The notes under the pieces: model-generated | Seen by the model: only the letters and a program-made list of their open reading frames with translations | What the model was told of the DNA's origin: nothing | Databases searched by the model: none | Part shown: one piece after another, positions 1 to 64,000 of the stretch | Position numbering within the stretch: position 1 is the stretch's first letter | Layout: each line of letters opens with the position of its first letter | Position numbers and translations under genes: made by a program | Assembly: GCF_001194135.2 (NCBI RefSeq) | Contig: NC_068988.1 | Span: forward strand, 78,840,174 to 78,904,173 | Source of the DNA: Octopus bimaculoides | Lineage: Eukaryota | Direction: 5' to 3' | Length of the DNA: 64,000 nucleotides

Positions 1-3
1 TAT

Positions 4-34
<31 letters not shown>

Positions 35-36
<2 letters not shown>

Positions 37-85
37 CTCTTTTACTTATTTCAGCCATGCGGCCGTGGTCATGCTGGAGCACCAC
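35..85 (-). mobile_element. Tail-only copy of the CR1-like LINE / SINE family A 3' end
   Basis: Reverse complement GTGGTGCTCCAGCATGACCACGGCCGCATGGCTGAAATAAGTAAAAGAGTA aligns to the LINE tail at 3032-3080 and to SINE-A tails; it abuts a (TA)n run. Confidence 0.8.
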
Positions 86-420
86 TATGATCTTTCTTAC
101 TTCCTCAGTCTGTGTGTTTCACAGCACCACTTCTGTATGTGCCTTTGTCCCAGCTGTTGGTACATTTGGTGTATAGTGGAGTTTGATTCTGCTGCAGGGA
201 ATACAGGGAAAATAGATTCCTCTTATAAGGATGAAAACATCCAATTTTTAACTGGATCAACTGTTAAATACCCAATTTAGTAAAGATAAACTTTACAATT
301 CATATTGGTATACATTAGATTTATAAAAATGAAAAGAAAATGGAGATATATAATTGTCAATTAAAAAATTTAAATTTCTTAACATAGCGTTATATTATAT
401 TGATATAATAATATAAATAG

Positions 421-609
421 AATATAATAAATAATAAATATTAAATACAACTTACATACAAATACATACAATTATTTCGATTCTTACCCTCATATATCAA
501 ACATTACACTGAAGAAATTCTTACCTATTAACATGGATTTAAAGTGTCTTTTATTGTGGGTAAGAATCGAAATAATTGCATGTAATTTGTATTTATTATT
601 TATTATATT
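421..609. mobile_element. AT-rich fold-back / MITE-like element
   Basis: Perfect 21-bp inverted repeat CAATTATTTCGATTCTTACCC (469-489) vs 558-578. The outer arms also match (421-440 is the reverse complement of 590-609). Confidence 0.7.
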
Positions 610-700
610 ATATTATTAAATGAATATAATATAATATAATATAATATAATATTATGTGAATAAATTTTAATTTTTGAATTGAAAATTGTATATCTCCATT

Positions 701-706
701 TTCTTT

Positions 707-759
<53 letters not shown>

Positions 760-765
760 AATATA

Positions 766-810
<45 letters not shown>
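701..810. repeat. Compound (TA)n-(TG)n microsatellite
   Basis: Read directly from the sequence; it abuts the 5' truncation point of the LINE. Confidence 0.97.
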
Positions 811-812
<2 letters not shown>

Positions 813-3087
813 AAGAAACTCTCAGAATCTTTCCAGCTTGAACTTCCTTAAGGCAAACTGGAAACAAATTGAGAAAGAAGATGCTCAAACAAAACTGGTC
901 TAAATGTCTCTCCTCACCGGACATCGACATGAAACTTCAACAATTCATGTCTGTAATGCAAGCCATATGCTACAAATGTGTCCCGGAGAGAAAGGCCACT
1001 GTAAACAAGAACAAAATCCCCAGGGAGAGGAAAATTCTTATGAGACGGCTTACAAAAGTTTCAAATCGCCTAAACAAACAAATTGAAAGCAGTGAAAAGT
1101 GCCATGAAAAAGAAAGAGCAGACAATGAAGCCTGGGCTATAGACAATATAAAATCTAACCCCAGAGCTCTCTACAAGTTTTCCAAAGCAACAGCTTCAGT
1201 GCACTGCAGGATAGGGCCACTCCTAGAAAAGATGGTACACTCACAGGAAACCCAATGAGGATAAGCGAAATACTAAATGAGCAATTCAAAAGTGTTTTCA
1301 CTCCACCCCTAGGACACTTTCAAGTCAGCAATTCAACTGACTGTTTTACCACTGCAGATATAAAAACAGAGACAATGATGATCGATTACATCAATATAAA
1401 GCAAGACGTTGTAATAAGGGCTATAGATGAAATGAACCCAAACTCAGCTACTGGCCCTGATGGATTCCCAGCAATCCTTCTAAAAGTATGTAAGCGAGTC
1501 CTAGCAAGACCACTGCAGTCCCTCTTTCGCTTCCTTGCATCTGGCATACTCCCAAGAAAACTGAAGGGGGGCAAAATATGTCCTATTCATAAAGGAGGTA
1601 GCAGAGCGGAGGCCAAAAACTACACAGCTACCTCTCTGACGTCGCACATCAGCAAGGTCATGGAACGAATAGTCAGAAGAAAGCTAATCGCCTTCCTTGA
1701 AGAAAATGACTTGCTGCCTGACACCCAATATGGTTTCCGACCAGGAAGTAGCTGCCTGACTCAGCTCTTACAACACTATGACTGGGTGCTGAAACAGCTG
1801 CTCAACCACTCAAATGTGGAAGTGATATATCTCGACTTTGCGAAGGCCTTTGATAAAGTCGATCATGGAATGATAGGTCACAAACTGCGTGATCTCGGTA
1901 TAGCTGGAAAATTGGGAGAATGGCTTCACGACTTTCTGAAGGATAGAAGTCAGGTGGTAGTAGCCAATGGGGCCATCTCCAATGACACGCAAATAGTGAG
2001 CGGTGTTCCGTAAGGCACTGTTTTGGGACCACTACTGTTCATAATGGCCCTCTCAGACATGCCCTCAGCCACACGCAGAGCCACAATCACAAGTTATGCA
2101 GATGATACAAAAGTCTCACAGGTAATACAGAACCCTGAAGACACTATGCGCCTGCAATGTGAGCTGGATGAAATATACAAGTGGGCTGAAAAGAAAGCAT
2201 GCAGTTTAATGTTGAAATGTTTCAAGCCTTGTGCTATCAGCATGTAAAACTAAATGCAATACCCATTAAATACACTGGACTTGGAGGGACTGCAATCCCA
2301 GAGGCACAGTCAGTGCGAGACCTGGGCATTCACATGAGTTATGATGCATCCTTTCATGTGCATGTCGCTAAATTAGCAATGAAATGCAGACGGCTGACCA
2401 GATGGATTCTTAGGACTTTTAGAACAAGAGATCAGGAAACCATGATGGTCCTCTGGAGCACACTTGTCCTAAGCCACTTTTGACTATTGCTCTCTCAGCT
2501 ATGGTCACCAACCAGTGTCGAGTTAATCTCAGAACTTGAGGCAATCCAACGAAGCTACACGAAGATAGCCTCTATGCAGCATATAAGCTATTGGGAAAGA
2601 CTCAAGAGATTAAGATTCTATTCCTTAGAGCGTAGGCGAGAAAGATATGCCATAATATACATCTGGAAGATCCTCGAAGGACTTGTCCCAAACTTTGGCA
2701 TTGAGAGTTACACAAATACTAGAACTGGGTGCCACTGCATAGTGCCAAGAACTCCAAATTTGTCATCAAGATGTGGGACAAGATACTGAAATAGCCTGAG
2801 CTTCAGAGGTCCACAGCTCTTTAATATCCTCCCGAAGAACCTGAGAGACCTGCATGGGGTGGATGTTGGTGTCTTCAACTTAAAGCTGGACCTCTTCCTG
2901 TCAAGTGTCCCAGATGAACCAACTTCGCGGCAGGAGGTGCAAATGAGGGCAGCTGCATCAAACTCTCTGATGCATCAAATGTCAATTCCTTAAAAGCATT
3001 TGTGAAGTAAAATTATGTAGCAACACCAAATGGCGGTGCCCCAGCATGACCACAGCTCATGAGCTGAAACTAGATAAAATGAAATGA
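811..3087 (+). mobile_element. 5'-truncated, inactivated CR1/L2-group LINE (RT pseudogene plus 3' UTR/tail)
   Basis: ORF fragments 869-1258, 1255-2013, 2023-2247, 2199-2483 and 2487-2789 carry RT motifs: SATGPDGFPAILLK, YLDFAKAFDKVDH, SGVP*GTVLGPLLF (TAA at 2011 where Q is expected), YADDTK, VRDLGIHM, SLERRRERYAIIYIWKILEGLVPN. There are several frameshifts and no endonuclease domain. The element ends ...GAGCTGAAACTAGATAAAATGAAATGA. Confidence 0.95.
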
Positions 3088-3088
3088 T

Positions 3089-3605
3089 ATATTATATTCG
3101 AGGAAAAAAATCAAAACCAAGACAGAATGAATATCTTGAGTCATTTAGAATAATTCAATTAGGGTAAGGTAAATTCTAAGTCTTACACCCGTTTCTGGGA
3201 TAATATAAGCGGTAGGTTAATATGTCCACGCACCGGGTAAGCCGTCATCAGAGACAAAGTATGAATATTTTAGATAGGGAAAATTTACAGTTTACAAGAA
3301 ATAAAATTCACAGTTTATAAAGAATAAAGGAGTATTTATTCTTCTATTTACTCCTTTATTCTTCTATTTTATTCCTTATAAACTGTGAATTATATTGCTT
3401 GTAAAATGTAAATATTTCCTGTTTAAAATATTCATACCTTGCCTCTGATAATGGAATACACTGCGTGTGAATATACTAACCTACCGCTGCGGTTATCCAA
3501 GAAACGACTGTAAGACTTCAAATTCACATTACCCGGATTAAATTATTCTAAATGACTTCAGAAACTTGTTCAACCTTGGTTTTGATTTTACCTCTAATAT
3601 AATAT
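3089..3605. mobile_element. ~520-bp imperfect palindrome (fold-back/MITE)
   Basis: The left arm (3089-~3334) aligns to the reverse complement of the right arm (~3349-3605) throughout, e.g. GTCATTTAGAATAATT, AAGTCTTACA, AGCGGTAGGTTA, ATCAGAG, GTATGAATATTTT, AATTCACAGTTTATAA. Confidence 0.9.
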
Positions 3606-6600
3606 GTACCTGCTATAACAGAACCCTAATACGGATCCCTAGATCCAGCCTTAGCTGTGATCTTGGGACCTAATGATCGATCAACTATAGCACTTACTTA
3701 GCGTATCTATTCGTTTAGATCACAAGTGGAGTAAACCCCTCATTTTCTTTATATATATATATATATAATTATGTATGTATGTATGTATGTATGTGTATGT
3801 ATGTATATATATGTATGCATGTATGTATATATATATATATATATGTATGCATGTATATATATATCTGTGTGTAATTGTGTGTGTGTACGTGTGTGTGTGT
3901 GTGTGTGTGTCACACCATTATCATCATTGTTAAGTACAACGACTGGATTACTCCCAATTATTAGTATGTTTAAACCAACACGGAGAAGAAAGAATCCTTT
4001 AAACGGTCAACAAATTGCTTCGTTGCACGAAATTATGTCTTTTACGTTTAAACCCCGCTAGAACCTAATCTGCACTTTACATTCACTAGTTATTAAATTA
4101 AATTACTAGGGAAGTGCAATAAGAAACTCTCTCGATTAATAAACATTGGCTTGTTACAAATCAAGTAATAAAGTGTTATATAAGGATAGCGTGCCTTGTG
4201 GTTGACTGGGTCCCTTATACATTCTGAGATGAAACCCCTGAAAAGAAGGATCTTCTCCTTCATTCTTCCTCTTTCGATGAAAAAGAAAATGTATCAGATG
4301 AAATATTTCAGTTAAATTTTAATTACAGGATTAAACATATTTCAAAATTGAAACATTGAATTAATCAGTGAGACTTGAAGCAGAAGTCATTAAAACATAA
4401 CACTTTAGTCCGATCGCACCAAATTTCGAGAGACTCACTTCTCATTCGTCTATTTTCTAAAAGAAACAAAAAAGAGAAAAACAACGTAAACTGTATTTTT
4501 AAATGAATAATTATCAACAATAGCATGTATATGTGTATGTGTGCGTAGAAACGTAGATTCATCACTGCCCCAGTTCTTTTGTTTATAAGACCATCGTTCT
4601 CAATAGGAAAGTATCAGTGTAAGGATAGCAATGGCATGCTGTGTACTTACGCATTCAACGGTTGTATATTTGACTGTAATCCAGTATTTCACATGCCCTG
4701 TATACTTATATATTTACATACATAGACAATAATGTGTGAACACACACAAACGCATATATATAAAAACACACATATATCTATAAATATATGACTAACATAT
4801 AATGACTTAGGAAGAGACAAAGGAAAGTAGTGATTAGTTTTATATATCAGCGAGAAATTACGTTTTGGAAATGTTGTGGAAAATAAGTTCAAAGTGATCT
4901 ACTGAGGAAAGATAATAACTTCAGAGGCTTCCAATACAAGCCACATGAACCAAGGAAGCACAGTTTTAGTGTATCGGTGTGTAAATTTAATCACAAAATA
5001 TTTGGTCTTTAAGATGGTGAGGGGGTTCAGAGTCGGTCAACGTTGTTATGTAACAAGTACTTATTTCTACTACCCTGAAAGACAAAGTGAACCTCAGCGA
5101 GATTTGAACTGAGAATAAAAGGGTAATTGAATATCACCACAAATTTTATTCCAATGCCCCACTGATTCTGTCATCCACCACCCCTTAATATACCAACATT
5201 ATTATATTTCAGATTTTAGAAATCACAGCAAAGTTTTCTTGCATCAGTTTTCCACATTTTGAATTAATAAAATGTAAATTTATTTAATAAAACTATCAAT
5301 AATCATTGTGAATGGGTTGCAAAACTGGTGTCGCTGATGAAGCTAAGTTACATAACGACTGATTATCGATTTATTAATTCCACGTTAAAAGAGAAATTTA
5401 GAATTCCATACAATTTAGTGTAAATTATAATGACGAGTTGTCACATCCATCAGTTACAAGCTTTATAAAACAACATCCGACAATTAAAATCAACTGCAGC
5501 TGACATGGGGAGGGGAACAAACCTGGATGAATTATTAAGTATCAATGGTCATTTTTCACTTCTCTTCTCCTGATGCCAAAAAGACCCTTGTTGACTTAAT
5601 TTCGCAGCGAGACTAATAATATTCATTGTTATGAATTCGTATATTTATCTATTTACAACCCACGCTCTATTGTTTTCTTTTTTGTTTTTTTTATAGATCA
5701 CTAATACATCATGTGAAGAGATCAGGCAGCGGTTTCCTTCTAATTCCGACATAATATTCGTAACAATTGTATTTAGCCATTCAAAAGCGAGCTACCTGTA
5801 TGTTACGGTTAGCAATACAACTAGATTTCGTTGTAATTGGTTTATAGTATATATGTTTATCTTATATGAAACAGAAATGAGAACATATTACGTGAAAAAC
5901 TTTAGACGTCATTTGCCAGCGTGTATGACTATGTGGTACATACTATACTTTGACTGTTGGGTGTCTACATAGTCACCAGTAAACATAGAAACTATCTCCA
6001 ACTCCTCGACGCAGTGCGACATCGAGGATTGACAGCTGGAAAGACAAAGGGCTGCAGTAGAACTAGACGGATACTCATTTTCCGATGAGTAGAGTGGAGC
6101 GGTTCAGGAATCTCAAAACCTCACGATCATGAGCATACTAGGAACACTATGTTTAACAGCATTTTTGATATAAATATGAGATATTTAGTATACGAAATAA
6201 TGCATTATGTTTAATGTTTTATATTTAAAATATCAAAGTATGTTAACGTACATCATATGCTATGCTTAATAACGTTAATATACATAGGCTAATACAATTC
6301 CTAAAATGAGGTCATTTAATAAAACTACATTTAATTTTCACTTTAAAATGGTATTAAGAATTAGGATAGTAATGCTTGATGTCCATTTTGAAGTCAGTAC
6401 TTTACACATATGTATATACGAAGTATAAAATTAGTTTAAGCTACTTATAGACGGATAAAGTGATGCGTAAATTGAAAACTTTTAATTAAGATTTTAAATT
6501 TTTGTATGTCACGCAGGTTTATTTACAAAGATACATTATCAAAAAGAAAATTACATATTTTGTTTTATTACCCGAAGAAATTCCAAACATTTTTCTCTCA

Positions 6601-8312
6601 TTAGTGAGATAAATCAGTAAAAAAAATTTGCTTTTTGTCAAATAACTTGTCCCTGTCAAAGGCAAAGTGTTATGAGTGGCTCGTTGTGTCGTTCTGGTAG
6701 CGTCAGCGACTTCTGGCTCTAGTGCTTATTAGTACACAAATATATAAATATTTTAAAATTCCCAGTAGACGACAGGAATTTAGTTCACCAACCTATATGA
6801 CAACAGATACTCACCTAAGGGGGGTCTAACAACGCACTTTCCCAAACTATTTATATTATCCCACTCTTCTCATAAAATAGAGGAGCTATTTTCTTAAACG
6901 GAATCTTATACCGTTTAACAGAAGCTCCAATCTCTACATTTAGCAACATTTATCATGTAATTGATACTGCGAGTTCATCAAATGGAAGTGAAGGCTAAAT
7001 TATTTCTACAAGATCAGTAAAAGTCGGTTGTTTTGCTTTGAATGTTGTGAAATGTCTCTAAATCTGTCTCTTTGGCATTGTGCCGTATAGTAATATTATG
7101 TTCGTGCTGGCACCAAACCTACAATATTCTCCCTACCCTTAAAACTTATAGTTATTTTAATCATACGTTATAAACCGGCTTCCTTTTTTTAAAATTCTTT
7201 TTATATTTTTAGAGAGATCTTTTATCTGAAAGAGTTGAAAGATTGTATTTTGATAGAGATATATTAACGATTTCTTTACAGTATCTACACTATTGTCTAA
7301 TTTTATTGTGTGGTTTTATTCATTTTTGTAAATAACATCAACATTTTACTACATATATTTTATTGATACATCGTCATCATAATGTCACTATCTCTCTCTC
7401 TTCTCTCACTCTCTCTTCTCTCACCCTCTCTTCTCTCACTCTCTATCTTCTCTCTCACTCTCTCTCTCTCTTTCTCTCTCTCTCTCTTCTCTCACTCTCT
7501 CTCGCTCTTCTCTCTCTCTTATTTCCGTCACTTTTGCTTCGTTTCTTTCTTCCTTTCTTCTATGCGCTCTACAACTCCCTCCTCTATCTTTCTCTTAAAT
7601 ACACAGAATTATTTGCGATTTTCTGTGCACCGCAGAGTAAGGTTTGTATCCTGATCTCGCGATGTTTTCAATCTAGTGCACCCTTTACTTCATATATTTA
7701 AAATGATAGCATATAATTTGGAGGAGATTTGGCTGTTGTTTGTAGCAGGTTGAATGAATACCTAAAGCCCCTTCCCCCGTTGTCTCGTGACTTGAATTTA
7801 TATATATTTATCTCAGCTGTACCCGAATTAGACAAATATTTCATAGCTCTTGATAGTTTTGTTCTCTTAAGCTACTAAGGAATTTTACGAAATAATATGC
7901 TAAACTGACGAGGAATTCTGTACGATACTACATACCAGAACCCCGAGGAACGCTAATAATACTAGACTTAAATTCAAAGAAGCAGCATACAAATAGAAAT
8001 ACTGTGTCATACAGTATTCCAACGCGAAGTGTTTTATTATAAACACTGTAGCCCTGCATGACCGCATTCAATTAACTGAAACTAGTAAAAGCAAAACACG
8101 ACATACAGTGCTGATATGTTATGCAGTATAGGAACTATACATATCATAGAATAGAGAAATATGAGTAGAAGATTGAGTAAAAGTAAAACGTCAACTAAGG
8201 TTTTATCGACACTCAAACATTATATTCGTGTCCATTATTAACACGTGAAGGTATTTAGAATCTAAATATACATGTATCCGTTTTGCACAGCTATATATTG
8301 GTTTTAAATTCT

Positions 8313-8512
8313 GGCACAAGGTCAGCAATTTCGGGGGGTGGGGCAAGTCGATTACAGCCATCCCAGTGCTCATCTGACACTTATTTTATTGACCCCAAAA
8401 GATGAAAGACAAAGTCGACCTCGGCGAAATTTAAATTCCGAACGTTAAGTCGAACGAAATGCTGCTCAGCATTTAACACAGGCTGCTAACCATTCTGCCA
8501 GCTCACCGCCTT
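8313..8512 (-). mobile_element. tRNA-headed SINE family B, near full length
   Basis: Reverse complement begins AAGGCGGTGAGCTGGCAGAATGGTTAGCA (A-box-like) and contains a degenerate B-box and GAGGTCGACTTTGTCTTTCATC. Collinear with the copies at 25465, 40268 and 51982. Confidence 0.88.
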
Positions 8513-11500
8513 ACTTTTGGGCACTTATATATTAGCAAAAGAAACTTGTAATAATACGGAATTCCGTGCGACATTTCTCCCATTACGGTACTTCTACGAA
8601 TATGATATGGCCTATACTCGTCCGCTGTGAGATGGTATTCCTTTCACATCTTCTCATACGATAGAGCCATCATATTTAACATGGTGCCCAAGTGATATAG
8701 TGTTTATTAAGGTTCTTTCTCTAATATGATACAGCAAACACATGCAACACAGCACCCATCGTGCTTATATCACACACGAAATACTTGTAACATGACACCT
8801 TCTGTGACATAGTGTTCATTCTAATGGAACAAAACAAACAATTTTTGTAACACGCCACCCACTGTGACATGGAATTTGCTATAGTGCTTCCGTCAAAATC
8901 ATACAGCAAATACCGTGAGAAAAGCTATCACGTTTTTATTCGGTTGAAATTTGATAATCACTTCAAGAATCTCAATTAATTTTTCACTAATCGCTTGAAC
9001 AGACAAGTAAGTAATTTCAAACGTAACTGGATAAAAAACCCCACTTAAAAAGACATTATCTGAAGCTGTGAGACATTTTAAAACCAATTTTACTCTGGGA
9101 GAGTGAAATTATGGCATTTAAAAGAAAGAAGGAACTCTACCTTGCAAGTATTTCGAATGGGAGAAATTAACTAAATTTTAGATTTGTTTGACGCATTCGT
9201 TCATGGACAAATGAAGGAATAAAAGTTATTTGTGAGTTGATGAAGAAAATAATTCTAGAATACTCTCAGCTTGGGATTTATGACTTCAAAACATTTTCAA
9301 GTATTCCTAGAGGTCTGTATCTGAGCAGGAAACAAACTTACTTTATATTACTTCACTACACCTATCAGTGGGAGACAGTTACTAGGTTTTCTGGGGAAGT
9401 AGCGGCCTCTACTTAGTTGGCTAACGGAAATGAAACCAAAGGAGGTAAAAATATTCATAAAATCTTTCGTAACATGTAATATGAATGAAACTGTCATGAA
9501 TTACTGTTCCTTATTGCCGTGTGATTTGGTTGTAAACTCATTAAATTAGCAGCTTCATGATTAATTCGAATAAAACTGTTTTATTTAATATTTTAAACTT
9601 CCTCTATATTTTCAATAAACTAGTTAAAAACAGCACGACAATATTAAAGACACTAGTCTTGAAATGGAATATCTATGTATTAAGCGTTTGTAAATCCATT
9701 CACGAAACTTTTAAAACTTTTTGTTATGTCAACAATTGATTTCTTTCTGCTTAGAAGTATTTCCTTATAATATTTTACATAAAAGCTAATCATTTCGTTT
9801 TCGTCTTATTTTCATTCGTCTCTACTGTTATAAGTTCATGAAGTGTTTCAAAGACGAATTCTGCTCAGGTAAATACGGTAGTTTTTTCCAGATACTTTGG
9901 CATGAAAAGAACTGAATTAATCACAGCAAGTCTGACCCTCGTTAGTCCCAGAGCTGACAATGCATAAGGAGATGAATGTTTATATGGGAATGTCATTTAA
10001 TCCCAAGCCGTCGCTAATACAGTAGAATTATGACCAAAGACTGTTGTGTCGACGCCCCCAGACGATGAAGTAGGCTAGCCCAATACGTAGATATAGAGGG
10101 AGAAGTCTAGACGTCGAAGTAGTTGAGTAGAGGTCATCCGAACGTGCGATATAACAAAGACAATCCAAATATGACCATCGCGTCTTATTTGCAAGTATAG
10201 TGAATTCAGGTTCACCTTATCCAATGGCTGCTTCCATTTACCAGAGAGTAGAGGTAATTCGAAAGAAATATGGCTGTTATTTTCAGCAGATGAAGCAACT
10301 ATGATAAGGTGAATTCGTCTGTTGAGAGCTAAGTGTCTTGGACTTGGGTATAATACACTATAAGTTACGAACCCCAAATCTCTCTGTTAGTTATATGTTC
10401 GTCGTCCTCACATCTATCTGTGAATTTGTCCTTATAGCATAAGAATAGAATTAACTCGAAGTGCATCGTTCACGTGTTTTCCCAAATCTTTGGTGCTTTA
10501 GACAAGTAATATGAAATGAGAACTGAAATTACGTTATGTTGTAGAATTGCACAGGCCATTAAGAAAGCAAGTACTGCTTTTATTTGACAAGACATAATGC
10601 TATATGAGCAGACACGAGCTGTTGTGACAATCATTCATGTACTTCTCAAAACATTAGCAGCGTACATTAAGTTAAATGACTTAAAACTACTTCGCACAGT
10701 CAGTTTTCCAGTAGCTTGTCTAACTGTCAACACCCGTAAACGTCAAAATAAAATTAAATTTGATTTCTTTTTCCAGGAGTGTTCACCACAGCAATAAACG
10801 GAAATAGTTTTAACTTGGAATCGTAGCAACATCTCAGATCATACACGCCAGAAGCTTATCATTAAGCTTCACACCCAATTTAAAAGTACCGTTTATTTTT
10901 ATTCTATTTAAAATATTGTGTTCGTTACCATTTTCTGATAAATTCGATTATAAATGCGCCATAAGTTCAAGATTAATGAGGTTGTCATTAGATATTGAGC
11001 TTATAATAGACTTCCAGCAAAACTATTTCTTATTGAGCTTGTAGAAGAATTTGTGTGCTTTTGCTTATCACATTAAACTGCCGGCTTCATATGCTTCTAT
11101 CCTGTACATGAATTCATCCCTTTTATTTGATAGCATTGCTTAAAGCTTCAAAACGCTAGAAACTGTTCGCAATCGAAAGAAATCTGTTTCATCTTTTTTT
11201 TTTCACAGTGAATTCTACTTAGCAGCTATTTATGTAATAATGGTAAAATACGTATTTGTACAAAGCCATTTACATTACATATGAAACTTCTTGGTGTTGC
11301 CAATGTTTCCACAGCATTTTCACAGTTCAGTGGTTGAAACCAGTAAAAGCTTAAAAAATAACCATTAAAAAAAATTATTTGTATGTCTCCTTTACAAAAA
11401 GCAGGCTTTTACTAAACCAACGGAAATCTATATTTTAACTTCGTAGCGTAGTTTCAAGTGAGAGAGTTCCTGAATATTCGGTGATTTGACTCAATCAATT

Positions 11501-12542
11501 GGTTTTGATTTGTGGTTCTCTCCCCTTTGCGTCACTTTCAACAGGAATTCGTATGAAAAATACTTGAAACCTACATCGCCGCATATTCTCTCCATGAAAG
11601 ACATATATATATACGTATGTAAGAAACTAGTACATAATGGTTGAATACGTCTATGTATTCTGGTTTCTAATTTCGTAAATATCAACATTACTTTTCACCT
11701 CATAATAAATATCAGTAATATATTCTAAAATTTCCGATTGTTTCCTCAAATGCGGAAGGACAGCGGTCATGATGGTGTTCACGGTCATCCAGGCGGGTGG
11801 GGGGAGAAGTGAAGGGAAGTCATCCTCAGCCTCGAAAACCTTTTGAAACAGGGTGATCCTCTGGGTGTCTAATAACCCTCAGCAGCCAGATGACGGTGAT
11901 ATTAATCCAAGCTATGAATTAACTCTAGGAGAGTTAATCAGCTATTTCAACAATGCCTCTTCATCAAGAGGTACGGCAGGACGCTACATCACAAGAAATA
12001 TGATTTCTGAGGGAATCAAGTACATGTATAGAAAGTATATATAACTACACGAGTACATAGAATGTCGATAGAACTACACATTTCGTTGTCATTCAAATGC
12101 TTTCTTTCCAGTTAGCAATTTGGCACTCTCGTTTTAATATTACACCGAGGAGGGACTTTAGTGAAAAACTTGCCACTTCTTGGGAAACGATGGGCCAGAT
12201 TAATACAATATAAATGAAAGTAAACTACAATCTTTGATGACATCGAAGCGAAGTCATTGTTAATAATATCCACCGAACTTGTACTGAATGGTTCATGGAT
12301 TTTTATAATCTAGGATTTTTGTATACTTTATCCTTACAATACAAATCAGAGTTTCGCGTGAGCCAATGTTTAATGTTTACAAGTAAGCAGATATAATACA
12401 TATATATATGTATGCATATGTGTGTATATATGAGTACATATATTTGTGTGCGTCAGTGTGTGTGTGTGTGAGAGAGAGGGCGAGTGTGTATATGTATGTA
12501 TGTATGCATGTATGTATGTATGTATGTATGTATGTATGTATG

Positions 12543-13330
12543 TCATTATTCAGTTTTATTTCAAGATTTCTTGCGAATAAGGAAAGAGCCAGTTTCTAAC
12601 CTACATTCAAGGCTCCTTCATTGGAATTTCAAAATCAACCACAGGGTATTTTGGTATGTATGTATGTATGTATGTATGTATGTATGTATTATGTATGTAT
12701 TATGTATGTATGTATGTATGTATGTATGTATACGTGCCGGTTTGTATGTTTTGTACTATGTATGTATTCTCATGCATATAGTTGCATATCTAGACATGCT
12801 CATATATATACTTATTTGATAAACTCCTGGAAAGTTTTACAAACTTTCTTCAGTTTCAGTGACTGCTTGGATCTGCAGTCTTCGAATCAGCTTTCTCCTT
12901 TCTGGTTTTGAGAAGTCTAATTGCTCAAGATTAGTATTCAGGCAGTGAGCTGCATATCCCAGTGCCCCAATAATTGCAGGTATAAACCTGAACTTGTAAT
13001 CTGGATAGAGTAACTGCAGATTCCTCAATAGTCCAGCGTAGGTATTGTCTTTTTCATTGATCTTCAAGTTTTGCAAACTTTGTTTAGGGATGGATTTCGA
13101 TATTTGGTGATTAAAAGAGGTTGCCGAAGAGATATGTTAAGACATTCAAAGGGATTTTTAGATCGCTGCTAAGCCTCTGCCGCCTTGTTTTCGTTTTAGG
13201 TAGAGGTGGTCTACGTGATTTATCTCGCTGCTCTATGACTTCCAGATGTTTAAACATCAGGCGTATTGACGAGAAAAGATTCTCTTTCGCCTATAAATAG
13301 TAGCCTGTCCACGAACAGGCAAAACCCATA
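12543..13330 (-). mobile_element. Internally deleted R4/Dong-NeSL-type (REL endonuclease) non-LTR retrotransposon, 3' portion
   Basis: The minus strand gives HVDHLYLKRKQGGRGL (13171-13215; RT-thumb motif of this group), followed within ~95 bp by INEKDNTYAGLLRNLQLLYPDYKFRFIPAIIGALGY...LIRRLQIQAVT (REL C-terminus). The 3' UTR contains (TACA)n and ends AATAAAACTGAATAATGA-(CATA)n. Confidence 0.82.
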
Positions 13331-13378
13331 CCTTGTGTGTGTTCGATATTGTGATTGTGTGTATATATATATGCATAC

Positions 13379-13528
13379 ATGGGAGAGGAACGCTAAGAAG
13401 TTCCTGGCATGTTCACTGTTACCATAAGTGTGTGAATCTGAGAGAAATATATTGAATAAAATCATAATTAACTGATCTTCTTGTATTTTGTTTTACACAG
13501 AGCCAGGAACTCCTCAGCACCCCTCGTA
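13379..13528. mobile_element. Mariner-type MITE (~150 bp)
   Basis: Right TIR AGCCAGGAACTCCTCAGCACCCCTCG followed by TA (reverse complement TA-CGAGGGGTGCTGAGGAGTTCCTGGCT). The left end GGGAGAGGAACGCTAAGAAGTTCCTGGC is a degenerate match. TA-rich flanks. Confidence 0.65.
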
Positions 13529-14251
13529 TATATATATAATCTCTCTCTCTCTCTCTCTCCCTCTATCTCTCTCTCTCTCTCCCTCCCTCTCTCTCCCTCT
13601 CTCTTTCTCCCTCTCTCTCTCCCTCTCTCTCTCTCTCCCTCTCCCTCTCTCTCTCTCTTTGTGTGTGTATGTGTGTATGAGTGTTACATTGCAGAAAATT
13701 GTATAAAAGATATCGATTTTGCGTCTATAGAATGAATCACATATCAATTACTTATTGGTAAGACATAGATATAGGTTTCTTTTATGTCCATGTGTTGAAG
13801 AGCTCGCTGAAAGATTCATCTATACTCGAAATTGTCTTTCCTTTGCAAGTTTCGGAGAGGTTAGCACATGATCTTTCTTGTTATCTTACACAGTAGACCA
13901 CATTTCTTTCTGTATATTTGATATGTTGATTGTGGCACAAATCTCACAATTCTTTTTACAAATAGATAGTTCAGATTTTTTTAAATCTCTGTTATTTCAA
14001 TACTAGATGTGGTATCTACATGCATTGCATTGCCAAACCTTAAGTTTAGTCAATATACTGTCATTAGCTATGTTATGATTTTCTCCAGTTGCACTCTTTG
14101 TTACAATACAAAGCGTAAATTGTATCTGTTAACATTCTTTAGTATATTTCGAAACCTTTCTTTGGCTCTTTTATACAATCTATCTTTTTGTGTGTAACTG
14201 AATAACCAGGTAACTGCACACACAAACACAAATATACTTTCTCTTTCTCTC

Positions 14252-14338
<87 letters not shown>

Positions 14339-14940
14339 GTCACTCACTCGGTTCTAGTTATTAGTTACCCGCTTTGTAAAGAGTTGTCATGCGTCCAATA
14401 ATCTGTCAGTTATTCCGCCATCTTAGAAAACACAGACCAAATAGATTGCTACTAGATTGCATATAACTACAGACTGTTGGTGCAATCTGTAAGTCAAAAG
14501 TTATTTTTAAACTGTCGTATCGATCAAATTGAATCATATAACATTTCGCCGAAATGGACTGAATTTGAATTCCAAGTGTTTTTCTCTCTCTACTTTTCTT
14601 CCTTTCGCTTTATAACCACTATATTTTTCTCGGTCATTTTACCACTTTCGCTTTCTCTCTCACTTTCTTTTTCTCTCCGTCTTTTCCTTCTTTTCCTCTC
14701 CTTTTTTGTCCTTCTCTCTCTCTCTCTCTCTCTCACATACACACTTACACACACACGCACGCACGCACAATCACACACAAACGCACAGAAAGGTCTCTCT
14801 TCGTTATTTCTCCTCTTTTTTATGTTCTGATATATTCTCTCTTTCCTTCATCAATAGAGTGTTAGCTATGACAGACATAGTTATATATAGACAGATAATA
14901 GACCTATAGAAAATTGGATAAATTAATCGATATCGTTTCA

Positions 14941-15007
<67 letters not shown>

Positions 15008-15613
15008 TCGCATAAAAACATGCATTGATATACTTGTACGTTTATATATGTACATAGGTACATCTAGGATAGGTAGGTAGTTGATAGATAGATAGATAGA
15101 TAGATAAGTAGACTTATAAATATATTTACCACTGCCTATCTTCTTTTTTTTAGCTCATTTTTCTTTCATCTCGTTTCTCTTCGTCCAATTTTACATTGTT
15201 TCTCTCTTCCTTCTGTTTCTTTCTCTTATGTACTTTGTCAATACCAGATTTATCTCGGTCACCTCCCCCACTTTTTCTCTCGTTTCTGTATTCTCTTTCT
15301 CCCTTCCCTCTGACGTTTGTGCAAGTAAAATATTGGAATTGGTAAAATGCCATTAAAAATATATTTCCAGGAAACCTTGGCACTATAAAAATCTTATAGT
15401 TTCTTGTCTTATTTGCTGATTACTACATATTTTATTGTCCGTATTATTATTTATGGTTCTCTGTGACATTCACCCGTTGTTCATCATTGGTAAAATAATT
15501 ATGAGGTCGTTGATCTCCGCTATAACTCCCACCTTTACAAAAATGTTGTTCTTGGTTCACCTGAGGACAACCATAATCGAGCAGATCTATAACTAAAGCA
15601 TTCAAGACATATC

Positions 15614-15853
15614 TTTCTTCTGTTCATGTTTCTCAAACACGGTGTATCTACATTTAATTCTCTAATGTAACCCAGTAAAGTATCATATGAGGTAATGTTC
15701 ACTGTTTTTACTAGCCTGTCATGCTATTATGTGAAGGTACCTTCCTTGGTCCAGTCTTTTACATGTATCGTTTCTTCTGTTCATGTTTCTCAAAAACGGT
15801 GTATCTATAATTAAATTCTCTAATGTGACCCAGCAAAGTATCATATGAGGTAA
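15614..15853. repeat. Local direct duplication, ~82-bp unit, period 157
   Basis: TTTCTTCTGTTCATGTTTCTCAAA.ACGGTGTATCTA...AAAGTATCATATGAGGTAA at 15614-15695 and again at 15771-15853. Confidence 0.92.
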
Positions 15854-16119
15854 CATGTAACAGTTTCGTTATATCGTATAAAATGGTTTCTGCTTCCTAA
15901 GATAATTACAAACACCAGGAATTTTGTTTGATAGAGAAACAAAGAATAGATTAAAATCGAAACCTTAGGGCTGGTTGATGGATATTTCATATTGATCTAA
16001 GGAGGACGAAAAACAAAGAATTAAATAATTCTTTTCAAACCCGAGAGGAATTTGAATCCAGAACTTAAAGACATGTAACTAAATACAAAATATATACCGG
16101 AGCTTGATGGAATTCAAGG

Positions 16120-16669
16120 TAGGCTTTGTCGGAAAAAATTCATATAGCCAAGGTAATGTTCACACGTGTAGCAGGTGAACCTTATGTGGAGCCATATTGT
16201 AATATATGGTACAAGATTAAGTGTAACTGACAATTTTGTTTCTGGGCAGCATGGTTCCCTAGATGCAGAAGTACATGAACGCGTTCTGAAATAATTGTAG
16301 CATTTGAGAAGCATGAAAAAAGAGTCTGGGCAAATTACAGCATCACCAAGATCAGGCGTTTACAAGGCATGTATTCTAATAGTTATTTTGCTCTTTACTG
16401 AAACATGGACAGTACACTGATATTGCAATCTTCTTGAATGCTTTCATTAAAAATGTCTGATGCATACTCGACATCAAGTGGCAAAGTAAAACACTTGACA
16501 CAGAATCTTTCAAAGGCAGAATGCACAAGCTTTCAGTCACTTATAACATTTAGATGCAATGGCCGGGTCACGTTGTGCGTATGGAAAAAGTCGATTCCAA
16601 AGCAACTATTCAGCGGTGAGCTGTGTACCGAATGCGTCTTAGGCATAAACTACAAAATAAATAAATACA

Positions 16670-16700
<31 letters not shown>

Positions 16701-17237
16701 ACAAAATAAATAAAATAAAATTACAAAAACTGTCATAAAAGGCAACCTGAAGGAACTGCAAATCAATGTGAATAACTAACTTTGGAAAGAGCAGAGTTGC
16801 GGAAACGTATAGGGGGAAGCTGTAAAACTTTCGAAGTGGGGGGCCTTGAGCACGAAAGTCTAAAGCAGTGGCTTTAGAGGTTGTCATCAGAATCTCATAG
16901 AGAACCTAAAGTGTTGGAGGTGTGAAACTTGTCACGTGCTCCTCTCCAAGGCTAGGTATATCAACCATCTCAAGTCCCGCGAAAGATCAAATGTCCTTCC
17001 TCCTAGACCAGTTAATTCGACGTTCGTAGTATGTGAGAGGGCTTTCAAGTCGATTTCGTGACGGTTCACAGGGATCATATTTCGCAAAGTAATCCGATCG
17101 ATCCAGTGGAAGTTGGAACTTTCGCCCGTCAATTATGCTTCACACCATGTAGAATCCGGGCTGAATAGTCGTCTCAGTGGCCGTAAACGGAATATCAGCA
17201 ACACGGCAATCATCTATGAAGATGGAGCAATGACAAA
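16120..17237 (+). mobile_element. Degenerate RTE-clade (BovB-like) LINE 3' portion with C-terminal C2H2-like fingers
   Basis: Frameshifted motifs in the expected order: KVMFTRVAGEPYVEP, IYGTRLSVTDNF, LDAEVHERVLK, VYKAC..TETWT, QWPGHVVRMEK/IPKQLFSGEL; then an inserted (AAAT)n, KGNLKELQIN, WRCETCHVLLSKARYINHLKS and VVCERAFKSIS. Ends in (GTAT)n. Confidence 0.85.
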
Positions 17238-17493
17238 GTATGTATGTATGTATGAATGTATGTATGTATGTATTTATGTATGTATGTATGTATGTATGTA
17301 TGTATGTACGGATGGATGGAGGGATGGATGGATGGATGGATGGATGGATGGATGGATGGATGGACGAACGGGTGTGTGAGGTAGATGAAACAAAAACATT
17401 CTCAATATGCATATATATATATATATATATATTTCGTTTGGGGATTTGGTTTGCAAGATTCTTTAGGTGAGTTGGTGTGTTGAAACATTCTGT

Positions 17494-18754
17494 TGTGTCT
17501 GGGGAGAGTCATTCCCTTTTTGTGCCTTATAATTCAACACACTCACAAGTAAAATTTCCACTCATTTCCTTATTCAATTTTCTAAACTTTTCGATGTTTC
17601 TTGCAACGTTTTCAATAGTCTTTGACTCTGTCCGTTATTGAAACTGCGTTCTTTTTGTTTGTTTGTGCGCATGTGTGTGGGTCAATGTGTGTGTGCATAC
17701 ACATGTATGTATGCATGTATGTATGCATGTATGTATATATATATGTATGCATGTATGTACGTGTGTGTGTGTGCGTATGTATATATGTATATATGTGCGT
17801 ACGTTTGTATGTATGCTGCTTGCATATTCATGTGTTTATGTGTCCGTATGTGTGTTTGCATGTGTGTGTGTATCTCTGACTCATTGTGTGTGCATGTCTG
17901 AGTGTGTATGTGTATGGGTTTTTGTTTGCAACTATGTACTGTGTCTGTATGTATGGATGTATATCTCCATATGTATGNNNNNNNNNNNNNNNNNNNNNNN
18001 NNNNNNNNNNNNNNNNNNNNNNNNNNNNNNNNNNNNNNNNNNNNNNNNNNNNNNNNNNNNNNNNNNNNNNNNNNNNNNNNNNNNNNNNNNNNNNNNNNNN
18101 NNNNNNNNNNNNNNNNNNNNNNNNNNNNNNNNNNNNNNNNNNNNNNNNNNNNNNNNNNNNNNNNNNNNNNNNNNNNNNNNNNNNNNNNNNNNNNNNNNNN
18201 NNNNNNNNNNNNNNNNNNNNNNNNNNNNNNNNNNNNNNNNNNNNNNNNNNNNNNNNNNNNNNNNNNNNNNNNNNNNNNNNNNNNNNNNNNNNNNNNNNNN
18301 NNNNNNNNNNNNNNNNNNNNNNNNNNNNNNNNNNNNNNNNNNNNNNNNNNNNNNNNNNNNNNNNNNNNNNNNNNNNNNNNNNNNNNNNNNNNNNNNNNNN
18401 NNNNNNNNNNNNNNNNNNNNNNNNNNNNNNNNNNNNNNNNNNNNNNNNNNNNNNNNNNNNNNNNNNNNNNNNNNNNNNNNNNNNNNNNNNNNNNNNNNNN
18501 NNNNNNNNNNNNNNNNNNNNNNNNNNNNNNNNNNNNNNNNNNNNNNNNNNNNNNNNNNNNNNNNNNNNNNNNNNNNNNNNNNNNNNNNNNNNNNNNNNNN
18601 NNNNNNNNNNNNNNNNNNNNNNNNNNNNNNNNNNNNNNNNNNNNNNNNNNNNNNNNNNNNNNNNNNNNNNNNNNNNNNNNNNNNNNNNNNNNNNNNNNNN
18701 NNNNNNNNNNNNNNNNNNNNNNNNNNNNNNNNNNNNNNNNNNNNNNNNNNNNNN

Positions 18755-18793
<39 letters not shown>

Positions 18794-19215
18794 ACCCACA
18801 CACACCCATGCAAGCGCACACGCATACACGCACACAGAAACACGGACACAAACAAATGAATATGTAGGCAGAATACATACATACAAACGTACACACATAC
18901 ACACATATATACATACGCACAAACACACACATACGTACATGCATACATACATACATACATACATACATACATGCATACATACATATATACATACATACAT
19001 GTGTATGCACACACACACACTCACACTGACCCACACATGCACACAAACAAATATAAAGAACGCAGTTTCAATAACGTACAGAGTCAACAACTATTGAAAA
19101 GGTTGCAAGATGCAACGAAAATTTTAGAAAAATAAATAAGTAAATGAGTGGAAATTTTACGAGTGTGTATGTTAAATTATAAGGCACTAAAAGGGAATGA
19201 CTCTCCCCAGACACA
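17494..19215. repeat. Pair of ~400-bp inverted repeats flanking an assembly gap
   Basis: 17494-~17875 is the reverse complement of ~18805-19215, e.g. GGGAATGACTCTCCCCAGACACA, AATGAGTGGAAATTTTAC, GAACGCAGTTTCAATAACG. The microsatellite-rich interior is also homologous. Confidence 0.9.
17978..18754. other. Assembly gap (one of 13)
   Basis: N-runs at 17978-18754, 19239-19783, 22160-22238, 28472-28801, 30000-30298, 35837-36160, 44777-45539, 47676-48254, 50040-50064, 51727-51915, 56584-56593, 58375-58458 and 61368-61755; most are bounded by microsatellites. Confidence 0.99.
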
Positions 19216-19887
19216 AAAGTATATATATATATATATATNNNNNNNNNNNNNNNNNNNNNNNNNNNNNNNNNNNNNNNNNNNNNNNNNNNNNNNNNNNNNN
19301 NNNNNNNNNNNNNNNNNNNNNNNNNNNNNNNNNNNNNNNNNNNNNNNNNNNNNNNNNNNNNNNNNNNNNNNNNNNNNNNNNNNNNNNNNNNNNNNNNNNN
19401 NNNNNNNNNNNNNNNNNNNNNNNNNNNNNNNNNNNNNNNNNNNNNNNNNNNNNNNNNNNNNNNNNNNNNNNNNNNNNNNNNNNNNNNNNNNNNNNNNNNN
19501 NNNNNNNNNNNNNNNNNNNNNNNNNNNNNNNNNNNNNNNNNNNNNNNNNNNNNNNNNNNNNNNNNNNNNNNNNNNNNNNNNNNNNNNNNNNNNNNNNNNN
19601 NNNNNNNNNNNNNNNNNNNNNNNNNNNNNNNNNNNNNNNNNNNNNNNNNNNNNNNNNNNNNNNNNNNNNNNNNNNNNNNNNNNNNNNNNNNNNNNNNNNN
19701 NNNNNNNNNNNNNNNNNNNNNNNNNNNNNNNNNNNNNNNNNNNNNNNNNNNNNNNNNNNNNNNNNNNNNNNNNNNNNNNNNNNGCATAAATGTCAGATAG
19801 CCTATGTGGAAAACGATTGGATGAAAAGATGAAGAGTATGAAATTTTACCAACATGAGCAAATTGAAATGGACACAAATACGTATGT

Positions 19888-19930
<43 letters not shown>

Positions 19931-20689
19931 TATGTACGCATGTGTGTATGTATGTATATGTTTTATGTGGCCAAAAACTCGAAACGACGTGTTGAAACAA
20001 CAGTTTTATTAGTATAGTTACACATACAAACACAGACTTGCGCGCGCACACACACACATTTAAGTAAGCATATATGTATAAACGTATATAAAATTTATCC
20101 ATACTTTTAATTTATGGTCTTTATTGAATGAAAAAAATGAAAACAAAAATAATAAAAAGACAATACATATAACAAAAACTATGAGGACTTCAAATAAAGA
20201 AATCGATACTGTTCTATGTGATCAATTTTGAATATCTGATCTAGTAGCGGAAATTCAATAATCGTATCAATTCATTGCAAAATATTACGAACCATAACGT
20301 ATGTTCCTTCTATTGATCTGACAGACCGTAGATATTTTTGTAATGTGATGTCTACTATATCAAATGGTTATGATGTGGAGTAAATTTAAGACTGGCTTCC
20401 GAGTCAACTCACAGCTGTGTTTCAGTTCCTTTAACACATTACTTCATTGTAACACTGGCAATAATCACAAAAGTTTGCTGTCTGTGTCGCTTGATTCATA
20501 ATGTGGTATTATGTCAGTTGTTTGTCATGGTAATACTGTTGTGATTAGCTTTAGTTTAGATTTGATGGTTCCGGTTTGATACAGTGTACATACATTCAGG
20601 AATAAGACAATGACGACTGGATTTGGAGCCTGCTGAAATATAAAGATGCAGATATATTGAAAAAATATTTTATCTATGACATTCTTCTT

Positions 20690-21370
20690 TCTTGCTTTTA
20701 ACCCTCCAACGCGGAGTATAGGCCACTTATAATTGAATTCCATGTCGCATAATTTTTCGCTTCTGTACTTATACTCTGCCATGAATGTCCCCCTTTCTCT
20801 AGTTCCTTTTGTGTTGATCTACGCCACGAGTTCTTAGGCCTACCCCTCTTTCTATATCCATCCGGATTCCACTGTAAAGCACTTTTCGCTACATTTGGTG
20901 TGTCCTTTCTAATTGTGCTTCCAATCTACTTCCACTTTTTCTTAAATATTTGCTCCCTAATTGAAACTTGATTTGTTCTTTGCCATAGCTCCATATTGCT
21001 TATGTGTTCTGGCCATCTGATTTTAAGTATACTAAGCAAGCACCTGTTGATGAATGATTGTTTTTGCTTATTTGACTTAACTGTTGTTCTCCATGTTTCA
21101 GCCCCATGCAATAACACCGCTTTTACGTTAGTGTTAAACATTCTTATTTTGTTCTTTATTGAAATTACACTTGCGCTCCACACTTAGACCTAAAACTTCT
21201 CTTTGACATTTTGACATTTTTACTTATGTAATTTATGATGTCTTTTGAGATCGGAGAAAATGATGTCACAATAGAGAGCCATGTGACAGAAATTGATGAA
21301 GAACTTGTCGGATCTGGATTTATTGAGCTATTGAGTGTTAATTGTGCTAATTTGTTTAGCTGTGAAGTGA
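20690..21370 (-). mobile_element. Degenerate RTE-clade LINE 3' fragment
   Basis: The minus strand gives IKNKIRMFNTNVKAVLLHGAETWRTT...FINRCLLSILKIRWPEHISNMELWQRTNQ, then ALQWNPDGYRKRGRPKNSWR, which are typical post-RT RTE motifs. Confidence 0.88.
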
Positions 21371-22271
21371 TCAAAGCATTGATGTAACAAGTCTATGGCC
21401 GGTAAACCGATATCGTATAAAACTTCTTACGAGCAGAAGTACAACCCATTCAGTTGTTGAGAAAAGACCGAAGTTTAAGCCATATTCCCAGAACCCATCC
21501 CTCTCCAAGCTATTAATGATATTCAAAACTACAGGCAAAATACAGGTGTTATTTAGGAAAATGTTTTGATACCTTCTACAAATACACGAACATCACAATG
21601 TGAACATGAATTGTATCAAAGATGCAAATGAAATTGCTTAGCTGCAAACTGAAGCCGTTTAGCGGATTCGGTTCGTTAGTTACTTGCCTCTTACTATATG
21701 GCAACCGTACAATTCTGATTAAATCTTCAGCTTTACTTAATCATTCACAATTTCTAGACACGCAAACTTGATTACTTCTATCTTAAGTGGTCTCCTTACT
21801 TTTATTGACTGTCTCACCCAAGATAGTGAAGTTTTACGCTTCATTTCACTGATACAATCACAGTATTTTATAGAATCAATAATAACCACGGCTTTTTATT
21901 AAGCACGCTATTATTATTAATGTTGGTTGGTGTGTTAGTATATGTGATGACCAGCTTCAAGTAGGTTTTATTAATTGACTCTATCACTCAGGAATATCAG
22001 ATATAACGGGTGAAACAATGATTTCTCAATTATACTCGATATCCTACTTTTCCATTTCATGTAAATTAAAGCTAAGAGTCTTCGCGCTTTTCTTAAAATA
22101 TAACATTACTTTAAATATAATACATAAAATATATAAAACGTAATATATATATATATATANNNNNNNNNNNNNNNNNNNNNNNNNNNNNNNNNNNNNNNNN
22201 NNNNNNNNNNNNNNNNNNNNNNNNNNNNNNNNNNNNNNTATATATACATACATACATACATATATGTCCAA

Positions 22272-22682
22272 TTTGTTGCAGTTAATTGACTGCAGCCATG
22301 CTGGGGCACCGCCTTGGAGGGTTTTTGTCGAACAAATCGACCTTAGGACTTACTTTTTGAAGCCTAGTACTTATTCTATCGGTCTCTTACAGAACCACTA
22401 AGTTACGGGGACGTAAATACACCATCACCAGTTGTAGACAAACACCAGACACACACACACACACACCAATACACACACAAACACACACACACACACACAC
22501 ATGCGCGCACGGTCGCGCTCGCACGCACACCTATGTACGACAGGCTTCTTTTTTCCGCCTACCAAATCCACTCACAAGGCAAGAGCAGAAGACACTTACC
22601 CAAGGTGCTACGCAGTGAGACTGAACTCAGAGACATGTGATTAAGAAGCTAGCTTCTTACTACACTTCCACGCCTGCGCCTA
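22272..22682 (-). mobile_element. SINE family A, full length, diverged, with internal (CA)n
   Basis: Collinear with 29557-29965: tail CCATGCTGGGGCACCGCC, body GTACTTATTCTATCGGTCTC, head AATCCACTCACAAGGC...CCTGCGCCTA. Confidence 0.88.
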
Positions 22683-22744
22683 CACACACACACACATACA
22701 CACACACATACATACATACATGCATAGATACATACATACATACA

Positions 22745-22778
<34 letters not shown>

Positions 22779-22792
22779 CATATATATATAAA

Positions 22793-22965
22793 TATACTTC
22801 ATTTAAAAGCAGCAGAAATATAAAAAAAAACAAAAAAACTGTTACTCGGAGTAACAGTTTTTTGTTATATTTCTGCTGCTTTTAAATAAAGCATATTACT
22901 CTACCTCTGGTATTTGAGTACTCTTTTGTCCACCTTGTTGCACATTTATGTGCTCACTCCGGTAT
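22793..22965. mobile_element. Hairpin-plus-tail repeat, copy 1
   Basis: Near-perfect palindrome 22793-22895 centred on GTTACTC-G-GAGTAAC, followed by TTACTCTACCTCTGGTATTTGAGTACT..., which is shared with the copy at 33014. Confidence 0.8.
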
Positions 22966-23051
22966 GAACTCTTTTGTCTTCGTATTTCATCTTGTTTACT
23001 GTTGGTGATATCCTGTACCCATATATGCATATATATATATATATATATATA

Positions 23052-23097
<46 letters not shown>

Positions 23098-24239
23098 TGT
23101 ATAGATTGATAGATATATGCATATATGCATATATATGTTATTTATATTATATATATTGATAATATAATAAGCTATTTCAGCAGCAGACCTGATCGTAAGT
23201 AAATGGGAGATGCGAGACACCGAATATATATTTTTGAAGATGTCTAGCTCTATACCCAGAGAAATATTTGATCTTGCTGACATATGAAACGCTCGTTAAT
23301 TAACTACATTTATAAAGCAAATATTTCATTGAAAACACTTACATTTCAAGTTGAAAAATATATATGTGACTTATTTCTCACTCCAGTGCATCATACTGCT
23401 CTCTCACAATTACAATGATTTACACCTTTAGATTAAAGTGATGCTATCTAATAATATATTCGAATAGTACCGTCTCGTTAACTCACTGCTTAGATTTATC
23501 TTGCACTCGGACTCAAAGTCTTTGATTTTCCCCTCTCTCTCTCTCTCTCTCCCTCTTTGTCTATCTGTCTGTCTCTCTTTTATTTATGTTTTATTTATGT
23601 TTTATTTATGTTTTATTTATTTATGTTTAGAATGCATCTCCTACTTTTACCTATATTCCTCGAAGTAATACTACAGGAAATCCTATATTTCTGGAACCTG
23701 GCTTCCTGAAAGAAGTTTGTTATATAGATAGCAATGGGTTTATTCAGTAAATGTTTATGTCCAGTGGATTCCGTTTCTCCAGTCCTCTTAATCGATATGG
23801 TGTTGTTCTCCATTGACTGATTTACAAACTTTCAGCATAGATCCTGAAATACCGACTTAAGATAATTAAGAATATATGGAACTCATGTGACCCAATGTGC
23901 GAGCAACACGATCTGTTAAAAATAGCAGCCATGTTTGTTCTCAGACCACATCCCAATGTCTTAAAAAATAAAAGATCATACTTCACAATGTACCCTGTTA
24001 TGGTTTTAGGCACGTCATATCTAAAAAATAATAAAGATGTCGTGCTTACGTAAGATAGACCTTTGATGAAATCTGTTTTTTTGTATGTTTGTTTTATCAC
24101 ATTGAACCTAGAATTAAGTGATGTTAACAAATCTTCAAAAGGTGACCATCAAATAGTAAAGGACTTTTATTGAGTATATGGTTGAAGACATTGGAATTTC
24201 AAGGAAGAATGCACGGTACAAGGTACCAAGCCGACACTG

Positions 24240-24283
24240 ATTACACGGTAGCCATGCTGAGTATAGCAGGGCTACTGTGTAAT
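24240..24283. other. Isolated 44-nt hairpin in apparently non-repetitive sequence
   Basis: ATTACACGGTAGCC / GGCTACTGTGTAAT (14 bp including one G-T), an A.G mismatch, TGCT/AGCA, and a 6-nt loop. Confidence 0.6.
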
Positions 24284-25464
24284 TCCTTCTTTCAGTCTTA
24301 CTCCACACTCTCTGACACACACACACACATACACGCACATTAGTAAAACTACATAGACATACTAGCATGGCAAATTTAGCTATTTCTCCCTAGTTTTAGA
24401 ATGAAAAAACGATAAACAACCTTAATCAATTATCGGACATTATTGGGTTCTCGTCAGATGTGTCTACATCATTTGGCCAAACCGGAGAAATACGTAACTA
24501 ACCTATTTATATACACAAGAAATCCAGTAGCTTCAGAGGACGGGCCTACTGATTTACATATTATAAGTGTTCAACACTTTATTTAATATCAGCAACCTGT
24601 CAACGGGATCTCAGTCCACACATCGAAGTTTGTATAAATTATATACACAGAAAGTCACTACACATACATTTTATATACACAACAAATCAGTGCCACTATA
24701 TATAATTTCGTCTTCTGTTATTATACAAAGCCTATTTCAAATTGTGAAGAGTTATTCGTAATCTTTGAACAAAAGATAAAATGCTACTTTGTAGACTTTA
24801 TTGAGTGCCTTTGAGTACAAACAAATATTTGAGAGGAAGCAGCCTATTCTTAAAAGATATAACCCGACAGAGTTTTGTTGTTGTTATTGATGTTCCTTGT
24901 TTTTGCATTCTTCTTCTTATTTTCATGTTTTTCTTGGCTCGGTCGTCTCTCTCAATTCCTACCGCATTTACAATCTTTGTGCTGTTTAACTGAACTAATA
25001 CACTTAGCAAGTTGTTGAATCTGTCAACAACTGCACTGTTTAATAAACTGCCTGCACCGACAGACCATCACAATACATGGCCTCTTGCTAAGATATATAA
25101 ACTATTTTACAGTAAAATAAAATAAAAAATAGAATAGGCATACGAAAAAAACAAGCAAAAAATTAAAGTGAAGGGGGGAAATGTACTTGAGCTGTTTAGT
25201 GTAAATTCCATTCAGCTTTCTTGCGATTTACACTTCCCTTGCTTTCATGGTGTCGAGAACGTCTTTTATTTGTGGCTTTCTTAGTTCAGTATTAACTTTC
25301 TTTATTTCTTTAGCAACGCTCTTTCGGTGGTTTCAATTTCTAACTGTCAAGAGAGATGTTTTAAGTGTTTTAACACTCTCTTGTGAAAATTATTGTAGTC
25401 TGGACACAACATCCGTTACTTCGTCTGCATTAATAATTTGAACGCATATATTCTTTTCTATTCT

Positions 25465-25665
25465 AGGCACAAGGCCTGAAATTTTGGGGGGAAGGGCCAG
25501 TCGATTAGATAGACTCCTGTACCCAACTGGTACTTAATTTATCGACCGCGAAAGGAGGAAAGGCAAAGTCGACCTCGGCGGAATTTGAACGCAGAACGTA
25601 AAGACAGACGACATACCGCTAAGCATTTTGCCTGCATGCTAATGTTCCTGCCAGCTCGCTGCCTT
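25465..25665 (-). mobile_element. SINE family B, near full length
   Basis: GGCAAAGTCGACCTCGGCGGAATTTGAAC (reverse-strand B-box GTTCAAATTCC) and CCAGCTCGCTGCCTT head; collinear with the other copies. Confidence 0.9.
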
Positions 25666-25788
25666 CCAATTTGAACACATATATTGTCGCATGACTTAAT
25701 ATAGAGGTTCACTTCGTGAATGTCGACGGTTAGCAAACATACAAAACAACACAGACACAGAAGCAGACAGACAGACACACATGCATAC

Positions 25789-25851
<63 letters not shown>

Positions 25852-25853
<2 letters not shown>

Positions 25854-25903
25854 CTCTTTTACTTGTTTCAGTCATTTGACTGCGGCCATGCTGGAGCACC
25901 ACC
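25852..25903 (-). mobile_element. Tail-only SINE family A copy
   Basis: TACTCTTTTACTTGTTTCAGTCATTTGACTGCGGCCATGCTGGAGCACC matches 29563-29611 exactly and is followed by ACC instead of GCC; it abuts (TA)n. Confidence 0.9.
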
Positions 25904-26072
25904 TTTTATAGTTAATTAATAAAATATATATCAGAAAAGAAGCACACTCTAAAGTATAGAGCATTAATTATTACAACAAAATTTTAATTTTGGACATAGA
26001 CTTACTAAAGATTTCGTATCCACAAAGCCAAAGCCTTGTGGACAGCTCATCACACACACACACACACACACA

Positions 26073-26107
<35 letters not shown>

Positions 26108-27658
26108 GCACATGCATACAGACGCATACTCTCTCTCCCTCTCTCTCTATATATATAGTTAATTCTACAAAAAAAAAAACGGAGAAAAAGATAACAGGAA
26201 AAAACAACAACTCGTGGACGTAAGTACATGCAAAGTATTAATGAGACGCTTAGAGAAGGAAAGAAAGAGTGGTTGTTTTACGTTTCGAGCATTGCCCTTC
26301 TTCGGAAACAAGAGACATCCAAAAGTCCAAAAAAAAAAAAAGGAAAAGTGCCAACAATATGACTGAGAAAAAAATACTTCACATTGCGAAACACTTTGGT
26401 ATCTATAAACACGTGACCTTCCGAAATAATTCCCTGTTAAGTGTCCTCATAACAAACAAGATAGTCTACTGTCCACACCTCCACCACTATCACAATATCT
26501 ATTCAGACAGTTTCTGTAATCTCTTTCACTCTCCTTCCTACACTTTCCTCTCTCTGTTATTGAATGCCAAAGTAGATCTAATAATCAGTAAATAATATGT
26601 TTACTTGCTTTTAAAATTCATTAGTAACATATTTTGTTCTAATACTAATAGCTTGATTGAATCCAGCCGAGATTCCTTTGAATTCCTTTGAATTCAGCAC
26701 CAATAGAATATCCTCGCCACATGCGCTACAAGTAAAATAGGCCAAGAAATAATTTAAATGAGAACTAAAAAAAAAAAATTCAATTGTTTATTCATCTAAT
26801 CTTAAATTCAGTTTCTGGGACGTTACTTCTAGAGTAAGTTCTCGAAATTTGGTTCACAACTCTATTGTTGGCAAAACAAAAGAAACAAAGTATTAACACA
26901 GTCGCTTTGTATATTTCTGCTGTTTTGTCTTTTATTCTTTTATTAAACAAGAGTCTATAGTTGTAACTTAACAGCACAACGTCTTCTTCTACTTTGTTGC
27001 TATTTCATTATAACTTAATAATCGTTGGAATCAAGAGTCTCTATTATAATTCTAAACGTCCATGGCCATGTTTATACAAAATAGCCGATAGAAATAATAG
27101 ACGCAGATTCAGATTATCAGAATATGTTTGAATTAATGGACAAAATACTGTGATAGGAAAACTCGGTTATATAACAAATACACAGATATACACTTTCATG
27201 AGCTCACACACACGTAATATATAGGATGTTCCATAAAATGTAAAGACATACTGAATTATTATAAAGTGAATATTTACTAAAACACTCGTCTTTTCCAAAA
27301 TGCAAAGCAGTTAACAAACAGAAATTAATTTCTTTTGGTTGTTTATGAATATCTGTTTTCACACTGATGACTGTTTGGGACCAAGCAGTGGTGATACCGC
27401 AAAGTAATGGCATTGCAAACATCACGAAATATTTTGTATGGTATTTCTACGCATTTCCGTTCAATGGCTGCCCTCTTTTCCTCGATTGATGCTAGTATTG
27501 AACCATAAACTCTGTCATTTAAGTATTCCCATTTAAAAAGTCTTCTTTTGTGAGGTCCGTGAACGCGGAAAGTATTCTACTGAACTGCTTCGTTCAAACC
27601 ATCTGTTTAGCAAAATCGCCTTAGTGTAGGTTCTTATGCTATTATGGTAAAGTGTGTG

Positions 27659-27733
<75 letters not shown>

Positions 27734-28025
27734 GGGGTCGTGGTGTGCTCATATGTGTCCGAATATGTGACTGTGCATTAAGTTAAAATCAGTTAAAATC
27801 AATTTAATGAATAATCTCCAAACCAGTGAACCCCAATAAAAACGAGCCTCAAATGTATTTAAATCGGCTGTAAAGTTAGGACCAATATGTACGTATAGAC
27901 TAAATCAAATGCTATTATTTAAAAAAAGCACTTCAAACTTATTTGAAAATAAATTTTCTTGAATAAATATAACTTTTCCTTCTTCATCAGAGGATGAAAA
28001 ATTTCCTAAACATGTTGAAACAATA

Positions 28026-28057
<32 letters not shown>

Positions 28058-28239
28058 CATATATATATATCTATATATACATATATTTATATATACACAT
28101 ATATTTGGGTACATATATGTATATGCGTATATATATTTATATATGCATACATATATACACGCATATACGTACATACCTTCATACACACACACAAACACAC
28201 GCATATATATATTGTCGATTTTTTCCTGATTCTTCCTAC

Positions 28240-28360
28240 TTCTCTTTGAACTTCCTGTTTTTCCTGCTTCCGAAGAAGAGCGATGCGTGAAACGAAAAAC
28301 GACTACTCATTCCTTCTCCGAGCGTCGTATTAATACTTTGCTTGTGCTACGTCCTCACGC
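28240..28360 (+). mobile_element. Possible Penelope-like terminal repeat remnant with degenerate minimal hammerhead-like core
   Basis: CCGAAGA-AGAGC-GAT-GCGT-GAAACG layout resembles CUGANGA/stem II/GAAAC, but with a U>C change in the core and a broken stem II. Assignment is from pattern recall only. Confidence 0.35.
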
Positions 28361-28424
28361 TTGTTTGTTTTTGTTTTTGTTTTTCTTTTTTCCTTGTTTT
28401 TTCTCTCTGCTCTTTTGAATTAGC

Positions 28425-28471
<47 letters not shown>

Positions 28472-28801
28472 NNNNNNNNNNNNNNNNNNNNNNNNNNNNN
28501 NNNNNNNNNNNNNNNNNNNNNNNNNNNNNNNNNNNNNNNNNNNNNNNNNNNNNNNNNNNNNNNNNNNNNNNNNNNNNNNNNNNNNNNNNNNNNNNNNNNN
28601 NNNNNNNNNNNNNNNNNNNNNNNNNNNNNNNNNNNNNNNNNNNNNNNNNNNNNNNNNNNNNNNNNNNNNNNNNNNNNNNNNNNNNNNNNNNNNNNNNNNN
28701 NNNNNNNNNNNNNNNNNNNNNNNNNNNNNNNNNNNNNNNNNNNNNNNNNNNNNNNNNNNNNNNNNNNNNNNNNNNNNNNNNNNNNNNNNNNNNNNNNNNN
28801 N

Positions 28802-28842
<41 letters not shown>

Positions 28843-29357
28843 AACAGAAAATACCAGAAGAAACCAACAAAGTGTATTCATTTGTCACATCTTTTAGTCT
28901 TGAATCATATTGGAAAATCTCATCCTAGATATACAAGAACACGTTGTCACATCTGTAAAACTTTTCATCAAAAGTCTGTTCAGCCAGAGTTTTCTTGGTG
29001 TGAATATCACAAAACATATCTACAACATAGTTTGCTCATCTCTGCATTTCAATCTCCCGCTTGAAGAGAGTTAAGTGGTAAAAGACTCAGGGAACAACCT
29101 CCGTGAAAGATGATGAAAAATTAGTATAGACGCCAATAGGAAAGAACTAAAAAATATACGGTATTGTCTTTCAATACAAAATAGTGAGAAGATTTCATTA
29201 GGTAATTTATTTGTAAGATGAGAACTAGAAGAGGAAATATTTAGCAAATATCACAGCTGTTATATCAAGATCTGTTAAACTATTGATTTCCAGAACGATA
29301 CTTCAATCAATCACCGATAAGTGTGTGCGTACCTGTCTACACACACACACACGCACA

Positions 29358-29400
<43 letters not shown>

Positions 29401-29556
29401 ACATACACACACACAAACACACACACACACACAGCACATGTGTTCGCTCGCACGCGCACGAACACATTTTGTATGTGTATACATATATTTTGTAAATATA
29501 AGTGTGCGTGTGTGTGTATGTGTGTGTGTTTGTGTGTGTGTGTGTGTATATATATA

Positions 29557-29965
29557 TACTCTTTACTCTTTTACTTGTTTCAGTCATTTGACTGCGGCCA
29601 TGCTGGAGCACCGCCTTTAATCGAGCAAATCGACCCCGGGATTTATTCTTTGTAAGCCTAGTACTTATTAAATCGGTCTCTTTTGCCGAACCGCTATGTG
29701 ACGGGGACATAAACACACAAGCATCGGTTGTCAAGCAATGCTAGGGGGACAAACACAGACACACAAACACATACACACACATATATATATACATATATAC
29801 GACGGGCTTCTTTCAGTTTCCGTCTACCAAATCCACTCACAAGGCTTTGGTCGGCCCGAGGCTATAGTAGAAGACACTTGCCCAAGATGCCACGCAGTGG
29901 GACTGAACCCGGAACTATGTGGTTGGTAAGCAAGCTACTTACCACACAGCCACTCCTGCGCCTAT
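29557..29965 (-). mobile_element. SINE family A, best-preserved full-length copy
   Basis: Reverse complement: ATAGGCGCAGGAGTGGCTGTGTGGTAAG (A-box-like)...CCGGGTTCAGTCCCACTGCG (B-box-like), central TCTTGGGCAAGTGTCTTC domain, internal (TA/TG)n, body, then the LINE-like tail GGCGGTGCTCCAGCATGGCCGCAGTCAAATGACTGAAACAAGTAAAAGAGTA. Confidence 0.93.
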
Positions 29966-30911
29966 ATATATACATATATATATATATACATATATATATN
30001 NNNNNNNNNNNNNNNNNNNNNNNNNNNNNNNNNNNNNNNNNNNNNNNNNNNNNNNNNNNNNNNNNNNNNNNNNNNNNNNNNNNNNNNNNNNNNNNNNNNN
30101 NNNNNNNNNNNNNNNNNNNNNNNNNNNNNNNNNNNNNNNNNNNNNNNNNNNNNNNNNNNNNNNNNNNNNNNNNNNNNNNNNNNNNNNNNNNNNNNNNNNN
30201 NNNNNNNNNNNNNNNNNNNNNNNNNNNNNNNNNNNNNNNNNNNNNNNNNNNNNNNNNNNNNNNNNNNNNNNNNNNNNNNNNNNNNNNNNNNNNNNNNNTA
30301 TATATATATCTGTAATCAGAGAATATGAAGAAGAAATACTGACCCAAATAACTTTCTTTGATCCTAACAAGATGAGATTTGTTTCAGAGAGAGACTTGTA
30401 GGCTTTCCAGAGAGATAAGTATGTTTATCAGACTCAATTATTATATAGTTTAAATAGATTGTTGATGTGCGTGTTTGTGTGTGTATGTGTGCGTGCGTGT
30501 GTGTGCGTGTGTAGGGTGTGTATGTGTGTAAATGTGAGTGTATGTGTATGGTGTGTCTATGTATATATATGTCAAGGATATGGATGTGTGAAACCATTTA
30601 AATGTTCGCAGTGATATTCATGCAGTATTAACATTACGTAGTGAATGTTAGAAACAGGTGTTGTTAACAAAGAACGCTATAAAACTATTTAATTTCTTAA
30701 CAGTTGATCAATAGAAATACGAGATTTTACTAAGGTGTTATTTGTATGACTATAAAATATTGTACATGTAAGACAGTTTTTTGTTTATAACCTAATAATA
30801 AAACAAGTTGGGCGATAAGATGGTAATTAAAATGCAATTATTTGTTTAGCTGAAGTTGTATATATTTCTAAACTTATTATTCGTGTAGTGTAAATTATTC
30901 TTGTTAACAGT

Positions 30912-31059
30912 AAAACTCAAAGTAGATAAAGCTATAAAAATAGCATGTGGAATATTGGGTTAAAAAACTTTGGATGGGAAAAAAGTCGAAGACTGCAAGT
31001 TTGCCTTATAACCTAATGTTCTACACGCTACTATTTATAGCTTTATCTACTTCGAATTT
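30912..31059. mobile_element. Short fold-back element (~43-bp arms, 46-nt spacer)
   Basis: AAGTAGATAAAGCTATAAA.ATAGCATGTGGAATATTGGGTTA (30920-30962) vs TAACCTAATGTTCTACACGCTACTATTTATAGCTTTATCTACTT (31009-31052). Confidence 0.85.
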
Positions 31060-31876
31060 CAACCTTTAAAAAAATAATTACTTCATACCTCACGAACTTT
31101 GTAAATATATTTTGAATATTCTAGTGTAGAATTAACATTTCTGTAAATGGAATTGGAGGGGTGGGATTCATTTTTATTGCTGTGGTGAATTTCCTTAAAA
31201 CCATTAGGGGGAACAAAATAGTCACAAATGATGACTTTAAGTTGAGAACTAGTAACAATTTACCCATAAAATTGATATCCTCAGATTTATTGTGTATTCT
31301 GTTGTTTGCCTAACTATACGTGATCTCTGGGTAGGTCTACGATTATCCCACACTCCTTTTCTTTCGAACTATATCTTCCAATACGTTCTTCCAGGTATTA
31401 TGATGGAAGGGTGTAACTTAAAGGGAATTTGGCTGCCATTCCTAGCATGTCGAGAGACTACAATAGAGTCTCTCTCGCTCTTTCTTTATTATAAATGTCC
31501 AAGCTTTCTGAATATGTATATAATACTTAACACGTATCGTATAGGATAGTGGAAACTGTGTGGAATTCGTACCTTGTTCGGGGACGTTACTGGTATAATT
31601 ACAGGTGGAAATCAATGTCGGAACCGACTTCTGCATGTACCAGTCTTATAAATGCACTAAGCTCTGCGTTAAACATAGAGATGACATGATATATTGTCAA
31701 CATAAGAGAGACATTTATTGACACTAAAAGTATTAGAGAGCAAAGATGATACATGTATGAAGTGGAGTCAGTAATAATAGACGAAACAAAATACTGTATC
31801 GGCTGCAATGCTTTATGATTGCAGTCACGTCCACTGTTCACCTCAAAGTTGTAATTTCGTATTGTATAAAACATCA

Positions 31877-31952
31877 CATTTGACGGTGAAGTATAAATAA
31901 CGTCATTTGACGGTGAAGTATAAATAACGTCATTTGACGGTAAAGTATAAAT
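31877..31952. repeat. 27-bp tandem repeat, ~2.8 copies
   Basis: CATTTGACGGTGAAGTATAAATAACGT x2 plus a partial third copy. Confidence 0.95.
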
Positions 31953-32067
31953 CGACCTTAGACGATGTCTGTTACTCGTGTAATAAACTCTGGAGAGACG
32001 AAAAGTAAAATTGTTTCAGTAAAGAACCTCGATTACAGCTGTCTTTCACGCTACCACTCAGACATTC

Positions 32068-32340
32068 ATATCTCCATAGTTATCACTCCAATTATATCAC
32101 ACGAATCTCATATCTCTGTAGTTACCACTCTAATATATCACACTACCACACAGCCACTCATATCTCCTTAGTTATCACTCGAAGTAACACCTTATCTCCA
32201 TAGTTACAATGCAAATTAGTAATTTCTCCTCGGTATGCACTCCAATTACTGTCATATTTTCTTTATATTGAGAACACCACCTACCATGTCTCCTTAGTTA
32301 CCACTCAAATTAATGTAATATCTCCATAGTTACCACAACC
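32068..32340. repeat. Degenerate minisatellite with conserved core and variable spacers
   Basis: Core ATATCTCC(A/T)TAGTTA(C/T)CACTC at about 32068, 32110, 32160, 32192, 32222, 32286 and 32318. Confidence 0.8.
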
Positions 32341-33013
32341 ATTAACATAATACATCCACTACCTGAGGTCCGAGTAACATAATATTTCTAAAGATAGCTC
32401 TGCAACTAACCTAATTACCATTTTAACACAATAATTCATTGGTTTATTTCCTCTAAGCAATGCTATATATTCACAAGTATCTAGCGCGAAATCATATCTA
32501 ACACGTCATTAACGCAATATTCCCACAAATTGCCCCTCGAAAACGAGAACAAAACAATATTTGTATCGTGTATATATTTCCAATAATTCTTCCGTTTACT
32601 ATAATCCCTTGAGCCATTATTGTTTTCTAGTATATCTTTCTATACGGACAGCCATACCCCTTTTTTTATTGAACAGTAAATTATCTGTAATCTCCCATAA
32701 TCCTTATTAATCTTATTTTACTCGTGTGTCTTGCATCAAATAGAAGTAGAGATTGTTATAATGATTCCACATATTGAATAGCGTCAAATGGAGGAGTTTA
32801 TATTGACAAGTATTTAGTCGAACCATGGCAACGATCAATCAAAAGAGATTTTTACATTTCGGTAAAAGGAACATAGCTACCAGATTTTGTCCTTCGTTTC
32901 ACATTAATACACGTATCAGCTGTACTAGCACAAAATATCTGCTGCTTCCCATACTGTAATATCAGCGATGTGTCGCTTATATATATATATGTGTGTGTGT
33001 GTGTGCGCGCGTG

Positions 33014-33185
33014 TACTTTATTAAAAAGCAGCAAAAATATCACAAAAATTGTTGCTCAGAGTTTCACGCACCCGTTCGTCGGACAGTTTTGTGATATTTT
33101 TGCTGCTTTTTTAATAAAGCATATTACTCAACCTCTGGTATTCGAGTACTATTTTTTCCACCTTGTTTCGCATGTCTCTTGTTTC
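33014..33185. mobile_element. Hairpin-plus-tail repeat, copy 2
   Basis: ~40-bp arms (33014-33053 / 33082-33123) around a 28-nt loop, followed by TTACTCAACCTCTGGTATTCGAGTACT, as in the copy at 22793. Confidence 0.8.
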
Positions 33186-33193
33186 GCATGCTT

Positions 33194-33239
<46 letters not shown>

Positions 33240-34007
33240 TTTCTTTTTTCATCTTACCTAGAAGACGAAAACAAGAAAGAAACGGAAGAGTGAACTGAGT
33301 AATTTATTTAATCTTATTCAGCAAGATTTTATGAATGTCTTGATATATGATACCAACTTACATCATTAGGCGAACTTGCAGTGTTTCTTCTGATTCATTA
33401 CGCTCTGTATTCAGCTTCCCCCGGGGTTGACTTCGTCTCTTCGGGGTGGATGAAATAAATACCAGTCGAGAACTGATTTTCTCTTACTGGTTTCTTTCTG
33501 ATATATTCCTAACTTTCTTGGTTTACCTTTACTTTTTGACTGTCTTCTATGTCTTCTATTTCCCACCTTTCTAATGACCGGATTTCCATTTCTGACTTCT
33601 CAGTAGCTGTACATAATGATTATGTGCAGTCGCTCAACCAGCAAAAAATAGCAGCCAAATCTCATGCAAATCACAGGCTACCATCTGTGGAAAAGACACA
33701 TTGGGTAACATGGTTCTGGGCTCTGAGCCCATAAGGAAAGACGGGATGCTCAAACGGGATTATTTACGATCAATAGTTTGCTCAATCTCAAGTTAAATAG
33801 CAGTAGCTTCAGATGCAACAACAAAAACGTACAGGAAGCACGGTTTAATTAATCACTGACTCATTAGTTTACTGAGCACAGTTTCGATCCACGAAGGTAC
33901 TTTTATTTCTCCTAAACAATTCTAAACATAACTTTTCTCTAACGTAACCAGAAATAATCACGTCACACTTGTGATTTATATCTCAGTAAATCAAATTTTC
34001 GCACATA

Positions 34008-34095
34008 AAATAAGTACCAGTTGAACACTGAGGTCGATGTAATCGACTTATGCTCTTCCCCGAAATTGCTGGCCTTATATGCCAAAATTTGAAAT
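34008..34095 (+). mobile_element. SINE family B 3' fragment
   Basis: AAATAAGTACCAGTTGAACACTGAGGTCGATGTAATCGACTT matches the family B 3' half. A more degenerate middle fragment lies at about 33370-33475. Confidence 0.7.
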
Positions 34096-34125
34096 CATTA
34101 TTAGCAGATATATATATATGTGTGT

Positions 34126-34228
<103 letters not shown>

Positions 34229-35801
34229 TACGATGTTTCTGGGCACAGTTAGAAGTCCATTACTTAGAAATCACACGTGTACAATCCGACGACAGTATAG
34301 CGTATTTTATAGACGCGATATTGATAGAAATCTTATACAATATTTACCTTACTGCACATTATAGTTTCTACATAGTCAATGCTCATTTTGCCATCATTTC
34401 TTCCTAAATTCTTTTTAAATAAATGATAGACTGGAGAAAATATTAAATACATAATATACAAATTAGGTGTGTGCTCCACGAGGTATCGTTATATTATTTC
34501 CAACTGATATCTATAATTGTGTACAATATTAGCTAAAGTCAACAAATCTTCAATTAAAACGGGCCTTTTGCAGTTAGATCTCTTAAATTCTTCCTATATC
34601 TCAGAGACGTACTGATGTCTCATTCTTTTATTACTCATTTTGGGACAAAATTACTACCATTAACATCGAAGTTTTCCTCAGTTGCCTTAAAGAGAATTTA
34701 AATTATACATATGTTATTGATTAAATTATGAGTGATCCTGTTTCTGGTGAATTTGCAACATTGCGATATAATTTTGTTTCCTGGAGGGAGCCGCTCTCGC
34801 CTTCTACATCGTCTTGTTCTTATCCAAGACAGGCACATGATCTAATGCACTGATGGTTTAAATGATAACCCAAGTTTTAAAAAGTAAACAGTCGTAATCC
34901 AGAGACTGTATATAGTGAATAATTTCTTGAAATGTAACATATCACACACATACACACACGTTACAGAAGTGTCAGTGTCTGAATTATTGTGTATGCTTGT
35001 GTGTGTGTGTGTGTGCGTGTGTATGTGTGTGTGTATGTGTGTGTGTGTGCGCGCGTGTGTGTTTTCTAGGTATATTATTTGCTTGTATTTACAAACAATT
35101 CTATATAGCAAATCTAAACTGTGACACAGAGAAATACAAGGAAAAACGTCTTAAATATGTTACTCTCTGTCTCACCCTTACTTCTTTCTCTCTCTCTTTC
35201 TTTTCCCCTTCTCTCTTTCTTTTCCCCTTCTCTCTCTCTTCACACATACACAAACACACACTCGCACTCAGACACTCACTCATATACACACAAATACACA
35301 CACATGCATATATGCATGTATGGGGCTATGAACAAACGCCGTTCGCTAATATATATAAATGGATCTCTTAATATTGTATAATTAATTATTTTGCTTTTAT
35401 TCTTTCCCTTCACCTTCCTTTTGTTGTTGGTGTTATTGTTATGTCTGTCAAATAAAACATTTCAATGAATACAAGTTGTCGACATTCTTGTCCAAGTGAC
35501 AACAGATTACACTGTATTGTGATGACACACAACAGTACAATGCACACAACCTGTCGTCACGTAATTTGCGCCAGCTACACCGGAAGATAATATCTATATC
35601 TTTCATTGTTGTCCTCGGTACCCCAAGCTCTACCAGATAACTTACACATCTACACAATCATTCGCTCCTCTTTCACACAAATTAATTAATGGGTGTTACA
35701 ATTTGACATTCATTTATCTTAGATTTTCGATGCCAATGAAATAATTTGCATTCATTTTGTAACATGCTATTATTAATAACAAGTCATATATACTATTGTG
35801 A

Positions 35802-35836
<35 letters not shown>

Positions 35837-36269
35837 NNNNNNNNNNNNNNNNNNNNNNNNNNNNNNNNNNNNNNNNNNNNNNNNNNNNNNNNNNNNNNNN
35901 NNNNNNNNNNNNNNNNNNNNNNNNNNNNNNNNNNNNNNNNNNNNNNNNNNNNNNNNNNNNNNNNNNNNNNNNNNNNNNNNNNNNNNNNNNNNNNNNNNNN
36001 NNNNNNNNNNNNNNNNNNNNNNNNNNNNNNNNNNNNNNNNNNNNNNNNNNNNNNNNNNNNNNNNNNNNNNNNNNNNNNNNNNNNNNNNNNNNNNNNNNNN
36101 NNNNNNNNNNNNNNNNNNNNNNNNNNNNNNNNNNNNNNNNNNNNNNNNNNNNNNNNNNNNATATATATATATATATATATATATAAATATCGCCAAGCCA
36201 ACATGGCAGTTCAAAAAAATTGGACAAATGCTACCGCTGATTAGCTCCAAGAGGCCATCGCTCTAGCCC

Positions 36270-39200
36270 TGCAGCAGGTCCAGCTTCCGTAGGAAAGGCT
36301 CAAGAATCAAAACGTACAGATGAGAGGAGAGAGGGCACACTTAACGGACCAATCGGAAGAGCTGAATCGGTTCAGAGATGTGGCCATTAATGTTGACTAC
36401 CGAGCAGATGCCGCTGTGCATTGCAGCGATCCAACCTCTGAAGACGGGGCCAAAGCCAGCCGCTTTGGGCAAAGCCTCCAGGTATCGATGCTCGACCCTA
36501 TCGAATGCTTTCGATTAATCTTAATTGATCAGCGCCCCGCCGAAGCCAGGTTTACACCCTACCCTTTCTATGATGTATCGCACGAGGTGGAGGTTGTCTT
36601 GTATGGACGTAGTCGAGATTGCGCAGCTTTGCGCCCTGCGACCAAGTCCTCGACGACAAGCACCAACCACTTTACTAATACCTTGGCCAAAATCTTAAAC
36701 TTTGTATTAAGCAGTGTTATGGGCCTGAAATTATCTAATGTGTCCCTCTTGTTTTCGTCTTTATTTATCAACGTCATTGCGCTCCGGCTCACTGAACTGG
36801 AGATACTCCCGTTCTGCTGCCAGTTGCTGTTAAGCACTTCGAGGAGATTAGAGAACAAGTCTGGCATATTTACGTAAAGTTCATAGGGCAGTCCATCTAA
36901 GCCTGGTGACTTTTGCCACCTGCAACCGACAAGGGGCGTCCTGAATTTCGGCTGAAGTTATTTGCCCTTTGCAGCGCTCAGCCGTCGAGAGATGCGGCAA
37001 GCCGTCGAGGTAGAAACTGATATCCGCCACCGTCTCCGCTCTACCACTTTCTCCGAACAACCGAGCACTACTTAGTAGTGCCACTACTAATTGTCTCGTC
37101 TAGTTTAGCTACTAACTCCTCCTCTTTTCTATTTTTCTAACGCTATTTCTTAGCTAAACCCTATCGATATTACTCTAATCTCTCTTTTGAGAGCTGCCGA
37201 CCACCTGTTGTTGACGACAGCCCCTGTCAAATTCTGCTTAACTAAATTACTGACCCGGTCCCTGTAAGCCATACGTGTCAGAAACATGTTTAGCTTCCAG
37301 TAACCGGGTCCTAGCCTACGCGTCTTATCTATGTTGACTGTACAGATTACAAACTTATGGTCTGAATAGGCGACCGTTTTAAAAAGTGGACATCCTACAC
37401 TGTTACTATCTATTTTTCTAGTGAAAATCCTATCTATATACGATCTAGATGACCCTAAATGGTTGGTCCAGGTCCACACTGGTGCATTAGAGAAATCTCG
37501 TCGGTACTTGCTGATAAGGTGCTTGAGGCTTTTGCACTCCCCTCTTCTATCAGCTACTCCCACACAATCCCAACCTTGATATAAAATTCCGTTCCAGTCC
37601 CCTACTAACAGTAAAGGGCGAGACGTACCTAGAAAGGCCTCCAGACGCCTAAAGAAATCTGGCCGTTTGGTTCCGATCGGAACATAGACGGCCACCAGTC
37701 TAAAGACACTACCTTCACTTTTGCTCACGACCAGGACCACCAACTTTCCGTTCGGGTCCCGAAAGATCGACTTTACTTCGAGATCCAGTTCTTTCCTAAA
37801 CAGCACTGCCACTCCACCTTCCATTCCCGGCCGACTAACAGATGCAGAAATCTGGTAGTTGTCGAACATAGGGGCCAGTACACGTATATTGGAAATCCTG
37901 GCTTCACGGACAGCAATTATATTCAGTTGTAGAGACCTGAGGTTGATGAGCAGGCGTCTCTGCTTCTAGAGTGAACCCAGGCCTCGCACATGTAAAAATC
38001 CTACTCTTAGTATGGCCTATGTTGTCAAGCTAAAGTGAGAAAGCAAAGGTTTACTTATCTCCCGGTGTCTTGTGAAGGTCGGGTGGCTCGACCTCTATAG
38101 TTGTTGGGATCTTTTAGGAAACTCCTTTAAGAGTCTTAATGAGGGTCTCACGTTCGGGGTTCCTACGTCCTCCGGGAAGGTGATGGTATTGTTGTTTCTG
38201 TGTGTGTTGTGAGTGTGCTATCTGCAGTTTTAGATGTCTGTGTAAGTATCTGTTTGGGTTGTTTGCGTTTGGGGGATTCTGATGATAGCGATTGTGTTGG
38301 TTGTGTTTGTGTTAGTATTTGGGGGGGGGGGAAGTCTGCGTGGGTGGTGTTTGTAGTTTTTATCGTGGGTGTTTTTATGCCTTGTGGAGTTTTTCTTTTG
38401 TTGTCACTTTTTTTTCTTTTGTTTTTTGGCCTTTCAGTTTTCCTTCATCTTCACTCCTGGAAGGTGAAGGGTCTGTAACTGTAAGTACGTTTGTGTCAGT
38501 GTGTATGTTTATAATCTTGTTTATGTGTGTATTTTTGTTTGGTGTGAGGGGGGTGGAAGAGTTTTCCTTGTTTTCCCCCCTAGTGTGGTTAATGTCTTTG
38601 GTGTTGTTGCTGGTGGTTTTTCCGGCGCTGGTGATGTTTGTGGTTCTCGTCCCAGCAAAGGCAGTAGTGGAGGCCGTAGGGGGTAGCGAGCACCCAAATG
38701 AGTCGTTTCTCTACACCTGAAACAATTAGGCCTTTTGCCTTCAGTCATGATATGCATCACCGTCTCGTTCTGGGGACTGATGTGGTCTGGGATTTTTTTA
38801 ATGTTTTCGGGTCTGATCTGGAGAAGTATCTCTAGGTCAACCCCTGACCAGTCCTCCTGGCAGTTCTTGTCGCCTCTATAAGGACAGTATCCGTTACCTC
38901 CATGATTACACATCCCAGTAGCCACCAAATATCTAATCCTGGGAAGATTCTAGGAATGCGGACACGGGCTGTACATTTCCCCATGTGGAAGGCGTAAATG
39001 ATGACTTTGCTGGTTTTGCAGGGGCTCATTGAATGTTTCACAGCGAGGGCTTTTGATTTAAACAGCACCGAAATGGTGCTGTATTGTTTGCCCCTCGCTA
39101 TGAATTCCATGTCATTTCTTATGCACCTCAGCGCCGCCTCAGTATCTACTTGGGCTATCAAAGCCGCTCTTTTCGTGTCTGCAACGTTCTTCTCTCCACT

Positions 39201-39823
39201 GTCTCAATTGCTTCTGTTGGGATTGTCAGATTTGCCCAATTGTTCTCTGCTCCCTATTTGTGAGGTCTACAGTATATCGGTGTTTGGTCTTGGCTGTTAC
39301 TGCTGCAAAACTATCTTTTATATTTTTATTTGCATTGTTTTCGTTGTTGTTTTAGTTGTTGTCACTGTTGCTGCTGCTGCTGCTGTTGTTGTTGTCGTTC
39401 TTATCGATGTCGTTGGTATCGGTTTTGTTGTTGTTGCTTGTCGCCACTTTTGATGTCGTTGTTGTTATTGTTGTTGCTATCGCTGCTGCCACTGCTGTTG
39501 CTTTCTTTTTCGTGGCTGTTGCTGCTCTCACTACTACTACTACTACTACTATTGCTGCGGCTACTGTCAATGTTGCCGCTGCTGCTGTTGTCATTTCAAC
39601 CGCTATTAGTGTTTCTGATTCTATTATTGCTACTATGCGTTGCACTTTGTACCATGTCGATCTTGTTCTTCTCCTCCTCCCCTTCCCCTATTGTGTTGCC
39701 CGTGACAGAGGGACGGGGAGAGAAGTCTTCATTTGTTACCATATTGGTAGGAGGGTTTGTTTTATTTTTCCTCAACTCTTTCAAGGCGAATTCTGCCATC
39801 CTGTTGAGTTGTATTGATTCCAT
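36270..39823 (-). mobile_element. Tx1/L1-clade non-LTR retrotransposon fossil: ORF1, APE endonuclease and N-terminal RT, 3'-truncated
   Basis: ORF1 remnants 39823->~38150 include a low-complexity N-terminus, SFAAV and the zinc knuckle CFRCRETTHLGARYP (~38680-38727). ORF2 starts at about 38020: LRVGFLHVRGL, LVAVYVP, LLLVGDWNGIL, SYIDRIF, YSDHKFV, GPGYWKLN; then LDGLPHL, DNFRPITLLNTKFKILAKVL, SKAFDRVEH, VR*VCPLS..LYVLILEPFLRKL. It stops before YADD. Confidence 0.93.
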
Positions 39824-40056
39824 TAAATTTCAACGCCCACTGAATTTATTTGGTGGGCCGAAAATCGCCCCTCTAGTGGCTACACAACCATATAAAACCA
39901 GTAATAGGTTCCTGGTGCTTCTATTCACAACTTGGAATAAAATAATTATTGCAAAAAGACACTAAACCTGGTGTAAATAAATCTTTTGAAACGAACTTAC
40001 TTGGAGCGTTCGAAAATTCGTCCGATGTGTTCCGCAGCAAATATAATAATAATAAT

Positions 40057-40228
40057 TTCAAATTTTGGCAGAAGGCTAGCAAGTTCGGGGAGTGTAAATC
40101 GATTACATCGACTCCGAAAGGATGAAATGCAAAGTCGACCTGAGCGGAATTTGAACTCAGAACGTCAAGAAGGGTCTAATGCTGTAAAGTATTTTGCCCG
40201 ATGTGCTAACGATTCTGCCAACTCAGCT
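40057..40228 (-). mobile_element. SINE family B, internally deleted copy
   Basis: GCAAAGTCGACCTGAGCGGAATTTGAACTCAGAACG and TGCTAACGATTCTGCCA; (AAT)n tail on the left. Confidence 0.85.
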
Positions 40229-40267
40229 TTTTAACAGCAACAACGGCAATAGTAATAATAATAATCC

Positions 40268-40469
40268 TTTCAAAGCCTGAAGTTTGGCGGGAGGGGGTAA
40301 GTCGATTACATCGACCCCAATGTTTCACTGGTACTTAATTTATCGACTCCGAAAGGATGAAAAAATCAAAGTCGACATCGGTAGAATTTGAACTCAGAAC
40401 ATAGACACGGACGAGGTGCCGCTAAGCATTTTGTCCGGCGTGCTAGCGATTCTGCCAGTTCGTCGCCTT
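40268..40469 (-). mobile_element. SINE family B, full length, tandem to the previous copy
   Basis: GTCGATTACATCGACCCC...GGTACTTAATTTATCGACTCCGAAAGGATG...GATTCTGCCAGTTCGTCGCCTT. Confidence 0.92.
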
Positions 40470-42079
40470 AACACCAATAACAACAGCAATAAGAAGAATA
40501 AGAAACATAATAATTTATATAATTGTTTCATGCAATAGCTTTTCCTACCAGTGTTCGATATATAATTTGGTGTTTACAAATTATCATTAAGTATAGGCTA
40601 AGAAGTTTTCAAATGTCAACATGTTAGTAATTATGCGATAAATCGATTCATAGATCGATGATTTTATGATTGTCTGTTTGACTGGTTCCTAGAGATGTTT
40701 CTTAAAGCTATACAATTCGATTAACTGAACGACGTGGTAACCCTACAAATTGAGTATCAAATTATGTAGCAAAATACCGGTAATAGTTTGTATTTCTTCA
40801 TTGATATTGGTACAATGTTCATGTCTATGGTACATAATTTTCACTGTAATTGTTACTTAATCCCAAATTCAGCTATGATCGAGCAAATCTGTAATTAAAG
40901 ACGTTTCCAGCGTAGCTACTCATATTTATTTTAAGTTATTTTTTATAGTAGGATTATATAATGCATCTAGCACGTTTTATAATCCTATCAGGTCTTCCTT
41001 TTTTAAGACAGTAGTGTGTGATTTAGAGCAATTCGGAGTACTATTTCTCGAAAGTTTAGTGACCTCAGATACTTCCTCTAATCACTGATTCTTTACAGGC
41101 TTAACAAGCACCCATAAATCACTAACGTTTAAAGCCACTCGGAAAATGGAGCACGTGATCTGTGTGATTGTGTGACATCAATAAATAAATAACGAACCGT
41201 ATCATAAAACAGTTTGAAATCGAAATGAATATTTATCAGACGCCTACTGTTTATCATAATGGTTGTCAATGCACACTTCTACATTCGATTCCACTTGAGA
41301 GTACATTTAAAAAGATAACCGGAATATTGTTGACGAGTTAGTTGCATTAACTATGATATCTCAAAATCTGGTAAACAAGCTTGAAAACAATTTGAGTGCA
41401 AGTTGACACCATAGTGTTTATTTGTTGATTGGCTTTGCTTGCTATCTGGAAAGGAAATTAGATGAGATTTGATATCACCTAAATAGATTTTCAACAGATA
41501 TAATAGCCGTTCTAATAGTTTATTAGTATTTTACATTCTAAAAGCTTTCAAATGATATGGTTGACACAGTAAGCATCTTTCATTTGTATTGTCTTCTTTA
41601 TTTTTCATTTTAAAATCTCTTCTGTTTCTCTACTATCCACTTACAAAAGCACTGACTACAGTGTGGTGAGAGCAATTCAGAAAAATAACACCACTAAATA
41701 AAGACTTGTGAATCAATTGACTTCCTATCAAAAATGTACTGAAACTTGTCTTTGAGAAAGAGATAGAGTTTAAAGTGATGGCTGACAACAATCCCATAAA
41801 AAGAAGAAAAGTACTGATGTTCTAATGAGAAGACCTAACTCGACATCAGTAGCACATCTTATGTTATTTTGGTAGGAAGATAACTGATCAGATTTTCAGC
41901 AAAATAGCGATCTGAGTACTGACTAGGCAATTTCCACAAGGAGAGAGATAGGACTGAACGTAATCGATTAGTATCTTCGTAGAGTTTAGATGTGCTGCTG
42001 TTCTTCGAGTAGGGTGGTTGTAAGTAGGATTACATCAATGATTCATGAAGCGATCCAAAAGCAACTATTTTTATATATA

Positions 42080-42127
<48 letters not shown>

Positions 42128-42379
42128 CCTTCTGAACGGTGTCAGTTGACGGATTTCAAATGAAGAAGTCCTTGATACAGCAGCCCCTATTAAAACGGAA
42201 CTCCAGCAGCTAGCTGGATTAAGGACCGCTTCACCTATATGCCTGATCCTAACATCCATAAGAGAAAATGCTGCTGTACAGTCCTCCGGTTTGCCCCACA
42301 TTTCTCACTCAACGTGAAAACCTGCGTGGGAAGGCTCTTCCTTAGATTAATGGAGAGCGTTTAACAAAGGGCCATAAGT

Positions 42380-42745
42380 ATCAGAAATTATTCGATAGAT
42401 TTAACTGAAGGGTTTCCTTCAGATGGGCATCTAGTACAAAAAAAAAATATGAACGCCTCAAAGTTCTAAGCAAAGGTGGGAAGCTCAGTAAGGGTTGATG
42501 ATTAACTCACTGTTAATCCTAGATCGTCGATGCAATATAGAGACAGTGGTCCATAAAGTAGAAGTAGGAGGAATACACACAAAGAAATATATTGGAGTAA
42601 CAGAAAGCTCCATTCAAGACATGCCAAATAATCTTAGATTTTTTTTTTTTAGAATGCATGGGAGTTACGATATTATAAAATTATCCACCTATATATGGTA
42701 ATTAATAAAGGAAGGAATGCCGTACAAAATCAAGAGATAATTGAG
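42380..42745 (+). mobile_element. Penelope-like element fragment (GIY-YIG endonuclease)
   Basis: CNIETVVHKVEVGGIHTKKYIGVTES...KLSTYIW*LIKEGMPYKIK matches the Penelope endonuclease pattern C....VVY..V.....K.YIG.TE....LS.YIW.L.....Y.IK. Confidence 0.75.
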
Positions 42746-42792
42746 CTGTCCCTTCTTGTTCATTACTACACACATACACACACACGCATACA

Positions 42793-42838
<46 letters not shown>

Positions 42839-42899
42839 CACACACACACACACACAAACATACATACATATGTATATATATATACACAATGTATGCGTA

Positions 42900-43772
42900 C
42901 AGGGTATCCAAAAAATGCACACCCACTTTAACAGATGATGCTTCGCTTAATTTTCACTTCTTTTTTTAGATTTAACCCACTAGAAAGAATGAAAGGAACT
43001 AGACTATGCTTTCATCTGAGGACTGTTATTCTAAAGTGGTACTGGAAATTTGAAAACACAGTCGATGCACGACAGTGTGTTTCAAACACATCCACCAACG
43101 CGATTTACTAACACTCGAATGAGTGAGAGGTCAGAAGCATGTGGAACTGTGCATGATATGGGAGACCGCACTAAGGACAAGACCCACAAAGCTAGAATGG
43201 GTGTTAGAAACGTATTGCCAGAATCCAAGAAAATCTACGACAAGAGTTTTAAAAACAAGCGTCGTCCATCACATTTTAAAACATTGTCATTAGAAAAGAA
43301 TTATTCGAAGAACTACATTTCCTCGATGAAGATGGTCCGTACCGAAGAGTGGTATTTGCAAGTGATATACCTGGCAAAATATTGCAAGAAGTACAATTTC
43401 CAACAAAGATTGTTTAAAGAGACGATGCTACATTTAAATTAAATGGTTGAATTAATCGCATTAATTGCTTGCACCCCCTGCATATTGCGCAGAAGCAACA
43501 TATTAATTTAATAGAGTATGGTGCGGTTTAATTGGATTGATTAGACCAGCCTTTTTGGACGGTACTATAACTGCTCCGATTTACTTCAACTCGCTACAAC
43601 AATCTGTCACGCTGGGATTCAAGTGGAATTTGAAGATGTCGATTTTAATCACAGCCAGATAGGACACCTCCACACAGCCATCGTTAATGTAAGGGTGCCT
43701 ACTTTCATGAGATTTTACCAAACGAGTGAAAAGGACGAAGTGGTTCACTAGAATACTGTCCTCGTTCACCCA
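42900..43772 (+). mobile_element. Tc1/mariner-superfamily transposon fossil (left TIR plus transposase pseudogene, 3'-truncated)
   Basis: TA at 42898-42899 is followed by the TIR-like CAGGGTATCCAAAAAATGCACACCCACTTTAACAGATG. From ATG 42989: [78 protein letters not shown]. No right TIR found. Confidence 0.9.
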
Positions 43773-45584
43773 GAAATGGTTAGCAAATTATTACTGTGCC
43801 TCTAGTTTGGAAGATGCCAATCAGTTTTGTTTTTTTTGTTTTTTTCAGTGAAGTGCAGTATTTTTAGGCTTTTATGATAATCAGTAGTTAAATAGACCGG
43901 TGCACCTATGATAAAAAGGAGAAAGGTAAATTATAGCCCATATATAAAAACTGTATGCATTTCTGTCTGTCTGTCTGTTTGTATGTATGTATGCGTATTA
44001 TTAGTTGATTTCAAAGGCCTTCTATCACTAGTGAAACTGATATTGTTAATGTCCCATTTACATCGTAGTAATTGGACGACAGCAGCAAAGGTGTGCAGGG
44101 AGGAAATTCCGAGGGAACAAAGTTTTAAGAAGAAAAAAACTACTGTGTTGGTTTATACAGGGTCGGAGAGCTGGACATAATGTGGGTGACCAAAGTAGAG
44201 GTCAGTAAGAGGAGAGATGTGGAAAGGAACAGAGGCCATTGTAAGTAAGGGTTGGAAAGGCAAAGGGGAGAAAATAAGTTTGTGGATTAAAGTTGGAGTG
44301 TGATGGCTAGTCATTGGTCTGGTAGCTTTCTCTCAATGCATTGCAGGATTTCTGTGTGTGTGTGTGTGGCTGTCACCCATATCAGAATTGGGATCAACAA
44401 ACTATTGTAGATCTCACTTGAGTTTTGTAGATGTAAGTAGTTTCTGTCTCAAAAGAGAAAGACCTATCTTTGCGATAGTGTGGACTATTATTTGAAGAGC
44501 ATGGATTGGCTCTAGGTTTGTGCTGCTCATGCATAAGGAGGAGGACGGTTATTATGTTTTCTTGAATTGCTAATTCAAAAGAGGAAAGAGAGTAAGGTGA
44601 GGGGAAAGCCAAATCCCGGGATATATACGTTTGTTGATTACCCTCTATTTTCGGTTTTCTATAGCAAAACAAGAAATTCATAACTTTCCAAGAAATGGTC
44701 GATTTCAAGCAAGAATTGATTTCTACCATGTGTGTGCGTGTGTATTTTGTATCCATATGCTTACGTACATACATACNNNNNNNNNNNNNNNNNNNNNNNN
44801 NNNNNNNNNNNNNNNNNNNNNNNNNNNNNNNNNNNNNNNNNNNNNNNNNNNNNNNNNNNNNNNNNNNNNNNNNNNNNNNNNNNNNNNNNNNNNNNNNNNN
44901 NNNNNNNNNNNNNNNNNNNNNNNNNNNNNNNNNNNNNNNNNNNNNNNNNNNNNNNNNNNNNNNNNNNNNNNNNNNNNNNNNNNNNNNNNNNNNNNNNNNN
45001 NNNNNNNNNNNNNNNNNNNNNNNNNNNNNNNNNNNNNNNNNNNNNNNNNNNNNNNNNNNNNNNNNNNNNNNNNNNNNNNNNNNNNNNNNNNNNNNNNNNN
45101 NNNNNNNNNNNNNNNNNNNNNNNNNNNNNNNNNNNNNNNNNNNNNNNNNNNNNNNNNNNNNNNNNNNNNNNNNNNNNNNNNNNNNNNNNNNNNNNNNNNN
45201 NNNNNNNNNNNNNNNNNNNNNNNNNNNNNNNNNNNNNNNNNNNNNNNNNNNNNNNNNNNNNNNNNNNNNNNNNNNNNNNNNNNNNNNNNNNNNNNNNNNN
45301 NNNNNNNNNNNNNNNNNNNNNNNNNNNNNNNNNNNNNNNNNNNNNNNNNNNNNNNNNNNNNNNNNNNNNNNNNNNNNNNNNNNNNNNNNNNNNNNNNNNN
45401 NNNNNNNNNNNNNNNNNNNNNNNNNNNNNNNNNNNNNNNNNNNNNNNNNNNNNNNNNNNNNNNNNNNNNNNNNNNNNNNNNNNNNNNNNNNNNNNNNNNN
45501 NNNNNNNNNNNNNNNNNNNNNNNNNNNNNNNNNNNNNNNATATATGTCTGTATGTATGTATATCTGTGTCTTTACGTGTGTTCA

Positions 45585-45624
<40 letters not shown>

Positions 45625-45849
45625 TGTGTACATGAGTATGTGTGTCGGCGTGGGGACTGTAATTGCAAGAGTGTGTCTGCGGCTGAGTCTTGCGTATACA
45701 TACGTGTGTTATTGTTAAACAATGCTTTGTTCTGCCTCTCTCCATACCCGATATTTCTTCTACCACCTCTTCCCCGCATGTTCTTCTTCCCTCTCTATCC
45801 TCCTTCCTACTTATCACAAACACACAGACACTGACACACAGACGTTGAC

Positions 45850-45883
<34 letters not shown>

Positions 45884-46073
45884 GAACAAACACACACGCA
45901 TATTTACAAACACCTATAGACGCATAGACATTATACAAGGTGTGCCAGCTTTCCATCTGAATTAGGTCATACTGCCCTGCATGAATATATAACAATAGTG
46001 TATGAAATTCTTCTCAACAACCTGTCAGCTACATTTAGGAGTTACCGATCGATAGAAGCAAACTGAAAGAAAG

Positions 46074-46108
<35 letters not shown>

Positions 46109-46574
46109 GAGAGAATGAGAAAGGAAGAGCAAAAGAAAAGAGAGAGAGAGAAAGAGGAGTGAGAGAAAGAATCATACACACAGACACAGTAAAGAGCGAC
46201 AGACAGACACACACACACACGCTCACAAACACACACTTTGAGTAACATATACAAACGCAGGGACACAGACCATATAGGAGATAAATAGATGTTCGCGTTC
46301 ACTCAAACAACAGACAAATATATTCTGGCATTCATCTCTTCTCTGTCTATCTGTCTGTCTGTATGTCTCCCCTCTCTCTGTCTCCCCTCTCTGTCTGTCT
46401 GTCTGTCTGTCTCTCTCTGTCACCCCTCACTGCCCTTCCTCTCTCTCTATCTCTCTCTCTTCTTTCGTCAGCTACTTTTCTCTCAAATACAATCTAATGA
46501 TTATAGCTGCATACGCTTATATATGTATAAATGCATATATAAATGCACACGTACATACACAAATACATATACAG

Positions 46575-46995
46575 ATTCAAATCTGGCTGTGTAGTAATAA
46601 GGTTGCTTCCTAACGACATGGCTCTGGGTTCAGTCCCACTGCGTGGCTCTTTGGGCAAGTGTCTTTTACTACAGCCTCGTGCCGACCAAGGCCTTGTGAG
46701 CGGATATGGTAAAAAGAAACTGAAAGAATCCCGTCGTATATATATATGTATATAATGTATTTATATATGTGTGTATGTATCTATGTGTCTGTGATTGTAC
46801 ACCCACCACCGCTTGACAACCGCTATTGATGCGTTTACGTCCCTGTGAACTAGCAGTCCGTGAAATGTGTCCGATAGAATGAGTACCAGGCTCTAAAGAA
46901 TAAGTCCTGGGATTGATTTGCTCGACTAAAATCCTTCAAGACAGTAATCCAGCATGCATGGCCACAGTCAAAAATGACTGAAGCAAGTAAAATAT
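46575..46995 (+). mobile_element. SINE family A, full length, diverged
   Basis: TGGCTGTGTAGTAA...GGGTTCAGTCCCACTGCGTGGC, TTGGGCAAGTGTCTT, internal (TA/TG)n, tail CCAGCATG..GGCCACAGTCAAAAATGACTGAAGCAAGTAAAA. Confidence 0.9.
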
Positions 46996-47154
46996 AACAT
47001 AAAGATGTATTTATATACATACTAGACTATCCGTTGGGTCACCTGGAAAGTCAGAGTTTCTCAGCAACGAAGTTTTGTTCCGGGGTTTTTTTTTCTTTTC
47101 CAGGTTATTTCGCATGCTTTCTGCGAATGTGACAGCGAAATCCCGCGTAAAGGA

Positions 47155-47274
47155 AAGATTTGGCTTCTCTTTCTTGCACGCCCTGCTACCATGTAACAGA
47201 TCCTATTTCGGGTCCTTTATCGCAAATACCTGTTACGTAGTAGCAGGGCATGCCAGAAATAGCAGCCAAATTTT
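47155..47274. other. ~120-nt long imperfect hairpin
   Basis: Near-continuous pairing of 47155-47199 with 47230-47274, including GCCCTGCTAC/GTAGCAGGGC and GTAACAG/CTGTTAC, plus an apical stem TATTTCG/CG(C)AAATA. Confidence 0.8.
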
Positions 47275-47426
47275 CGGAGTTGAGATACGTTGAAGGCACT
47301 CCAAATACTTTTTGTAATGGTATTCCCTCGGAGCGATCTTTCGCTTTGACTCTCAGAACTGTCATCCGGCTCAGCTGGTTTTGTTCATTAATTTCTGTAA
47401 AATATTTTTTATTTATTTACTTTTGT

Positions 47427-47503
47427 TTTAAAGTGAAAGAGAGGAGAAAGTGAAAGATGTATGAACGTGTATATGAAATGGACGTGTCTGTGTGTGTGTG
47501 TGT

Positions 47504-47538
<35 letters not shown>

Positions 47539-47675
47539 TTACACATACATGAGAACACACACGTTCATTCACTCACTCACTCTCTCTCCCTCTCTCTCTC
47601 TTCCACACAAACACACACGTCCATTTCATATAAACTTACGTACATCTTTTACTTTCTCCTCTCTTTCACTTTAAA
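47427..47675. mobile_element. Fold-back element with microsatellite core; right end runs into a gap
   Basis: TTTAAAGTGAAAGAGAGGAGAAAGT.AAAGATGTA...ATATGAAATGGACGTGT matches the reverse complement of 47604-47675. The inner (GA)n and (CT)n tracts are also complementary. Confidence 0.88.
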
Positions 47676-48254
47676 NNNNNNNNNNNNNNNNNNNNNNNNN
47701 NNNNNNNNNNNNNNNNNNNNNNNNNNNNNNNNNNNNNNNNNNNNNNNNNNNNNNNNNNNNNNNNNNNNNNNNNNNNNNNNNNNNNNNNNNNNNNNNNNNN
47801 NNNNNNNNNNNNNNNNNNNNNNNNNNNNNNNNNNNNNNNNNNNNNNNNNNNNNNNNNNNNNNNNNNNNNNNNNNNNNNNNNNNNNNNNNNNNNNNNNNNN
47901 NNNNNNNNNNNNNNNNNNNNNNNNNNNNNNNNNNNNNNNNNNNNNNNNNNNNNNNNNNNNNNNNNNNNNNNNNNNNNNNNNNNNNNNNNNNNNNNNNNNN
48001 NNNNNNNNNNNNNNNNNNNNNNNNNNNNNNNNNNNNNNNNNNNNNNNNNNNNNNNNNNNNNNNNNNNNNNNNNNNNNNNNNNNNNNNNNNNNNNNNNNNN
48101 NNNNNNNNNNNNNNNNNNNNNNNNNNNNNNNNNNNNNNNNNNNNNNNNNNNNNNNNNNNNNNNNNNNNNNNNNNNNNNNNNNNNNNNNNNNNNNNNNNNN
48201 NNNNNNNNNNNNNNNNNNNNNNNNNNNNNNNNNNNNNNNNNNNNNNNNNNNNNN

Positions 48255-48291
<37 letters not shown>

Positions 48292-48555
48292 TACATACAT
48301 GCAACACACACACATACATCTATATATCTATATCTATCTAGCTAGCTATCTATATTTATACACACTCAAATCTAGGAAGTGAATATTCAACTTCTGTCAA
48401 TTGAAATAAAAGCAAAATATTTATAGACGCAAGATTTGATTTCTGTTTATCTGGTTTAAAGCCAGTTTGAATACTGCTATGCATGAAACTCTCGGTCCTT
48501 GAGTCACTTAGAATCTTCTGCTGATTACAAACACACACACACACACACACATGTT

Positions 48556-48790
48556 TTCGCTTGTTTCAGAGTAATTGTAATGTCGTAACGCTGGGGCATT
48601 ACTGTCGTACAATTGAAGGGTTTTTATCGAATAAATCGGCACTGGTGCCTTTCTTTTTTATTTTAAATTCTGGTACTTATTCTATTAATCACTTCCCGAT
48701 CCGGGAAGCACGTCCCTCGCAACTACCGGGGGACGTGCTGATTGTCAAACGGTAAGAGGGACGAGCACAAATCCATACACACATACACAC
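48556..48790 (-). mobile_element. Divergent SINE family A-related body/tail fragment
   Basis: CTTGTTTCAG...GCTGGGGCA, GAAGGGTTTTTATCGAATAAATCG and TGGTACTTATTCTAT match family A; the central segment is replaced by a GC-rich structured stretch. Confidence 0.6.
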
Positions 48791-49608
48791 ACACACATTC
48801 ACAGAAATTAATCAGTTCAAAAGTTCATCCCATGGCATCTTCTGAAAATGTCTTTCTTAGTATAGTTTAAACCGGAGCAATATTTCGTGAGGAAAATTCG
48901 GTAGACAAATAACTGTACACTCGTATATATAAAAGTTGACAAAATAGCGAAACTACGTAAATTCCATTCGATTTTAGTGCATATCCTTGCCTTTTGTCAT
49001 GAATGCTGGATAATAACCGAAAGAGAAAGATCGCGAATAGAAGTGACCAAAATGGTGTTCCCCTGGAGGATTCCTCGAGGGTCTCTAGAGTAACGTTTCT
49101 CGATAGGTTACGTAGATCGGAGTTCAAAGAGTTTCTCCAAATCGAGCCGCTACTTTTGCGCTTTGAGAAGTTATAGCTCCTGTATTACGAGTATGTTGCA
49201 GGAAAGAATCGCAAGACGTATTTTTCAAACCGAGCTAATCGGCAACGACATAAGTGTAGACCAAGAACGAAATGGTTGGATAATATCTATAATCTCAGTA
49301 GGTAAAGCTTGGAAATCCAGCCAGAGAGTCTAATGACTGTTGTTTATGATAGGCCTCAATGGAGGAGGTGTCTGAGTTTTCGACTCCCACGACCCTCTGG
49401 CTCAGCTGGAGCATCTCTTTGAAGGTCTTAGCTGTATTCCCTTTCCAATTATTTCAAGGAATATAGAAAAAGTAAATTTTACAATATATCAGTTTTTTTT
49501 AAATCTGAAATGACTAGAACATCACTTTAACAAAATATGTAACTTGTAATATACAGAGAGCCAGCTTAGCTAATCTTCAGGTCTTGTTACCTACAAGTTG
49601 TTTACATT

Positions 49609-49705
49609 GTCGCGTGGAGATGAACAAATGAATTACCAAACGAGCCACAGTAGGAATAATTCATGTTGTGAATTATGGTAATTCATTTGTTCATCTCCAC
49701 TCGAC
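49609..49705. other. 30-bp inverted repeat (1 mismatch) with 37-bp spacer
   Basis: GTCGCGTGGAGATGAACAAATGAATTACCA (49609-49638) vs TGGTAATTCATTTGTTCATCTCCACTCGAC (49676-49705). Confidence 0.95.
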
Positions 49706-50005
49706 CTGAGGATTAACTAAATGGGATCTATGCAAGTTACGTAGTAAATATTGTTTTAGCCATGAAACGATCGTAGTTCGTTTTTTAAAATTTTCATTCC
49801 TTACATTATCGGAATGTTCGCATTTTTAGCAACTTTATTTGCTAAGCTGTGTCTCGTACGCTGACTGTCTGCTTATCGAAGTTTTCTTTGATTTTAATAT
49901 GGGACAAAGTGTGTATTTTACGATGTTAATAACCGCGTTTTATCCATATTGTCCACTTTTTATCATCTATGCTAGCTGCATATATGCTCGGAGCTTACTT
50001 GGATC

Positions 50006-50039
<34 letters not shown>

Positions 50040-50261
50040 NNNNNNNNNNNNNNNNNNNNNNNNNTATATACATACATGCATTTATATGTGTGTGTATATG
50101 TGTGTGTGTATTTGTTCTTCAATTGTCTGAGGACGTGCTTGCTTCGTGCAGACCTTTATAAGTTGCATCTGTTGCTTGCTTTTATTGCGTAACATCATGT
50201 GTTGCCGAATACTGAAAGATACGTGACAACTGGAATAAATGAGTGCCAAGTTATGTCCATG

Positions 50262-50480
50262 TGGAGGCGCATTGCTTGATAGTTATGGTGTTAGAATGTA
50301 AGATTGTGGGTTTCGATTTCAGGACAGGACGATGCGTTGCGTACTTGAGCAAAAACACTTCATTTCACGTTGCTCCAGTCCATTCAGTTGGCAAGAATAA
50401 GTAATTCTGCGACGGACCGGTGTCCACTCCAGCGAGGATATCTATACCAGAGAAATATACGTCAGAGAAACCGAGAAACC
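50262..50480 (+). mobile_element. SINE family C (tRNA-like head plus conserved central domain)
   Basis: GTGGAGGCGCATTGCTTGATAGTTA...GTGGGTTTCGATTTC (B-box-like), then CTTGAGCAAAAACACTTCATTTCACGTTGCTCCAGTCCATTCAGTTGGCAAG, which is shared with the copy at 54975. Confidence 0.75.
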
Positions 50481-51574
50481 AGTCTTATGCTCCTTACAGG
50501 ATAATGTGGACTACAAAGTTATGTCCATGTTCTTTTCTCTTATTATAGGAGTCGATAAAATAAGTACCACTATATATAGATAGATACATAAGTGCATATT
50601 TGTATATAAAAAATCTCTATATACACTATATGCATTTGTGTATACAGCACACATATACGTACACACATAAATATATCTTTGTGTATACATATTTGTGTAT
50701 GTGCAATCAGATATGTGTGTGTCGGTGGATGAATGGAGAGATGTTTCATTGAATGGAGGGATAAAATATGCTTATAGAGAAATACCTTTTCTGTCTCCTG
50801 TCAAACGACTAACACACCATCAACATTATAATGTAGTTAAGGAGGTCTGAGTTGGATTACGGAAAGCATAATTGGTAAAATGTACAGTGTAGTTGTTCGT
50901 TGACTGTCATTTAGAATACTACTTAACTGACAAACATTCTCGTCATCGCTAAGTGTGAAGCAAGTATTTTACTTATAAAGGTTATTTATAATCTGACTCT
51001 CCTCCAATTATCAAATGTATGTCTTAGATAAAAGGTCAAAGCTAGCATCTTAAAAAACAAAACAAATCGCATTTTAGTTTCAAAGTCTTTTGGGTGTCTG
51101 TGTTAGAAACATTACATTTATCTTGTTTGCCGCCAGTTAGCAAGGGAAGTATATAATCGATCAGAGCTCAGAAAATGACTGGTACTTATATTATCAATTC
51201 TGGTCAGATGGATGTCAAAGTGTACGAGGTCATCATCGGACTGTAATATTGAACTCAGAGAGACAAAAGAAAATACAGGTTGCAAACTGATACTAGCTGA
51301 TATTAATTACATGTTTGACAAAAATCTGTCCGACTGATGTAAGTAGTCATTAAAATCAGTCGTGATAAATGAGAATAAGGGATAGTGGGAAATATTTAAC
51401 AATTGAGACAGGAGCAAATTCTTAAACAAATTTTAAATATGTAATGAGAAAGTAGTTGGGTCTGGGTCTAATTTTTCTTTATGAGCAGAAACTACGGAAG
51501 ATAACTTCGAACTTAATGCCGAGTCCTCAGTCAATGTATAATTAGACCCTATATTATCATCATCATCATCATCA

Positions 51575-51617
<43 letters not shown>

Positions 51618-51915
51618 GATTATTATATTTTAAAAAAAGGATTGACGTAACTCTTCACAAAGGTAAATAGTCAAGACGAAGAGTGCGATTCGATTGTATA
51701 GAATCTCTATCTCTGTCACTGTCTATNNNNNNNNNNNNNNNNNNNNNNNNNNNNNNNNNNNNNNNNNNNNNNNNNNNNNNNNNNNNNNNNNNNNNNNNNN
51801 NNNNNNNNNNNNNNNNNNNNNNNNNNNNNNNNNNNNNNNNNNNNNNNNNNNNNNNNNNNNNNNNNNNNNNNNNNNNNNNNNNNNNNNNNNNNNNNNNNNN
51901 NNNNNNNNNNNNNNN

Positions 51916-51953
<38 letters not shown>

Positions 51954-51981
51954 CATTATTATTATTATCATTATTACAATA

Positions 51982-52197
51982 AAGGCGGCGAGCTGGGGGA
52001 ATCGTTAGCTAGAAAAAAGTTTAGTGGCGTTTCGTCCGTCTCGACGTTCTGAGTTCAAATTACGCCGAGGTCGACGATTTTGCCTTCAACCCTTTCGGTG
52101 TTGATAGAATAAGTACCAGTAGAACGCTGGGGTTAATGCAAGCGATAATCTCACCACCCCCAATTTCTGGCCTGGTGCCTAAATTATTATTATTATT
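51982..52197 (+). mobile_element. SINE family B, full length with (ATT)n tail
   Basis: AAGGCGGCGAGCTGGGGGAATCGTTAGC...CGTTCTGAGTTCAAATTACGCCGAGGTCGAC...AATAAGTACCAGT...GGCCTGGTGCCTAAATTATTATT. Confidence 0.92.
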
Positions 52198-52408
52198 CGT
52201 AGTAGTAGTAGTAGTAGTAGTAGAAGTTTCATTATATATTTTCTCTCAGTTTTCGCAGTTTTTCATTCACCATTGAATTCTGCACAAACATCTACCGTTC
52301 TCACTGTTTTTCACTTACACACGCACACGCGTACACTCACTCATGCATACACCCACCAACACCAACACCCACTCACTCTCTCTATCTCTGTCACTGTCTA
52401 TCTGTCTG

Positions 52409-52502
<94 letters not shown>

Positions 52503-52608
52503 TTGTTCCTTGTGAGGCTGATGTCTTTTTAAATACAATAATTGCCATGTTTTTCTTATTTCCATATAGTTATAACAGCCAGACACTTCTACTTCCATTA
52601 GCCTTTTC

Positions 52609-52739
52609 TATTATTATCATCATCGTCATCATTATTATTGTTATTATTATTGTTGTTGTTGTTGTTGTTGTTGTTGTTATCATTATCATTATCATTATTA
52701 TCATTATTATCATTATTATTATTATTATTATCATTATTA

Positions 52740-52782
<43 letters not shown>

Positions 52783-52873
52783 TATCATTATTATTATTAT
52801 TATTATTATCATTATTATCATTATTATTATTAGTATTAGTATTATTATCATTATTATTATTATCATTATTATT

Positions 52874-52942
<69 letters not shown>

Positions 52943-52966
52943 GTTATTATTATTGTTATTATTATT
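52609..52966. repeat. Compound (ATT/ATC/GTT/AGT)n trinucleotide array
   Basis: Read directly; it explains the poly-I, poly-L and poly-N pseudo-ORFs. Confidence 0.97.
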
Positions 52967-53514
52967 TGTGTCTTTGAAAAACCCAGATAATCTTTTTTTT
53001 TTATTATTTATTGCTTCATAAATTCTATTTCCATTTACTTTTATGTTTGGATGATGCAAAACTCCTTTTACTTGTTTCTATAGATTCTTTATACAATTCA
53101 ATTTCCACTCTTTATATGTGTATGTATCTATGTACGTATGAAAGCATATAGGTTTGTACATGCGTGTGTCTTCGTGTACACACACACACTCACTCACTCA
53201 TTCACAAACACACACACACTCACTCACACACAAACACGCACACACACATACACACGTACATGCGAACACGGACGCGGGCGCGCACACGCACACATACACA
53301 CACACACATACACACATGCACGCACGCGTTCGCAAACACACACGCGTTTTCAAATTACATTCATTTCTCTGCAACGCATTTCGTGTAATATATTTAGAAT
53401 CTATTTTTTTTACGCAATCTTTTAAAAATATTCATGTATTTGTTTCCCACTTCCAGTAAACTTAAATACATACACGCATACACAGACGTACGCACAAATA
53501 TATACACACTTTCA

Positions 53515-53563
<49 letters not shown>

Positions 53564-53564
53564 A

Positions 53565-53601
<37 letters not shown>

Positions 53602-54227
53602 TGATTATATTTGCCATTAATGAGGTTGTTGTATTATTTATTTTGATTTCATTTTGATTCTGTTTATATATTCTACTTGTTCTAAATTGTAATCACATAA
53701 ATATAATATACATTTCTTTTGATAGATTTTCAAATATTTCCTGTTTTTTTGTTTTGTTTTTTTTTATCAACGTCATATCCTCATCAACATCAACGTTACC
53801 GTCGTCAACATCGTCGTCTTATTTCTCTTATGTCTTAAATTCTTTTATATCGATCAACATTTCATTGTTTTATTTTTCCAAAATGAACGTACATAAACGT
53901 GTGCGTATTTGTGTGCGTGCGTGTATGTATGTATGTATGTATGTATGTATGTATGTATGCATGTATGCATGTATGTATGTGTCTATATATGGGTGTGCAA
54001 CTAAATTTCTTTATATTTGTTTGGCTCTGTTATCTCACTCTGTCTCTCTGTTTATATATTTTATTTAATTTCAGCGTTATAAATATTTCAAATTCTCTCT
54101 GTCTCTCTCTCTCAATCTTTCTCTCTTTTTCTTTCTCTCACGTGCGCTCGCTCCAGCTCTCTGTCTGTCTGTCTCTGTCTCTCGGTCTCTCTTTCTCTCT
54201 CTGTCTCTTTCTCTTTAAACATATTTC

Positions 54228-54277
<50 letters not shown>

Positions 54278-54974
54278 CTCACTCACTCTTTCTGGAAATT
54301 GATGAGTTTCTCTCTACGTTCATCTCCCTCTTGATACATGTAGCTATCTTTATTTATTTGTCTTGTTATTTCACGTTAAGATCAGATCCTTTTTTACGTG
54401 TGTCAGGCTTGAAGTTACTTAGTCGAGCAAATAATACAACTGAACTGTGCACGTATGTATGAGCGTGTGTGTATGTGAACTGCATGTATATACAGTATAT
54501 GCGTGTGTGCTTTTGTATGTTCGTGATGCTGTTTTTTTCTGAATATCTCTCTCACTTTATGTCACTTGTATTTCAGTTCTATATTTCAAACAATGGACGA
54601 TATTTTACTTTGCATATTTCTATTTCCTTTGCATCTTTATTTTCCACTGTGTCAATATTATAGCTTAAATTATTATTTTTCTTACTATTTAATTCATTCC
54701 TTTCTACATATATTTTGTTTTTCAAATAAATGTGTAATAAACTTAATCCATGCTCGAACCCATTTCACCAGTCTCCCATCATCGACATCTTTCTATCAAA
54801 GCTACATCTATACCTTTCCTTCTTGCGCATCAATATGGACTGTCCTCAGTGGCGATCTCATATATATATCTCACGGTACAGAAGCGGGATAAACTTCCTT
54901 AACGTTTCCCACCTTTTTTTTTTTTTTATCCATAAAGTATTTCAACGAATACAGACACTCATTTAGTCTTTCAT

Positions 54975-55185
54975 GAGAAAGACACTTTATTTCATGTTAC
55001 TCCAGTCCACTCAGCTGGCGAAAATGAGTGGTACTTGTAATTGAAAGGGCCGGCCTTGTCACACTCTACGTCACGCTGAATCTCTGAGATCTATGTTATG
55101 AGTAAGCGTGTCTGTGGAGTACTCAGCCACTTGCACGTTAATTTCACGAGCATGCTGTTTCCTTGATCAACTGGATCCGGAGTTC
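54975..55185 (+). mobile_element. SINE family C central/3' fragment
   Basis: AAGACACTTTATTTCATGTTACTCCAGTCCACTCAGCTGGCGAAAATGAGT aligns with 50350-50402. Confidence 0.7.
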
Positions 55186-55949
55186 CAGAGTATGATGAAG
55201 TATCAAAGTGAAAGTTACAACTAGGCATCGATATGGGTCAATGTCTTTATATTTTCTGTTTGAAAACATTAATATGATGCAATATGACATTATATATATA
55301 TGCATATATACATACATACATACATACATGCATGCATACATACAGTCATGCATACATACATACATACATACATACATACATACATACATACACACACACA
55401 CATATACATGAACACATAGACTCTATCATATGTTGAGCCAATCAGGATATCCATCAAGTATAAAGTCACCGTCCTCGTGAAAATACTTCTGCAAGTCCTC
55501 TTACTGTCTATACTTTCATTATATTACTTTATTTTAAATTACTTCTTTGTAACGAAAAGTATCCGGTATTGGCCCCCCACCTTTCACCTTCACTACTTTA
55601 TTATTTAGAGATCACTTGCTGGTGGGCAACAACGCTGTCAGGTTGGTAATATAGTGACTTAACAATCAAAAGACACACATAGTTAGCTGTTTTGTCTTTG
55701 TCAAATGTCAACCTATATTTAACAGGTTATGAATGTCAGATCCATTTATTTAACAAATTTAATGGTTTCATTTTTAGTTTACCCGTCCATTTTAACCTAG
55801 TCTACCAATAATGTTAACCTGCTGAACTAATTAAGTTCAAGTTTTAATCTTATGAACTAATAATTGCGAATATTTCAATGGTCAGTAGAAACCGCTGCTT
55901 TCCGAAACACTGTGATTTTAAATATCTTCAGAGTGTTTTTACTTCGTCT

Positions 55950-56370
55950 GTTTGATTCATGAATTTGCTGTCCATTGTTGTACTTTGCCTACAACCAAGC
56001 ATCATATATTCCTTTCTATGTAAGTTAATTTGAGAAATGTATCCGTATTTCTTGAAACTATGTCCCTTATTCTTTGAGACATTCTAACAGATGATACTAG
56101 GTTTTTGATTCTTTCAACAACCAAGAGAGAATATTAAGGAATTAAGAGTCTATTGCACATGTTATTCTGTACATCAGCCTTTGACTTAAACGAAATTAAT
56201 TCCGTTAGCCTTCTTGAGCTATTTTCCTTAGCGCTTGTAACTTTCATCATTTTACTGCTTACTAGAGACAACGTTCAATTTGGACAAACAAAACGCTCTA
56301 AAGAATTTATTTCTTGTCATAATAGTTTCTGAGATATTCAGTTCTGCTATTATTTAATTTCCTTACCCAT
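55950..56370 (-). mobile_element. Possible very old CR1-like LINE 3' remnant
   Basis: Only short motifs on the minus strand: SSRRLTELI (cf. QRRATKLI) at ~56194-56220 and KGHSFK (cf. RGHSYK) at 56051-56068, in the expected order. Confidence 0.33.
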
Positions 56371-56550
56371 CTACACGCTCGTCTGTAATTCCTTAACTGC
56401 TTTTAGCTTACTGCACATACATACATGCACACATACATACATACATACAGACATACATACAGACATACATGCATACATACATACATGCATACATACATAC
56501 ATACATACATACATGCATACATACATACATACATACATGCATACATACAT

Positions 56551-56583
<33 letters not shown>

Positions 56584-57723
56584 NNNNNNNNNNGTATACC
56601 TACATCTATTGCTCTGTAGTACTGATTCAGTGTATATTTGTATATTCTCTGTAATCTATGTATATTTCTCATTCACAGTTTGGTAATAATTGCTTTGAAA
56701 TATTAAACTTATTTTATATGTTTTATCATCAACTCAATAAGCGCTCTCTTTATTACTAATACTGATTTGTTTTTAAGCTCCAAATATTATATATAATATT
56801 ATATATTACTTTCAAGAATTGATGATTTCAACAGATCTGTCGTTGATGGTTATTCCTCTAAGTTTCTGACGTAGATGAAGGTTTTTCATAGTCCGGTTTT
56901 AAAAACTTGTTCTATTCAATTCCAAAAATGGTCTTAATTCTGTATCACCTCATCTCGTTCCATTTTTTAATGCTCTCATAGTTACCCTCTTCCAATTGTT
57001 TCGCGTTTATTTACTATTTCAAGTCTTTGAACTCTCTGTATTTATCACCGTTTGCTATTGAATTTATAGTTGTTGTATCAAGTCCCTATTCTCTTTCATA
57101 ATATCTCCAAATCTGAAAGAAAAAAGTGTGGGCTTTAATGTTATTTTCAATCTAGTCAAGAAGTATCTGCTGCTATTTCATGCTTTTTTCAAACTTTGTT
57201 TTTAATCTGCTGCTATTTTCACTTCCAATTCCATTAAATTAAACCAGATGTACATGAACAGTTCATTATTTGCGTCCGTATCTTTAACAGATTTATTGGA
57301 TGATTTTGTTTCTCTTCTATCAGTGTGTACATTGGTCTATCCTCTATGAATTAACCTCCTGTATACATTGTCCAGCAGGAATTCCTCATACATTACTTCT
57401 ACAAAAACTACTATATCATCTTTTCTTCACATCTCTCAAAACACGCCATTCCCTTTTCCACGCTGAACTCAGTCAATTTCCACTAACTTCTTGTCATTTG
57501 TCATCTAAGGTTTCATGCCTATTTTAACACCGTTACCCTTTAGGCTGAGTAGAAATAACATCCACAAATTTTGGCTTAGAAATTGCAAGTTCGCATCTCG
57601 CTACGGGCGTTATTTTAGTTCATTCTCCTAGACAAGAAGAAAATATTAATTTTACTCTTTCAAGGCTTCATGCCCAGTTAAGTAATATTTATTTGGTATC
57701 ATTCAAATAAGTGTGTTTTATTA

Positions 57724-57850
57724 GGAGGTGAGTGGCAGAATCCGTAGAGTGTTGGAGAAAATGCCTAGCGGTCAACACATCATTAATGCTCTGATTTCAA
57801 ATCTCACCCAACGTCCATTTGAGTTTCATTTCTCAGAGTTCGATTAAATT
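57724..57850 (+). mobile_element. SINE family B, degenerate 5' half
   Basis: GGAGGTGAGTGGCAGAATCCGTAG...AAATGCCTAGCGGT...CTCTGATTTCAAATCTC. Other degenerate copies lie at about 5015-5125, 51120-51270 and 60225-60290. Confidence 0.65.
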
Positions 57851-58105
57851 GAGGATTTGGAACGATTTATTGTAAAGCTCTAAACCATAATATTGTTCTT
57901 CTTGTTGCTGTTTAAACTCCGAAAACCAGAGTTAATGTATTATCTTTGTCCACGATTTTACTTTCTTACAATCCTTTTTATTGCATACTTACGATTACAG
58001 TATACAATGTGTACTTGCTGTTTTAAGACGGTAGCTGTAATTTCAGGGAATTTAGGTGTTATTTTTAGCAGGTTGCATAGCCATGGAGAAACACCTTCAT
58101 TCATA

Positions 58106-58118
58106 GTGGTGGTGGTGG

Positions 58119-58162
<44 letters not shown>

Positions 58163-58186
58163 GTGCTGCTGCTGCTGCTGCTGCTG

Positions 58187-58252
<66 letters not shown>

Positions 58253-58374
58253 GTTATAGTGGAGGTGGCGGCGACGGCAGCAGCAGTGGCAGTAGCAGCA
58301 GTGGCAGTGGCGGCAGTAGCAGCAGCAGTAGCAACAGCAGAAGCATCAGCAGCAGCAGCAGTAGTAGTGGTAGT
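58106..58374. repeat. Phase-locked compound trinucleotide array (GTG/CTA/CTG/ATA/GCA/GTA)
   Basis: Read directly; it runs into the gap at 58375. Confidence 0.95.
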
Positions 58375-58642
58375 NNNNNNNNNNNNNNNNNNNNNNNNNN
58401 NNNNNNNNNNNNNNNNNNNNNNNNNNNNNNNNNNNNNNNNNNNNNNNNNNNNNNNNNNCTTCCAATATTCCACACCATATGCCATAACAATTGTCCTTTT
58501 TGTTAATATAATTCTTTCACTTTTAAAAAGATAACAAAAATTACAATTCGTTTTTTTTAATTTTTCTAATGATTTTTCTAACAGTTTTTAATTATTTTTC
58601 GCACTTATACTGCTGTTGTTTTGTTGTTGTTGTTTTCATTAC

Positions 58643-58687
<45 letters not shown>

Positions 58688-59132
58688 CGGTGGTGGTGGT
58701 GGTGGTGGTTTTATTTTACTGTTTACTGCTGTTCTTCTTGTTCCGTGGGGGTGGGTTCTGGGCATTCAATTATTTCCATATATTTACTATGAATATTTAT
58801 ATTTATATTTTTTATACACAATTTTGCAAAACGCAACTCACACCCTCTTTCTTTGTTCTATTGTTTTCATGTGCTTTTTTTTTTCGCTCTTGTGGCAGCA
58901 AATAAAGATGCAACACATCACCCACCACCACCACCACCAGAACTGATATTCTCCTCTCCTCCTCTTCCTCATTATCATTTTGTTTCACCCTGCTGCCGTT
59001 TATATCTATGAACTCCCTCCCCTCCTTCTCAGGCATAAATCATTCTTGTCCTGCATGAACTTCCCTTCTCTCTCATTCACCCCCACACAACTTCCTTTCT
59101 CTTACATACATTTTCTGATGGTTCCTTTTATA

Positions 59133-59564
<432 letters not shown>

Positions 59565-59682
59565 CTCTTGCATCCTTCATAATAACACATTCAACGTCTT
59601 TTGTTTATTACGTGATCAATAAAACGGCGATGCGTTCCACCTCTCAACACCACTAGGCCGAGGCAATCATAGTGATCACGGC

Positions 59683-59718
<36 letters not shown>

Positions 59719-60828
59719 AATAAATCCTTTTGTCTCTATCTCTGACCTCCCTCTTTCTCACTCTCTCTGTTTTTCTCTTTCTCACTCTCTCTGTTTTTAT
59801 CTTTCTCCCTTAATAAGATATCTCAAAACCAACAATGTGCAGAACGATATTGAAGAAACATTTAATGTTCACATATTACAGAGGTACAAACAATAACAAG
59901 TGTTAAAGGTAACAACAATATCGGTGTTGTTTATAACAATGATAGTGATGATGATGACGAAGATGTCTATGATGAGGGGATGATGCCGATGTTTGCGATT
60001 GTGAAGAGGATGATGTTCTTTATAATGTTTATGATGGAAATGATGATGACGATAATGGTGATCATTAGAAGGATGCTGATGTTCTTGATATGATGCTGAG
60101 GGGAGCTGGTGATGTTTATGATACTGAGGGAAATGATGTTGCTATTTATGAAGTTGATAGTGATGATAGCATGGTGATGCTGATGAAGAATTTTTACATT
60201 GATAAAAGGTCACAAACGTGTCGGGAAAGGGGCATGATCGTTGGCAAATAAAAAACAAAATTGATCCTAGTGAAGTTTGAACTCAGAGATCCATGGTGCA
60301 TAACTAAATTTTGTTAATGAAAGACTTTCTACATACATAAAATTTAGGGTTTCTAGCGTCACCATCTCGGCCATACAGGCATTGAAAACTTGAGCTTTAA
60401 GGAGGTTATATTCGTTAAAAGTCAATACGAAAGAAATATTGGCTAATATAAGCATTATTAATCTGCATATGCTACAATCATACCCACAACCCATCCTCAC
60501 ACATCTGTACCGATCAAAGCTGAACTCAAACTCCATCTTTACTTAAGATTTTGCAAAGCCAAAGTATTGAAATATAAGGCAAAAGTGTAAATGTTTTACT
60601 TTTCAACTTTTGCAAATTAGTTTAGAAGCGCTGTAACAATATGACCCCCACTCACGGTTTGGATTCATATTGTTAATGAGTAAGATAGTATTTGCATGCA
60701 GCCTGAACAATGTTCAAAAACTTGTGTCGAAAGAATAAGTTAACTCCATCATATCTAGTGAGAATTTTGGGTCCAAATGTGTATTCAAATGCGTGTAAGT
60801 GATGTTTATATTAGTCTAGTGGTGTTTA

Positions 60829-60884
<56 letters not shown>

Positions 60885-61303
60885 GTATGCATGTATGTAT
60901 GTGTGTGTGTTTCAAAGGAAATACCCAAATAATGCGAAAGTGACCTTCCGACATCAATTGGCTGTCAGGCAACCTTAGCTCAGAATTGTTTTAGTCGCCC
61001 TCTTCCTGAGACCATATTGAGGATTTAGTGACAGACGAAAGAAGTACGAAGAACACCATAGAGTGCAGAAGTAAACAGAATAGCATTGTATACTGAGAGT
61101 AACGAGTAATGGAGTTGATTAAGCGTCTTCTAAGAACCATTATATTACTCCTAATAAAGTTGTTTGTAAAGCGATGCATAAATTATTGAGCAACAACGAT
61201 AGAACTGTAAGCTACCAGTTTATACGTATAAACATTTTCTGTGTACACCTAGTTATATATCTGTATATGCGTATATACATATATACATACATACATACAT
61301 ATA

Positions 61304-61367
61304 TAGGTGCAGGAGTGGCTTGTGGTAAGAAGCCTGCTTGCCAACCACATGTTCCTGGGTTCTGTCC
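61304..61367 (+). mobile_element. SINE family A 5' head, cut by an assembly gap
   Basis: AGGTGCAGGAGTGGCTTGTGGTAAGAAGCCTGCTTGCCAACCACATGTTCCTGGGTTCTGTCC matches the family A head. Confidence 0.85.
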
Positions 61368-64000
61368 NNNNNNNNNNNNNNNNNNNNNNNNNNNNNNNNN
61401 NNNNNNNNNNNNNNNNNNNNNNNNNNNNNNNNNNNNNNNNNNNNNNNNNNNNNNNNNNNNNNNNNNNNNNNNNNNNNNNNNNNNNNNNNNNNNNNNNNNN
61501 NNNNNNNNNNNNNNNNNNNNNNNNNNNNNNNNNNNNNNNNNNNNNNNNNNNNNNNNNNNNNNNNNNNNNNNNNNNNNNNNNNNNNNNNNNNNNNNNNNNN
61601 NNNNNNNNNNNNNNNNNNNNNNNNNNNNNNNNNNNNNNNNNNNNNNNNNNNNNNNNNNNNNNNNNNNNNNNNNNNNNNNNNNNNNNNNNNNNNNNNNNNN
61701 NNNNNNNNNNNNNNNNNNNNNNNNNNNNNNNNNNNNNNNNNNNNNNNNNNNNNNNTCAATATATATTTCAGTATAAAGAATTCATTAAGATGCTTAAATC
61801 AAAATTTCTTTACACATCATTCAGGAACAGATATAACATCAGAAAAAATACATTCCGTTTAAAAACACAAACCGTTCATGGCGAAAAAATTTCACAATAT
61901 ATATATATATATATATATACTCACATGTACACATACATTCATATATCTAGAGAGAAGGAGAGAGAGAAAATGAGTCATTGACAGATATATAATAATTTCC
62001 TTCCTCAAAGTACATGATTTCATAAGTGACTGGCTATTTAGTAGGAAGAGAATTAAAACAGCTACTGGATTTGTTGTAAATGAGATGTTAAATTATATGA
62101 CGTTTGAGTAATTAGTTAAAGCTACCTTCACGCCAGTTTAGTTGAAGAACAAATGCTTCTGGCAAACGTAAAGAAATAAAACATTTTAAATGTTGGTTAC
62201 GTATTCAAATAACATGTTTTTGTATTCTCTTTTATTTTCATTTGTTTCTATAGACTCTAAGGCATAATATTTGAACATCGTTGTCTTCTTTTAGATATTT
62301 TCAAAATGGCTCTTATCACTTCAAAGAAATTAATATATTTTAATTTTTACACTTCAAAGCCATTTTGTTAGTACATGACAATTCATTGACTAGTTAGAGA
62401 GTCTGTTATCACATTTAAATCATCTGTTTATCAGAAATTTAATTTCCTAGAAGCCAAAATACGTTTCTAAAACCAAATCAAACTTGGAAATCAGTAAATC
62501 GATAATTATTTTTACTAGCAACTTCAGATGTCGGTCTGTGATCGGCGTATTTAATGTATAGTTGTCGTTATAGCAATGTGATACTGTTCGCTTCGTTTCT
62601 TACAACTGTGTAGATTATACATTATAACAGTAAATCATACCATTCTGTCTAGTAGGCGCCATGGTACATGATAGCATAATGTCATTGGTTACCCTGCTAA
62701 ATCATATCTGTCATTTGATGCTCTCTTAGAACATATTGTGCCATTCTGCATTATACTATAACGTGGCATTTGGTATAATATCAGTCCATATAAGATAACA
62801 TACAAGATAACACACCATAGCAATCTATTATGCTGATGTTATTTAAGACGATAATAAATAGTGTGTGAAGGCACCTAATAAATAAAATTATGAGCCTAGA
62901 GTATCCGGAATGCGTTAGCATGATAGCTAAATTGATATTTTCTTCTGGTGAGGTTTTCCTAAGCATTATCTTTACCACGGTAACTATATTAATGCATGAA
63001 ATTGAGTGCACATTTCTCCTTCTCACAACCTGGTTAGCTTTTCTGTAGCTTCTTCCCTAACAAACAGAGAGTATATGAATCCCACTGCTATACATGCTCG
63101 ATCATGCATAGTATTCAATTGATGTTAAATGTGTTCTCTCCCAGCCGAAAACCAGTGAATTGACGAAACGTAAATAGACAACAGAAAATGATGCTACCAC
63201 CGACGATAAAAAATGGCTGAATTTGTTTTCAGAGAAAAAAAAAAACGGGAGTAAAAAAGAAAATATAAAAAAAAGAAGTAAAACAGGAGATTCAACTGCA
63301 TATAGTGATATTTTAACGGTGTCAAACAATTTTGTTATTTTGGGAGCTGATTTTAAAATAAGTTTGGCATAAAAGAATTTTTTTCTCTCCAACTGATCTG
63401 AAAGATTGTGAAAATGGAAACTCTATTTTTAAGAATTTGCTGAGAAACTACCTTAGGAACTTACTTCTTAGACTGTAATAGATATGTCATAAGAAGAGAT
63501 ATATGCCTATTTAGGCGACACGAATTAAAAATATATTGCAAAATACGTATTAGAGTTGAGTATGTAGGTGTAAAAGTCAGGATTTCATGAGTATATTCTG
63601 TAGTTTACAATTTATTTTAGTTTTAATTTCCTCATTCTAGAATATTAATTCAAATGAGTAGGTTAGATCTTATTTATAACTGCAAAATGGTTGTGTTAAT
63701 AATTTCGTTTTATAACCTTAGTTCGATCGCACTGCATGTCAGTTTGGGCAAGTGTTATCAATTATAGCGTCGGGTAGTTAATATCTTGAAAGAGACATGC
63801 AGTAAAGTGAGACTGTAAGTGATTTTACCCGTATGTACACCTACATACACGTGTGAGTGTGTGTGTGCATGTAAACAACAGTCATTTGTGCACAATACAA
63901 CGAAAATCGGAAGAAGTGAGATAAATTTAAATATTATAAGGCCCCACTGTGCGTTAAATACGAATCTAGACATTTTTCTATGCTATTGATGTACAGGGAA

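What the first reader, a model, noticed from the sequence alone, without database searches (positions are those of the whole stretch)
3032..3087. LINE and SINE family A share a 3' tail whose stem-loop is kept by compensatory changes: a candidate LINE-SINE partner system
Seen in the sequence: the LINE ends GGCGGTGCcCCAGCATGaCCaCAG-CTCATGAG-CTGAAAC. SINE-A copies (reverse complement of 29557-29614 and 25852-25903; 46955-46990 forward) end GGCGGTGCtCCAGCATGgCCgCAG-TCAAATGA-CTGAAAC. The mismatched middle folds the same way in each. LINE: CAGCT-catg-AGCTG. SINE: CAGTC-aaat-GACTG. Tail-only copy at 35-85: CGGCC-gcat-GGCTG (one G-U). That is three different sequences forming one 5-bp stem with a 4-nt loop, with paired changes on both strands. 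An upstream stem also covaries (GCGG/CCGC vs GTGG/CCAC), although the LINE copy has one mismatch there. Established knowledge: stringent LINEs of the CR1/L2 group recognise a 3' stem-loop, and partner SINEs carry that tail. Inference: this LINE family mobilised SINE-A, and structure rather than loop sequence is the recognition element. I cannot tell whether this particular pair has been published.
Basis: partly seen in the sequence, partly recalled or inferred. Interest (0 to 1): 0.82.

Follow-up and report, generated by a model that had tools for sequence, protein, structure and literature searches.

The report
Octopus SINE borrows a LINE tail
An abundant short octopus retrotransposon ends in the same two-hairpin 3' signal as a family of octopod CR1-like LINEs, which is the ordinary way a SINE borrows a LINE's copying machinery. 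This is a new example of a well-known arrangement, not a new mechanism.

Summary
A 5'-truncated, frameshifted LINE copy lies at window 810-3087. Its last ~55 nt share a conserved tail with a 409-bp tRNA/CORE-type SINE ("SINE-A", 29965-29557 minus strand, plus other copies). I fetched six more LINE lineages of the same clade, from Octopus-like metagenome or read contigs and from Argonauta hians. All carry the tail 7-36 nt after the ORF2 stop (five lineages whose ORF2 end is known).

The tail folds into two hairpins. Hairpin 1 (GGYGGUGCNCCAGCAUGRCC) is almost invariant. Hairpin 2 (CAGNN-loop-NNCUG) keeps its stem while the apex and loop change.

Three base pairs show double (compensatory) changes.

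The claim that this particular LINE family moved SINE-A is not supported. SINE-A's terminal repeat, (AAAGAGTA)n(TA)n, matches a sister LINE family (L123), not the window LINE. No sampled LINE has SINE-A's hairpin-2 apex.

The same phenomenon is published for bivalve CR1/CORE-SINE pairs (PMC4824008). Verdict: a new member of a known kind, of modest interest.

The parts
810..3087 (+). 5'-truncated, decayed copy of an octopod CR1-like LINE. The ORF2 remnant covers the end of the endonuclease/linker region, the RT domain and the C-terminal domain.
   Evidence: It is 91.8% nt identical over 2332 bp to L125, which encodes an intact 1033-aa ORF2 (P0122). tblastn shows the match starts at P0122 residue 284, with frame changes near 866-879, 1228-1231 and 2190-2193. 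There are in-frame stops at 2011-2013, 2481-2483 and 2787-2789. RVT_1 E=1.1e-21.
2996..3031 (+). Non-conserved part of the LINE 3' UTR, between the ORF2 stop (2993-2995) and the tail.
   Evidence: Translation. This stretch is alignable only to the same-family L125 and not to other families.
3032..3051 (+). Tail hairpin 1: GGC.GUGC-CCCA-GCAU.ACC. The window copy has a C-A mismatch at pair 3-18; intact L125 has C-G.
   Evidence: MFE folds, RNAalifold consensus, pair counts. Identity is 92.5% among 6 LINE lineages.
3053..3066 (+). Tail hairpin 2: CAGCU-CAUG-AGCUG, a perfect 14-nt palindrome.
   Evidence: The same sequence occurs in intact L125.
3067..3087 (+). Invariant AAAC followed by the family-specific terminal A-rich short repeats (TAGATAAAATGAAATGA). 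The exact 3' boundary lies between about 3084 and 3095.
   Evidence: The BLAST alignment to L125 runs to 3084, where the L125 contig ends.
29557..29965 (-). Full-length SINE-A (409 bp). Order of parts: tRNA-like head with A- and B-box-like motifs; CORE-type domain (CTTGGGCAAGTG...GAAGCCCGTCG); internal (TA)n(TG)n; about 135 bp of body; LINE-type tail (29615-29577); terminal repeat AAGTAAAAGAGTAAAGAGTA.
   Evidence: CM hit of 62.8 bits.
22273..22682 (-). Older SINE-A copy with the same module order. Its hairpin 2 has decayed (CAGTC-AATT-AACTG).
   Evidence: CM hit of 54.5 bits.
46584..46992 (+). Older SINE-A copy, 5'-truncated by about 13 nt. The tail has indels and hairpin 2 is CAGTC-AAAAAT-GACTG.
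   Evidence: CM hit of 15.9 bits.
25852..25909 (-). Tail-only (5'-truncated) copy with the SINE-A-type tail. It could be a truncated SINE-A or a truncated copy of the unsampled partner LINE.
   Evidence: CM hit of 61.1 bits.
35..86 (-). Tail-only copy of a third tail variant. Hairpin 1 pair 3-18 is U-A, hairpin 2 is CGGCC-GCAU-GGCUG, and the terminal repeat is the SINE-A/L123 type, AAGTAAAAGAGTA(TA)n.
   Evidence: CM hit of 53.2 bits.
8050..8091 (+). Heavily decayed tail fragment.
   Evidence: CM hit of 9.6 bits, E=0.17.
61303..61367 (+). SINE-A head, cut off by an assembly gap (N run 61368-61755).

Best explanation
The window comes from an octopod genome.

The feature at 3032-3087 is the 3' recognition tail of a CR1-like (APE + RT, non-poly(A), repeat-ended) LINE clade found in Octopus-like sequences and in Argonauta. 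SINE-A is a tRNA-headed CORE-type SINE whose last ~55 nt were captured from a member of this clade.

The tail is a bipartite RNA element:
- a nearly invariant hairpin 1;
- a hairpin 2 whose stem is kept by compensatory substitutions while its apex and loop differ between families;
- an invariant AAAC;
- a family-specific short tandem repeat.

Inferred mechanism, by analogy with eel UnaL2 and zebrafish ZfL2: LINE ORF2 protein binds the hairpin(s) on its own transcript and primes reverse transcription on the terminal repeat at a nicked target. The pol III transcript of SINE-A presents the same tail and is copied in trans.

The window's LINE family is a relative of the SINE's partner, not demonstrably the partner itself. 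The best sampled candidate is the L123-type family, which shares SINE-A's terminal repeat.
For: Shown:
1. The LINE copy and its intact relative. The window copy is 91.8% nt identical to L125, which encodes an intact 1033-aa APE+RT ORF2. The tails are identical except for one base.
2. Position of the tail. In five lineages whose ORF2 end is known (window, L125, L123, L001, L124) it begins 7-36 nt after the ORF2 stop. In L122 (Argonauta) it lies 27 nt after the end of the called gene. In L002 (Argonauta) it lies at the 3' end beyond a partial gene call. In every lineage a different short tandem repeat follows it.
3. SINE-A has head + CORE + body + the same tail in three independent full copies.
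4. Structure. The same two hairpins come from MFE folds of every intact tail (z = -1.2 to -4.0) and from RNAalifold.
5. Covariation. 96.2% of cells are paired, against 22-43% when partners are slid by 1-3 columns. Three pairs have changes on both sides: 3-18 (CG/UA/UG), 25-34 (CG to UA in SINE-A) and 26-33 (CG to UA in the window/L125 family). 0 of 500 shuffles reach the observed covariation score.
6. Selection. Hairpin 1 plus the base of hairpin 2 is 92.5% identical and CUGAAAC is 100% identical among six LINE lineages. The ORFs of five of those lineages (L123, L001, L124, L122, L002) are only 66-76% nt identical to the window LINE. The hairpin-2 apex is 45% identical.
7. SINE-A's terminal repeat matches L123 (13 of 14 nt by my own reading of the sequences), not the window LINE.

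From the literature:
- Stringent LINEs recognise a 3' stem-loop, and partner SINEs carry it (PMC3747384, PMC4176376).
- Bivalve CR1-14_CGi shares stem-loop tails with CORE and V SINEs, with compensatory mutations (PMC4824008).
Against: - No experiment shows binding or trans-mobilisation.
- The covariation rests on few independent events: about 3-4 double changes across 7 lineages.
- One LINE lineage (L001/L124) has a C-C mismatch at pair 26-33, so hairpin 2 tolerates a 4-bp stem.
- The shuffle control does not correct for relatedness.
- No LINE with SINE-A's exact hairpin-2 apex (CAGUC-AAAU-GACUG) was found. The octopus genome itself could not be scanned.
- CR1-clade placement was not tested by phylogeny.
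- ARAGORN and Rfam do not call the SINE head a tRNA. The tRNA origin rests on A- and B-box-like motifs and on the published description of octopus CORE-SINEs.
Confidence: 0.8

Rival explanations
1. The window's own LINE family (window copy / L125) is the direct partner that mobilised SINE-A.
For: The two share hairpin 1, the base of hairpin 2 and AAAC. Identity is 82.7% over 52 nt, about the same overall as L123 at 83%. An intact ORF2 exists for this family.
Against: The terminal repeats differ: TAGATAAAATGAAA against AAGTAAAAGAGTA(TA)n. In UnaL2-type LINEs the terminal repeat matters for priming. The hairpin-2 apex and loop also differ at 7 of 14 positions. L123 and the tail-only copy at 86-35 carry SINE-A's terminal repeat.
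Confidence: 0.15
2. SINE-A is mobilised promiscuously by several families of this LINE clade through the invariant hairpin 1 and AAAC. On this view hairpin 2 is only a structural spacer whose sequence is free to drift.
For: Hairpin 1 and CUGAAAC are near-invariant across all families and the SINE, while the apex is free to vary. SINE-A's apex matches no sampled LINE.
Against: Stringent LINEs tested so far (ZfL2-1 and ZfL2-2) discriminate between cognate and non-cognate loops (PMC4176376). Terminal repeats are family-specific here. Sampling of Octopus LINE families was very thin.
Confidence: 0.25
3. The conserved tail serves the LINE mRNA itself (3'-end formation, stability or export) rather than recognition by the reverse transcriptase. 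The SINE would then keep it for a reason other than RT capture.
For: Nothing here measures protein binding. The element lies at the very 3' end of the transcript.
Against: A pol III SINE has no need for pol II 3'-end signals. Independent capture and retention of LINE tails by SINEs is explained by RT recognition in every tested case (PMC3747384, PMC4176376). 5'-truncated tail-only copies (86-35, 25909-25852) show that reverse transcription starts at this end.
Confidence: 0.05
4. The apparent covariation is a chance by-product of a hypervariable, palindrome-prone segment, with no selected RNA structure.
For: There are few independent events. All 11 tails even show complementary first and last loop bases (pair 27-32), which for 4-nt loops cannot be a real RNA pair. 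This hints at a palindrome-generating DNA process. One lineage has a broken pair.
Against: In one search, pair 25-34 is a standard pair in all 11 tails and pair 26-33 in 8 of 11. The breaks are the L001/L124 C-C mismatch and one decayed SINE-A copy. Both C-to-U changes are matched by G-to-A at exactly the pairing partner, and both are fixed in families with an intact ORF2 or many copies. Slid-partner controls fall to 22-43% paired. More distant LINEs (L126, L130) have unrelated sequences with the same two-hairpin layout.
Confidence: 0.05

Closest known systems
Bivalve CR1-14_CGi LINE with BivaV-SINE2 / BivaCORE-SINE1 (Nishihara et al. 2016, PMC4824008); also Vhc_1 SINEs with CR1-1_CGi / CR1-14_CGi (PMC4758252)
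   Same: A mollusc CR1-type LINE and tRNA-derived CORE (or V) SINEs share a 3' tail. The tail folds into conserved stem-loops with compensatory mutations between SINE and LINE.
   Different: The host is a different class (Cephalopoda: Octopoda). The tail sequences could not be compared because the figures are not held. Here several LINE families could be compared, showing an invariant hairpin 1 next to a variable hairpin 2.
Eel UnaL2 / UnaSINE1 and zebrafish ZfL2-1 / ZfL2-2, stringent L2-clade LINEs (PMC4176376; PMC3747384)
   Same: A conserved 3' stem-loop is followed by short non-poly(A) tandem repeats. A CORE-SINE partner carries the same tail. In these fish elements, ORF2 recognition of the stem-loop is shown experimentally.
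   Different: No experiment exists for the octopod element. It has two hairpins rather than the single studied one. The clade (CR1 or L2) is unresolved. The sequences are unrelated.
Octopus CORE-SINEs OR1 / OR2 (Ohshima and Okada 1994, cited in PMC4824008 and PMC4758252)
   Same: A tRNA-derived octopus SINE with a CORE domain. SINE-A is probably this family or a close relative.
   Different: I could not compare sequences, because the 1994 paper and the SINEBase files are not held. The two citing papers disagree on whether OR1 or OR2 is the CORE-SINE. No octopus entry appears in the 2013 table of SINE/LINE pairs.
Tortoise Pol III/SINE with CR1 (Ohshima et al. 1996, as cited in PMC4824008); SINE/LINE common tails reviewed in PMC3747384
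   Same: This is the founding example that SINE 3' ends derive from LINE 3' ends. CR1 and RTE clades are the commonest donors.
   Different: The hosts are vertebrates and the tail sequences are unrelated.

Membership tests
Stringent-type non-LTR retrotransposon of the CR1/L2 group (Jockey superfamily) | ORF2 with an APE endonuclease plus reverse transcriptase and no RNase H domain | tested here: met
   P0122 and P0001 hit Exo_endo_phos, Exo_endo_phos_2 and RVT_1 and nothing else. The window remnant hits RVT_1.
Stringent-type non-LTR retrotransposon of the CR1/L2 group (Jockey superfamily) | 3' end without poly(A), ending in short family-specific tandem repeats | tested here: met
   (AATTA)n in L001, (ACAAGAT)n in L002, (ATTAAAAC)n in L122, (AAAGAGTA)n(TA)n in L123, and A-rich AAATG-type repeats in the window and L125.
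Stringent-type non-LTR retrotransposon of the CR1/L2 group (Jockey superfamily) | Conserved stem-loop in the 3' UTR close to the terminus | tested here: met
   Two hairpins are predicted in all intact tails, with covariation at 3 pairs.
Stringent-type non-LTR retrotransposon of the CR1/L2 group (Jockey superfamily) | RT phylogeny places the element inside the CR1 (or L2) clade | not tested
   No labelled reference LINE sequences were available in the tools, and homologues carry no clade names.
Stringent-type non-LTR retrotransposon of the CR1/L2 group (Jockey superfamily) | The 3' tail is required for retrotransposition and is bound by ORF2 protein | not testable with these tools
   This needs a reporter assay or a binding assay.
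tRNA-derived CORE-SINE | tRNA-like head with pol III A and B boxes | tested here: inconclusive
   TGGCTGTGTGG matches the A-box consensus at 10 of 11 positions. GGTTCAGTCCC matches the B-box consensus at 9 of 11. The spacing is about 35 nt. All three counts are my own reading, against consensus sequences from my own knowledge. ARAGORN and Rfam call no tRNA.
tRNA-derived CORE-SINE | CORE central domain | tested here: inconclusive
   The CCTTGGG motif named as CORE-conserved in PMC5786205 is present in the 22.6-kb copy and in the Argonauta copies (ACCTTGGGTAAGTG). It appears as TCTTGGGCAAGTG in the young copy. No CORE consensus was available for a formal alignment.
tRNA-derived CORE-SINE | Short, non-coding, dispersed in many copies | tested here: met
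   The element is 409 bp. The window holds 3 full copies, 1 gap-truncated copy and several tail-only copies in 64 kb. Related head+CORE copies occur 7 times in 43 kb of Argonauta sequence.
LINE-SINE partner pair (window LINE family with SINE-A) | Homologous 3' tail | tested here: met
   82.7% identity over 52 nt, the same two hairpins, and the same AAAC.
LINE-SINE partner pair (window LINE family with SINE-A) | Same terminal repeat / priming end | tested here: not met
   The window and L125 end in TAGATAAAATGAAA. SINE-A ends in AAGTAAAAGAGTA(TA)n. L123 does match SINE-A.
LINE-SINE partner pair (window LINE family with SINE-A) | Overlapping periods of activity | tested here: inconclusive
   The LINE copy is 8% diverged from an intact relative of unknown species. 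SINE-A copies range from near-identical tails (29.6 kb against 25.9 kb) to about 73-85% identity. There are too few copies for age profiles.
LINE-SINE partner pair (window LINE family with SINE-A) | Trans-mobilisation of the SINE by the LINE's ORF2 protein | not testable with these tools
   This needs a retrotransposition assay.

The most novel reading that the evidence does not exclude
The octopod CR1-like clade may use a two-part 3' address. An invariant, sequence-read hairpin 1 would be common to all families. A fast-evolving hairpin-2 apex plus terminal repeat would set family specificity and would co-evolve with the variable EN-RT linker of ORF2. SINE-A carries an apex found in no sampled LINE. 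It therefore either tracks an unsampled or extinct master LINE, or has evolved its own tail while staying mobilisable through hairpin 1. The second case would be a SINE that escapes strict one-to-one partnership within a stringent LINE clade.
Probability: 0.25. Interest if true: 0.45.

Novelty: new member of a known kind. Interest (0 to 1): 0.25.

Why it matters
SINEs are a major component of octopus genomes and are enriched in brain transcripts (PMC9115989). Knowing which LINE clade supplies their reverse transcriptase tells us which autonomous elements drove that expansion.

The set of sister LINE families described here has one invariant hairpin, one covarying hairpin and family-specific terminal repeats. 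That makes it a convenient natural series for dissecting how stringent LINE proteins read their tails.

Conceptually nothing is new. Shared LINE/SINE tails with compensatory stem changes have been textbook since the 1990s and are already reported for mollusc CR1/CORE-SINE pairs.

Tried and rejected
- **Metagenome DNA scan.** The pattern GGTGCYCCAGCATGRCC returned 119 loci. All were chance matches in GC-rich bacterial contigs. None had the downstream hairpin + CTGAAAC in a LINE context.
- **Rfam.** No family matches the tail or the SINE, either at gathering thresholds for the whole window or at E<=10 for the two regions.
- **ARAGORN.** It finds no tRNA in the window.
- **Full-text search for the SINE/tail sequences.** 0 papers.
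- **Papers and files not held.** Ohshima and Okada 1994, Ohshima 1996 and Albertin 2015 are not held. SINEBase supplements are not held.
Rejected. By reading alignment A1, its variable pair is C-A in the window, L125, L123 and L124 and C-C in L002. The register GGY/RCC pairs in all intact tails.
- **More distant relatives (41-50% aa): L126, L127, L128, L129, L130, L131.** They lack the tail sequence. The motif is therefore specific to an octopod clade among what was sampled.
- **Search for a LINE with SINE-A's exact tail.** Three protein searches and 12 contig look-ups found none. The first search also missed P0122, the closest intact relative of the window copy, so these searches are not exhaustive.
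- **SINE-A body against LINE sequence.** No similarity beyond the tail. The body is not obviously LINE-derived.
- **Sliding identity of ORF2.** The EN-RT linker is the least conserved part (32-42%), with one conserved island. This is compatible with a tail-binding region, but linkers are generally variable, so I give it little weight.
Full report
**Observation**

- The LINE tail at 3032-3087 reads GGCGGTGCCCCAGCATGACCACAGCTCATGAGCTGAAAC, followed by TAGATAAAATGAAATGA.
- The SINE-A tails at 29615-29557 (-) and 25903-25852 (-) read GG(C/T)GGTGCTCCAGCATGGCCGCAGTCAAATGACTGAAAC, followed by AAGTAAAAGAGTA.
- The tail-only copy at 86-35 (-) has the stem CGGCC-GCAT-GGCTG.
- I found two further copies: 22313-22273 (-) and a decayed one at 8050-8091.

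A 35-nt degenerate pattern gives 5 matches in the window against 0.00 expected from shuffles.

**What the LINE is**

The region 810-3087 (+) is a 5'-truncated, decayed non-LTR retrotransposon.

- The conceptual ORF2 changes frame three times and carries three in-frame stops.
- It ends at a stop codon at 2993-2995 and hits RVT_1.
- Its nearest relatives are an intact 1033-aa ORF2 (P0122, locus L125 from a Logan read assembly), ORFs on ENA metagenome contigs, and two Argonauta hians proteins. The window copy is 91.8% nt identical to L125 over 2332 bp.
- The window is therefore octopod DNA. It is AT-rich (33% GC), has many assembly gaps and is full of (TA)n and (TG)n repeats.
- Intact relatives have APE + RT and no RNase H.
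- All end in short family-specific tandem repeats rather than poly(A).

This is the CR1/L2-group layout. I did not place the element phylogenetically.

**The tail is a real LINE 3' end, conserved across families**

I fetched six further LINE lineages.

| Locus | Source | Hairpin 2 and terminal repeat |
|---|---|---|
| L125 | same family as the window copy | CAGCT-CATG-AGCTG, then TAGATAAAATGAAA |
| L123 | 75.6% nt identical to the window LINE | CAGCC-TGCG-GGCTG, then AGAGTAAAAGAGTA(TA)n |
| L001 | metagenome contig | CAGCC-CTAG-CGCTG, then (AATTA)n |
| L124 | metagenome contig | CAGCC-TTCG-CGCTG |
| L002 | Argonauta hians | CAGCC-GGCAAT-GGCTG, then (ACAAGAT)n |
| L122 | Argonauta hians | CAGCC-GACTC-GGCTG, then (ATTAAAAC)n |

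- In the five lineages whose ORF2 end is known (window, L125, L123, L001, L124) the conserved block starts 7-36 nt after the ORF2 stop. In L122 it lies 27 nt after the end of the called gene. In L002 the gene call is partial and the tail lies further downstream.
- The UTR before the block is not alignable between families.
- Among these six lineages, hairpin 1 plus the base of hairpin 2 is 92.5% identical and CTGAAAC is 100% identical. The hairpin-2 apex is only 45% identical.
- The ORFs of five of the six (all except same-family L125) are 66-76% nt identical to the window LINE.
- More distant LINEs (41-50% aa identity; L126-L131) lack the sequence.

This rules out an independent mini-repeat. 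It also rules out a SINE fragment lying next to the LINE by accident.

**Structure and covariation**

Every intact tail folds into the same two hairpins: (((.((((....)))).))).(((((....))))). RNAalifold returns the same consensus.

Results on the 11-sequence alignment A1:

- 96.2% of cells form standard pairs, against 22-43% when the partners are slid by 1-3 columns.
- Three pairs have changes on both sides:
  - 3-18 (CG 6, UA 2, UG 2);
  - 25-34 (CG 8, UA 3; the UA is SINE-A);
  - 26-33 (CG 6, UA 2; the UA is the window/L125 family).
- 0 of 500 shuffles reach the observed covariation score.

Both hairpin-2 changes are fixed at family level. L125 has an intact ORF2 and the same stem as the window copy. 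All five SINE-A-type copies derive from CAGTC/GACTG.

Caveats:

- There are only about 3-4 independent compensatory events.
- The L001/L124 lineage has a C-C mismatch at pair 26-33.
- The shuffle control ignores relatedness.

Read off alignment A1, its variable pair is C-A or C-C in intact LINEs.

**What SINE-A is**

The full copy (29965-29557, minus strand, 409 bp) consists of, in order:

- a tRNA-like head with A- and B-box-like motifs;
- a CORE-type domain (CTTGGGCAAGTG...GAAGCCCGTCG);
- an internal (TA)n(TG)n;
- about 135 bp of body;
- the LINE-type tail.

Three copies in the window share this order. Octopus CORE-SINEs (OR1/OR2) have been known since 1994 (cited in PMC4824008 and PMC4758252). 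I could not compare sequences with them.

Argonauta has SINEs with the same head + CORE but a different body and tail, ending in (ATTTAC)n. This shows the usual swapping of 3' modules.

**Which LINE is the partner?**

- SINE-A's terminal repeat, AAGTAAAAGAGTA(TA)n, matches L123's AGAGTAAAAGAGTA(TA)n.
- It does not match the window LINE's TAGATAAAATGAAA.
- SINE-A's hairpin-2 apex (CAGTC-AAAT-GACTG) matches no sampled LINE.

The window LINE family is therefore a relative of the partner and is not shown to be the partner. The L123 type is the best sampled candidate. The exact master may be unsampled.

**Mechanism (inferred)**

By analogy with UnaL2 and ZfL2, ORF2 protein would bind the 3' stem-loop and prime on the terminal repeat, and the SINE transcript would mimic that tail (PMC3747384). 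In the zebrafish elements the region between EN and RT binds the stem-loop, and the loop gives specificity (PMC4176376).

The near-invariance of hairpin 1 suggests sequence-specific reading there. The variable apex and terminal repeat may set family specificity.

In these ORF2s the EN-RT linker is the least conserved part, with one conserved island. This is weak and merely compatible evidence.

**Comparison with the known, and novelty**

Nishihara et al. 2016 describe bivalve CORE and V SINEs that share stem-loop tails with CR1-14_CGi, with compensatory mutations. The same is established for the eel, the zebrafish and the tortoise.

The 2013 table of SINE/LINE pairs has no octopus entry. I found no open paper on this pair. 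Repbase and Dfam could not be checked.

Verdict: a real, correctly seen feature. It is a new member of a well-known kind, and the specific partner assignment is unproven. Interest 0.25.

Noticed in passing
window 29775-29800, 22440-22535, 46737-46790 (internal); flanks of every SINE-A copy; N runs at 28472-28801, 30000-30298, 35837-36160, 61368-61755: [quoted passage not shown] Every copy and every tail-only fragment is also flanked by (TA)n or (TG)n. Several assembly gaps are bordered by (TA)n, and one cuts a SINE-A head. This suggests either that the element seeds microsatellites or that it prefers them as targets.
   Followed up: partly
L002 75-375, 12781-12480 (-), 13789-13490 (-), 15033-15330, 15399-15700; L122 1517-1815, 16313-16070 (-): Argonauta hians has an abundant SINE with the same partial head + CORE as octopus SINE-A (83-90% identity over 113 nt). 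After ...GAAGCCCGTCG it has a completely different body and a tail ending in (ATTTAC)n. The 3' module, and presumably the LINE partner, was exchanged between the two octopod lineages.
   Followed up: partly
alignment A1, columns 27 and 32 (window 3058/3061 in the LINE copy): In all 11 tails the first and last loop bases of hairpin 2 are complementary (CG, AU, UG, GU, GC). Three tetraloops are perfect palindromes (CATG, CTAG, AATT), and the window LINE hairpin is a perfect 14-nt palindrome. With 4-nt loops this cannot be an intramolecular pair. The cause is unexplained; it could be intermolecular pairing or a DNA-level effect.
   Followed up: no
L130 3256-3340; L126 3373-3450: Two more distant LINEs (41-43% aa identity) have unrelated tail sequences but the same layout: a GG-opened hairpin with an internal loop, then a short second hairpin, then AAAC/CAAC, then tandem repeats ((AAACT)n and (ACAAATAT)n). 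The two-hairpin architecture may be older than the octopod sequence motif.
   Followed up: partly
window 37150-37869 (-), 38521-38928 (-): A fragment of a second, unrelated non-LTR element. One ORF has an Exo_endo_phos (APE) domain (E=1.3e-9). An upstream ORF contains a cysteine-rich CFRC...H stretch that looks like a gag/ORF1 zinc knuckle but has no Pfam hit.
   Followed up: partly
window 63721-63774 (+): An old, diverged CORE-like fragment (78% identity to SINE-A positions 58-111) without a recognisable SINE-A body or tail. It probably comes from another or older CORE-SINE family.
   Followed up: no
window 52500-53000 and 59100-59580: Long A/T-rich trinucleotide-type arrays, read as poly-Ile or poly-Asn ORFs. 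Together with abundant (TG)n, (TA)n, (TATG)n and (CT)n tracts they make up much of the window.
   Followed up: no
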